DNA of 61,143 nt, the filler included, from Basidiobolus ranarum (taxonomy: Eukaryota), in NCBI GenBank assembly GCA_040143965.1. It is 17 parts of 17 records of this genome, joined end to end, with 100 filler letters (N's around TTAATTAATTAA, not from the genome) between each part and the next. Parts side by side here need not be neighbours in the genome. Positions count along the whole stretch, not along the records: positions 7,230 to 10,741 come from JASJQH010002442.1; 16 more parts are not named here. The stretch is one strand, 5' to 3'. Made by a program: the position numbers and the translations under genes. Below the pieces are notes generated by a model. It did not search any database. It was not told the DNA's origin and saw nothing but the letters and a program-made list of their open reading frames with translations. Below are positions 1 through 61,143 of this stretch, one piece after another. How positions within the stretch are numbered: the first letter of the stretch is position 1; each line of letters begins with the position of its first letter.

Positions 1-111
1 CCACCAAAAAGTATAAATGCTTTATTTCTGGACAATAAACAATTATCTCACAAAGCTATTCACAACTCCACTTTTCTAAAGTTCCTCCAAACAGCCCATA
101 TTTTCCCAATA
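1..111. repeat. 3' part of a ~375-bp LTR (family B), cut by the window/contig start
   Basis: Matches the distal part of the repeats at 14937-15311, 43532-43908 and 51494-51871 (…ggacaataaacaattat…cagcccatattttcccaata). Confidence 0.85.
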
Positions 112-369
112 TTGCTGGTTTTTTTTCTTTTGTGGCAGCAGGCTTTGGCTTGGAAGCCAATTTTAATTTCGATTTTGAATGCTTTTTGAATGACATTGAA
201 ATTGTTAGATGATCAACCTGGTGTAATGAAATTGCTTAGAAGCGGCTTTTAATAAATCAAAATTGCCATCCATTACCGGAAATATCTTGTAAATCCCCTG
301 ATGACACATCTGTGACACTATCTCACAATCAGCTGATGATATTGATGGGCTATACCTAAAATACCACCC

Positions 370-2238
370 TTACATAGGAGGTTATTTTTTTCTATAATAT
401 CCTTCTCATGCCGCAACAAAAATGCTTAAAGAAGCCCTGCTATTAGTGTCACAAGTTCTTGTACTATGAAAGCTGGAGGATTCATAGAAAAAATAATCAC
501 AGGCACAGTCACCATGCAAAGCCATCAGTTGCACAAGGCCAGGTGTATAACAACCGTAATATGTGAACTAAATCAACTTCAGTTTTGCTCATTGAGTTCA
601 CTGACTATACTTTGCCTCAAAGTTTTGGTAACAATGCCAAAAGTCAATATACCATGGAGTACCCACAGTTATATGACCAGAATGATATAGGTAGAAATGC
701 AACTTTGGTCAAACCAGTAAGTCCAGGCAACTTTGGTCAAACCAGTAAGTCCAGACAACTTTGAGGACTTGCTGCTAGATGTTGACTATGGTTGCTCCAG
801 TACTGATGGTAGTATATCAGAAGTTGCAGAAGAAGACAATGGTTTTGTTATGAACTCTTTGTTATCAGCAAACATTAGTACACTCATAACACTGACAGTA
901 AAGGGATCAGCTTTGATAATTGAGGGGTGAAGAGTTCAATCCAATCTTAGCAACCAGGTGTTTATTGGTTTGCTTACACTTTTACCACAGTTGATTGGCA
1001 ATTGTTGCTTGCTACAGACCTGGTACAAGTGGAAAACACTTGTCAGTTGTATGACTTGTGATCATTCAGTAATTAAACTCTCTTCATGTCCAAATGGTTG
1101 TTTGGCTTTCACCGGTGATCTGAAAAGCCTGAAGTCATGTACTGTTTGCACACAATTGTCAATCACTGAATCAGTTATATATTGTTCATATTTGGCTTAC
1201 ATATAATTGATTCCCCATCTTAAAGTTTTGATGAAATCCCCCAAATATAGATGATTGATCCAATACCAAAGTACTCACTGTAAAGCTGATGGTATTACTG
1301 ATGTACTTGATGGATAACACTACCATGGTCTGAAAAGTCAAGGTTTCTTTGAGAACACATATGATCATGCATTTGCATTGGGTCTGGATGGTTTCGTTGC
1401 TAAACAAATATACCATTGGAAAGGCTGGCTGGCCAATAATTTTAATTAACTTAAATCTTCCTCCTTTGGAATGGTATAAGGGTCATAATATTTTGATACT
1501 ATCCATCATATCTGGACCTAAATCACCAGTGCTTATAGATAGCTTCTTGGAGCCTTTGATTGTGGAATTTGAATGGTTATCTAATGGGGTTTAGATGGGT
1601 GAATATTTTATTAAAGCTAATATCATTTTATGTATTGGTGACACTCCTGCCAGCAGTAAACTTGGAGGTTTTTGCAGGCACAATGCACTATTTTGCCGTA
1701 GACTTTGTTAAATTAATGGAGTTTACTCTAACAGGCATATGCATTACCACTATCCAAATACAACATTAAACTTCATGATATTACCATCAAGAGCCCAGTC
1801 AGATTTCAATATGATCACTGATATCAATTCACCAAATAGTCAGTCCAACATCAAGATTGGTATTAGCCATAAGCCTACAATTATATTGCTAAAGGGGATC
1901 TGCTGGAGCCAGAGCTTCCCATTAGGCACTATGCACTTACTATTTAACAACATTACAATACTACTTACACAGCTATATTGTGAAAAATTCAATATGAATG
2001 AGCCATTTGAGATAGGATCCATGTGTGAATTGATTGGGAAAATGCTTGAAAATGTCAAGATAGCATCATATTTTACCAGGACTCCCATCAATATCCACTC
2101 ATCTAGGTATTTATTCAAATACAAAGACTGGAAGTATTGGATTTGTATATATTCAAGTGGAATTTTAAAAAGATTTCTGCCTGATTAGTATTGGCAACAT
2201 TGGCAGTTGTTTGTGGATATTGTTAATGATTCTTACGG
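370..2238 (+). mobile_element. Decayed CACTA/En-Spm (Tnp2/Transposase_21-like) DNA transposon, copy 1
   Basis: Frameshifted fragments read ALGLDGF, GWPIILINLNLPP, ISGPKSP..IDSFLEPL, GDTPA and FPLGTMHLLFNNI. Similar sequence occurs at ~16006-17810, 24500-25168 (minus) and 41860-42957. Confidence 0.8.
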
Positions 2239-3515
2239 TGTAATTGTTTTAGGATGTAAGCAGCAAATATAACTGCAAGATCCTAAGGGTTTTGTGAGGT
2301 GTTCAAAGGGTGCAATAATCATGGTTGAATAATTCTGGGTTGTACCGTAATATGGGTCTGTCTCTTGCGTCTTGGGTCTTTGTGAAAGGGAATGGAGCTT
2401 CTAGAAATGTCTAAGGACTGATAAAAAATAATGCAATGTCCAGCTTTCTGTTGAATAATATGCTGGTGCCTGACAATAGAATATACTGGCTTCAATGTCT
2501 GTTGAGAATGATCAGATAAAAAGGGTATATCTTATCAAAAATAATAGCAAACTCAGCCAGCAGGGTCTTGAACAAGGATGCACCAGTAGTGATTTATCCA
2601 AGGATAAAAAAGTTCCTTGCCTATACAGACAAAGCTAGGGAAAGAATGCAAATATCAGAAATATAACACCTGCCTGTCAGTACTTCCTTGAGCCAGTCAA
2701 GTCCTTTCAAGTCACACAGTAGCCTGTAACTCCCTCTAGTAGTCTCTCTTGAGCTTCCTCTTTGAAGGTCTTGTAAGCAGTGATGAAAATAAGGGGTAAT
2801 CACAAGTACCCTAACAAAAATAAAATCAATTTGATCCAGATTGAATCCACCTTCCCAAATAGCAAAACCATCAGAGAACCATCACAATATTGGTGGCTGG
2901 CATTGTGGCAGGGATTTTGATGGTATTCATTCATGTTAAAACCCTGATCTTTGAATTTGGCAAGCATTGTTGAATATTTGGCAATTTTTGAAAAAATATA
3001 ATTTTTGAATGGCAAATTACTGGGTTTACTGCTGTAGGTATTTGAATTCAAATGCATGCCTTTATTTAGATATCTTAGGCTTTGTATTCCAGCCATAATA
3101 AGAATCAAAAAATACAAAAATGTCATTGTGTTTAGTCACTATGTATGCACATACTTGACTGATTAGATATAACTCAACAACATCAATATGCTTTACAAGC
3201 AAACTAATGGTGGAAAAATTGCTAAATATCTAAAATGTTGAATAGCACTGACACTCGGCAAATAGCTGACTCTTCTTACCATTCATAATGAGAATAAGCT
3301 CCTGGATTTTGGCAAATTTCCATAAAAATCAGCCAATATATCCCAACTTGCAGTCAACAAATGTCCTGCCACAAGTATATGAGTCATTGCTTGAATGGAT
3401 TACCCCATGGCTAAAACAATAATACTGCGTATCTCCATCTATCTCACCAAGAAGTCTGTCTTGCAGCTTTCCTAAAAATACCATCAGATTATCACACAAG
3501 CAAATTAGTCCAATT
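2239..3515 (-). mobile_element. Long LTR of a Gypsy-like element inserted into the CACTA copy
   Basis: 2239-2800 is the reverse complement of ~52740-53305, which is followed there by a PBS and gag. It ends in the LTR terminus (TG on the plus strand at 2239) exactly where CACTA homology stops. The extent beyond ~2800 is less certain. Confidence 0.65.
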
Positions 3516-3615
3516 NNNNNNNNNNNNNNNNNNNNNNNNNNNNNNNNNNNNNNNNNNNNTTAATTAATTAANNNNNNNNNNNNNNNNNNNNNNNNNNNNN
3601 NNNNNNNNNNNNNNN
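3516..3615. other. Artificial contig linker (N-run, TTAATTAATTAA, N-run); first of 16
   Basis: Identical 100-bp linkers start at 3516, 7130, 10742, 14352, 17961, 21565, 25169, 28771, 32373, 35974, 39573, 43171, 46769, 50365, 53959 and 57552. The motif gives stops in all six frames, and contig lengths never increase along the window. Confidence 0.98.
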
Positions 3616-3731
3616 TAACTTTAGTTATAATTTATATCAGAAACAGAAAGCAATGTATCTATAGCCTCTTCCTTCCAAATAGGAATATCTCCAAGTCTAT
3701 GTAACAAGTATGTCTTATTACCACACTTATC

Positions 3732-6700
3732 TGAGAAAAGTGTATAGGGGACTTGGTGGTGTTTTGGATAAGATTTGGATTTGTGAATTAGACACTTAAG
3801 TTTTATTGAATTGAATATGTCCTACTTATAGTTTACTATGCAATAGAACTATTTGATGTGCTTAGATCATAACAAACATGCCTGTTAAGCCTGGGTGAAA
3901 ATTTGAGGTGATTTGGAGATGTTTTGAGAAAATAGTGACAATTGATAAAAGCAATCCAATTGATATTTCTATCATTTAGAGCAATAAACCCACATTTTTC
4001 AATGACAGAATTGAGTGCTAAATAATCAGAATATGAATAAACTAACTATTTAATGTTGAGTTGCTATTTACCTAATTTTAACATTTGCACTCTACTAATT
4101 ATTTTGTATTGCTTTTAAACCTAACTTATATCTTGATAATTCAAATTGTGCTTTAGCTAATGGTTTGGTTAAGATGTAAGCTATCATTTCTTCAGTAGGG
4201 CAACAGACAAGTTCAATTATATCAATCTCTAGTGTTTCCCTAACAAAATGATGTCTAATATCTATATGTTTTGTTCAAGCATGAAATGTAGGGTTTTAGC
4301 TACTGAAATACATCTTTGATTATCTTAAAATAAAGAAATAGCACATTTTTACGTTTATCCTAAGTTTGTAAATAACTTCCTTGTAAACATAGCTTCTTTC
4401 ATAGTAGCAGGGGCATTTGTATACTCTGCTTCTCTACTGGAAAGTGTTATGATTGGTTGCTACTTACTATTCCAAGTTATGGCTCCATTACCATAGAGAT
4501 GAGTGTACACAGTTGTTGATCTTCCATCATCAAATTTCTTCCCCGTCCGCATCACTATAGACTTCAAAATCTCATGCATGAGGAGTGGCAGAGTATTCCA
4601 CAACTGGATCTACAGTTCCTCCCTAATATCTGAATATATAGTTTACTGCAGTTTTGTGCTCAGATCCTGGATTTTTGTGCTATAGGCAGACAGTCCCCAT
4701 GGCCACAGCAATTCTTGATGTGTTCCAACCATTGGATACATTAAACTATCCTCCATGGATTGATGAGGGAACTCCTGGCTTTAATTTGAATCATTTTGAG
4801 CCAAATCAGATGAAATTTTGATCAATTTCACATTAGGCTCCATTGGTGTCAATACAGGCCGGCTATTCACCATGTTGGAGCACTTTAGGATGTCTAGGAT
4901 GAACCTAGACTGATTCAGCATGATTTTCTGATTGGGTTTATCTCTCTGGATATGGATTCTAAGAAAATAACTTAATTCACCCATGTCAGTTATCTGATAT
5001 TGGTTTGATAAGCTACTTTTTGTCTGATTAAGTGCTTCTAGATCATTTGTAGCTATGGTCACAACATCCACATATAGTGCCAATATAAGAATCCTATCTA
5101 CAGTTTTTTTGATGTAAATATTGTGGTCTGCTGTGCATTTTTTGGAATTCCATTGATTCCAAATAGGTACCTATCATGTTGTATCATGCCCTGGGTGCTT
5201 GCTTGAGTCCATATTGCAATTTTTGTAACTTACAGACCATATCAGGATGTTTTGGGTCAAAGAATCCATCTGGTTGCTCCATATCAATCTCTTCTTCAAG
5301 ATTTCCATTCAGAAAGGCTGTTCTTACATCCATTTTAGGTAGATTACAATTATGAGTGGCTAAGAGTGGCAGGATTGATCTAATGAAGCTACACTTAGCT
5401 ACTGGAGCAAATGTTTCAATAAATTCAACTCCCAGAGTCTGGAAAAGCCTGTTGCAACTAATTTTGCTTTATACCTTTCTACTGTTCCATCAGCTTGGTT
5501 TTTGATTTTGTAGGCCCATTTGCAACCTACTGGCTCTCTTCTTGATGGTAGAGGACTTAAAACCCACATTTTATTGCCCTGAAGTGAAGAAAACGCATTT
5601 GACATTGCCTATTCCCATTTGTTTGACTCTGGAAACTTCAGAGCTTGATCTGGAGTCTGTAACTGATCACAGAATGCTGAATAAATGTATACATCATCAT
5701 TGTAAGCGTTTCACCAGTTTCCTGGCTTATTTCTTGTTCTGGATGATCTTCTGAGTCCTGAAACATCCTCTGATGTAATTTGGCCTTGAATTTCAGGTGA
5801 ATAGGGCACAGATATAGCGGCAATCTTGTCAGACACTCCCTGAATAGTGCTGATTGTGTTTTCTGGATCAATAATTGTAATTTTGGGTGGAAACTTGCTT
5901 TTCATCCAAAACCACATCTCTGCATTGGATTAACTACTAATTTTAGTATTACACAGTCTCTAGACCTTAGATTTGTCACAGCAACCAAAAAGTATGCTTT
6001 TTCTGCTTTTTGGTTCCAATTTAGAGCTTTTTGAGCTGGAATTAGGCAATATGCTGTGCAACCATAGATCCTGAGATAATCCACACTTGGCTTTGACTCA
6101 TATAGGGCTTCAAATTGAGTAGAATATTGTAGCAATCTTGCTGGGCATATGTTTTTAACATAGATAGCAGTGGAGACAGATTCAGCCCAATATTGGTAAT
6201 CTAACTTATGATGATGTAACAATGATCTTGCCATCTCCACTATTGTTGTATTAGCACATTGTACAACTCAATTTTGCTGTTGAGTATCAGGTGCAGTAGT
6301 TTGTTGCTTAATTCCATGTTTAGAGCAAAAACTAGTAAACTCAAGGCTTCATATTTTGTTTAGAGAAAGAATACCCAAGTTGATCTTGTTTATCATCAAT
6401 ATAGGATACAAAGTTCTTTTTCCCCCCTAGTGAGTTGTTTTTGATGGGCCCACATAGGTCAGAATGAAGCAGGGCAAAATTTGGAATGGATTTGATTTGC
6501 TTAGAGTCTGAAAATGGCTATCTGTGATGTTTTCCACATATGCAACCTTTGCACAGTTCCATTTTGGTGATATTATATACTTCTAAGCCTGAACAAAGCT
6601 GATTTTGGATCTTTTGGGTCAGTTTTTGTTCCCCAATGTGGCCTAATCTTCTATGTCATGTTTGACAGCTTATATCACTGCTTTTGGCCAGGCTTGCATA

Positions 6701-7072
6701 CTCAGAATGCAATTTGTAAACTTCTAGCTTATATAAGCTTCAAGTTTTTTCCTGGTATGGTATTTGGCATTATTCTGATCAGTGATAGTGCATCCGGCCT
6801 TGTTGAACACAAATTTTAGTCCTGGTGTTTTTGCTTGGCTTACTGAAAGCATTCATGGCTATATTTAGTAAATAGAGTACATCATCCAATTTGGCAAATG
6901 GTGTAGTAGAATTATAGTCTAAATTTGATACAACCGCACCCTTACTAACTGCATCTAATGCATAATCATCACAAAAGTACACTTTCCTTGTTTGGATTAG
7001 TTTTAAGCTGGAAAACATATCTTTCCTGTTTGACATATGCTGGGAAGCTCCTGTATAAATGTACCATGTTTC
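3732..7072 (-). mobile_element. Decayed Ty1/Copia retrotransposon: protease-integrase-RT-RNase H, PPT and 3' LTR (3732-4083)
   Basis: Fragments MARSLLHH..YWAESVSTAIYVKN (integrase), PVGCKWAYKIK..DGTVERYKAKLVA and ALYVD (RT), and KHIDIRHHFVRE (RNase H), in Copia order with INT before RT. Many stops and frameshifts. Confidence 0.92.
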
Positions 7073-7129
7073 TGATAAAAGTGTTTAGGGGATTTGGAAG
7101 TGTTTTGGACAAGATTTGGATTTGTGAAT
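7073..7129 (-). repeat. Copia LTR (family A) end nested in the protease region of the preceding element
   Basis: TGATAAAAGTGTTTAGGGGATT matches the LTR end at 58239 and abuts WYI.TGASQHM protease codons with no PBS or gag in between. Confidence 0.75.
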
Positions 7130-7678
7130 NNNNNNNNNNNNNNNNNNNNNNNNNNNNNNNNNNNNNNNNNNNNTTAATTAATTAANNNNNNNNNNNNNNN
7201 NNNNNNNNNNNNNNNNNNNNNNNNNNNNNCCGAGTGGCGAGTATTTTCTAGGTGTTTGGGGGCTAAGCTATGGGCCTTGAGAAGGCGGTAGGATGAAAAT
7301 CACATGTAGTACATAATGGCAATAGGTCTATTCAGTTTGTACAGAAAGGGCTTTGAGCGCCTCCGAATCACCTTGGATCCTTGTATGTGTCTCACTAGCC
7401 GGCTTATCTGACACCCCCCATAATCCTCAACAAACCTGTTAGCATAGATTTCTTTCTTTTTCGTCCTCACACAGTAGTCGACGTACCAATTATGGCCACT
7501 ATGGTCATTGTACACTATGTATTAGCGAGGCTAACTCAAGTGCCTTTGAACACGGTAGTCATTTCCAGCATTGTGATTGGTGATCCGTTGGGGTTTGGTT
7601 ACACCAACTATGCGAAGGGGATTTATATCAAGACTATCCTCCAGGCTAGTTGGAAACTGACTTCGTATCTCCACTGCA

Positions 7679-10144
7679 ATGGTTCCCGGCGTCGACTCAA
7701 TCATCCAAATAGGAAAAATAGCGTTCGACAAAATACAAGAAAATAAGAATAACGCCCAAGTATCCGAGTATCTTCTGGAGTGCAGAGAGAAAGCCGTTGA
7801 AAATGACATGAAGCGCAGGATCAACATCCTGAGAGAAGAGTTCAATAGAGGCGAGATTAACAGTACTCTGGCCCTCTGCAAGCTAACGATGCTCTCGAAC
7901 GAGAATCCTGTCCAGGAAGCAAACCTCGTCAACAACGTCCAGCAGTTCTACTCTACAAACACCGCATACTACAACGTATTTAAGGACAATATATTGAATG
8001 AGTTTTTCCTGGACAAGGATGAAGCGTACATGTTCAACAACGGACACAATATTAATTGCTACGTGAATTACTGTCTGGAGAGCAGTATCGATCCCGTTAC
8101 CATGGCCAATATGAAAATCAACAGAGATGAAATCAAAGAGTACGACACCGAGGAGTTAATCCGTTTGATCTGTACCGTGCGTGACACTATCAAGTCCACT
8201 GACTTCAACAAAGATCTTAGCGCGGTGAACAACTACATCGAGCAACTCAAGCAATCCGAATTCACAGTCAGCCTATTTGGGGAGGTGAACAGTGGCAAAT
8301 CCACTATTATCAACACCATTATTGACCTGAATTTGGCATTTACAAATGTCGAGACATGTACTGCAGTCCCCGTGATATATGAAAATGATTGTGCGCAGAA
8401 TGAACCGGTGTTACACTTAGGGGAACACTTCCATGCATACGGGCTTGGTGCCATGTATGAAGGAGAGGAGATTTCCGCGGTGTTGAAGAAACTGAACGAT
8501 ATTGTCCGCGAAAACTCGATAAAGCTAAGCTTCGTTCAATGGCCAGTGGTTAAAGTCTCTTTTAATGGAATCAACAGCAAAATTCGCATCATTGATACAC
8601 CAGGCATATCAGAGAAAGATCCCACTTTGTTGCAATACGCTAAGCTAGCACTAACGCACTCTGTGTGCATGATGGTGATATTCCCATGCGATAAGATTAA
8701 TACAACTTCGGAAAATGCGATAAAAGCCTACACTGATTCGGTTATTAATAAAGGGAAGCATCTCTGCCTCATTGCGAACAGATGGGATGAGTACGAAAGG
8801 GGCCTGGACCCAACCGAGAAGAGAATTAAGAGGGAAGAGCTGACCAAGCGGTTCAAGCACAAAGGGTACAGCAAAGTGTTCATTACTACAGGGAGCAACG
8901 CATTCCACACATCCCAGATGCAAAAAATCTTGCAGAGTGGCCAAAAGCCCGCCTGGAGGGAGGCGAGGATATGGGTTGACAAATGCCTGTCTAATGCAGT
9001 GACCACTTCGGAAGATTTAGAGGAAGAATATGAGGGATACAGTACTAATGAATTGCAGAGAAAACTCACAAGGATACTCACCAATTCTGGAGTCTCTGAG
9101 CTAGTGACCTATCTGGACACCGGCCTGAGCAAGGATATTCAGCAAGAGACAATCATGTACATCTGCAATAATATGATAAAGGAGCTGTCGTTCTTTGAGT
9201 CATTAAGAGGTCCGATCAGAGACTCCGGAATCATGAGCATCTCTGACGCAGAGCAGCAACTGAATATGAACAATAACAGCAAAATTCTGCTCAACAAATC
9301 CCTAGACAGATGGAAGAGCCATATAGCCAGTCAGAAGTGCCGACTGATGGAACTTGTCACACCCGAAATTAAGGATATGAACACCACATTGAAGCAGGTT
9401 CTTTATAGTAGATATGAGGCCATCAAATCAGAAATTGAGAGCGCTCAAATGAAGGGATACAAGGCGGCAGCCAAGGAGAGCATTTCCAAAAGCAACCAAC
9501 GAGATATTATCTTCTTCAAAGACAAGGAGAACGAAGTGATAAACCAAATCTTCCGGAAGATCGACGATGCCCTTTTTGCCACTGTGAGATTCAAAATCAA
9601 AAGTATCAACGAGAGCCTGGTTAATACGTTATACACGCTAAAGACTGAGCTAAGAGATAGCTGCGAAGACTGGAATATTGTGTCCTTTATCGATGAAGTC
9701 AGAATACACGACTACATTTTCGATGAAAAGAATGTGAAGAAGGTCACTAACATAGCCGTATACAAGGTTAATGTAGAGCGACCAATGATATTGCGCGTCT
9801 TTGGCTCCAAGGAGAGAGAAAGTCGAGATAGGTTGTGCATCAAAGAGGTAAATTTTAGGTGTAGTATTGATGCTATTGTTGACGATTTGATTAACAAATT
9901 CGACTGCAATATCCGCCTACACATTTGCCGCCATATTGAGAGCTACACTAGTTACATTGAGAGAGGTAGTAATGGCATCCTAGATGCCATTGACACCAAC
10001 ATTCGCAAATTCCAAAACGACAAGACAGAAGCATTAGAAAGTTTGGGTCTCAGAATCCGGAGTGATCTCAAGTTGAATTCTTGCAACAGAATTTTAGGAA
10101 AGATCAGACGTAAGTATCTTGATGGCATAGACCGTAGTCATTAG
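7679..10144 (+). CDS. Dynamin-like GTPase (bacterial dynamin-like, CrfC/YjdA-type), 821 aa, intronless
   Basis: G1 GEVNSGKST, G2 TCT, G3 DTPG and G4 NRWD, flanked by helical/coiled-coil regions. The 2.46-kb ORF is uninterrupted and retains CpG. Confidence 0.85.
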   Translation: MVPGVDSIIQIGKIAFDKIQENKNNAQVSEYLLECREKAVENDMKRRINILREEFNRGEINSTLALCKLTMLSNENPVQEANLVNNVQQFYSTNTAYYNVFKDNILNEFFLDKDEAYMFNNGHNINCYVNYCLESSIDPVTMANMKINRDEIKEYDTEELIRLICTVRDTIKSTDFNKDLSAVNNYIEQLKQSEFTVSLFGEVNSGKSTIINTIIDLNLAFTNVETCTAVPVIYENDCAQNEPVLHLGEHFHAYGLGAMYEGEEISAVLKKLNDIVRENSIKLSFVQWPVVKVSFNGINSKIRIIDTPGISEKDPTLLQYAKLALTHSVCMMVIFPCDKINTTSENAIKAYTDSVINKGKHLCLIANRWDEYERGLDPTEKRIKREELTKRFKHKGYSKVFITTGSNAFHTSQMQKILQSGQKPAWREARIWVDKCLSNAVTTSEDLEEEYEGYSTNELQRKLTRILTNSGVSELVTYLDTGLSKDIQQETIMYICNNMIKELSFFESLRGPIRDSGIMSISDAEQQLNMNNNSKILLNKSLDRWKSHIASQKCRLMELVTPEIKDMNTTLKQVLYSRYEAIKSEIESAQMKGYKAAAKESISKSNQRDIIFFKDKENEVINQIFRKIDDALFATVRFKIKSINESLVNTLYTLKTELRDSCEDWNIVSFIDEVRIHDYIFDEKNVKKVTNIAVYKVNVERPMILRVFGSKERESRDRLCIKEVNFRCSIDAIVDDLINKFDCNIRLHICRHIESYTSYIERGSNGILDAIDTNIRKFQNDKTEALESLGLRIRSDLKLNSCNRILGKIRRKYLDGIDRSH

Positions 10145-10471
10145 AAGATTATCCTCTTAGTGTAAAGTGAATACCACAGTATGGTTGTCTATGAACCTTT
10201 AGAATGTCTATCAAGAGATAACTACCATACTTAAAGGTCCTTGCAAGAAATCCGTTTCAAGGAGCATAAACTCGTGCTACCTAGTCAAGTAGAGTGAGAT
10301 ATGTGTATGTATCACATTGCAATATGCGCCCTGTTGATGAATAAACAAGCATTATTGCGCTCGTTGGTTAACTATTGCAGTACTTCAGAACCTCTAGTTT
10401 ACTACACTGTGCATTTATGCAATAACAATACTCTCATATGGGTATTCCTCCCCAGCTGTTACCCACTGTTA

Positions 10472-10741
10472 CTATACATAGGGGTTAGGGTTAGGGGGAT
10501 GAAAAGCACCTAGTGGTGTGAACTTTATTTAGCTTATATACTAATCTAAAGAAAGTGACAATTAAAACACAAATCTCTTAAGATATTGTGACAATACTGG
10601 ATCATACCCATACTTAAATTGATGACCAACGTAATCAAGCTCAGAGGATGTAAATATAGTGTTAAGGGGTAAAGGTGGTAAGCAGAAAGGAAGGTACTCA
10701 GTGCAAACCAGATGGACAATAGGACAAAAACCTGGAATAAT
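10472..10741 (+). repeat. Dispersed repeat beginning with TTAGGG units (candidate DNA-transposon end)
   Basis: 10472-~10700 is the reverse complement of 43271-43499 (GGTTAGGGTTAGGGGGATGAAAAGCACC…AGCAGAAAGGAAGGTACT). Confidence 0.85.
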
Positions 10742-10841
10742 NNNNNNNNNNNNNNNNNNNNNNNNNNNNNNNNNNNNNNNNNNNNTTAATTAATTAANNN
10801 NNNNNNNNNNNNNNNNNNNNNNNNNNNNNNNNNNNNNNNNN

Positions 10842-11164
10842 CCATATTTTCCACCGCTTCCGCCGCCATTACCTCCATAGTCACCACCTGATCCACCGCC
10901 ACCACCACCGTATTTTCCCCCACTTCCACCACCATTACCTCCGTAATCGCCACCTGATCCACCGCCACCATTACCACCATAGCGATCACTTACTGCACCT
11001 CCACCATTACCACCACCACCGGTATTATGACTGCCATAAGAGATACCCTTTCCTTCGCCTCCTCCAGAGTAATCCTTGGTGTTATAGCTTCGTTCAAGTA
11101 CAGCAGCATTAACCATGGCCCAGGTGGACACAGCAAAGAGAATTTTAGCAGAAGAGAATTTCAT
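10842..11164 (-). CDS. Secreted glycine-rich repeat protein (3'-truncated by the contig end)
   Basis: Signal-peptide-like MKFSSAKILFAVSTWAMVNAA followed by YGGNGGGSGG(D/K) repeats. TATAAATA lies ~70 bp upstream on the minus strand. Confidence 0.8.
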
Positions 11165-11230
11165 TTTGATAAATAAAGTAGAGAAGTAATGATACTTATG
11201 ATATGTTAAAACCTAGAATCTCGGGAGGGA

Positions 11231-11238
11231 TATTTATA
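11231..11238 (-). promoter_or_regulatory. TATA box of the glycine-rich gene
   Basis: TATAAATA on the minus strand upstream of the ATG at 11164. Confidence 0.55.
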
Positions 11239-12041
11239 GTAGTGTGTGAAGTTTTGATCAGTTTGAAGTGATGTAGATCGTAGGGATGAACTAAGGGGGT
11301 AAATTCATGTTTTGCCTAATATAGCAATAGAATATGACTGTTAAACAACATTTACACGATTTTCTTGGGAGTAAGGGGTAGTGTCAATAGTTATGCCTGC
11401 TTCTCTAGTCATGTACTCTAGTGGATCGTGAAACATGCATGTTACTTACTTGACATAAATCGTATTCGATTTAACTATATGTCTTATATAACTAACTAGT
11501 ATACTATTGTCACAAATAATAACTCGAAAATAACTTGTGATCATGTCAATATGATGTTTGTGGTAATAAATGCGATATTCTCACTCACCGTACTGCTTGG
11601 TATTCCTGAATCAACTTTCCTTATGCATAACTCTGCAAACATGTAACTCATATAAGCCTTGTCTACACTATTAACACACCGTTTCCAAGACTCTATTTTA
11701 GGCAAACGTTGCCATGATTGTACTGGCCATTTGTTAATTAAAGTGGCTTAAAATATTGACTATTTGCTTATACATGCCATTCTCCACTCTAGATTTTTTA
11801 GTTGCTAAACACCATGTGAGTTGTCACATATACCAATAGATATTAAAATATTTTATAATCTACATACTCTTATGAGATTCAGCCTAAGGAGGTCGTGCTC
11901 TTCTCAATTCGATTTAGATTAAACAAACATTATATCCGCCTACTTGAAGAAAACTCTTCATTATGTTTGGTTTGTGATTTATTCTTTTGTTTGTGTGATA
12001 TGAGATGTATACATAAAGAGCAAATCAGGTCAAATTCCTGA

Positions 12042-12490
12042 TCAACTTAGTTCTGCGCAGAGGTACTTCTGGAACGAAGGAACGTGGTGTTGGTTCATCA
12101 GCGTGTAGTGGACACTAGACACGTCGATATAATTATTAGTCTTTCGAGTGAACCCATTCCATCCTTTAAGCTGAAAGTTTAACCAATCTTCCTTCTTTCC
12201 AGTTAGAGGTATGGCGTAAAATACGGATACTTGCTCTATATTGCCACTAGGTTCATAATTACGACCACATTTGAGTAGAGACTCAGTGATGTCAACCCAT
12301 TTTTCGAGTTGAATCTGATCAATCTCCAACTCCTTAATTCTATCAGGAGAAGCCTTTGACCAGACATAATTGATTTGTTCTACGCGAGTCAAGGTGTGAA
12401 GATTGGCCTCTTCTTTGGTAATAAGATCAAGGAAGTAAGATAAATTCAAGAATCTTTCAGTCCAATTTAATATATATGTGGTGGATAATG
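12042..12490 (-). pseudogene. C-terminal thioesterase fragment of an A-T-TE NRPS-like (atromentin/terphenylquinone synthetase-type) enzyme
   Basis: LNWTERFLNLSYFLDLI…YEPSG…VFYAIPL.G.KEDWL…W..FT…HYTLM..HV..FQ..L.AEL, with the upstream PPHI motif out of frame. No A or T domain is visible upstream. The family assignment is from recalled motifs. Confidence 0.75.
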
Positions 12491-14228
12491 TTTGCTAGCC
12501 CGACGAAAGCTACTCTTGGGTTTTGAACTTGCAATCATTTAGCAATCTCATATGCTACCACCCATCTGCTTGACGATACAATCGTCCACTCATAGCTAAT
12601 GCATGAATTATGTCGCAATGAAGCCTATGTTCCTTCTACCACTCAATTCTTTAGCGCTGAACCAGTAAAATCAGTGGTAGTGGTGCATTGGTTTAATGAT
12701 GTTCATGCAAATTTACCATCAATTTCTATTCTATGTTGATATACGAGTAACCCATTCACTTAGCCAATCTTCAGCCATGGAACTCGACACTACTCTTGGC
12801 AGATGTGATTGATTGAAACAACTATACCAACTGATAGTAAAATCTCTATCCTGACAGTTACTATGTAGATTTTACTTACAGCCTTAGAGTTTACTTTCCA
12901 TTTTGATAAGAAACTCATATTTTGAGAATCCACCCAACCATTACTAATCCTTACAGCCATCGATAACAACCACCATATCTGTACTATATATTCAAGTGCT
13001 TCACTCAAATTAAATTTAACTTGTCCAAAATAGTTCATATTTTCCCTGATTGTTCAACTAGTCAGTAAGATAGAATTCAATTTAAATAACTGTTCACTCA
13101 AGTTATAGTTGCAAATCCAAGGAAACAAGAGAGGTTTCTATTCACCTCAAGCGGAGAATGCTGAGTTGCATACTGGTAGTAGCACCTCTGAAGTTCGTGT
13201 AAAGCGTGCATGGTCTGGGTACATGAGCTATATCTAATCCGTTCAAATGAACCTTCTAAATGTTATTACAAATAAACCCTATCAAATATAGTGGCAAATA
13301 ATTACCCACAGTATCAATGTTACCAAAGACTGGAGAACTGTCATTGCTATCATAAGGTTCAATTACTACTATAGTTTACCCAGGCATTCACCAAATTTAG
13401 GATTTGACATACGAGTTTCATTGGCTTTCTTCAGGTAATGCGTCTATTATGATTGACTACTACTTAGTATCTTCATGCATATGTTTAGTATGGCACGACT
13501 CTGAACATTCATTAATCTGTTTGGTTTGATGCTTTGCGTTTATTCTATGCTTTTTGTGCCCCAAGATTTGCGTGTTGAGAGAGCTTATAGCTCCACTGAT
13601 ATTATTATCGCGTAACTCCATTTGCATAAAAGAATCTCTTTTCCTTGATAAATATAGATCTTTTATGACTCTAGATATACGATTACTTTCCAAATTCATC
13701 CAACTAATGCTGGATAAAGACAAACTGGTGTTGTTGATTCTAATATGGATTTTGTTAAAGCTTTAGGAATCGTGTTTAATGATAGCTACCTATTTAAGCT
13801 ATTACTTTAATCCCGAATTTTCATAGATAGAGCGTGCTGCTTTGCTCGGGCAAGTGTTATAAATTCACCATATCATTAATTGACTAAATCCGGATATATA
13901 TTCAGTTAGTAGCCGAACAATGTGTGCTATTTGAGAATGAGCACAGTGTGTTACTGTTCATAATATATGAAATGCTGAATCTTTGATAGGTAACTGATGC
14001 ATATGATTTCAATAAATCGGTATGAGTTACAGTCAGAAAGTGACAACAGTCGATTGTAATACGCAAACACCGTTTTCTTAAACGGTAGAAAGGAAAAACA
14101 TATAACGACGCTCTACCATTCTAGGAAAATGGCCGCCAATAACAATGGATGCATAAATTAGTCACGTTAATATAAAGTACTTTCAAAGAATCTACTGCTT
14201 TCCAATTCATTTTGAGAACCGAGAAACT

Positions 14229-14351
14229 ATGACTTACATTTCGAAAATATTCTCCGTTAGTGTGGGTGCACTCTACGTGTTAGCTGCTACTGCTTACACC
14301 CACACCATCTACAGTTTAGCTCACACCAGCGAAGAATACATTTCTAGAGCT
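14229..14351 (+). CDS. 5' end of a putative secreted protein (truncated by the contig end)
   Basis: MTYISKIFSVSVGALYVLAATAYTHTIYSLAHTSEEYISRA is open to the gap and has a hydrophobic N-terminus. TATAAA lies ~55 bp upstream. Confidence 0.5.
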
Positions 14352-14451
14352 NNNNNNNNNNNNNNNNNNNNNNNNNNNNNNNNNNNNNNNNNNNNTTAAT
14401 TAATTAANNNNNNNNNNNNNNNNNNNNNNNNNNNNNNNNNNNNNNNNNNNN

Positions 14452-14936
14452 GCACATGTGTTGATCCATAGTTCTCTGAGATTGTAGCCAATCATGCACA
14501 ACTATTTTGCAAGATCTTGAAATTTCACTCCTGAAACTGAAAAAATTGATTAAAATCAAATCTAACTTGACAATTTTAAGATGGTAAGTCAACAGTCAAT
14601 CCCAAAGGGATTAAAATTGTGACAGTTTTCCTACAATAACAATTCTCAAATTTCTGTTATGGTTGATAGGACAGTAGAGCCTAAAATAACTGGCATCTTT
14701 GCTTTTCCCTTGGATTTACTAAGTTTCTGCTCCTTGAGTACTTCTCAAGCTGCTTGTCTTATTTTGCAAATCAATAATTGTGTTCATTTCTGAGATGTTT
14801 CATGAATAGGCCTATACTAGCCCAATTGCCATTTGTTTGCAAAAACCCAGGATAAGCCACATGAAATAAGTCAAGAACCTTTAGAGTAACAACTGATTTT
14901 TGTTTTTCTACAATTTGCTCAAATCCAGGTTATTTT
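14452..14936 (-). mobile_element. Gypsy-like gag remnant
   Basis: 14452-~14640 is reverse-complementary to ~53560-53752 in the PBS-bearing Gypsy-like element. Confidence 0.6.
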
Positions 14937-15311
14937 TGTTGAAGTTTATTGTCTTTATCATATTTGTTATCTCTATCATTATACATCTAACTATTTCATA
15001 TGTCACATGTCAGTTGGTCAACATTACTAAGTCATATATCACTTAACTGAAATTGAAACAAGTATTATATATATGTGAATTATGTGAGAATTGGCAATTC
15101 CATATTGGAAATTTGAAACTTGTACAAAGTGCCCCAAATGTAGCTCATTTTACTCCCACAGATGGTTTGAACACAAACCCAGTGTTAGTTTTCTGTATTT
15201 CCACCAAAATGTATAAATGATTTATTTCTGGACAATAAATAATTATTTTGCAAAGCTATTCACCACTCCACTTTTCAGAAGCTCCTCCAAACAGCCCATA
15301 TTTTCCCAGTA
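14937..15311. repeat. Solo LTR family B with 5-bp TSD ATTTT
   Basis: TGTTGAAG…CCCAGTA flanked by ATTTT at 14932-14936 and 15312-15316. Confidence 0.88.
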
Positions 15312-16005
15312 ATTTTGGGCAAGATTGTGCACAGTTTCCAAAATGCTAAAACACTCATGATCAGAGCAAGTGATGGCAGCTTTGACATTCAGAGTCTTTT
15401 GGTTTGCTGGTTTTCCAATGAGATTGCTACTTTCATGTGCCCAAGGAACATCAGGTCATTGTGTAGGCCTAATGGTCTAACACATATTCTGCTCTGCTAG
15501 ATTGTCATGGTGACATTCATGTATATGGTGTGGGATTGATTGAAATCCAGTATGAGAATGGATGGAGAGAGCAGCATGTTGCTGTAGCTCAAGTACAGCA
15601 ATCTAAAGGTCTTGAATCATTGTTGAGTGACTCTCTAAGTGTTGAATAGTTGCTTCCAAACACTGCATTAACCTCAAGATTGTGGCATTATTGCTTCTCA
15701 TGGCCTGTATAGCAACTTCATGCTTTTTACTTTTGAATGCATACAAATCATTACTGTGTTGTGCCTGCAATTCCCTTGTTGTAATAATTCTATCCAAATT
15801 TTATATGGAGGGTTGTTCAATAGTTGGCAAAGTAGCCATTTTGGAAGTTGATGGTCTTGACAGTGTTTTGGTTGAACTTTGCTCAACTATTGATTTACTA
15901 TGTAATTGGAGGATTGCAGTCTCTTCACTTATAATAGAGCTGGAAAGGAACACATCTGGCAAATTGATCAATGCTTCATCATTAGTTGAGTTAGTTTCTG
16001 GCATG

Positions 16006-17810
16006 TTACATAGGAGGTGTTATTTTTTCTGAAAATCCTTCACATGCCACAACAACAATGTTTAAACAAGCCCTGCAATTATTGTCACAAATTCTTGTGC
16101 TATTAAAGCCAGAGGCTTCATAGAAAAAATAATCACAAGCATGGTCACTGTTCAAAGCCACCAGCTGCACAAAGCTTGGTGAATATTAACAATAATCCAT
16201 GCACAAAATTGACTTTAGTTTTGCCCACGGGGTCCACTGATTGTACTTTGCCTCAAATTTCTGTTAACACTGCCAAAAGTTAAGATACCATGGAGTTATC
16301 ACAGTTATAAAACCAGAATGATGTAGGTAGAAATGCAACTTGGGTCAAACCACTAAGTCCAGACAACTTTGAGGACTTGCTGCTAGATGTTGACCTTGGT
16401 TATTCCGGTACCAATAGTAGTATATCAGAAGTTTAAGAAGAAGACAATGGTTTTTTTACCCACTCTTTGTTATTGACAAACATTAGTCCACTCATAAGAC
16501 TTACTGTAAAGGAAGCAGCTTTGACTATTGAGGAGTAGAGAGTTCCATTGAATCTTAGCAACCAGGTGTTTGTTGGTTTTCTTACACTGTTACCATAGTT
16601 GATTGGCAACTGTTGCTTGCCACAGACCTGGTACAAGTGGAAAACACTTGTCAATTTTATGGCTTATAATCCTTTGGTAATAAACTATCTTCATGTCCAA
16701 ATGGTTGTTTGGCATTCACTGGTGATTGGAAAAACCTGAAGTCATGTACTGTTTGCATACAATTGGCAATCACTGAAGCAGGTAAGTATTATTCATATTT
16801 GGCTTACATACTGTTGATTCCCCAACTTGTAGTTTTGATGTAATCACCCAGATATAGATCATTGATCCATTACCAAAGTACTCACTATAAAGCTGATGGT
16901 ATTACCAATATATTTGAAGGATATCACTGCCCGAATCTGAAAAGTCAAGGTTTCTTTGTGAACAAGTATGATCATGCAGTTGCATTAGCTTTGGAAGGTT
17001 TCTTGCTAAACAAAAAACAATTGGAAAGGCTTGCTGGCCAATAATTTTATTTAAGTTAAATCTTTCTTCTTCTTAATGGCATAAGAGTCACAATATTTTG
17101 ATACTATCCATCACATCTAGACCTAAATCACCAGTCTTATAGATAGCTTTTTGGAGCCTTTGACTGTGGAATTTAAAAGGCTATCTAATGGGGATCAGAT
17201 GGGTGAATTTTTTTTAAAGCTAATATCATTGTGTATATTGGTGAAACTCCTGCCATCAGTGAGCTTGGAGGTTTTTGTGAGCCAATGCACAATCTTGCTG
17301 TGGATTTAGTCAAATCAATGGAGTTTACTCTAACAGACATATGCATTACTGCTGTCCAAATACAATACTATACTCAATATTTTTACCATCAAGAGCCCAG
17401 TCAGATTTCAACATGATCACTGATATCAATTCACCAAATTGTCGGTCTAACATCCAACATGGCATTAGCCATAAGTCTAATTTTATATTGCAAAAGGGGA
17501 TCAGTTGGAGCCAGAGCTTCCCATTAAGCACTATGCTTGTACCATGCAATAACATTCCAATACTACTTACTCAGCTATATCATGGAAACTTCAATATGAA
17601 TGAGCCCTTTGAGATAGGATCAAAGTTTGATTGGATTGGGAAAATATTTGAAAATGTTAAGATACCATCATCTTTTACCTAGCCTCCCATCAATATCCAC
17701 TCATCTAGGCATTCATTCAAGTGCAAAGACTGGAATATTGGATTTTTATATATTCAAGTGGAATGCTGAAAAGATTTCAGCCTGATAAGTATTGGCAACA
17801 TTGGGAGTGC
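16006..17810 (+). mobile_element. Decayed CACTA/En-Spm transposon, copy 2
   Basis: Colinear with 370-2200 and carries the same Tnp2-like motifs (GETPA, WSQSFPL). Confidence 0.8.
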
Positions 17811-19062
17811 CCTAACAAAATTAAAATCAATTTGATCCAAATTGGATTCACCCTTGTAATCGCAAAACCATTAGAGACGCAGCCAAAATTCTGCAGCTTA
17901 AGTTGATGCAGGTTTTGACCCTTGGTTAAGTGCAGGGAGCTTGGTGGCTGAGGTTCTTGCNNNNNNNNNNNNNNNNNNNNNNNNNNNNNNNNNNNNNNNN
18001 NNNNTTAATTAATTAANNNNNNNNNNNNNNNNNNNNNNNNNNNNNNNNNNNNNNNNNNNNGTGTTGAATCAAATCCGGGAGCCAACCGGGAGCGAAATAT
18101 GGGTAGTTATAGAATTAGAGATCGAAAACAATTGGCGAATATAATTTTTCCTATCTTTGATCAATATCCTCCTGTATTTGAGGCATAAGAGGATATGTAG
18201 AAGGATCCAATTGCCACGGGGAGATCATGAGTAGCTGGGTGATATATCTCGCAATTTTGTATATGCTTAGATTAGTGGACACTCTTCTAAGACCCCGCCA
18301 CTATTCCTCTTTCTCCACACTTCAGCCCATATCTTCGAGTGATTCTCAGCTTGAATGTCAGATTCAACTCAGCCGCGGTATTTATTTATTCCCCTGGAGT
18401 GTCATAGATTGATCATCAACTACGCAGGAGTGATGAATCGCTCTGGTGACGTTATTGCAGCCATGTCAGTTGACTGAGATTTTTGCCAACATTGTTACGC
18501 ACAAACATCCTAAACACTATCAGCAACATGTGCTCCAGTGACTACCAAAAACGGTATGCGTATCTCATCTAGATTTGGTGGGAAGTGGAATGCTTGGGGT
18601 CACCAAACTCTGATTTCCCAATTTCCCCATGGATACATTCAATCTTCCTTAACATCGATCTTAGAATCCCGCGAATTTCTTCGCAGAGACTTTGGTTACC
18701 ATAAGTAGATTCAAATTCAATGGTGCTTGTTATGATGAACAGGCCGCCACTATGTACACACTTTTATGGTCATGGGCTGGCTTGGCAGCTTGTGTAATTT
18801 TCACATTGCCTAAAACTAGTTTCTCCTATCATCGAAGATTATTCCAACCAAAAGATGTTCCTAATTTGGATCGGATTTGAATGATCTTGGAGGTTCATCA
18901 GTATTGGCTTATGAGCCATTTGGATTCTCAATCTGCACCCCAATAACGCAACGCTATAAATACCCGTCGCCGCACTTCTCGGTGTAGATCCAACGTGTAA
19001 TTAAACCAAACTGTAAAAACAACCCCTTACCTACATCATTAAATCCCTTGAACATACAATCT

Positions 19063-19736
19063 ATGAAATATGGCTACGTCGAAGGTAAGAGAAATGATCA
19101 ACATCAAGAGCAGCTCTACTAACACTATAATTCTGCTTAACAGATACCTCTCACTTTACCAAAACCTTGACTCCTCCATTTTTATCCAAGATCGGCATAT
19201 CGCAGCATCATCCTCAATTTGTCTTCTTGGGTTATAAAAAGAGCATTCTGAATTGGATGCGTAAGCATAGTCAGCTAAAAGTAGAGCTTAATGATGTTAC
19301 GCAACCCAGACACCGAAACATCACCTTTGAATTAACCAGCCTATACAACTTGCCATTCACGCCGTACCGGTGTAACATCCGCGCAACAAAGCCAAGTGAT
19401 TATCAAGGATCAGTCAAGGGAGATTCGACACAAGACAGTGCACGAGTAGTCATAGTTCCCTCTGGTAAATCCCTAGGAGATATTCTGCTGTTGCTACACA
19501 TTTGCTTGGGCCGTAGCTCACGCACAAAGTACATATGCACCAGTGACCAACGTGAATATGTTTTTATGACAAATAATCTGACACCTGCCCAAGCACTCCG
19601 ACAATCGAGCGGGCCGAATTATATTCCACTGGAACCTAGTCCATCCTATCAAACCATTGATATCTATCCAAACCACCCTCTTTCGTGTGAGCTTCCATCG
19701 TATTATTCTAGCATCGCTGGGCCACATAACCTCTAA
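19063..19736 (+). CDS. Hypothetical ~204-aa protein, 2 exons (19063-19084, 19144-19736)
   Basis: An ATG exon is joined in frame to the 19167 ORF via a GTAAGA…CTAAC…CAG intron. TATAAATA lies at ~18955, and the C-terminus carries an LPSY motif. Confidence 0.7.
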
Positions 19737-21719
19737 TGATCCTCTAACATTAACCATATATCTGCCTCATAGATAATCTTTGCCTTATCTAAGTTTCTTC
19801 TTTTATTCATGTAAAATCCTTTAACCTTAACAAGCATCGGCTATCGAGTAGTCAAATCATTACAAGAGAATCAACTCGGAGAATATTTCGATTGAATCAA
19901 TAATTACATAATGAATGTGAGCACTACTACTACAGTGAACAAAAACCTAATTCATACTTATGTGTCTGATCAATATCACTACTTACGTAGGCTTCCTGGT
20001 TACCTGCATGTCAGTATTACTTTAGTACAGATAAAGTATGAGAAATTACTTCTATTCAGTACCCCGAAAAAATCTTTGACCGTGATGCTTCCTACAAACT
20101 ATGAATATTCACTGCTGTACAATTTTAGTGTCCTTTATTGCTGGTTCTGGGCAGAGTTGAAGTTATTTACAAAATAAGTAAAAAATTTAATAATCATGAG
20201 ACCCTGGGTTACGAAAGTAAGAAAATTCCATGTTATTTAAGTACACCATAGTGAGATTGTTTGAAATGATCTTTGCACAAATTTAACCAGTGATAATCAA
20301 GATGCATCCCAGTGTTCATTTCTACGCAAGTGGTTCGTTGCATAGTTATATGGGCAAGCTTGGTATTATTTGGGAAAATTTGGATGTCTGTGGTGTTCAC
20401 AGATTGATAGTTTGAAAATACACAAGAATTTGTAACCCATCTCAAATTTAGCAAGCCATAATCTATATCTATAGCTACAAGCACCCTTTAAAGCTGTCAT
20501 TCTTTCTGCTTCAATTTATACATATTGTTGCGATATACAAGTCAAGCACCTGAATACCCTGAAGACTGATATTATCACCCTTAATTATTTTAAAAAACCC
20601 TGATTACTTACCCCTCCTGTACAAGTTTACCTAAAAACTATGCCAACATTTTTACGCCTATAAATCAATACCTTTGTTGCCTAAGCACTTAATTTGAATA
20701 TTTATTTCTTTAAAAATAGCCTAAAATGGCCGCTGAATAACGGGCAAGAGACTTCATCCCACCTGGTATATATGGTATCCTGCCACAAGAAGCTAAAGAC
20801 TCATTGATTAATACATTTCAACATATCGTTGACCAATAACAATAATAATTACATGAACAAGAACAGTGGGGGAAACAGAAGCAAGAACTTGATCTACAGA
20901 GACAGCAGCTTGAGGCTGGTAGTCAATGACCTTAAACCAACTCGCAGTAAAGAAACATAGGCAACAACAGGAGAATACAAGGAAGTAGCCGGCCCAGTGT
21001 TATATTTAAACAATCATGGTGAAATCACACCTCGTGAAGGTAAAGAACGCACTGTTGAGAAAATGAATGAGCTAATACGTACAATGGATGCTTGTAGGCA
21101 ACGTGAACGCTATGCATCAGGTAAAACTATCAAGAAAATAAAATTGTCGAACAGGATCAATCATCCTTTTCTATCGATGAATGTGTAAGCACTAAACTAG
21201 TTCAGTATGGATTATTGGCTGTTGTTATCTTATCTCAAGATGAGCTTGAAAGACGTACACTCGATTAATAACAAACATGTCTACATGCTTACATGATATA
21301 TAGGAAATCGGCAGCAACTATAATAAGTCAAAATGGTGGATTTTTTTGACTAGAAGTTACAAATGTCGGAAATACCAAAATTCTCATGCATATCCAATAT
21401 GTTTGAATATTAAGAATCAAGCAGTGGAATCTCTATATGCCAAGTTTAGTTTGTGTTGAAATTAGCATTGCCTAAACACCTATATAGTCATATATAGCTT
21501 AGTACTTAGTTATCTTATAACTCACTAAGATATTATCAATTATTCTCAATCGGAATTTACTTAGNNNNNNNNNNNNNNNNNNNNNNNNNNNNNNNNNNNN
21601 NNNNNNNNTTAATTAATTAANNNNNNNNNNNNNNNNNNNNNNNNNNNNNNNNNNNNNNNNNNNNCACCATAGTTAAGTTTGGCTACATTAGATCAATCCT
21701 GGCATCCTGCGCCATCCAT

Positions 21720-22060
21720 AATCTTGGTTGAAAGTAAGCTGGTATTACAGCCAATGGATCTCAATGTGAGGTTAATAAAGTTTCATTGAATTTAGCACAA
21801 AGTGACTGAAATCCAGGCAGGAGTTCCCTTATGATTTCATTGTGGGTAAGTAAATGAATATATTAGTAGGAACATGTCCAGATATTGCTGTCATAGTGGG
21901 AACTGTCAGTCAATATATCAAAAATCAAGGATCTGAGCATAGAACTGCAATAAATCAAATATTTGGGTATTTGAGAGAAACCGTAGATCTAGTACTTGAA
22001 TACTCTGGCACTCCTGATGCACTAAATGTTGAGGGCTACAGTGAAGTAGTCTGGCAGTTA
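21720..22060 (+). mobile_element. Copia RT/RNase H fragment
   Basis: GTCPDIAVIVGTVSQY…IFGYLRET…EGYS, the RT-RNase H junction. Confidence 0.75.
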
Positions 22061-24500
22061 AGAGGTTGCCAAAATGGTCTGACAGGCCCCTAAGTAGTTT
22101 CATGAATGTGTCATCATTATTTAGAGGTGCTCCAATGGATGGGAGCAAGTCCTTAACAGCTTGGATCTGATTTATATGATTAGCCACAGAATTACCAGTA
22201 TTTTTTGCAATTGAGATTTTTGTTCATTCAAGATACAGCCTATTAGCTAGAATATCAGTCCCAGAGAGTACCTCAAGTGTTTACAATGCATTTTTATAAT
22301 TTTGGCTGAGTGCATGTACCTCCAATTAGACTCTCTGAGATTTAGACAAAGTGTATGGAATGATTTCCTCTGCTTTTAATGCAAGGTAAGGATGTCCTCT
22401 GCTGGTCCCTTTGGCTCAATTTTTCCTCCTGTAACAAATCCCCATAGGTTCCTGTCTTCTAGCACTATTTGCATCTTGAACTTCCAAAGTTGAGATTCTC
22501 TATCATCATACTTCTCTTTGCATGGGAAAACATCTATAGTAGTACTGGTAGACATTTCTTCAATAGCTAGGTTGGGGCTCCTAACCTGAAATAGTGTTTG
22601 ATTATTAGAAGTGTTTTGAACAAGATTTAGATTTGTAAATTGAGCACTGAAGTTTTATTGAATTGATAATATCCTGTTCATAGCTTCCTATGCAATAAGA
22701 CTGTTGGATGAGTTGAGATCATAACAAACAAACCTCTCAAGCATGGGTAAAAGTGTGAGATAATTTAGAGAGGTTATGAGAAAATGATGAAAACAGGGAA
22801 AAGGAATGCAGTTGATAAATCAACACAGTTGTCCAATGAACATAAAAAATTGAATGCTGGTATTGAGTGCTGAATGAGCAGAACAAAGCTCAATTGAGTG
22901 TAGAAAAATAGTTGATCTTTAATTAACTTTAACATGCCTGCTCAACCACTTATTTTGTACTCAACTTAATCCTAACTAGTGTTACACCATTCAAATAGTG
23001 CTTTAGCTAAAGGATTGGTAAAGATTTTAGCAATAATTTGTTCCATAGGGATGTTGACTTGTTCAATTATGTCATTTTCTATTGCTCCTCAAACAAAATG
23101 AACTCTAATATCTGTATGTTTGGTTCTGCATGAGGTGCGGACTTTTAGCTCATGCAATACAACCTTGATCATGGCCACACACCACAATAGCACATTTTTG
23201 CTTGTATTCCATGTTAGTTAGTGACTCCCTCAGCTACATAGCTTTTTGCGTAGTAGCAGAGGCAGCCATATACTCTGCCTCTGTAGTGGTAAGTGCTAAG
23301 GTTGGTTGCTTGTAACTAATATAAGTCATAACTCTATTACTATAAGGAAAAGTGTACCCAGTTGTTGATCTTCTATCATTGAAGATTCTTCCCCAGTCTG
23401 CATCACTCTAACCTTGAACATTTTGTGCAACAGGAGTGCTGGAGTATTCCAAAACAAAACTGAATCAGCTTATTTTCAAATTTAGCTTATCTCTCCTGAT
23501 TGGGATTCCAAGGAAGTAACTCAGTTATAGCATATCAGTTATATGAAGTTTAGTGTGATAAGCAACTTTTTGTCTTATGCTTAGAATTCCAGCTACTCCT
23601 AACAAGTATTTATTTTGTTGTACCATGCTGTTGGTGCCTGTTAGTCCATAGAGCAACTTTCAAAGTTTACAAACTAATTCAGAGTGTTTTGGACCAACAA
23701 ATCCATATGATTGCTCTATATCAATCTCTTCTTCTGGATTTACTGTCAGAAAGAGTGCTATTACATCCATTTGACATGAATCAAGGTTATGGATAGCTTA
23801 GAGTGTTAGGATTGATCCAATGGTGCTAAACTTGGCTATTGAAGCAAAGTTTTCATTAAGCTCAAGTCCTCAAGTTTTGGAATTAACTGTTATAACTAAA
23901 TTTGCACTGAACCATTCTATTATTCTATCAGGCGGATTCCATTCATTGTTGCTGATCTAACTTTTGCTGTTGAAACATTGCTCTTCCCATCTGCACTTTG
24001 GTGTTATTAGCATATTCTGCCACTACATATCACTGCAGAGTAAACAGTACAGTTGTGTGTTGCTTAGTTCTATGCTTAGAGCAAAAATTGGCAAAGTATT
24101 TAGAGGAGTATTCTCCACCATCATCACTCTGAAGTATTGTTTTTTTTTGTACTTCTATTTCTTTGATTGCTTTATAGTACCCGAATGTAGCCAAGACCTC
24201 AAATTCAGATTTAAGAAAGAATACCTATGTTTATGATGTTTTTTCATCAAAAAGTTCATACAGCACTTGTTGCCACCTGGTGAGATGTTTTTCATGGGCC
24301 TACATACAGCAGAATAGATCAGTGTAATTCATTGAGTGGATGTGATACCTGCAGGACTTGAATAAAGCTATCTGTGATGCTTTTTATATGCATCCTCCGT
24401 ATATATCCAATTTGGGCTATTTTCAACATCTAATCTTGGAACAAATTAAATTCAGATCATTTAGTTCAGTTCCTGATCCCCAAGGCTGCCTAATCTTTAA
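22060..24500 (-). mobile_element. Tandem Copia junction: pol end - PPT - LTR (22587-22934) - PBS - gag of the next unit
   Basis: The RNase H end (IFT.PLAKA.FE) is followed by a purine-rich tract, a TG…CA LTR, GGTTAGGAGCCCC and the gag start (LWKFKMQIVLEDRNLWGFVTG). Confidence 0.8.
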
Positions 24501-25168
24501 AGCTGTGTTTTGTTTCACCATAGGTGCGCTCAATTGAGAACTCCCAGAATGTATAGCAAGGGCCTATAATCTCTAAGCATTGTGAAAGATGCAGCAGGGA
24601 ATGTATTGATTACCAGCATAGATTCAGTCTATCTTCTTTAAACCTGTTATAAAGTTTTTCATATCCAATTACAAAATCTTTGCACAGTTGCCATATCTGC
24701 CTGAGATCTGCCAATGTCAGCTGATGCCATAAGAATATATTAACAATATCCACAAACAACTCCCAATGTTGCCAATACTAATCAGGCAGAAATCTTTTCA
24801 CAATTCCACTTGAATATATATACAAATCCAATACCTCCAGTTTTTGCATTTGAATAAACACCTTGATGAGTCAATATTGATGGGAGTCCTGGTAAAATAT
24901 GATGGTATCTTGATGTTTTCAAGCATTTTCCCAATTGATTCTAACTTTGATCCTATTGCAAATGACTCATTCATATTGAATTTTCCACTATATAGCTGAG
25001 TAGGTAGCATAGGAATGTTTTTGAATAGTAAGTGCATAGTGCCTAATGGGAAGCTCTGGCTCCAGCTGATCCCCCTTAGCAATATAATCTTAGGCTTACG
25101 GCTAATACCAAGTTTGATGTTAGACTGACTGTTTGGTGAATTGATATCAGTGATCACGTTGAAATCTG
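24500..25168 (-). mobile_element. CACTA/En-Spm transposase C-terminal fragment, copy 3
   Basis: WSQSFPLGTMHLLF, and downstream IIGP…WEFSIER-like codons. Reverse complement of copies 1 and 4. Confidence 0.8.
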
Positions 25169-25268
25169 NNNNNNNNNNNNNNNNNNNNNNNNNNNNNNNN
25201 NNNNNNNNNNNNTTAATTAATTAANNNNNNNNNNNNNNNNNNNNNNNNNNNNNNNNNNNNNNNNNNNN

Positions 25269-28200
25269 TCTAGTAGCCTTATCAATTGGCCAACAATTAC
25301 TCAAAGTGACCACGGCGGGGACGTTCATCCCTTTACCAACCGGAGGCTTGGAATCCTCGTCAGGGAATACTATGCATACTTTCTTCTCAAATATCACAAT
25401 CTCCCCTGGAATACGGTCTAAGGATGGGATACTAGTCAAGTCAACTGGCTCTAAGAATCGAACTTTGCCAAATCCTGTACGTCCTACTTCGAAGTCCTCT
25501 ACCTTCTTAAGTTGTCCAGGGGTCATCTTCTGAAGTTCACTTAATGAAGGCGAAACCCAATACTCTCCGTCGGATTTGGTCGAAGTCACTTGCTCATCAC
25601 CGTAACTACGAATGGATTCACTCATTCGTGATGGTGTGGTATGTACGGGTGATTTATAAGGTGTGGTGGAGAAGTTGCTCAGCACGCTATCCTCATTTCC
25701 ATTCTGAGGAGTGTGATTGTGACTGAGATTATTAAGAGGAGAGATCCTCTCAGTAGCTCTATCAGTGGTGACTTCCTTGGTGGGCGTAGTAGAAGTGGAA
25801 CGAGCGATATTTAGCTTCTTAACGCTAGAGTTTGGAGTATACGCTCCTGGATTTAAAAGTGGATCATTGGGGCCGACTTCAGACGAAGTGCCGTTCAGTT
25901 TAGGCGTAGATGATCGGAGAGGTGATTGTGAATTAAAACCGCGAAGCTTGATTTTGGCCACTGAGCGTGGAGCTGACTTGAAGTGCAAAGTGGAGCCAGT
26001 CTTTTTTTTCTGTACAACTTGCGTAGTGGAAGCAGTATTGTCGGTGGCAATGCTACTTCTTAGAGGTGAAGCTGTCAATGGCGAACTGTTGGCAGGAAGT
26101 GAGGAAAAAAGTGGATTGTTTCCATAAGGATCCTTATCAATAGCTGCTTGTAATCCTGATTGATTGGTGGGAGCAGCACCCCCTAATGCTGAGGTCGAGA
26201 GACCAAGTCCACCAGCACTGTTATTCGATCCAAATGAACTTAATCCAGTAGTTGTATTAGAGGTATTACTAAAAAGAGATGAGCCTGCAAGTGAAGGCTT
26301 GGGTGCGAACAGACTACTACCAGTGTTGGTGTTGGATGTTAATGTAGAGGCTCCAAATGGATTAGAGGTAACCGTAGGGGCAGTACTGCCAAATAGACTT
26401 GGGGTGGTCGTAGTAGAAGTGGCAGTATTCCCAAATAAACTGGGGGTGGTCGTGTTGTTGGTGTTGCCAAATAAGCTTGGGGTGGCAGTGGTAGCTGTAT
26501 TAGTAGCGCCAAATCCGCCGAATGCTGGTTTTGCTGCAGTGGCTCCGGCACTATTTGCATTGGCTCCAAATGAAAAACTGTTGGTGGCAGGTTTTGCGGC
26601 ACCGAATGTAGATCCAGCGGCATTTCCAAAGCCAAATGATGGTGTTGAGGTAGCAGGCGCAGTGGATGCAGGAGCATTAAATCCAAAGCCAGTGCTTGTG
26701 TTCGTGGCTCCAAATGCTGGAGTGGCAGCAGCAGTTGATGTAGCGCCAAATCCAAAGCCAGTATTTGGCGTAGTATTGGTAGCTCCAAAAGTAGGTGTTG
26801 TGGCGCCAAATGTAGATGTAGGAGTAGTGTTGGTAGCTCCAAAGCCAAAAGCTGGTTTAGCCGCAGCATTTCCGAAGCCTGTTCCCGAGCCAAAGCTCGA
26901 GGTACTAGTTGCATTTTGGCCAAAAGCAGGTGTGGTATTTCCAAAGCTGCTTGTGGCAGCGGGTTGACCAAATGGTGATGTAGTTGCTGCGGCAGAGCCA
27001 AAGATTCCTAATAAAATTCACTCGAGGTTTAGTAAAAAAGGAAAATATCAATATTTTGAAGAACATCATAATAAACTACCAGTCGAAGGGGCGGCGGCTC
27101 CAAAGCTGGGAGTTGTGGTATTGCCAAACCCGGTTGTAGGTTGTCCAAAACCAGTACTTTGGGTATTACTTCCAAAGAGCGAGGTACCAGTAGAAGCAGG
27201 AGTGGCTCCGAACCCTGTGTTGCTTGTATTTCCAAAAGTACTACCACCAAATCCTGTGCTATTAGATGCACCAAAGGTGCTTCCAGTTGCTCCAGTTTGA
27301 CCAGCAGTCTTTCGCCCTTGCTGATAATCTTGAACTCTTAGTTCCTCGAATGAGTAATTTCGATAGGCAGGCATTGCACTGATACTTTGTAAAAGTGTAA
27401 TTACACCCGTACTAGAATCCTTCTCTTGAGTTACACTATAAGCTGGTGACGAGGTTCCACTTCCTCCGGTAGCCATACCGCCTCCAAATCCGGTTGCAGT
27501 GGCCCCAAATCCAGCAGTATTATTGGTGTTGGAGGCTCCAAACAAGCCTCCAGTATTAGAGCCGAAAGCATTTCCAGTATTGGAAGTTTGCCCGAAAACA
27601 CCGGAGTTGGTCGCTGAACCAAAAGCAGGAGTCGCAGGAGCGGCAGAAGCAGTGTCTAAAAGAAAATAATACTTTTAGTATTCATGAATTTCATAGATAT
27701 ATATATATATATATTCAACGTACTGCCAAAACCGAAACTTGTGTTTGAGGCAGGAGCAGTGGTATCTATAGATCGAATGAGTTGGCCTGATGAAAAGTTT
27801 ATATTTATCAGCATTTATCCAGATACTTACTTGAACCAAAAAGTCCCCCAGAACCAAAACCAGATTGCTGTTGTTGTGGTTGTGCGCCGAATGCAGTACT
27901 TGTTGCTCCAAAACCACCTAAAATAAAAATTAATTCGATAATGAGTTGGTTGTTGCAGATCAATGAATTTAGATCGACATCACGTACCCGATGAACTACC
28001 AAAACCAGTTTGTTGCTGTTGAGGTTGACCGAAAGTCGAGGTGGAACCGAATCCAGTATTAGAAGGTTGTCCAAAACCTAGAAAAAATTAATAAGTGAGA
28101 TTTAGTAAGGTTTTAGAAGAATGAAATGGAATCCTAGCAAAACACGAAAAAAAATAGGAGATTCACCTCCACTTCCGCCTCCAAAAGTATTCGCTGGTTG

Positions 28201-28308
28201 GCCAAACATGGAACCTTGATTCTGAGTTTGGTTTTGATTAGATTGTTGACCAAAAGATGGAGTACCTCCGAAATTTGAGCTTCCAAATCCGCCGCTGGAA
28301 CCAAACAT
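25269..28308 (-). CDS. NUP98: Nup98/Nup145/Nup189-type GLFG nucleoporin (5' part; about 6 exons: 28308-28167, 28077-27988, 27916-27831, 27765-27724, 27655-27080, 27007-25269)
   Basis: Dense FG/GLFG repeats, a GLEBS motif (LQSISAMPAYRNYSFEELRVQDY) and the autoproteolytic domain (YWVSPSL..L, F.VGR.GFG.V.F..PVDL, KPPVGKGMNVPAVVTL). Introns are GT-AG. Confidence 0.93.
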
Positions 28309-29396
28309 TGTAGTGAAGTTTACAAACGGATTTCCTTGTTTTATGGATGGGACTACAAACAGAAACAAGTAGTGATTCTAAACTGGTTGAATACCTACAC
28401 GAATGAGATTCGATTTTTTTTTTCGTGACAGTGTTTATTAAAATTCAGTGCGGGCTATAATAAATCTTGATGTACTTAACCACAATACAATTAAATCATC
28501 TGTAAACTTGCCGCGTTGTTATCATCAAATGAATTGATATTTATTACCGATCTGATTTCTATGATCGCATCAGGCACTTTGTCACCTGATACAGTAAATC
28601 ACTACAAAATGCCAAGGTACAGTATTTGTTATTCATCTATCTAGTACAGTTTAGTCAGCACACGATGTAGATGGCAAATTACAGGCTCATTGCCTCCTCG
28701 ATAACACATCCTTCTGATGGGTAAACACTGGAATATTTCTACGCAGTTTTAGTGCATATTGTTGGCAATCNNNNNNNNNNNNNNNNNNNNNNNNNNNNNN
28801 NNNNNNNNNNNNNNTTAATTAATTAANNNNNNNNNNNNNNNNNNNNNNNNNNNNNNNNNNNNNNNNNNNNTCTGTGGATGCTAGTGGATACTAGGCTTGG
28901 ATAGAGATGAGAGGAGAATATTGAATTTGTTAAGAAACACTGAGAAGTGTTGTGATCCTATATTTGTTGAGACACACACTAAACCAAAAGGTTCAGTTAG
29001 CTTTATTTATACTATTTGATAACAAAGTGAATTAGTCAGCACCAAAATATTTGATGACCAATTCTGATAGAAGAAAATGTGCTGGCATAGATAGAAAGAT
29101 AGATAAGTGAGTCATGCATCAGCTGAATTCTTGGAAGTGAAAGATCATTGGTTATGAATCTTGTGACTTGAATTGACTTGTATCTAGGCAGATGACTCAG
29201 AGGTTTATACTGATTGGATAACAATCATGTGATGGGTCATATGATCTGATAGAAGGGACAAGCAATTACATAGTTAGTCAGGTGATAGGTCACCTGATAA
29301 AGTCACTGGATAAGATCAGGTAACTAGTTAGCAATAATGATAAACTACACAGATATTCATGCAAGTTGTATAGATATGGCGTAAGTTTAAACAACT

Positions 29397-30145
29397 TTGT
29401 ATGTTGGTGCACAACAGCAACAAACCATAGCACTTTACACTGCAGAAGTAGAGTATATGGCTGCCTCTGCTACTACACAAGAAGCTATGTGGTTAAGGAA
29501 GTTACTTACAGACTTAGAGTACATGCAAAAATGTGCTATTACTGTGTTTGAAGATAATCAAAGTTGTATTTCATCAGCTAAAAACCCTAGATTTCATGCT
29601 AGAACAAAATACATAGATATTAGGCATCATTTTGTTAGAGAAGCAATAGAAAATGATATAATTGAACTTGTCTAATGCCCTACTGAAGAAATGATAGCTG
29701 ATATCTTTACCAAACCTTTAGCTAAAGCACAATTTGAATTATTAAGATATAAGTTAGGTTTAAGAGAAATACAAAATAATTAGTTGAGTAGGAATGTTGA
29801 AATTAGGTAAATAGCAACTCATTATTTAGTAGTTACTTTATTCATATTCTCATTATTTAGCACCCAATTCTGTCATTCAAAAATGTTTGTTTATTACTCT
29901 AATTGATAGAAATATCAATTAGATCACTTTTACCAATTTTCACTGTTTTCTCAAAACTTTTCCAGATCAACTCAAATTTTAACCTGTACTTAACAGCCAT
30001 TTTTGTTATGATCTAGGCATGTCCAATAGCCCTATTTTGTAGCAAACTATAAATAGGATATATTCAATATAACAAAACTTAAGTGTCTAATTCACAAATC
30101 CAAATCTTGTCCAAACACTTCCAAATGCCCTAAACACTTTTATCA
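29397..30145 (+). mobile_element. Copia RNase H end, PPT and 3' LTR (29795-30145)
   Basis: EVEYMAA…EDNQSCI…KYIDIRHHFVRE, with an LTR TGTTGAAATTAGG…CACTTTTATCA. Confidence 0.9.
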
Positions 30146-30965
30146 GGCTCAACTATGCTCCAATTGGTATCCAAAAGCAGTGAATGCATATTTCTTGGTT
30201 AATGTGATGAAACTAAGGCTGCCAAATTATTTGATACCAAAAAACAGCAGTTAATTCAGTGCAGAGATGTGAGATTTGATCAAAAAGCAAATATTTCACT
30301 TTAAATCACAGTTCTGGATCCAGAAAAACACTCAGCATTAGCCAGCAAATGCCTGTTGCAATTCTTGCTGTATCTGATCCCAATTAAACCAAATTTCTAG
30401 TGCTAAATACACCATAAGATAATTCAGGATGTACAAAGTTATTAGGCAGCAGGAATCAGTCAGGGAACAGGTGGAACACTTGTAATGATGATATCTGTAT
30501 TTTTGCAGCATTGTGTGCCAAGCCACAAAAGCAAGTTCATGCTCTGGAGTGTCCAGACTCAGAAAATGGAAGAGATTAATGTTTGATGAGTTTTCTTCAC
30601 TTCAGGACAACAAAATGTGAGTTTCAGGTCTTTTACCATCAGGAAGAAAGCCAGTAGGTGGCAAATGGGCCTCAAATTCAAAGATTCAGCTGATGGAACC
30701 ATACAAAGGTAGCAAGCAAGATTAGTTGCAAAAGGTTAATCCTGGACACCAGGAGTTGATTTTAATGAAACTTCACTCTAGTAGGTAAGTTTAGCTCCAC
30801 TAGATTAATCCAGGTATACTTAGCCTCCTTAACCTTTATTTACATCAAATGGATGTAGAAACAGCCTTTCTGATGGGACATCTAGAAGAAGAGATTTGTG
30901 TGGTGCAACCAGATGAATTTGATAACCCAAAATACCCTGATGTGGTCTGTAACTAAATAATTCCC
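30146..30965 (+). mobile_element. Older Copia integrase-RT fragment into which the preceding element inserted
   Basis: CIFLG (integrase C-terminus), KPVGGKW, RLVAKG and QMDVETAFL-like codons. Confidence 0.8.
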
Positions 30966-30968
30966 ATT

Positions 30969-31420
30969 TCAATCAGTGATGGTGCATCCTGACTTTTCAA
31001 AATTGAATTTTAACCCTGCTGAGATGGCCTTGCACACAGATATTAAATTCTTGGCAATATTGGTAACATTCAGTACATCCTTAAAAGTATACTCTGGCTC
31101 TTCAGAAGCTGCAGTAAACTTGACTTGAATTGTTCCCATTCTAATGGCATCCATAGTGCAGTCATCTCCCATGAAAACCTTGTTAATTGCGATTACTTCA
31201 TAATTCACAAATCAAAAACATTCATATGTGAACTGTTGGGAGGCTCCAGAATCAATACACCATCTCTGAGAATCCTTGTTGGTAGTAATTGATAGAGCAG
31301 ATATGAACATGTGATCTTCTGTTGTAACCACATTACAAGATTCAGTACATTGTTCTTCTTTCTCATTTCTTTTAATTATTGACATTTTGATGGTCTTACA
31401 ATAGTTTTGCACTCCAGAAT
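30969..31420 (-). mobile_element. Copia protease fragment
   Basis: WCIDSGASQ and KDVLNVTNIAKNLISV. Confidence 0.8.
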
Positions 31421-32277
31421 GGTGGATCCAATCTGGATCAAATTGATTTTACTTTTGTTGGGGGTCTTCATATGAATTACCACTTTTTCCTTGCCATTGG
31501 CCTGACAGGTAGGGGCATAGGTGTTGATATTGATGCAGGGTTAGTTAGTGATGCCTGAATACACACTGATCAAATATTTTTAACATTCTTCAGTCTCTTC
31601 ACTGAATAGGAGCTTTCAAATCCACCACTACTACTTAATTCAAGCATTTTGTATTAAGAAACACTTCCTATGGCTTGTGATAATATTGTTGGATGTTTAT
31701 TAGTACAGTATGGTGCAGATTCAAAACAGGCTCAGATGGCATATTCTGCACACCTAAAAAGCAAAACATTCATCCCTGAGAGAAAAATGCTTCTCTCTTT
31801 TTAATTATAAATGACATATTTCAGGTATTGTACTACAACAGACAAAGTAGCCTCTGACCCATGAAGAGTGAAGACTTCACAAAATTTGAGCATATTCCAT
31901 TGACTTGATCAGGATTAAAACCAGGTCATCCAAAATTAATCTTTACAGCAAAGGTGGAGAAGAACTTATTATGTTTTAAGCTCCCATAACAAGTAGAAAA
32001 AAATGTGGTAACAGCAATAGAGTATTTGAATGATGAATATAGGTACACTATAAATATACATCCTAAGCTGACATGATCTTGCCAGAAAGAGGTGAAATTT
32101 GCATAAGGATTGTATATACAGGATGACCTTGCAGTTATACAATTTGTCACAAGACAAACTTCATTAATTACATTCAACAACCATGGGAAACTTCTATAAA
32201 GTAGTGAAAACCAAAGTTGCCATTACTTTGAATGATTATTCATGATGCTCTGTCAACTTCATCAGGATTCAATTGGG

Positions 32278-32372
32278 TGTTGAAGTTTATTGTCTTTATC
32301 ATATTTGTTATCTCTATCTTTATACACCTAACTATTTCATATATCACATATAAGTTAGTTAACATTACTTAG
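32278..32372. repeat. 5' part of LTR family B (cut by the gap)
   Basis: TGTTGAAGTTTATTGTCTTTATCATATTTG, identical to the start at 14937. Confidence 0.85.
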
Positions 32373-33709
32373 NNNNNNNNNNNNNNNNNNNNNNNNNNNN
32401 NNNNNNNNNNNNNNNNTTAATTAATTAANNNNNNNNNNNNNNNNNNNNNNNNNNNNNNNNNNNNNNNNNNNNATGGACCCAAAAGATATGTGGCGATATA
32501 ACTTAGTTGTATGAGCTGAGCTTGCCCAGTCAAGAGAGCTCTATTCCCAGTAGCTTGGGGAACTTTCATGATGCTGCTCGGATGAAGCCTGAACCAAGTC
32601 TCCAGTTATATGATTTCTCCTCTAGCGTTCTCCGGCTGGAATTTTGCAAGTAGGCTGTCTCTGAAAATAGGGACACAAAAGAAGGCCACAGAGCTCAAAA
32701 GACTGCTAAGAATTGGAGAATAGCTAGTTGTGCTAACACTATATTATTTTAATATTGATGGCTCCAGATGAAGGACAGAATGCTATGGAGATATCAGGAA
32801 ATGCAAGAATGAGTTGAAGATTCTCATTGCCAATTGAAGTATAGAATGTGTTTGAACTTATGGATATTCCACTCAAGCAAATCTAACACAATTGAGTATC
32901 TCAACAAATGTACATCAACAGCAGATAGAAGAGTTTGCTTGCATATCTAAGAACAAATGTTGCTTTAACTTCAATTTTATGGGAATAAATAAAATATAAA
33001 GCAAAAGATCAGACAAAAGCACCAGTGTACACTTGAGGCCATCACCCTATATTACTATTCTAAATGAGCAGCTGAGCGACGGGCCAACCCTAACCCTAGT
33101 GAATCTGGCCGTAGATGTTCATTATCATTATCTCTAAACTCCCTATAGCTCTCAATATAAAAAAGTTTATATGGCCTATCAGAGCCAATATAGCTGGCTC
33201 GTACTTGAGCAAATGGGGTTATTGGCATATTTCCGTGGTTCAAAAAGTACCCGATTCCATTTCTTAACTGGGGCATCTGGTGTCAAAAATAACCTACATT
33301 TGAGAATGTCAAGTTTCCAATATGGGATCCAAATCAACCAGTCTCCTGATTCCACTGGAATCCTACTGAAATTGTTGGATCTCGAAGATGGTGAGTGGAA
33401 GTGCAATATTTCGAATGAATTTCATGTTTCGCGTTTCTCGTGTCAACAATTCAGTGATTCTTCCTGGTATTTATAGCTCGCTTCGATGATTAAACCTTTA
33501 GTGCTAGTGTTGCTTAACTGACTACGTGTCGTGTCAACTTTATTTTGTTTGGCTGATTTTTCCAGTAAAGCCATCCCCTTTTATAATTAGAAATAGGTTG
33601 GTGTCGTACAATCTCGCGTTTACATCTGCTAAACTTACTTTTACTTCACAATATGACTTTTAACACCTCCATTTTACCTTTTCTCTCCAGAATAACCAAT
33701 TCTCTAAAG

Positions 33710-34465
33710 ATGTCCAGCGCGGATGAACAAGAGGAACAGATGAGTGTTGAGGAAGAGAACGAAGAATTTGAAGAGGAAGAGGATACCATAGAGGAAAGTA
33801 AGGAAGTTTATGTTGTAGAAAAGGTGGTTAACCACCGTAAGCGTGGGGTAGGCTGAGTTTGTTAAAGTATATATATGGACCTTCTTGACCTTAGTTAACC
33901 TGTGTACTACCAGGGAAAAACCCAATACTTCCTCAAATGGAAGGGTTATCCTGAAGAGGACAACACCTGGGAGGACGAGGACAATCTTTTCTGTCACGAG
34001 CTAATCGAAGCGTATCTCAAAAACAAAGAAAGCGCAAAGAATACCCCTGGAACAAAAAACTCGCGAGGTAAATCGGCCAAGAGAGCCAAGACCGATAGTT
34101 CTGATGAAGAGGAGGCCTCACCGATAAAGAAGAATATCAAAGAGGAGGACTTGGAAAATTGGGAAGACCAAGTACAAGAAGTTGAGACTGTTGAGCGCGA
34201 TGAATCAAATACCTTGAAGGTTTATCTCATTTGGTTAGTGAAGTATTTCATGTTTCTTGGATTTGATCTTCGTATTAACTCTCTACTCGTAAAAGGAATA
34301 ACGGTAAGAGAACCGTTCATGATGCTGAAGATGCCAACCAAAGATGTCCTCAAAAGGTAAAATAAAAAGTACCTCAGGTCCCTTCAACTCCTGGTTTAAC
34401 TTGTTTAATCTTAATAGGTCATCAAATTCTACGAAGCCCATTTGAGATTCAAGGCGGCTTCTTGA
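33710..34465 (+). CDS. swi6: HP1/Swi6-family heterochromatin protein (chromo + chromoshadow); exons 33710-33847, 33914-34233, 34296-34356, 34418-34465
   Basis: Acidic N-terminus, chromodomain [12 protein letters not shown]…[16 protein letters not shown], basic hinge and chromoshadow domain VYLIWNNG…[15 protein letters not shown]. Three GT-AG introns splice in frame. Confidence 0.93.
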
Positions 34466-36073
34466 GTTGATACATGGACTAAAGCGAAGGTCAAAGTATG
34501 ATTGTAATTAATTTTGGATGAACTCCCTTGTTTCACTCAATTTAGTGATTCTTTTTGTTGCTTGTCGTAATGGATATAAATAAAATGTACAATCTTGTTT
34601 CTTTTCATCGGTTTTGTGCCAATACTCTTCCATCTATATACGAGGCCAATGGGTCTTCTTCAGATTGTTACACCGCAGCTCACAAAGGCATCTATATCTG
34701 GTCACGCAATCCTAACCCTAGGATGCTTTTCCTACAGGAAATCAGAATTGCTGAGTAAAGATTGAACCACCCTAATTGAGATTATCTCTGTGCACGTGAT
34801 TTTTACACGTGACTGACTGACCGTCATCTCCCTAAACCTAGTTAAGCTGTTCGTCTCTAGGACAAATGTTGGTAAGCCAATACGGAACTCTCGACTTCCA
34901 CATTAAGGATAATTCCAATCCATTGAGATGGAGTTATTCTATTCCATTAATCGAGCACACCAATTAAACCTCTTCGTAAGGTTTAGCTTAGCACTGGAAA
35001 AGTTGTCTGAGACCAACAAATCTGAGATCAGAATACAACGTGGAGTTTCTAACCACATGTTTCTTTGATCATGGCACCTGCTGGGTTGCCAATGGGCATC
35101 ACCCCTGGCATGTAGCCAATCTCTCCTCAACCATAGAGCTCCTTAGTTGGCCATAATTCCAAGTTAGTGCCACAGCGAGTTCGGTTGAGAAATGATTGAA
35201 AAGCCAATCGCATTCTAGAAAATGGGCCTGATAAACCTAGACAGATGTTGAAGTCACTTGGTTGGGCTAACCGGCAATCACCCCATTGACAGGGCGTTCG
35301 GTTAGGCCACTTCCAGTTTCCACTCGCTACCACCAAGAAGAAGGATATGACACAAATGCAGTAGGAAAGGAACGGTGTCTTGTCCATGACATGTCCCAGC
35401 CCTTCGTTAGTCCAGGGCATATCGATAATTCCTGTGAGAGTGAGAAGGTATTAAAGATGTCTTTTTAAGCAATCGCTGTTATTGTTTTACCTGCCCAAAA
35501 TAGTTTGGCTTGATTAGCTATTTGAGCCCCTTAACAAATTAAGAAATTCGAAGACACTCGAGCTTTTATTTGAAAGGTTTCAAGATTTGTAAATTGGAAT
35601 GATCCCGTTGGAGGACCAGATTGGATTAGGAATCACTGGAAACCAGAAAAAAGGAAAAACTTTTTGGGTCTCTTACCAGCTCCTTGAAATGGATCCGGAA
35701 TTATTGGTGCCACTAAGGTCCCACGAGGCACTTCCTGAGATGCTATATAAGCTCGGGACGGTCCTCTGGCCATTTGATTTCCTTTCCCAATAGAGAAAAC
35801 TCTGGTAGTTTCGGGCCCATTGTAATTTATCGCTGCTTATTCCATATTTCACATCGTTGAACTCAAGTCACTGCAGAATTGTTCATTCTCTCTCAGCTTT
35901 TTTTTTAATGAGAATGGTAATTCGGATTTCTTAAATGGTGGTGGTGTTTAATGGTTGACGTTGATTATGTTCTNNNNNNNNNNNNNNNNNNNNNNNNNNN
36001 NNNNNNNNNNNNNNNNNTTAATTAATTAANNNNNNNNNNNNNNNNNNNNNNNNNNNNNNNNNNNNNNNNNNNN

Positions 36074-39000
36074 TTCCACAACTAGATCATAGTTCCTTAC
36101 AAATATCTGAATATTTGTTATCTGCAACTTTAGGAACCAATTGTGGATTGTTGAGATATTATCCAATAAATAACACTTCCCACTGCAACAGAAATGTCTG
36201 GATGTGTTCCAACAATTGTCTAAATTAAACTACCCACCTTGAATTGAAGTAGGAACTCCTGGCTTGGATTTGAGTCATTTTGGGCAAATTGGGAGAAATT
36301 TTGAATAAATTCACATTGGGATCCCATGGTATTGATATACATCTGTGATTCTTCATGTTGAATGATTATAGGATGTCTAGGATGAACATAGACTGCTTCA
36401 GCATGATTATCGGTTTTATCTCTTATGATTTTGATTTTAAGAAAATAACTTTATTCATTCACATCAGTCTTCTGAGATTGGCTTGATAAGATGCTTTTCA
36501 TTTGATTAATTGCTTCAAGATCATTTATGGCTATGATTGAGCTATCAATGCATAGTGCCAAGATCAGAATCCTATTTCTGGTTGTTTTGTTGAAAATACT
36601 GTGTTCTGCAGTGCATTTTTGGAACTCCAGTGACTCCAAAGAGGTATCTATCCAGTTGTACCATACCCCAGGTGCTTGCTTAAGTCCATATAGCAACTTG
36701 TGCAGCTTACAGCCCATATCATGCTGTTTGAGATTAACCAATCCATCCGGTTGCTGTATATCGATCTCTTCTACTAAATTTCCTTTCAAAAAACATGTTT
36801 TTACATCCATATGATGTAACTTAAGATTATGGACAGCTGGGAGTGCCAAGATTCATCTAAAGAAGCTAAAATTAGCTACTGGGTCAAATGTCTCATTAAA
36901 ATTAACTTCTGGAGGCTTACATTAGCCCTGTGCAACTAATCGTGCACTTTTCCTTTCTATGGTTCAATGAACTTGGTTTCTGACTGTATAGACTCATTGG
37001 CAACCTATTGGCTTTTTTGCTGATGGTAAAGTACTTAAGACCACATTTAATTATTGTGAAATGAAGAAAACTGGTCAGGTTCTTTCCAATCATTTTGCTT
37101 CTGGACCCTCTAGAGCTTGATCCATAGCTTATGACTTGTCACAGAATGCTACATGTACATAAACATCACAATGGGAAATATTCCAACAGTTCTGTTGCTC
37201 AATTCTCCTTGAAGATGATCTTTTAGATTATAAGTTATCCTGTAATATTATTGGGGCAGGAAATTTGGTCAAACAGGGCTCAGATACAGCTGGAATTTTG
37301 TTAGGCACTTTCATAACTGTGCTGATTATGTTTTCTGCATCAAAAAGTGTAATTTGAGGTGAGAAATATGTTTTCTCATCTGAAATCAAATCGCTGCACT
37401 TAATTCACCTCTGATTTTTGGTATCAAACAGTCTGTAGGCCTTAGATTCATTGCAGTAACCAAGAAATAAGCATTCAATGGATTTGGGTTCCAATTTAGA
37501 GCATTTTTGAGCTGGATAAGGTAATATACTGTGCAATCAACAATCTTGAGAGGATCCACACTTGGTATTGATCCATATAAGGTTTCATATGGAGTAGAAT
37601 CTTGTAGCAATCTTGTTGGGCATCTGTTCCTGATATAAACTCCAGTGGAGAGATCCAGCCCAATATTAGTAATCTGACTGTTGAACATGCATTGTTGCTC
37701 ATGCCATATTGACTTTGGTCATATTTACTTGTCCTGTAACTCCATTTTGCTATGAAGTATTAGGTACAGTAGTGTGTTGCATAAACATATGTTCAGAAAA
37801 AGAACTAGCTAAGTCTTTGTAGCAGTATTTGGTAACATTATCACTGCTTAATACCCTTATTTTTTGTGTTAAATTGTTCTCTGTCACTCCTTTGAAGTGC
37901 TTGAATGTGGTTAAGGCTCCAGATTATGATTCAAGAAAGAATACCTAAGTATATCTTGTTTTGTCATCAATCAAGGTAATAAAGTCCTCTTGCCACCTAG
38001 TGTGACACATTTTAAGGGCCTACATAGGCCAGAATGAATCAGGGCAGAATTCTGAGTGGAGTTGATCTCTCCAGAGCATGAAAATGATGGTCAGGGATGT
38101 ATTCCATATATGCAACCCTAACACAGATCCAATTAAGTGATATTTTCACTTTCTAAGCCTGAAACAAGCTGATGTCAGATCATCTGGATGGGTGTCTGTC
38201 TCACAATCTGACCTAATCTTCTATGCCATGTTTGACAGCATGTTGACTAGTTTTGGCCAAGTCTGCACACTCAGAATGCAATTTGTTGTTTTCTAGCTTG
38301 TATAAGCTTGGAGTTTTGATCCCAATAGCTAATTTGGTATTAGTCTGCTCTGTCATAGAGCATGCAGCCATAGTTGGCCTGAAACATAGTCCTTGCAATG
38401 TTGCTTGGTTAACTGAGAACAGATTCTGGGCTATGTTTGATACATCATGTAAGTCAACCAATTTTGCAGATGGTGTTGCTGAATCTTGTTTCAAATTGGG
38501 TACAACTGTGCCCTTACCAGCTGTATTTAGTGCATAGTAATCACATAAGTAGACTTTTCATGTTTAGAAGGGGTTTAAGCTGTAAAACCACTCTTTCTTG
38601 TTTGACTTATGCTGGCAAGCTCCTGGATTGATGTAACACACATCCAAGTCATGTTTACTAGTTACTGATAGGGCATTTAAAAATAGATGATCCTTATCCT
38701 CCCTTACTTGATTTGTTTGTTCCAATTATAGCTTTTTGGCAAAAATGCTTTTTCTGCAATCTCTGCCTGACTTGCCTGATTTCTTGCAATACATACAGAT
38801 GATTTATTTGCTGTTGATGGCCAGATTATTGAACACTGTTGGATGCTTTACAGCTCCAAAAAATGCCTGATCTGCATTAATTTGCAGAGAATTAGATATC
38901 CCTAGTTCTTCATTCAAAAGCATAGCACCAACATATTCTATTGTTAATGGTTCTGATCTTGTTTTAAGGGCTATTATGAGGTTCCCAAACTTGTCTGGAA

Positions 39001-39360
39001 GGCTTGTAAATAGTGTCATGACCAAGTCATCTTAATTCAGAGGTGCTACAATGGATGAGAGAAGTTATGCCATAGTTTTTATCCAATTTATAAGATTAGC
39101 CACTAAAGCATTAGAATTCATCTGAATTGAGTATAACTTCATCTAAGATATAGCCAGTTAGCCACACTTCTAGTTTCATATAGTTCCTTTGGTGTTTTCA
39201 AAGCAGTTCAGACATTTTTGGCTGGGTGTATGTGCCTCAATCAAAAGTCTACAAGTTGTAGACTAAGTGTTGACAGTGCTTTCCACTGCTACTTATTCAA
39301 GGCAATGGTAGCTTCTGGTGGTACCCTTAGCTCTATTTCTTCTCCTGTAACATTGCTACC
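36074..39360 (-). mobile_element. Decayed near-full-length Copia internal region (gag-PR-INT-RT)
   Basis: LFTSLPDKF (gag), zinc-knuckle remnant, NIAQNLFSV, YIRNRCPT and HHMDVKTCFLKGNL…LYGLKQAP. Confidence 0.9.
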
Positions 39361-39672
39361 CCATTGCAGCACTGTGTTTTTCCCTTCATACTTTTTACAA
39401 TACTTCTCAAGCACTTTGATTTTGTTCACACATCCTTATAGTGTGCCACTACTGAGGGTGTTTGGTAGTGTTTGTGTGGCTTTTTGATTGCCTTTAAGCT
39501 TTGGGCTAACATCAACACTATGAAAAGTACCAGATGAGATTGAAGTGCCATGAGTTTTATTTGCTGCTGTTTNNNNNNNNNNNNNNNNNNNNNNNNNNNN
39601 NNNNNNNNNNNNNNNNTTAATTAATTAANNNNNNNNNNNNNNNNNNNNNNNNNNNNNNNNNNNNNNNNNNNN

Positions 39673-40172
39673 TCTGGCTGATTTGGCATATGTTGTGGAA
39701 GAATGCAGAAGGCTAGGATGTGTCACTGCTAACAAGAGGCCCAGAGGAGGGATACTCCCAGAGAGGCAAAAGCTTTATAATGACATTTTTTCCCATTTTA
39801 AAGCAAGAGTAGAACATAGCTTTGGTTTCCTAAAGAGATATAGTATTGTAGCCAGAAAGTATAGAGGAAAATCATTTTGTGGGCCTCAATCAAAGTTAGG
39901 CAAAGTAGTCAAAATCTTGATTAATTCTCAATCCATCTATACTCAAAGATATCCATTGAGAGCTCTAGACTTAAGACACTAAGAATAAAGCTTTCATCAT
40001 CTTTTGAATGTGCAAAAATGTCTAAAAGTGCTTTTCTTAAATATACCACATAAGTAAAATAAACTGTTTCCAAAATGGTAAATAACATCAGGCCGGATAG
40101 TGCCAATCATACCAATTTGTGCTGGCACACTTTTGAGCTGGCCTGATCTGGCTCAATAAAATGGAACAAGTC
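39673..40172 (+). mobile_element. PIF/Harbinger-type element 3' end (DDE_Tnp_4-like transposase C-terminus 39673-39982, terminus followed by TAA)
   Basis: LADLAY…YNDIFSHFKARVEHSFGFLK. Identity with the 50465 copy ends at …AAGTC, followed by TAA. Confidence 0.8.
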
Positions 40173-40985
40173 TAATTTTAACAATTGCAATCATTTGTTC
40201 AGTAAGGCAATAGACAAGTGAAATTATATCATTTTCTATTGCTTTTTGAACAAAATAATGCCTAATAACTATATGTTGTTTTCTAGTATGAAATGTTGGG
40301 TTTTTAGCTAATGAAATGCAACTTTGATTGTCTTCAAATACAATAACAGCATGTTTTTGCATGTAACCTAAGTCTGTAAATAACTTCCTTAACCACATGG
40401 CTACTTGTGTAGTAGCAGAGGCAGTTATATACTCTGCTTCTGTAGTGGAACGTGCTAAATTTAGTTATTTCTTACTATTCCAAGTTATGGCTCCATTACC
40501 ATAGAGAAAAGTGTACCCAGTTGTTAATCTTCTATTAGCAAGGTTTCTTTCCCAGTCTGCATCACTGTAGCCTTCAACATTTTGTGCATCAGGGGTGGCA
40601 GAGTAATCCAGAATTAGATCTACAGTCCCTCTCAAATACCTGAATATTTGTTTTACTGCAGTTTTGTGCTCAGATGCTGGATTTTTGAGATATTGGCTGA
40701 CAGTTCCCACTGCCACAGCAATGTTTGTACATGTTCTAACCATTTTATACATTAAACTACCCACCATGAGCTGTAAAGCAAACCCCTGGCTTTGATTTGA
40801 GTCATCTTGGACCAAATCTGATGAAACTATGATTAATTTCCCAATGGGATCTATTGGTGTTGATAAAGGCTTGTTATTTTCCATGTTGAAGTGTGTTAGG
40901 ATGTCTAGGATGTATCTAGATTGCTTCAGCATGATCTTCTGATTGGGTTCATCTTCCTTGATTTGAATTCCAAGGTAATAACTTC
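40173..40985 (-). mobile_element. Copia RT/RNase H fragment (target of the Harbinger insertion)
   Basis: VGSLMY, GYSDADW, ITWNSKK and FEDNQSCI. Confidence 0.9.
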
Positions 40986-41066
40986 CAAAGGTGAATTATT
41001 CATTATTATACTTCTCTGATGATACTAAATTGTTGATAATAGTACTTAAAAATATTCCTCATAATC

Positions 41067-41401
41067 TGATAAAAGTTTGCGTGGGAATCGCAAGTATTTT
41101 GGACAAGATTTGGATTTATAAATTAGACATATCTACAATTTATTGAATTGAATATATGCTATTTGTAACTTGCATTAAAACAGGACTATTGGCTGAGTTT
41201 AGATCACAACAATTTGCCTTAAGCTCATGGGTAAAATTTGAGGCAATCAGGGGAAGTTTTCAGAAAATAGTGAAAATTGATAGAAATGATCAATTTGACC
41301 AATGAATGAATGTTTTTGAGCCTCACAATTCAGTACTAAGTAGAAAAAATGCAATTTAACTAACTAGTACCCAATGAGTTGGTATTTATCTAACTTCACC
41401 A
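41067..41401 (-). repeat. Diverged Copia family-A-like LTR
   Basis: TGATAAAAGT…GGACAAGATTTGGATTT…CTAACTTCACCA resembles 58239-58590. Confidence 0.65.
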
Positions 41402-41859
41402 CCAATTGTAATGATGCTTGGCATATCTTGAGTGTAATCTTCCCTCCTTTCACATACCATCTCCAGCCTCTAAGTATCTCCTTTTCCTCAAGCACAAATT
41501 TGAGAATCAATGTAGCAAGAAAACCTTCACAAATTAAATCCCATTTTGTTGTGTCATCCAGGTAGTGTCAGCAAATGGTCAAGCTAGAATGACATTATAT
41601 CAATTGTTTTACCTTGAGAATTGAGATTGTTGGATCTCACTAGGTAGCTGCTGATCATTGGCTAAAATATTTGACTTTACAGGAGCAAGCAATGATAGAA
41701 AATGTGACCCAAATTTTACTCATTTATTGACTTTTGGTTGATGTTGTTGCTATGAAATCTCCAATTTCTGAAGCTTACTACTAGCATCCACACTGCAAAA
41801 AGTCCCAGATGAAGTTTAAAGGCTGTGGAGCTTGGTTGCTGGTGTATTAAGTTACTAAG

Positions 41860-42957
41860 TCTATCATAAATATTCTTGATGGATTGCATTACCAGAATCT
41901 GAAAAGTCAAGGTTACTTTGAGAACACATATGATCATGCATTTGCATTGGCATTGGATGGTTTCTTGCCATACAAAATAACATTCAAAAGGCTTTCTGGC
42001 CAATAAGTTTAATCAATTTAATTCTTCCTCCTTCTGAATGGTATGAGAGTCACAATGTTTTGATACTATCCATCATATGTGGACCTAAATCACCAGTGCT
42101 TATAGATAGCTTCTTGGAGCCTTTGCTTGTGGAATTTGAATGGTAATCTAATGGGGTTCCAATGGGTAAATATTTTATTAAAGCTAAAATCATTGTATGT
42201 ATTGGTGACACTCCTGCCATCAGAAAACATGGAGGTTTTTGTTGGCACAACACACTATCTTGCTGTAGATTTTGTCAAATCAATGGAGTTAACTCCATCA
42301 GGCATAGGCATTACGACTATCCAAATACAACACTAGACTCCATGATTTTACCTTCAAGAGCATGGCCAAATTTTGACATGATCACTGGTATCAATTGACC
42401 AAATAGTCAGTCTATTATCAAACTTGATATTAGCCGTAAGCCTAAGATTATATTGCTAAAGGAGATCAGCTGGAGCCAGAGCTTCCCATTAGGCACTATG
42501 CACTTACTATTTAACAACATTCCAATACTACTTACTCGGCTATATAGTGGAAAATTCAATATGAATGAGCCATGTGAGATAGGATCAAATTTTGAATCAA
42601 TTGGGAAAATGCTTGAAAACATCAAGGTACCATCATATTTTACCAGGACTCCCATCAATACCGACTCAACTAGACGTTTATTCAAATGCAAAGACTGCAA
42701 GTATTGGATCCATATATATTTAAGTGTAATTTTGAAATGATATCTGCCTGATAAGTACTGTCAACATTGGGAGTTGTTGGTTGATATTGTTAATATATTC
42801 TTATGGCATCAACATATTCTTATAGCATCAACTCACATTGGCAAATCTCTGGCAGATACAGCAACTGTGCAAACAATTTGTAATTGGATATGACAAACTT
42901 TATTACAGGTTTAAAGAAGATAGACTGATTCTATGCCAGTATTCAATACATTCCCTG
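41860..42957 (+). mobile_element. CACTA/En-Spm transposon, copy 4
   Basis: CIGDTPAIRKHGGFCWH..CRFC and FPLGTMHLLFNNIP. Confidence 0.82.
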
Positions 42958-43270
42958 CTGTTGTGTCCAAGAGAAAAGTGGATAAAAAGTCTTGAACTTT
43001 ACTGAACCAAAGAAACAGTTAAGTGCAGAATCTTAGAACTGTTTAAGCAGGATATATCCGCAGAGCAGATCTAACTAATATATGTCTTGGGAATAGCAGT
43101 GGGTTGCTATGTTATGGTAGAGAGTAGGTTTGCTAGGCAGCTAGGCTTGGTGTTCTGTAGGTGCTAGTGGNNNNNNNNNNNNNNNNNNNNNNNNNNNNNN
43201 NNNNNNNNNNNNNNTTAATTAATTAANNNNNNNNNNNNNNNNNNNNNNNNNNNNNNNNNNNNNNNNNNNN

Positions 43271-43499
43271 AGTACCTTCCTTTCTGCTTACCACCTTTGC
43301 CCCTTAACACTATATTTACATCCTCTGAGCTTGATTACATTGGTCATCAGGTTAAGTATGGATATGATCCAGTATTGTCACAATATCTTAAAATATTGAT
43401 TTCTTGATTGTCACTTGGTTTAGATTAGTATTTGAGCTAAATAAAGTCTACACCATCTGGTGCTTTTCATCCCCCCTAACCCTAACCCTAACTGTATAG
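43271..43499 (-). repeat. Second copy of the TTAGGG-tipped dispersed repeat
   Basis: Ends CCCCCCTAACCCTAACCCTAACTGTATAG and is the reverse complement of 10472-~10700. Confidence 0.85.
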
Positions 43500-43531
43500 C
43501 TATTTACACACTCCATTTATTAATTACTTAT

Positions 43532-43908
43532 TATTGGAGTTTATTGTCTTTATCATATTTGTTATCTCTGTCTTTATACACCTGACTATTTCATATATCA
43601 TATTTAAGTTAGTTAACATTACCAAGTCAAATAGCACTTAACTGCAAAACAGAGCATATATTATATATATATGTGAATAATGTGAGAATTAGCAATTCCA
43701 CATTTGATATTTTAAACTCATCCAAATTTCCCCAAAAATAGCGCAGTTTACTCCCACAGATGTTCTGAACACAACCCAATGTTAGTTTTCTGTATTTCTA
43801 CCAAAATGTGGAAATGCTTGATATCTGGACAATAAACAATTATCTAAGAAAAGCTATTCACAACACAACTTTTCTACAGTCCTCCAAACAGCCCATATTT
43901 ACCCACTA
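43532..43908. repeat. Solo LTR family B with TSD CTTAT
   Basis: CTTAT at 43527-43531 and 43909-43913. Confidence 0.88.
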
Positions 43909-46456
43909 CTTATATCTTATGTAACTGGAAAATCTATGATACTTCATTTCTACCAACATCTATCATCCATCATGAATTACTACTCAAATTTTTTCTTTCA
44001 TTAATCTTGTTACTCAGCAGGATTATTTATTCATTAACATCTTCTATGATTCAGCATATACTAAACTTCTTTACCAAACCTTCTTATTGACAATGGAAAT
44101 ATATCATTGATTTGGCAATTGATTTTATCAATGGCATTGCTCAATGCCTATTCTAGATAACATGATGATTACTTGCTTAGCCAATGATAGAATCAGTGAT
44201 AAATGTTCTTCAAGGCAAGCCACTATTATTCTCTGATAAATATAAGTAACCTCAATATCTTCCAATTATGTTGAAAATCAATAGATTCAACAAAAATATC
44301 TTTCTTATTTCTTTGATTTACTGCCTTTGATATGTCAACTCTATCTGACAATAACAACTCTACCCCTGGCCCTGGCTCTGGTGAGCATCTTCTTAGAGGT
44401 TGGTACTGGTTAGTGGAACCTGCTAAGACTGTACTTGCCACCTATCAGCAAGGAAACTCAAAAGCTTTAAGCCCAAAGTGTCTCAATGATCATGGATTTT
44501 TCAAGGACTCAAATGGAACTGGAAAATCTACCTATGGTTGCTTTAAATGTAAGAAATGCTTCACTGAGCACAAAGCTTCTCTGTTTTGGACTTTGTCCCT
44601 GTCATTACCTGAAAACATACTCCCTGCCAATAAATCCACATGTCACCAAGAAAAATCTGCAACACTGCCTGAGGAAGCTGATGATATCATGCTGAGTGCT
44701 ACTGAGAATAAACAGCTTCTCATTTGTTCCACAGATGAAAGTCTTTCCACAATATCATGCTTCAAGCAGCAATAATGACCATTATCACCTGTTTGCTTGG
44801 GCTTGATGGACTACAGTCATTAACATGCTCATTACTAGTTCTGTATCCACAAATATAGGTGTCATAAAGATAGGTGTGAGGCATAACAAACTTAAATAGC
44901 ACCCCTAGTATGATTTTAGTACATAGCAATGTGAATTACCAAATGCACACAAATGCTTCATGATACAAAATTGTTTATCCTTAGCTGAATAACACTCAAC
45001 CAGCAATTGAAAGTTACTCTATGTAATGGGTTGGCATCACCAAGTCTTTACTCAAATGTGATTGTACCTGTATGTAGAGCAAGTATTTGTACTTTACACC
45101 ATTCCTCCAGCTGGGAGGCAGGAAGATTGGCTAAACAGAAGGCTAAAAGGATATGACTAAATCACATAAGTACCAAAGGATGGGTTAAGATATCCTTAGC
45201 TTAAATACACCACCCATGCATCCTTAAACAAACTTCCAAGAGCACAAACCACACATGCACAACAAGAATGTTGATGATGCTGCTAGGACCATTCTGCAAT
45301 TCAGCTTCCTCTGCCTAATCTTTCTTGTATTCTTGGATCTTCAATTGGGTACTATAATAAACCTGGCAAGAGCAGCATTCTCTCAGAGTAATTGTTTGTA
45401 TCACCTCTTCAGTCAATATGTGGCCTAAGTTTCAACACAGTCTTTGTTAAAGTAAGTTACTCTATCAACCATTTCTTCACACCATGACTGTATTGTAGTG
45501 GCTGCAAATCTAGCACATTTGCATAAACATTCATAAAGATAAAGCATAGCAAGGAATTGAACCTTACTTTAAGAACCATCTTATGCTGGTATAGAATTGC
45601 TACCATATCTAGTAGCTTGGCTATTTTATTACACAAAATAGCCAAGAATGGCAAGCATAACTTTTATCCCTGGTTGATCAAGCCAGTGACAGTATGCTGT
45701 ATTGCCATATCCACATCAATAATACATGCATCTTCCAGGATAATATGCTAAAGGGTTGCAATTCCATTGTAATATGAGTGTCAACTTTGTTACTATACCA
45801 TCTAGACAAAGGATTATGACCAATTATTTCACAACTGATAAATCTATGGTATGCTAAACCATCAAAGGATCAATCTTTGTAAAAATATGGGTCCATATTG
45901 GTTGGCCAGACCAGAATATATAGTATAAATATCCCACAGTATCACCATTGTGACTTACACTGTATAAATAAAAGCTCTGATATATAAAAATATCAATGCT
46001 CCCAAAGATACCTTGGTTTTCCCATAAATGTCTCAGTACTCTCAAATATGTCACTATGGTACTACATCCTTGTACTCAAATATGCCTAGTGTCCTCAGTG
46101 AAGGTCAGGGTCTTTTTTTACTGAGTTATACTATGCATATTTTCCCATGAATACATACTAATGGTTGGCCACACTACCATACAACTTGTATCCAAATGAC
46201 CATCTCTTGTTCTTTCAACATTGAATCCAGTAGCTTTTTTAACCATGCCACTTTCAAATGTCACAGGTTACTTTGAAATTGATTTCTTTGGTAGATTTTG
46301 TCAATGCATATATGTAAATTGGATTTTAATCTCTTTATTGGAAACAAAGAAAACTAAATATAGTCACACATATAAATCCAGTTTGAACTTGATAACTTTG
46401 TAATATATTTAGTTAATCAATGTCTTAACACAATCAATAACAAACAAGATCAATAC

Positions 46457-46603
46457 CAGGATTGAACAAAGTATCTCCAATGCAATCACTAACCAAATGC
46501 AGGATTGAACAAAGTATCTCCAATCCAATCACTAACCAAATGCAGGATTGAACAAAGTATCTCCAATCCAATCACTAACCAAATGCAGGATTGAACAAAG
46601 TAT
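46457..46603 (+). repeat. 43-bp minisatellite, ~3.4 copies
   Basis: The unit CAGGATTGAACAAAGTATCTCCAATCCAATCACTAACCAAATG starts at 46457, 46500, 46543 and 46586 (partial). Confidence 0.92.
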
Positions 46604-46868
46604 TGCTAATCAAACAGCAAACCACTCATTGCTGTTGAAAGTCTGGTGACTTGTAGTACAAGCAGTAATTCCCAAAGAAGAAAATATGGAGTATGGTGAC
46701 TGCATCTGAACACAAGGTCTAAGTCCAATCAGTTGCTTGTAAAGCTGAAATGCCAAAGTACCATACAANNNNNNNNNNNNNNNNNNNNNNNNNNNNNNNN
46801 NNNNNNNNNNNNTTAATTAATTAANNNNNNNNNNNNNNNNNNNNNNNNNNNNNNNNNNNNNNNNNNNN

Positions 46869-47641
<773 letters not shown>

Positions 47642-50464
47642 ATGTACAAAAGAATTGATTTGAATCCCCAAACTTTAGAAATAAATTGAATATATTTTCC
47701 TAAAAGAAATCGAGTTAATTTTGATTATAGCCTAATGCCGGGTAAATTAGAATAGATACAACCTAAATTGCTTCAACCTTGAATGGGATAATTCCAGGGT
47801 TTATTTGAGCAATTTGCGGCCTCTTTGTTTAGGTTTTGCCATGTATAACAGCCACAGTTGCTCATAGTTATGTAGTCCCTGGCCAAAAATGATATTACCA
47901 ATATAGTTGAAATTCTGATCAAGGCCAAAGCAATCTTGATTTGGATGTGAGAAGTCAGACATAATTCATTTTAATTGGCTGTACTCAAGAGACCTATATA
48001 GGCCATCTGCATTAGAATTTTTATATATTGATGTCATTGCTCTATAAATAGAGAAATGGTAATTTATAGGGTTTGTTTGGATTATTGTAGCACTTGACCT
48101 GGCACATATCATATTTAGTTGCTTCAACTGATTTTATTGGTATAAGCTACCCAAAAAAAATGCTACTGTCACCAAGAATTGAACAGGGCAATAGACCGCA
48201 ATCATAGAATCCTCGTCGGTTCACGCGCATTTAAGCCATCAACATACTCTTGCTGACAGTTTTTGATTTTGTCATGTTCTAGCGCCTTTTGATCACTTCG
48301 AGAAAATTTACTATATTGCGATTTGGCTTTTTGGTAGAATATATGAGGGAATGCGGTGGAATACAGTGAATTGGGAATAAGCGAGAAGAGTGCCGGTTTT
48401 ATATGCAACTTTGATTTGAAAAAGATTACGAAGTAAATCTACCAAAATAAGTGCAATTGGGTTAGGGTTAGTCTGGCATCCTGAGAACCTCTTGGGCTGA
48501 GCTCAATTTATAATTATCTACCGCGCTGTTACTAGTCCAGAGAGCTAAGCCAGTAAACAGCAGGAAGTGTGAGCTATAAACGATAGTAGTGCTATGTCAT
48601 CCCATCACCTAACATTTATTTGCTTTATGTTCTAACTAATGTGAATATCCGATAAAAGTTCTTTCTTGATATTTTTCTACTATCAGAGTGTTACCACCAA
48701 CTGTAAGTAATGTTCAACATCGGTTGGATTACATATCAAATATAAAACCTATCTTGACAATATCAAGAATTATTTATTTTTGACGATAGGGGTAGTAAAG
48801 TCGTAGAAACACTCAAGCAGACAAGCCCTTGATAATATCATGAACTGTGGTAGTTTGAACATTTGTATATCTCACAATATCATTGATTTTCTGATATGCA
48901 TATCCACTGCCAAGAAATCTCTTCAACTTTTCAATAAGCGCTAGATATGGGTGTTACCATTACCAAGAATACCACCAACTATGAAACGCCACACCTTATT
49001 ACCGAATTGCCTGGCTGATGAGAGCCAAGAGTAAACTCTTCCAGGGTTTTAACGCATTCCTTGAATCGTTCCTATATACCTGCGGGAACACTCTTGAAAG
49101 TATCAGGATGATTGTCTCCACAAGGTCTAGCCTTTTTACAGCCCCAAATATCGTGGCTAGCAGTAAGTACGAATTGGTTGCGTTCAGTAGGAATCGCGAG
49201 AGTTGGCATAAGTAGAGAAATGGGGTCGGTACCAATCAAGATGACCTTTTGACAGAAAAGTATTGCGATTTTAAGTGTTCAGATGTTACTTGTAATATGG
49301 AAATGAAAATATACAAATTGTGTCTTTTGTATGTTATCGAGACATAATAACTCTCTCCGCTAAAATAATAATGTTTGAAATATTGCAACCAATATCCTAA
49401 TTCTGGGCCCACAAATGGTCATTTTTGCGGGCTTTATTTTCCACCGTACTTGGTTCTTAGGACTAATGCTTTCCCTAGTTGGTTTATGCAAATGATGTTC
49501 TTCTACTTACGATCTCTGGCACAGCAAAAGTCGAGTTATAGCAGTACAAAATCAGCGGCCAGATTAGTTATTAATAGGATTTCTCTTCGATGCTTGTACC
49601 AACAGTGCTATCATGGCCTTATCTTCAACAATTAAGAATTCCTTAGACGTGTACAACACTCGAATTGATCATCGATGTAGAATTGTAACTCACTTTAGGT
49701 GGACTACTTTTGCTATTCCTTGAGTCTTCTGGCTCATTGATCTTTAGTGATGCCAATTAGTTTCAAAACATCGTTAATTAGGTCAGTGGTATTCCTTGCT
49801 TACTGAAATCAAATGTTTCTAAGTTGATTTTTGACTCACTATTCTGTTGGACATAAATAAATAATGTGATTAAACGGTGATTCGATTGGTCAGGTAATTA
49901 GTAATTTACAGCATATCTAAGCACTTGGTGCCACATTTGACGAGTACTTCGCTACTTTACTCATACATCAGAATTGATATGTTGGGATTTTGCTTATTCT
50001 CACTAGTAATACTTGTTTAGCTCGTAGTATTATTAAGTATATAGAATTGCTAAGAAGAGACCATGCTATTTGTTTTTGAACGGTGTCTACTGCTTTAAGC
50101 AAGATTTCCTCATAATTCTTGACTAAGAACACTGCTTACCTTTTATACCTTTCACTAGGGCTAACTTCGATACTTCATATACCAAATATTAACAACCTGG
50201 AGATATTTTATTCTGTGAAGAAGGTCAAGATCCATTACGTAGTATAGCCTTCTATCGATAAAATATAATATTCATTCCATTATACTCCTTGTTTGTGTCA
50301 AGAATACTGAAAATTCCTGCTGACACTGTGTCTAGAAGCCATTACCAAAGGGATAGAATTCTGCNNNNNNNNNNNNNNNNNNNNNNNNNNNNNNNNNNNN
50401 NNNNNNNNTTAATTAATTAANNNNNNNNNNNNNNNNNNNNNNNNNNNNNNNNNNNNNNNNNNNN

Positions 50465-50975
50465 ATGAGAAGACTATGGCTGATTTGGCATATGTTGGGG
50501 AAGAATGCAGAAGGCTAGGATGTGTCACTGCTAACAAGAGGCCCAGAGGAGGGATACTCACAGAGAGGCAAAAGCTTTATAATGACATTTTTTCCCATTT
50601 TAGAGCAAGAGTAGAACATAGCTTTGGTTTCCTAAAGAGATATAGCATTGTAGCAGGAAAGTATAGAGGAAAATCATTTTGTGGGCCTCAATCAAAGTTA
50701 GGCAAAGTAGTCAAAATCTTGATTAATTCTCAATACATCCATACTCAAAGATATCCATTGAGAGCTCTAGACTTAAGACACTATGAATAAAGCTTTCATT
50801 ATCTTTTGAATGTGCAATAATGTCTAAAAGTACTTTTCTTAAACATACCACATAAGTAAAATAAACTGTTTCCAAAATGATAAATAACATTATGCCGGAT
50901 AGTGCCCTATCATGCCAACTTGTGCCGGCACACTTTTTAGCTGGCCTGATCTGGCTCAATAAAATGGAGCAAGTC
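50465..50975 (+). mobile_element. PIF/Harbinger-type element 3' end, copy 2 (transposase C-terminus to 50790; terminus followed by TTA)
   Basis: Near-identical to 39673-40172, ending …GGAGCAAGTC|TTA. Confidence 0.8.
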
Positions 50976-51493
50976 TTATGGTATAGTCAGTATATTTTGA
51001 TGGCTACTTTGAAAATTTACTAAACTCTGAAAACTCTACCAGCTTGGAAGAGTCTGTGATGTTTCTTCCATTTTAGATGAAGAGCAAGTAGTCAATGAAG
51101 AACCAGAAAGAGGATGGCCCACATTCTCACACATCATAGCACACAACTTACCTGATTCAATCAAACCAACCAGTGAGCTTTTTACATCTGGAGAAGAGTC
51201 AGGTCCAAGGAGCATGCCACCAGAAAGACATACCAGTTTAATGTGTACTACTGTGCAACAGCAACAAAGGCCAACTGCAAGAATTATTGAACCTTCCACT
51301 TTGTTGGATGATGATCTGACACCTGAGAGTATTCTACTAAGACAGCAATCTGTTACAATGTGTACCCCCATGAGACCAAGACAATGGGTTTTTGAGAGAA
51401 ATAGTGAAGCTCTTACTGAGCTTGAAGAAGCCACAACAGTCAAACACAAATCTCAAGGTAGATAATAAGCTTTGATGCATTCCACCCTGCAAC

Positions 51494-51871
51494 TATCAAA
51501 GTTTATTGTCTTTATCATATTTGTTATCTCTATTGTTATACATCTAACCATTTCATATATCACATATAAGTTAGTTAACATTACTTAGTCAAATATTGCT
51601 TAGCTGAAAATTTGAACATATATAATACATATATGTGAATAATATGTGAATTAGCAATTTCATATTGGAAACTTCAAACTCATCCAAATTGCCCCAAAAA
51701 AAGCTCATTTTACTCCCACAGATGTTCCAAACACAACCCCAGTGTTAGTTTTCTGTATTTCCACCAAAAAGTATAAATGCTTTATTTCTGGACAATAAAC
51801 AATTATCAGACAAAGCCATTCACAAGTCCACTTTTCTAAAGTTTGACCAAACAGCCCATATTTTCCCAATA
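51494..51871. repeat. Solo LTR family B with TSD GCAAC
   Basis: GCAAC at 51489-51493 and 51872-51876. Confidence 0.88.
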
Positions 51872-52229
51872 GCAACAGAGCTCACAGCAGCCAGTCAAAA
51901 GAGATGAAGATTCTACCATGGATGAAGAAGCAATAACTGTCAAGCACAAACCTCAAGGTAGACAACTTGGTCCAACATGTACTGCCATCCAACCACAGCC
52001 ACAGCCAGTCCAAAGAGATGAAGCTTCTATCATTGTTGAAGAAGCAATAACTGTAGAGCATAAACCTCAAGTGAGACATTCCTTGTTGATACACAGAGCT
52101 GTGCACAGGCAGCAATGGCTGGTTACCCATTAAGTGAAGGCTCCACATCAGAAGAAGAACTGTAGATACAAACAAATTGCAAACTAGACCAGACAAGCCA
52201 ATGCATACCATAGCACTGTATTGAGGCAG

Positions 52230-53760
52230 CATTGCTACACACTGGCAGATTGACTTATTTCCACTCCAAGCTCATATCATTACTTTTGCACAATTGCTAT
52301 TTTATTATCCACATTTGACTTACCCATATTTTCTAGGCAATCATATTGCACTATTAGTATTATCCCCTATTATTTCAGATTTATCAATATTAACCCATCT
52401 TAGCTTTATCATTTTCTGGAAAATTCTACAATCTTCCCAAACATTCCACAAGATTCTTAGAATATTGGATGATTGATTGAGTTTTAACCAATCAAAACTT
52501 GATTTTGCCGGAACATTCCATGACTTTTTGAACTATTCTACAACCTTCCTGAACATTCCATGGATTACTAATCATATAATTCATGGTGGTATCATAACCC
52601 CAGATCCCCACAAACAGATTTCTCTGGAACTTTCCAGAAATTCTCATTATTAATGATTTCTACCTCCAGAAAAGTATAAATAGAAGCCATATCTTTTCAA
52701 ATAAAAATCATCCGGGTTTTCAACTAACAATTATTACTTGTGATCACCTCTTATTTTCATAACCACTTACAAGACCTTTGAAGCGGAAGCTTAAGAGAGA
52801 CTACTAGGGGCAGTCACAGGCTACTGTGTGACTAGAAAGGACTTGACCAGCTCTAAGGAAGTACTGACAGGTAGGTGTTATATTTCTGATACTTTATATT
52901 TTTTCCCTAGCTTTTCTGCATAGGCAAGGTACTTTTCATATCCTTGGTTGAATCACTACTAGTGCATTGTTGTTCAAGACCCTGCTGGCTCAGTTTACAT
53001 TTGTTTTGATTGGATATACCCATTTTATCTGATCATTCTCAAACAACAATGAAGGCAGTATACTCTTTTGTCAGGCACCAGCATATTATTCAACAGAAAG
53101 CTGGACATTACATTGTGGTTTATCAGTCCTTAGACATTTCTAGAGGCTTGATTTCCTTTCACAAAAACCCAAGAGGCAAGAGACAGACCCATATTACAGT
53201 ACATCCCAGAGTTAATCAACCATGGTTATTGCACCCTTTGGACATCTCACAAAACCCTTAGGATATTGCAGTTATAGTTGCTGCTAACACCGTAAAACAA
53301 CTACATTTGGCACCCAATGTCAGGGGGTTCAACTGAATATCTCTGAAGACTTACAACCAGAAAGACTATTACTACTACTACTCATTCATCATATCAATCC
53401 CAATACTACCATTATGCAGATCCCCAGGAACTCCCTTCTTCAATGGTACTAAAGTTCAAGCAATCATCAGGAGATGGGAACTTTTCTGCCTAGCTTACAA
53501 TGTTCCTCAAGACAGAATGGCTGAGGAACTATCATCTTACTCCCTAACAGAAATTTGTAGATTGTTATTTTAGGAAAACCATCACAATTTTAATCCATTT
53601 GGGATTGACCACTTACATACTGTCATAAAATCATCAAGTTAGATTTGATTTTAATCAATTTTTTCAGTTTCAGGAGTGAAATTTCAAGATCTTGCAAAAT
53701 AGTTGCAAATGATGGGCTAAAATCTCAGAGAAACATGGATCAACACATGTGCAAAAACAT
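52230..53760 (+). mobile_element. Gypsy-like element 5' end: long LTR (to 53305), PBS 53308-53325, decayed gag
   Basis: The LTR end …CAACTACA is followed by TT and TGGCACCCAATGTCAGGG, a CpG-decayed tRNA-Lys-type TGGCGCCCAACGT…. Gag-like PGTPFFNGTKVQAIIRRWE follows. The LTR left edge is approximate. Confidence 0.7.
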
Positions 53761-54138
53761 AACTCAAATTTAAACAATTACCACTTGAATGCTAATTTGT
53801 CACCTTTGAAATCCCTAGTCTCTTTGATATATTCTCCTGAATATTTTTATAGAGTTCTTCATACCCAAGGTTTAGCTCATACCCAACACAAGTTTGTGTC
53901 AATATCTCCATCAAAGCCCACCATTGTATTAACATTGCTGAATCAACATTCTTCCAGCNNNNNNNNNNNNNNNNNNNNNNNNNNNNNNNNNNNNNNNNNN
54001 NNTTAATTAATTAANNNNNNNNNNNNNNNNNNNNNNNNNNNNNNNNNNNNNNNNNNNNCTACATATAAAGAAAGTATCACCTTACTGTCCTTATCTGTCT
54101 TAAAGTAGATCCCAAAATCCACTGTACTCTTTTGGAAA

Positions 54139-54753
54139 TCAAGTGATTCCAAGTATGTATCTATCTTGAATCACATCCTGTGAATAGAGTGAAACCTTCT
54201 GGAAAGGATTACAAGCTATCAATACTATCCCAGAATATGTATAGATATTATGTTGCGAGTAGCGAGTACGGATGTTATGAAGAACTAACAGAGTACAGAG
54301 AAGATTAGTTTTACTAAACTGAAGCGACATATAAGAAATCCTTATTACCTGCAGGCTCATGTAAATAACTTAGATTGGTCAAGTCGTCAATCCCTTCTAA
54401 GATGGGTGGATTACACAACGGTGGAAGTTCCACTTTTTTAGACACTATTTTTTCGAGAGAAAACTCTAACTTCACTACCTAGAAGGAAGAAGTACTTAGG
54501 GGGATTTTGGCTTTGGAAAATGGTCATAAAAACTGACCTCGCCGGTATCATCTCTGATCTCAAAGTATACTTTAACATCATCGAGCTTTTTAGAGAGTAT
54601 TTGACCACTGATCCAACCCTCTTTATCATTTTCTAGCCACACATTAGTATTCTACGTAGTAAAATGTTAGAATACGGTTCCTTCCGCAGAGTTAATGTAG
54701 GGAAAACTCAAAATTACCTTGGTATAAACCTCAAGGGCCTGTTGTGCACTCAT
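54139..54753 (-). CDS. MYO2: Class V myosin heavy chain 5' fragment (exons 54753-54718, 54651-54538, 54478-54349, 54284-~54166); homology breaks off, possible pseudogene
   Basis: EVYTK…VWL…EGW (SH3-like) and [35 protein letters not shown]…IYTYSGIVLIACNPF, with three GT-AG introns in frame. Confidence 0.88.
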
Positions 54754-56070
54754 TTCGTTCCAAGTATCTATGGGTTCAAAAGATGGTTGGTAAGTTTGAC
54801 TTGGATTTTGTAAGGAATGTAGTGGTATGGGCACCTCACTGATTCAGCTCAATAAATATTGCCAACTGTTTTGAAACTGGTATTAGCGTTCTAGTCGCCG
54901 AAAGAGTCAAGAGTAGTTTACAGGGTGAAGTGAAAATTATACAAAGGTATGAAAAGATAGTATCACAATGTTCAAGGTATAAATGTAAAGGAAATAATCG
55001 AAACAAAATAATAAACTACTTTGAATATTCAAAAGAATACGTCCAAAATGAGCTACGAGTTGAGCGCGACGAAGGAGAATGCACCCTATGCATTTCTTGG
55101 TAAATTATTTACAAGTCCGAAGAATACATTGATATCAACCAATCAAGTAGTCAGGAAGTTTTTCAAAAGATCGATTCCACCAATTACCAAATCCTGTTGT
55201 AGGCTTAATTTAGTTACTTACGAATTATATTTACATGTATGACAAGCAAAGGATTCTTCATTACTAGTGACCGCTTTGCCAGGCCCAACTTGATTAACAA
55301 AACACAGAGCAACTACTTCAGGTCATTTGTTAATTGTGCTGAAAGGCTTCTGCTTTAAAGAGCTAGCAATTAGCCAATTGTGGAGATTGCTGAGTATACC
55401 ATTTGATCACAGAGTACACATAGCCAAAGCGAGTATAGAGGGATTTTTAATTTGGGCTTATTTACACGTAATTTGAGTGTTAAAACCATTGCTGCATCAA
55501 TTAGCAGGGGTTTTGAGGAATGGAAGTGAAAGGGCCATGTTTCACAATCTAGTATTGAGCCAAAATCAATTAGGAGGTCCCGGGGCATGGCGATTTCATC
55601 AGTTTCAGCCTAATCATTTTCAACAATATACTTCAGATTTTCTGATCTGAAAGATAACTCTTCTTGGCATTTTGTTCACATTTTATGACCATCATGTGAT
55701 CGCATTAGCGGCGAAATCTAGCACTCTAATCGCCGGTGAGCCATTACATTGATTAGAGTAAAATAGTGGCGTTGGAACACAGCGAAGGAAATAAAGAGCA
55801 CAGTGTTCTGCCCAGTGCAGTACCCACATCAGAGATGAAGTTCTGCCGAAATCTGAAAACCAGAAATAGTTCAATGGAAGTAACTTGAGTGATCTTTAAT
55901 TGATGATAATTATGCAACATTAAACATGGTTCAAAATTGTTACCAATATAAGCATGGACATGTTGGCAGAAATTAAATAATCACTAATAATAATAATAAT
56001 AATCATGCTAAGAGATAATGATGATGCTCAACCTGAGATGAGTAGGTAATTGTATAGTTGCGACTCTCGA

Positions 56071-57551
56071 CTAGTTGTTTGAATTCAAATCTTGCTGGAT
56101 CACGAGAGAGTAGTACTGGCCTTTCAAAGCCATCAACTCGTTGTGGGTACCGCGCTCATTTACTTCTCCATTCTTAAGGACATAAATAACATCTGCTTTT
56201 TGAATAGTAGACAAGCGATGGGCGATAGCAATGGTAGTACGGCCTTGGGATGCTTTATCCAATGCTGTCTGAACTACCTTCTCGGACTCTGCGTCGAGAG
56301 CAGAGGTTGCCTCATCAAGTAAAAGAATCTTGGGGTTACGAATCAATGCACGGGCGATGGCAATTCGTTGCTTCTGTCCTCCCGAAAGCTGAGATCCCTT
56401 AGATCCTAATGAAGTATCATAACCATCAGGAAGAGACATAATGAAATCGTGAATATTGGCATCCTGGGCGGCTTGTTCAATTTCAGCTTGAGATGGTACA
56501 CGTTCAGTGAGTCCGAAACAAATATTTTCTTTTATACTCAAGTTATATAATGTTGGCTCCTGTCCTACTAAGGCAATATGTCTACGCATATCGGTTATAT
56601 TCATCTTACGAATATCTTTCCCATCAATCTTGATACAACCAGCGAGAACATCGTAAAAGCGTTCAGTAAGCCCGATAACGGTACTTTTTCCACAGCCAGA
56701 AGGACCCACAATCGCTGCATACTGTCCTGGTTTAATATCGAGGTTGAGACCGCGAAGTACTGGGACTCCAGGACGAGTCGGATAGCGGAAATGAACTTTA
56801 CTGTATGTAATATGCCCTTTGATAGAGTCCACTTTATCACCTTCATCACTCCAAACATCGATCAAAGGTTGACGGTCCAAGAGATCAATAATATTACCAG
56901 CGGCTGATTCGGCTTTAGTAACGTCAGGTACAAACGAAAATACATTTGCCGCAGATTGAGCACCAAAAACGATTGACATGAAAATAGTGAGGAATGTTTG
57001 ATAGTCATACTCGCCTTCAGACACCAATTTTCCACCATACCAGAAGCCAAGAGCATTGACCAGGAATACCGTTGCCTGCGTACACGCAAAAACAAATGAA
57101 GCACCGAATGCATTCTTTTTTCCAGCTTTGGTTGGGATATCTAGTTCAGCGTGGTATAATTGGCACACATCGCTCTCTCGTGTAAGTGAAGCTACAGTGC
57201 GAATAGCTGAAGTAGCTTCACAGGCAAGTTGTGCAGAGCTTTCGTAGGCGGTTTTAGCTTTATCTTCGTAGCCTCTCAACAGTGCCATACGAATTGCGCC
57301 TGCACCAATCATCACCGGAACACTGGCTACAACGGCAAGACTAAGTTTCCATCCGTAAATCAACCCTACTGTGAAGCCACCGAGGATATTTACTAGTACT
57401 TGAAGAATAGAGCCAAATGTAGTTCCACCAACTCCTTGAACATAGGTGGCATCGGGCGCGAGGGCTGAAACTAAAGCACCAGCGTTCTTCTCATCGCGGG
57501 CAAACCAGCCAATTTCTTGGCGAAGTATGCTGGCAAATAATTGAGCACGAA
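56071..57551 (-). CDS. ABCB/MDR (P-glycoprotein-like) transporter, C-terminal TMD2+NBD2 (5'-truncated)
   Basis: LRQEIGWF, Walker A GPSGCGKST, signature LSGGQKQR, Walker B ILLLDEATSALD and H-loop IAHRLST. The frame is open to the gap. Confidence 0.96.
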
Positions 57552-57919
57552 NNNNNNNNNNNNNNNNNNNNNNNNNNNNNNNNNNNNNNNNNNNNTTAAT
57601 TAATTAANNNNNNNNNNNNNNNNNNNNNNNNNNNNNNNNNNNNNNNNNNNNATTTAGAAAATCCGTAAAATTTCCGGAATAAACACCAAAATCGGCCTCA
57701 GAACTAATTTCTTTATCATTCCATGATAATTCCAAATGAGGTCTAGGGCGGAAGTGTAATATGGAAGTGGCATGACCAAGTCATCTTCACTTAGAGGTAC
57801 TCCAATGGATGATCTGCCATAGTTTTTATCAAACATATATGATTAAGAATAGAATCATCAAAATTCATCTAAATATATTGCTAATAATTTCTACCTACAA
57901 TGCAGCCTATCAGCCAGAT

Positions 57920-58590
57920 TTGTAGTCTTATATATTCCCTTAAGTGTTTCCCAAGCATTTGGGACATTTTTGCCACATTGTGAGGGCCTTAATTGAGAGT
58001 CTCTGAGATGTAGACAAAGTGTAGTGAGTGCCTTCCTCTGCTTCTTGTGCAAGGCAAGGATAGTTTCTGGAGGTCCCTTTGGCTCTATTTCTTCTCTTGT
58101 AACAAATCTTCAAATATCCTTGTCTTCTAGCAGCATTTGCATTTTGAAATTCCAAAGGTGAAAGTCTTCACCATCAAACTTCTCTGTGGATGCAAGAATG
58201 TTGACATTCCTTCAGCACCTAGCTTGGGGCTCCTAACCTGATAAAAGTGTTTAGGGGATTTTGAAGTGTTGTGTGCAAGATTTGGATTTATGAACTGTAC
58301 AGTTAAGTTTTAATGAATTGAATCTGTTCTATTTATGGTTTACTATGAAATAGGACTATTGGATGTTCTTAGATCATAATAAACATGCCTGTTAAGCATG
58401 GGTGAAAATTTGAGGTGATTTGGAGAAGTTTTGAGAAAATCAAGAAAATTGGTAAAAGTGATCCAATCAATATATCTATCAACTAGAGCAATAAACACAT
58501 GTTTTTGAATGACAGAATTGAGTACTAACTAAGCAGAATATGAATAAACAAACTACTAAATAATGAGTTGCTACTTACCTAATTTCAACA
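57920..58590 (-). mobile_element. Copia 5' end: LTR family A (58239-58590), PBS (58226-58238), gag start
   Basis: TGTTGAAATTAGG…CACTTTTATCA, then GGTTAGGAGCCCC, then ATG…EKFDGEDFHLWNFKMQMLLEDKDI. Confidence 0.88.
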
Positions 58591-59600
58591 TATAATAGTC
58601 TTGTTGGCTCTTTCTGCTGCTACACTTTGTTGGACTCAATAGGTGAAAGTAGTTTCTTGTGTTGAATCATGATCTTTTTATAAGTAATCCAATAGTTTCT
58701 CAATATATTTTCCACCATAAGCAGCATATTTTTACTTGATGTTATATCTAGTATCAGTCTCCATGGGTGTTTTAAAGTCTCTAAAGATCGATAGAGCTTC
58801 TTCCATTCTTTTCATAGGGTAGACTCAATTGTATCAAGAGTAATCATCAATATACGGGATTCAATATCTCTTTCTATTGTGTGAAAAATTTTGAATACGT
58901 TGCATATATCTGAATGAACAAGATCAATTTATTGACACATTGCACTAAACCATAGCTCTTGATAGATTGCTTAAACCAGGGCACTTGAGCAGTTGCCTGG
59001 ATATTGATCATATATTCAATGCTTTTAAATTTCCACTTTGGTTGGAGAGTAACTTGAATTTCATAAACTTACCTAATTGATGATCTCTTTATTTAACTCA
59101 TCAAATCCCTTAAAGTCAAACTTTGCAGCATAATTGCATTGTTTTGTAATTGGACTTACTTCATATTATTTCTGAACCAACTGGATTGTATGTCAACATG
59201 GTATGTATTGCTTCTTCTCTGCTAGAGCTATTATAACTTCTTTTGATCAGTGATGATACATCTCAACTTATCAGAGTTAAACCCTCACCCTTCTGAGATG
59301 GCTTTGATTTAGATTTTAAGTTCCTAGCAATATCCTAAGCATCTACTACATTCTTAAAAGTATCAACTTTGTCTTCAGAAGCACTGGTTACATTTGTTTG
59401 TTACTCCCACTCCAGTAGCATCCAATTTGCAGTTATCTAGCATGGAACCTGTTGTATGGGGATTTCTTCAACATTCACTAATGAATGTTTTGCATAAATG
59501 ACACATTGGGAATATTCAATATATCTGATCTTCATATCATAGTTGTTGGTCATATATTGAATGGATATTTGTACTTCAACACTTGGTACACCTTTCTTTT
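58590..59600 (-). mobile_element. Highly decayed Copia protease/integrase remnant
   Basis: KNVVDA..IARNL- and DLVHSD-like codons on the minus strand, with many stops. Confidence 0.55.
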
Positions 59601-59879
59601 TCTGCCATTCTTTTACAGAAATCTCAGCTTAAATAATTACTTTGAATGTAATCACAGTTTATGATTTGTTTCCTCCTGAATTGCTTCAACCTTGATGGGG
59701 AGGATTTCCATAGATTACTGAAGTATTTTAATTATTCCTTTGATTGGAACCTGGTTTTCATGAATATTCTTGTAGAAGACAGCAAATTCAAACTATAGGT
59801 CCAACTTAGTTCTAGATTCCAGACCCATTGCCTGTCTCTAAAGCTTGTGAAGCAAGTTGCTTTGGATAATATCTATGAT

Positions 59880-61143
59880 ATCTGCTCAGACGTAGGCACT
59901 ATAATGTATTCCATATTGTTAGCCCAAATAATGACTATTGATTTAGATACAGCTCCCATTGCCACAGCAATGGGAGCTGTCAGCAAATGTATACATTAAG
60001 CTGCAGACCATCAATTAATAAGGAACATCTGGCTTTAATTTGAGTCATTTTGGGCCAAATTGGACTAATAATTAATTAATTTTGTATTGGGCTCCATAAG
60101 TGTTGCAACAGGCTATTTATTCTCCATGCTGAAGCATTTTATGATGTCTATGATGTATCTAGAATGATCCAGCATGATTTTCTGATTGGGTTCACTCTCT
60201 TGACTTGGATTTTAAGAAAATAAATTTTTTGAATTATTTCAGTCATCTGAAATTGTTTTGATAAGCATTTTTTCATTTGATCAAGTGCATGATCATTGTT
60301 TGTGGCTTGGATCAAATCATCAGCATATAGTGCCAAGATCAGGATCCTTTATCCATTTGTGTTGATCTAAGTACTCTAATCTGCAATCATTTTGGATTTC
60401 CAGTGATTCCAAAATAGGTATCTCTCTTGTTATACCACTCCCTGGGTGCTTGCTTAAGTCCATACAGCTATATTTGCAGCTTACAGACCATATTGGGGTA
60501 TTTTGGTTCAACAAATACATCTGGTTGCTCCATATTGATCTTCTTTTTTAAATTTCTATTCAGAAAGACCATTTTTTACATCTATCTGTTAAGTATAATA
60601 TTTATGGATGGCTGAGAGTGCCTGGGTAGATCTAATGGCACTAAATTTAGCTACTGAAGCAAATGTTTCATCAAAAGCAACTCCTGGAGTCTGGAAATAA
60701 GCTTTTGCAACTAATCTTGCTTTGTAACTTTCTATTGTTCCTTCAGTTTGGTTTTGACTTTTTTGACCCAATTGCAACCTGTTGGCTTTCTCCCAGATGG
60801 TGATGGACTTCAAACTGATATTTTCTTGCCCTGATGTAAAGAAAATGCCTCAGACATTGCTTTTTACCATAATTTGGATTCTGGACACTACAGAGCCTGA
60901 TCTAGTGGCTTTGGGTTGTTACAGAATGCTGCATAAGCATATATATCACTGTTAGAAGTGTGTCACCAGTTCCCAAGATATTTCTCCTTCTGGATGATCT
61001 TGTAGGTCATGAATGATCTGCTGATGCATTTAGGGCTTGAATTTTGGGTGAATTGGGCTCTGATACAGCTGGAAATTAGCCAGACACTTCCTAAATAGTG
61101 CTCAATGTGTTTTCTGGATCATGAAGTGTGACTTCATGTGCAA
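59880..61143 (-). mobile_element. Copia RT fragment
   Basis: YKARLVAK, FDETFASVAKFSAIR and ALYADDL. Confidence 0.9.

What the first reader, a model, noticed from the sequence alone, without database searches (positions are those of the whole stretch)
7679..10144. Intact intronless CrfC/YjdA-like bacterial dynamin in a fungal genome: candidate horizontally acquired defence or membrane-remodelling GTPase
Seen: an 821-aa uninterrupted ORF with complete G1-G4 motifs, no introns and normal CpG content, whereas the Nup98, HP1 and myosin genes here are intron-rich and the TEs are CpG-stripped. Knowledge (recalled, not searched): TAVPVI…QNEPVLHL, YEGEEISAVLKKLNDIVR and PVVKVSF…DTPG closely parallel E. 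coli CrfC/YjdA (TALPTLI…QKEPVLHF, LKSLNDLVR, PVIEVEF…DTPG). They do not resemble fungal Fzo1, Mgm1, Dnm1 or Vps1, and I see no mitofusin-type TM hairpin. Several bacterial dynamin-like proteins act in membrane repair or anti-phage defence. Inference: a bacteria-derived (or virus-shuttled) dynamin domesticated in this fungus.
Basis: partly seen in the sequence, partly recalled or inferred. Interest (0 to 1): 0.8.

Follow-up and report, generated by a model that had tools for sequence, protein, structure and literature searches.

The report
Orphan bacterial-type dynamin in Basidiobolus
A Basidiobolus fungus carries an intact gene for a dynamin-like GTPase that resembles bacterial dynamins more than the usual fungal ones and has relatives in very few other fungi, but a transfer from bacteria could not be shown.

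Summary
The 821-aa ORF (7679-10144, +) is real, with intact G1-G4 motifs, no TM segment and CpG o/e 0.82. The "window" is 17 unlinked ~3.5-kb contigs glued by N44-TTAATTAATTAA-N44 spacers. The gene sits alone on a 3,512-bp contig, so the Nup98/HP1 comparison is not local context. GAPDH on another contig is 96% identical to Basidiobolus meristosporus. A 229-bp repeat downstream of the gene recurs (89%) on a CpG-stripped repeat contig, which argues against contamination.

Among 1.84 billion representatives only 8 proteins reach E<=1e-10. They are Basidiobolus ranarum copies (63-65% identity), one Umbelopsis protein on a 2.6-Mb scaffold, two unnamed assemblies and fragments. All else matches the GTPase domain remotely. 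E. coli CrfC is 22% identical over 259 columns. The fold is BDLP/SynDLP/mitofusin-like. In a GTPase tree the family is monophyletic on a long stem, excluded from the BDLP-type clade and unresolved among CrfC-like groups.

Verdict: a new, patchy, fast-evolving fungal subfamily of bacterial-type dynamin-like proteins. Recent bacterial transfer is excluded and older transfer is plausible but unproven. Function is inferred only.

The parts
7230..10741 (.). The real contig (3,512 bp) that carries the gene. It is bounded on both sides by artificial N44-TTAATTAATTAA-N44 joints.
   Evidence: The length equals the 'longest_contig 3512' recorded for P0001.
7679..10144 (+). Intact intronless ORF of 821 aa (P0001), a dynamin-like GTPase. 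The stop codon is at 10142-10144.
   Evidence: It is collinear over 98-99% of its length with the 817- and 813-aa B. ranarum proteins.
7679..8143 (+). N-terminal all-helical region (aa 1-155) specific to this family, with no known fold or family.
   Evidence: No Pfam or NCBIfam hit. No usable ESM Atlas hit. Not covered by structural matches, which start at aa 154-157. pLDDT is 37-73.
8204..8968 (+). GTPase domain (aa 176-430), the most conserved part.
   Evidence: Dynamin_N covers aa 198-346. Identity to P0002 is 76% over 250 columns here against 64.5% overall. Matches BDLP 2j68 over aa 176-380.
8279..8305 (+). G1 / P-loop GEVNSGKST (aa 201-209).
   Evidence: Invariant in 6 of 6 family members.
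8354..8362 (+). G2 / switch I, T-C-T (aa 226-228) within ETCTAVP.
   Evidence: Invariant in 6 of 6. Aligns with CTA of BDLP and TAL of CrfC.
8594..8605 (+). G3, DTPG (aa 306-309).
   Evidence: D-T-P is invariant. P0005 alone reads DTPD.
8777..8788 (+). G4, NRWD (aa 367-370).
   Evidence: The same NRWD occurs in 2 BDLP-type rows (P0022, P0042). BDLP has NAWD and CrfC has NKFD.
8969..10141 (+). Helical neck and stalk (aa 431-821), with very long predicted helices at 472-589, 614-661 and 723-820.
   Evidence: AF2 model, pLDDT mostly 70-88 here. Whole-chain matches to SynDLP, IniA, BDLP, Campylobacter DLP and mitofusin.
9446..9517 (+). First inter-helix segment (aa 590-613), basic, ending in the motif D-I-I-F-F. 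Putative stalk tip.
   Evidence: I610, I611 and F612 are invariant in 6 of 6. Strand 610-613 in the model. Segment alignment. The tip role is inference.
9749..9844 (+). Second inter-helix segment (aa 691-722), basic and hydrophobic (R-P-x-I-x-R-x-F-G), with three short predicted strands. Putative stalk tip.
   Evidence: Present in the 4 full-length members. The role is inference.
10340..10345 (+). AATAAA hexamer 196 nt after the stop codon, a possible poly(A) signal.
   Evidence: Read directly. Weak, because the hexamer is common in AT-rich DNA.
10472..10698 (.). Fragment of a dispersed repeat. It is 89% identical over 229 bp to the first bases of contig 13 (43271-43499, opposite strand), a CpG-stripped repeat contig.
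   Evidence: blastn and alignment. It ties the gene's contig to the repeat population of the same assembly.

Best explanation
This is a genuine, intact nuclear gene of a Basidiobolus species. It encodes a soluble dynamin-like protein (DLP) of the bacterial type. It belongs to a very small, patchy, fast-diverging fungal family seen in Basidiobolus, Umbelopsis and two unnamed assemblies, with several decayed copies. That family stands outside all canonical eukaryotic dynamin classes. The family has been in fungi for a long time, so it is not a recent import. Its ultimate origin is most simply an old transfer of a prokaryote-type DLP, but direction and donor cannot be shown. Likely mechanism, inferred from the fold and conserved motifs and not tested: GTP binding drives head-to-head dimerisation of the G domains and stimulated hydrolysis. 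This moves the neck relative to a long helical stalk. The distal basic-hydrophobic tip (aa 590-613 and 691-722) contacts a membrane, so the protein tethers, fuses or seals membranes. The family-specific N-terminal 155 residues would serve targeting or regulation. The birth-and-death pattern fits a dispensable stress or defence role better than a housekeeping role.
For: Real gene: an 821-codon open frame. All G motifs are invariant across members that share only 33-37% identity. The G domain is more conserved than the stalk. Fungal, not contaminant: the closest relatives are B. ranarum proteins and an Umbelopsis protein on a 2,587,155-bp scaffold. GAPDH on another contig of the window is 96% and 94% identical to B. 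meristosporus. A 229-bp repeat in the 3' flank recurs on a CpG-stripped repeat contig of the same window. Tiny family: 8 of 1.84e9 representatives reach E<=1e-10. Only the six members plus two remote hits (P0058, P0059; 51 and 44 bits) reach E<=1e-5 in the profile search of 5.8e9 clusters, in which 8000 candidates were scored. Bacterial type: Foldseek top hits are SynDLP 2.8e-14, BDLP, IniA and Campylobacter DLP. VIA gives SynDLP Z 20.7 (rmsd 18.4, 604 aligned), MFN2 19.6, IniA 17.4, Fzo1 16.6 and BDLP 16.5. The profile search of PDB sequences puts BDLP first at 1.1e-8. Atlas neighbours are bacterial. PADLOC gives LeoBC 1e-6 over aa 176-604. hhalign gives CrfC 97.4% and P0011 98.8% over 435 columns. 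Long residence and turnover: the family stem is 1.27 substitutions per site. P0001, P0002 and P0003 form an unresolved trio at 62-65% identity, although the nearest Basidiobolus GAPDH entries are 94-96% identical to the window's. Fragmentary or motif-damaged copies exist: P0007, P0008, P0009 (P-loop GK changed to RK), P0051 and the 543-aa Umbelopsis model.
Against: No expression, read-depth or long-range linkage data could be obtained. Codon usage differs sharply from the clearly native genes in the window. GC3 is 0.555 against 0.30-0.43, T3 is 0.23 against 0.38-0.50, and the RSCU correlation is -0.09 against 0.42-0.64 among ABC, GAPDH and Nup98. This could mean a foreign or separately evolving source. 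However, only five reference pieces were available, and the chromodomain exon has a similar bias (GC3 0.50, T3 0.23). No homologue appeared from the annotated B. meristosporus proteome, although that proteome is in the searched collection. The structural model is of middling confidence (pLDDT 72, pTM 0.52, 6 sequences). Membrane binding, dimerisation and any defence role are inference. The bacterial origin is not demonstrated by the tree.
Confidence: 0.55

Rival explanations
1. Ancient vertical inheritance. The family descends from a BDLP-like dynamin already present in early eukaryotes or early fungi, and was lost from almost all lineages, with no gene transfer at all.
For: The two fungal branches (Basidiobolus; Umbelopsis and kin) are separated by 33-37% identity, as expected for old divergence. 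Other bacterial-type DSP families with patchy eukaryotic distribution are known, such as TbMfnL (preprint 10.1101/2023.06.28.546890, passages). One of the rows that group loosely with the family is from a diatom transcriptome (P0017).
Against: It requires very many independent losses. Among 1.84e9 representatives the named sources are only two fungal genera. Published surveys of fungal DSPs list Vps1, Dnm1, Mgm1, FZO and MxF only (PMC11789081, passages). The grouping with the diatom row has 55/15 support.
Confidence: 0.15
2. Cargo of a virus or mobile element that moves between zygomycete fungi, now resident in the genome.
For: Patchy distribution across distant zygomycetes. Several copies and decayed copies. 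No introns. Codon usage unlike native genes. A repeat fragment about 330 bp downstream of the stop codon. One giant-virus MAG encodes a remote DLP (L002, 26% identity over aa 201-373).
Against: The viral hit is no closer than bacterial ones and sits on a branch of length 4. No terminal repeats or element genes lie on the 3.5-kb contig. The gene is not CpG-stripped like the repeats. No family remnant lies in the flanks.
Confidence: 0.12
3. The contig does not belong to the fungus and comes from a contaminant or co-cultured organism.
For: It is a short, single-gene contig with deviant codon usage and a GC-richer 5' flank (0.454 against about 0.36-0.37 for non-coding parts of other contigs). The B. 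ranarum homologues also lie on short contigs of 2-13 kb.
Against: It shares a repeat with a CpG-stripped contig of the same window. Homologues occur in an independent Basidiobolus assembly and on a 2.6-Mb Umbelopsis scaffold. No prokaryotic, viral or metagenomic near-relative exists.
Confidence: 0.06
4. Recent horizontal acquisition from a bacterium of the gut or soil community, as for many Basidiobolus secondary-metabolite genes.
For: Basidiobolus is reported to carry 2-5% bacterial-like genes, 61% of them without introns (PMC7466969, passages). The protein is of bacterial type.
Against: No bacterial protein comes near. The best non-family score is 53 bits, E 1.6e-9, GTPase domain only. Scans of 185,579 species genomes gave two matches of 28-33% over short stretches. 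Arg codons are mainly AGA/AGG (0.60 of Arg codons). The closest relatives are fungal.
Confidence: 0.04

Closest known systems
E. coli CrfC / YjdA / RdcA (b4109) and CrfC-like bacterial DLPs
   Same: Dynamin-type G domain with alignable family-specific stretches around switch I, the LNDxVR helix and the strand before DTPG. hhalign probability is 97.4%. Seven of the nine best non-family hits listed (P0011, P0015-P0020, against P0013 and P0014) match CrfC at E<=4e-17. A clade of the family plus core CrfC is not rejected (p-AU 0.218). The ESM Atlas top structural row is the RdcA cluster (TM 0.44/0.48). Both are soluble, with no TM segment.
   Different: Only 22% identity, confined to aa 181-377. 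NCBIfam CrfC scores 27 bits against a cut-off of 1146. The roughly 55-residue insert between G2 and G3 is absent: G1-to-G3 spacing is 105 against 158-203 in 9 CrfC-like rows. There is no Trp-rich motif in the distal stalk. An extra 155-aa N-terminal region is present. No RdcB-type partner gene lies on the contig. The roles of CrfC/RdcA in clamp binding and DgcE activation (product names; details recalled) have no obvious eukaryotic counterpart.
BDLP of Nostoc punctiforme / SynDLP / IniA / Campylobacter DLP1-2 (bacterial fusion-type DLPs)
   Same: Best sequence match in the PDB (2j68, 1.1e-8 with the profile). Best fold matches over G domain, neck and stalk. Same G1-to-G3 spacing class (91-125) and an NxWD-type G4.
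   Different: No hit to the bacterial helical domain PF21808. Grouping with 16 BDLP-type rows is rejected (p-AU 0.009, with the group named after seeing the tree). Identity in structural alignments is 10-13%.
Mitofusin / Fzo1
   Same: BDLP-like fold: MFN2 Z 19.6 (rmsd 30.2, 358 aligned) and Fzo1 Z 16.6 (rmsd 7.8, 326 aligned).
   Different: No Fzo_mitofusin domain, no TM segment, and no mitofusin-type domain among the remote sequence hits.
TbMfnL family (dynamin-superfamily proteins shared by prokaryotes and several protist groups)
   Same: It is a precedent for a bacterial-type DSP with patchy eukaryotic distribution and inferred transfers (preprint 10.1101/2023.06.28.546890, passages).
   Different: That family is reported as absent from Opisthokonta and as anchored in the mitochondrial inner membrane. 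I had no MfnL sequence, so relatedness was not tested.
Eleos (LeoA/LeoBC) anti-phage dynamins and DynA of B. subtilis
   Same: Weak profile matches to LeoBC (1e-6, aa 176-604) and LeoA (1e-5). LeoA 4aur is among the fold hits. Two B. ranarum copies bear consecutive locus tags on a contig of the same length, recalling paired bacterial DLP genes (the abstract of PMC6104087 in the listing).
   Different: Scores are low and PADLOC has no curated cut-off. The B. ranarum neighbours are 62% identical paralogues, not a heterotypic pair. No defence phenotype is known.

Membership tests
Dynamin superfamily (Pfam Dynamin_N, PF00350) | Dynamin_N profile above Pfam's gathering score | tested here: met
   38.4 bits against 27, aa 198-346
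Dynamin superfamily (Pfam Dynamin_N, PF00350) | Complete G1-G4 nucleotide-binding motifs | tested here: met
   GEVNSGKST, TCT, DTPG, NRWD
Dynamin superfamily (Pfam Dynamin_N, PF00350) | G domain followed by a helical neck and stalk | tested here: met
   Predicted model only: pLDDT 72. Whole-chain matches to SynDLP, BDLP, IniA and MFN2
Dynamin superfamily (Pfam Dynamin_N, PF00350) | Assembly-stimulated GTP hydrolysis and membrane binding | not testable with these tools
   Needs biochemistry
CrfC / YjdA / RdcA (NCBIfam NF007368) | Equivalog profile score at or above the curated cut-off | tested here: not met
   27 bits against 1146, covering only aa 176-248
CrfC / YjdA / RdcA (NCBIfam NF007368) | Long insert in the G domain between switch I and G3 (a feature I observed in CrfC and its relatives, not a published definition) | tested here: not met
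   G1-to-G3 spacing is 105 in 5 family rows against 158-203 in 9 CrfC-like rows. Seven of the 40 rows were not measurable by the pattern
CrfC / YjdA / RdcA (NCBIfam NF007368) | Trp-rich motif at the distal stalk tip (lead from earlier notes e1-469532 and e1-025376) | tested here: not met
   CrfC, P0018, P0030, P0049 and P0017 show 2-3 Trp in a 25-aa window in the C-terminal third. In the fungal family the only such window is at aa 426-450, next to the G domain
CrfC / YjdA / RdcA (NCBIfam NF007368) | Groups with CrfC in a G-domain tree | tested here: inconclusive
   Free tree unresolved (55/15). The constrained clade is not rejected, p-AU 0.218
CrfC / YjdA / RdcA (NCBIfam NF007368) | Adjacent RdcB/YjcZ-type partner gene | not testable with these tools
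   The contig holds only 449 bp upstream and 597 bp downstream, and no genome is held
BDLP-type bacterial DLP (Pfam PF21808 helical domain) | Bacterial dynamin-like helical domain profile | tested here: not met
   No PF21808 hit at E<=1, although 8 of 37 remote hits carry it
BDLP-type bacterial DLP (Pfam PF21808 helical domain) | Groups with BDLP-type proteins in a G-domain tree | tested here: not met
   Separated by a 99/94 starred branch. The clade with 16 BDLP-type rows is rejected, p-AU 0.009, with the group named post hoc
Mitofusin / Fzo1 | Fzo_mitofusin domain and a C-terminal transmembrane anchor | tested here: not met
   No such Pfam hit. Maximum hydropathy window is 1.44
Classical fungal DRPs (Dnm1, Vps1, Mgm1) | Dynamin_M middle domain and GED | tested here: not met
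   No hit at E<=1. No direct tree with these proteins could be built, because none was available as a stored sequence
Eleos (LeoA/LeoBC) defence system | Profile match to LeoA/LeoBC and a two-gene arrangement | tested here: inconclusive
   LeoBC 26.2 bits (E 1e-6) and LeoA 22.9 bits. The neighbourhood is not visible here

The most novel reading that the evidence does not exclude
The family is the first opisthokont branch of the CrfC/MfnL-like prokaryote-eukaryote dynamins. It acts as a rapidly diversifying, dispensable innate-defence or membrane-repair GTPase of zygomycete fungi, a fungal counterpart of Eleos, DynA, IRG or Mx proteins. It has spread between distant fungi horizontally, possibly on a virus or mobile element, which would explain its deviant codon usage, multiple decayed copies and patchy distribution.
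Probability: 0.12. Interest if true: 0.75.

Novelty: new variant of a known kind. Interest (0 to 1): 0.4.

Why it matters
Surveys of fungal dynamin-superfamily proteins list Vps1, Dnm1, Mgm1, Fzo1 and Mx-like proteins (PMC11789081, passages). A bacterial-type class with its own N-terminal module is not among them. I found no paper naming these proteins: the locus-tag search found no paper, and the topic searches listed none on this family. If the family is functional, it would add a sixth kind of dynamin to fungi. It would give a compact soluble model for BDLP-type mechanics in a eukaryotic cytoplasm. It would also offer a test of whether dynamin-based membrane defence, known in bacteria (DynA, Eleos) and animals (Mx, IRG, GBP), exists in early-diverging fungi. 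As evidence for gene transfer it is weak, because it lacks a donor.

Tried and rejected
Expression, coverage and chimerism are therefore untested. Within the window, tblastn of P0001 against the other 16 contigs found nothing.
2. Search for a donor: the viral-contig scan gave 1 remote GVMAG locus out of 309 pattern matches. The genome-contig scan gave 2 remote proteobacterial MAG loci out of 460. The metagenome-contig scan gave 2 remote loci out of 211. None is close.
3. Nearest outgroup P0011 searched in 401 Pseudomonadota genomes: 3 matches at 24-27% identity. Its origin stays unknown. It was not found in the two MAGs G001 and G002.
4. N-terminal 155 residues: nothing from Pfam or NCBIfam, no usable ESM Atlas feature hit, and structural rows all below TM 0.42 to unrelated families. 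I did not fold it alone.
5. Remnant of a tandem paralogue in the flanks: only chance-level tblastn matches, E>=0.21.
6. Terminal or inverted repeats around the gene: only short chance-like pairs inside the ORF.
7. Eukaryotic reference dynamins (Fzo1, Mgm1, Dnm1, Vps1, MfnL) could not be put in the tree, because no tool gave them as stored sequences. Their exclusion rests on domain scans and on their absence from the hit list.
8. No complex prediction was run. A G-domain homodimer would pass by likeness to solved dynamins and would change little.
9. Earlier notes of this scan: none for this genome or sequence.
10. Supplementary tables of PMC7466969 (list of HGT candidates) are closed. They might show whether a relative was flagged in B. 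meristosporus.
Full report
OBSERVATION. It has a P-loop GEVNSGKST (aa 201-209), switch-I threonines in ETCTAVP (226-228), DTPG (306-309) and NRWD (367-370). Pfam Dynamin_N scores 38.4 bits against a gathering score of 27, and MMR_HSR1 scores 35 bits. CpG o/e of the ORF is 0.82. The best 19-residue hydropathy window is 1.44, so there is no transmembrane hairpin.

THE WINDOW IS NOT ONE LOCUS. It holds 32 runs of exactly 44 N, in 16 pairs, each pair flanking the 12-mer TTAATTAATTAA. The 17 pieces between them fall steadily from 3515 to 3492 bp. This is a size-sorted concatenation of short contigs. The gene lies alone on piece 3 (7230-10741, 3512 bp, the contig length recorded for this protein), with 449 bp upstream and 597 bp downstream.

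Those contigs do carry a Nup98 autopeptidase/FG exon, a chromodomain exon, a GAPDH fragment and an ABC transporter fragment. Three of these are long open exons of 583, 256 and 492 aa, so long uninterrupted coding stretches are not exceptional here. The 17 pieces split into 10 with CpG o/e 0.01-0.11, which share repeat families, and 7 with 0.58-0.78. The gene's contig (0.72) belongs with the genic class.

WHOSE GENE IS IT. The GAPDH fragment is 96% and 94% identical to two Basidiobolus meristosporus entries. The best other named fungi reach 85% and no other protein in the list exceeds 86%. The assembly is therefore a Basidiobolus.

The gene's contig is tied to that genome by a repeat. Bases 10472-10698 are 89% identical over 229 bp to the first bases of contig 13, one of the CpG-stripped repeat contigs. 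At one position the gene's contig keeps a CG where the other copy has TG.

More distant are an Umbelopsis protein on a 2,587,155-bp scaffold and two unnamed Logan assemblies. Contamination is therefore unlikely.

One thing remains unexplained. Codon usage is unlike the native genes in the window. GC3 is 0.555 against 0.30-0.43, T-ending codons are 0.23 against 0.38-0.50, and the RSCU correlation with pooled ABC, GAPDH and Nup98 is -0.09, while those genes correlate at 0.42-0.64 with each other. The sample is small, and the chromodomain exon shows a similar bias (GC3 0.50, T3 0.23). I treat this as a flag, not as proof of foreign origin.

HOW BIG IS THE FAMILY. An exhaustive phmmer search of 1.84 billion representatives gave 47 proteins at E<=1e-3, 8 at E<=1e-10 and 7 at E<=1e-30. 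The strong ones are the fungal proteins above plus fragments. The next hit scores 53 bits and matches the G domain only.

A profile of the six members searched against 5.8 billion clusters returned the same six plus two remote proteins. No protein from the annotated B. meristosporus proteome appeared, although that proteome is in the collection.

Several members look decayed:
- P0009 has the P-loop GK changed to RK.
- P0051 loses the switch-I threonines.
- P0012 has the same longest-contig length as P0051 (15,829 bp).
- P0057 has the same longest-contig length as P0009 (9,397 bp).
- The Umbelopsis gene model is only 543 aa.

Within Basidiobolus, the window's protein and the two B. ranarum neighbours are mutually 62-65% identical and form an unresolved trio. 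The nearest Basidiobolus GAPDH entries, by contrast, are 94-96% identical to the window's. The family is therefore small, patchy, duplicated and turning over.

WHAT KIND OF DYNAMIN. I tested the recalled resemblance to CrfC directly, using E. coli K-12 b4109 from the annotated genome. BLASTP gives 22% identity over 259 columns with 27% gaps, aa 181-377 only (E 2e-12 for the single comparison). All three recalled motif pairs are aligned. hhalign gives 97.4% over 192 columns. So the lead was sound, but 'closely' is not.

Seven of the nine best non-family hits listed (P0011, P0015-P0020; the other two are P0013 and P0014) are CrfC relatives at E<=4e-17. The nearest outgroup, the metagenomic P0011, aligns over 435 columns into the stalk (98.8%).

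Three CrfC features are missing:
- The NCBIfam equivalog scores 27 bits against a cut-off of 1146.
- The G1-to-G3 spacing is 105 residues, as in 19 BDLP-type and other rows (91-125), against 158-203 in 9 CrfC-like rows. Seven of the 40 rows could not be measured.
- The Trp-rich distal motif is absent from the fungal stalk. Earlier notes of this scan flagged it as a CrfC-family signature, and I could see it in 5 CrfC-like rows.

The best PDB sequence match is Nostoc BDLP (2.8e-6 alone, 1.1e-8 with the profile).

An AlphaFold model (pLDDT 72, pTM 0.52, six sequences) matches whole-chain bacterial DLPs first:
- Foldseek: SynDLP 2.8e-14, then BDLP, IniA and Campylobacter DLP1/2.
- VIA: SynDLP Z 20.7, MFN2 19.6, IniA 17.4, Fzo1 16.6, BDLP 16.5.
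- Classical dynamins, Mx and OPA1/Mgm1 come lower.

None of the 37 scanned remote hits carries a family listed as Fzo_mitofusin, Dynamin_M or GED, and 8 of 37 carry the bacterial helical domain. ESM Atlas neighbours are bacterial.

TREE. I cut the G domain from 40 rows. These were the entries of my 66-sequence set that covered at least 140 profile positions, after dropping three near-duplicates. I ran IQ-TREE with LG+C20+F+G4 on 266 columns.

The six family members are monophyletic (100/98) on a stem of 1.27 substitutions per site. A starred branch (99/94) separates 18 BDLP/DynA-type rows from the rest. The family's position among three CrfC-like groups, a giant-virus row and one other group is unresolved (55/15).

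AU tests give the following:
- Family plus core CrfC clade: not rejected (p 0.218).
- Family plus 16 BDLP-type rows: rejected (p 0.009), with the caveat that this group was defined after seeing the tree.

Most rows have no taxon label. The labelled ones are E. coli, Moraxella, a diatom transcriptome and a giant-virus MAG. The tree therefore cannot give a donor or a direction.

ORIGIN. A recent bacterial transfer is excluded, for two reasons. Nothing bacterial is close. The fungal branches are themselves only 33-37% identical.

Lack of introns carries little weight. In B. meristosporus 36% of native genes and 61% of transfer candidates have none (PMC7466969, passages).

What remains is either an old acquisition of a prokaryote-type DLP, followed by long residence, duplication and loss, or vertical descent with massive loss. 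I favour the first because the superfamily branch is overwhelmingly bacterial and only two fungal genera are named among the sources. A precedent for patchy prokaryote-eukaryote dynamin families exists in TbMfnL, which is said to be absent from Opisthokonta (preprint, passages). A virus or element vector is possible but unsupported.

MECHANISM (inferred). The conserved G motifs and BDLP-like architecture predict the usual DLP cycle: GTP-dependent G-domain dimerisation, stimulated hydrolysis, and hinge movement of a long stalk. Two conserved basic-hydrophobic inter-helix segments form small strands in the model: aa 590-613, ending in the invariant DIIFF, and aa 691-722, RPxIxRxFG. They lie between the long stalk helices, where bacterial DLPs carry their membrane paddle. 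The N-terminal 155 residues are family-specific with no detectable relatives.

The weak LeoBC/LeoA matches, gene duplication, rapid divergence of the stalk (34-50% identity in aa 551-650 against 72-86% across aa 301-450 of the G domain) and frequent decay fit a dispensable stress or defence role. None of this has been tested.

LITERATURE. I found no description of this family. Locus tags and an accession gave 0 papers. Topic searches returned surveys that list other fungal dynamin classes (PMC11789081, passages) or exclude BDLPs from analysis (PMC10280142, passages). The main text of the early-diverging-fungi transfer survey contains no 'dynamin' (PMC11291939).

VERDICT. The feature is real and modestly novel. 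It is a new fungal subfamily of bacterial-type dynamin-like proteins. It is not a CrfC orthologue, and it is not demonstrably a horizontally acquired gene.

Noticed in passing
whole window; joints at 3516-3615, 7130-7229, 10742-10841 and onward roughly every 3.6 kb: The window is 17 separate contigs (3515 down to 3492 bp, sorted by size) joined by N44-TTAATTAATTAA-N44. Any inference from 'neighbouring' genes across these joints is invalid.
   Followed up: yes
all 17 contigs: CpG o/e is bimodal. Ten contigs are at 0.01-0.11 and share repeat families at 67-95% identity, including a 176-aa ORF at 40465-40995 that I took by eye for a Ty1/copia-type polymerase (no Pfam hit). Seven genic contigs are at 0.58-0.78. 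This fits methylation-driven CpG decay confined to repeats.
   Followed up: partly
7679-10141 versus 56074-57549, 46871-47638, 25269-27674, 33899-34357: The dynamin gene's codon usage (GC3 0.555, T3 0.23, frequent CTG/GTG/GCG/AGA) is unlike the ABC, GAPDH and Nup98 pieces (T3 0.38-0.50). It resembles the short chromodomain exon (GC3 0.50, T3 0.23). The cause is unknown.
   Followed up: partly
10479-10500 and the matching start of contig 13 (near 43480-43499): The shared 229-bp repeat begins with a telomere-like GGGTTAGGGTTAGGGGG stretch in both copies.
   Followed up: no
10842-11164 (-): An ORF running off its contig end has a signal-peptide-like N-terminus followed by GGNGGGSGGDYGG-type glycine-rich repeats. 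It may be a secreted or cell-wall protein.
   Followed up: no
25269-27674 (-): The Nup98-type gene (FG repeats plus autopeptidase S59 domain) shows two long exons separated by a roughly 48-bp gap (27018-27065), probably a short intron.
   Followed up: partly
P0009, P0051/P0012, P0057 (unnamed metagenome and Logan contigs): Fragments 58-64% identical to the Umbelopsis-side member P0004 carry damaged motifs (P-loop GK to RK, loss of the switch-I threonines). They are split over several ORFs whose longest-contig lengths coincide (15,829 and 9,397 bp). They look like pseudogenes or intron-split copies in other soil fungi.
   Followed up: partly
P0013 (781 aa, NCBI source): One remote hit combines an N-terminal Effector-associated domain 7 (EAD7) with two dynamin-type GTPase domains, an architecture typical of bacterial conflict systems.
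   Followed up: no
L002:4785-6740 (giant-virus MAG contig): A 652-aa ORF on a Nucleocytoviricota MAG encodes a very divergent dynamin-like GTPase (26% identity to aa 201-373, branch length 4 in the tree).
   Followed up: no
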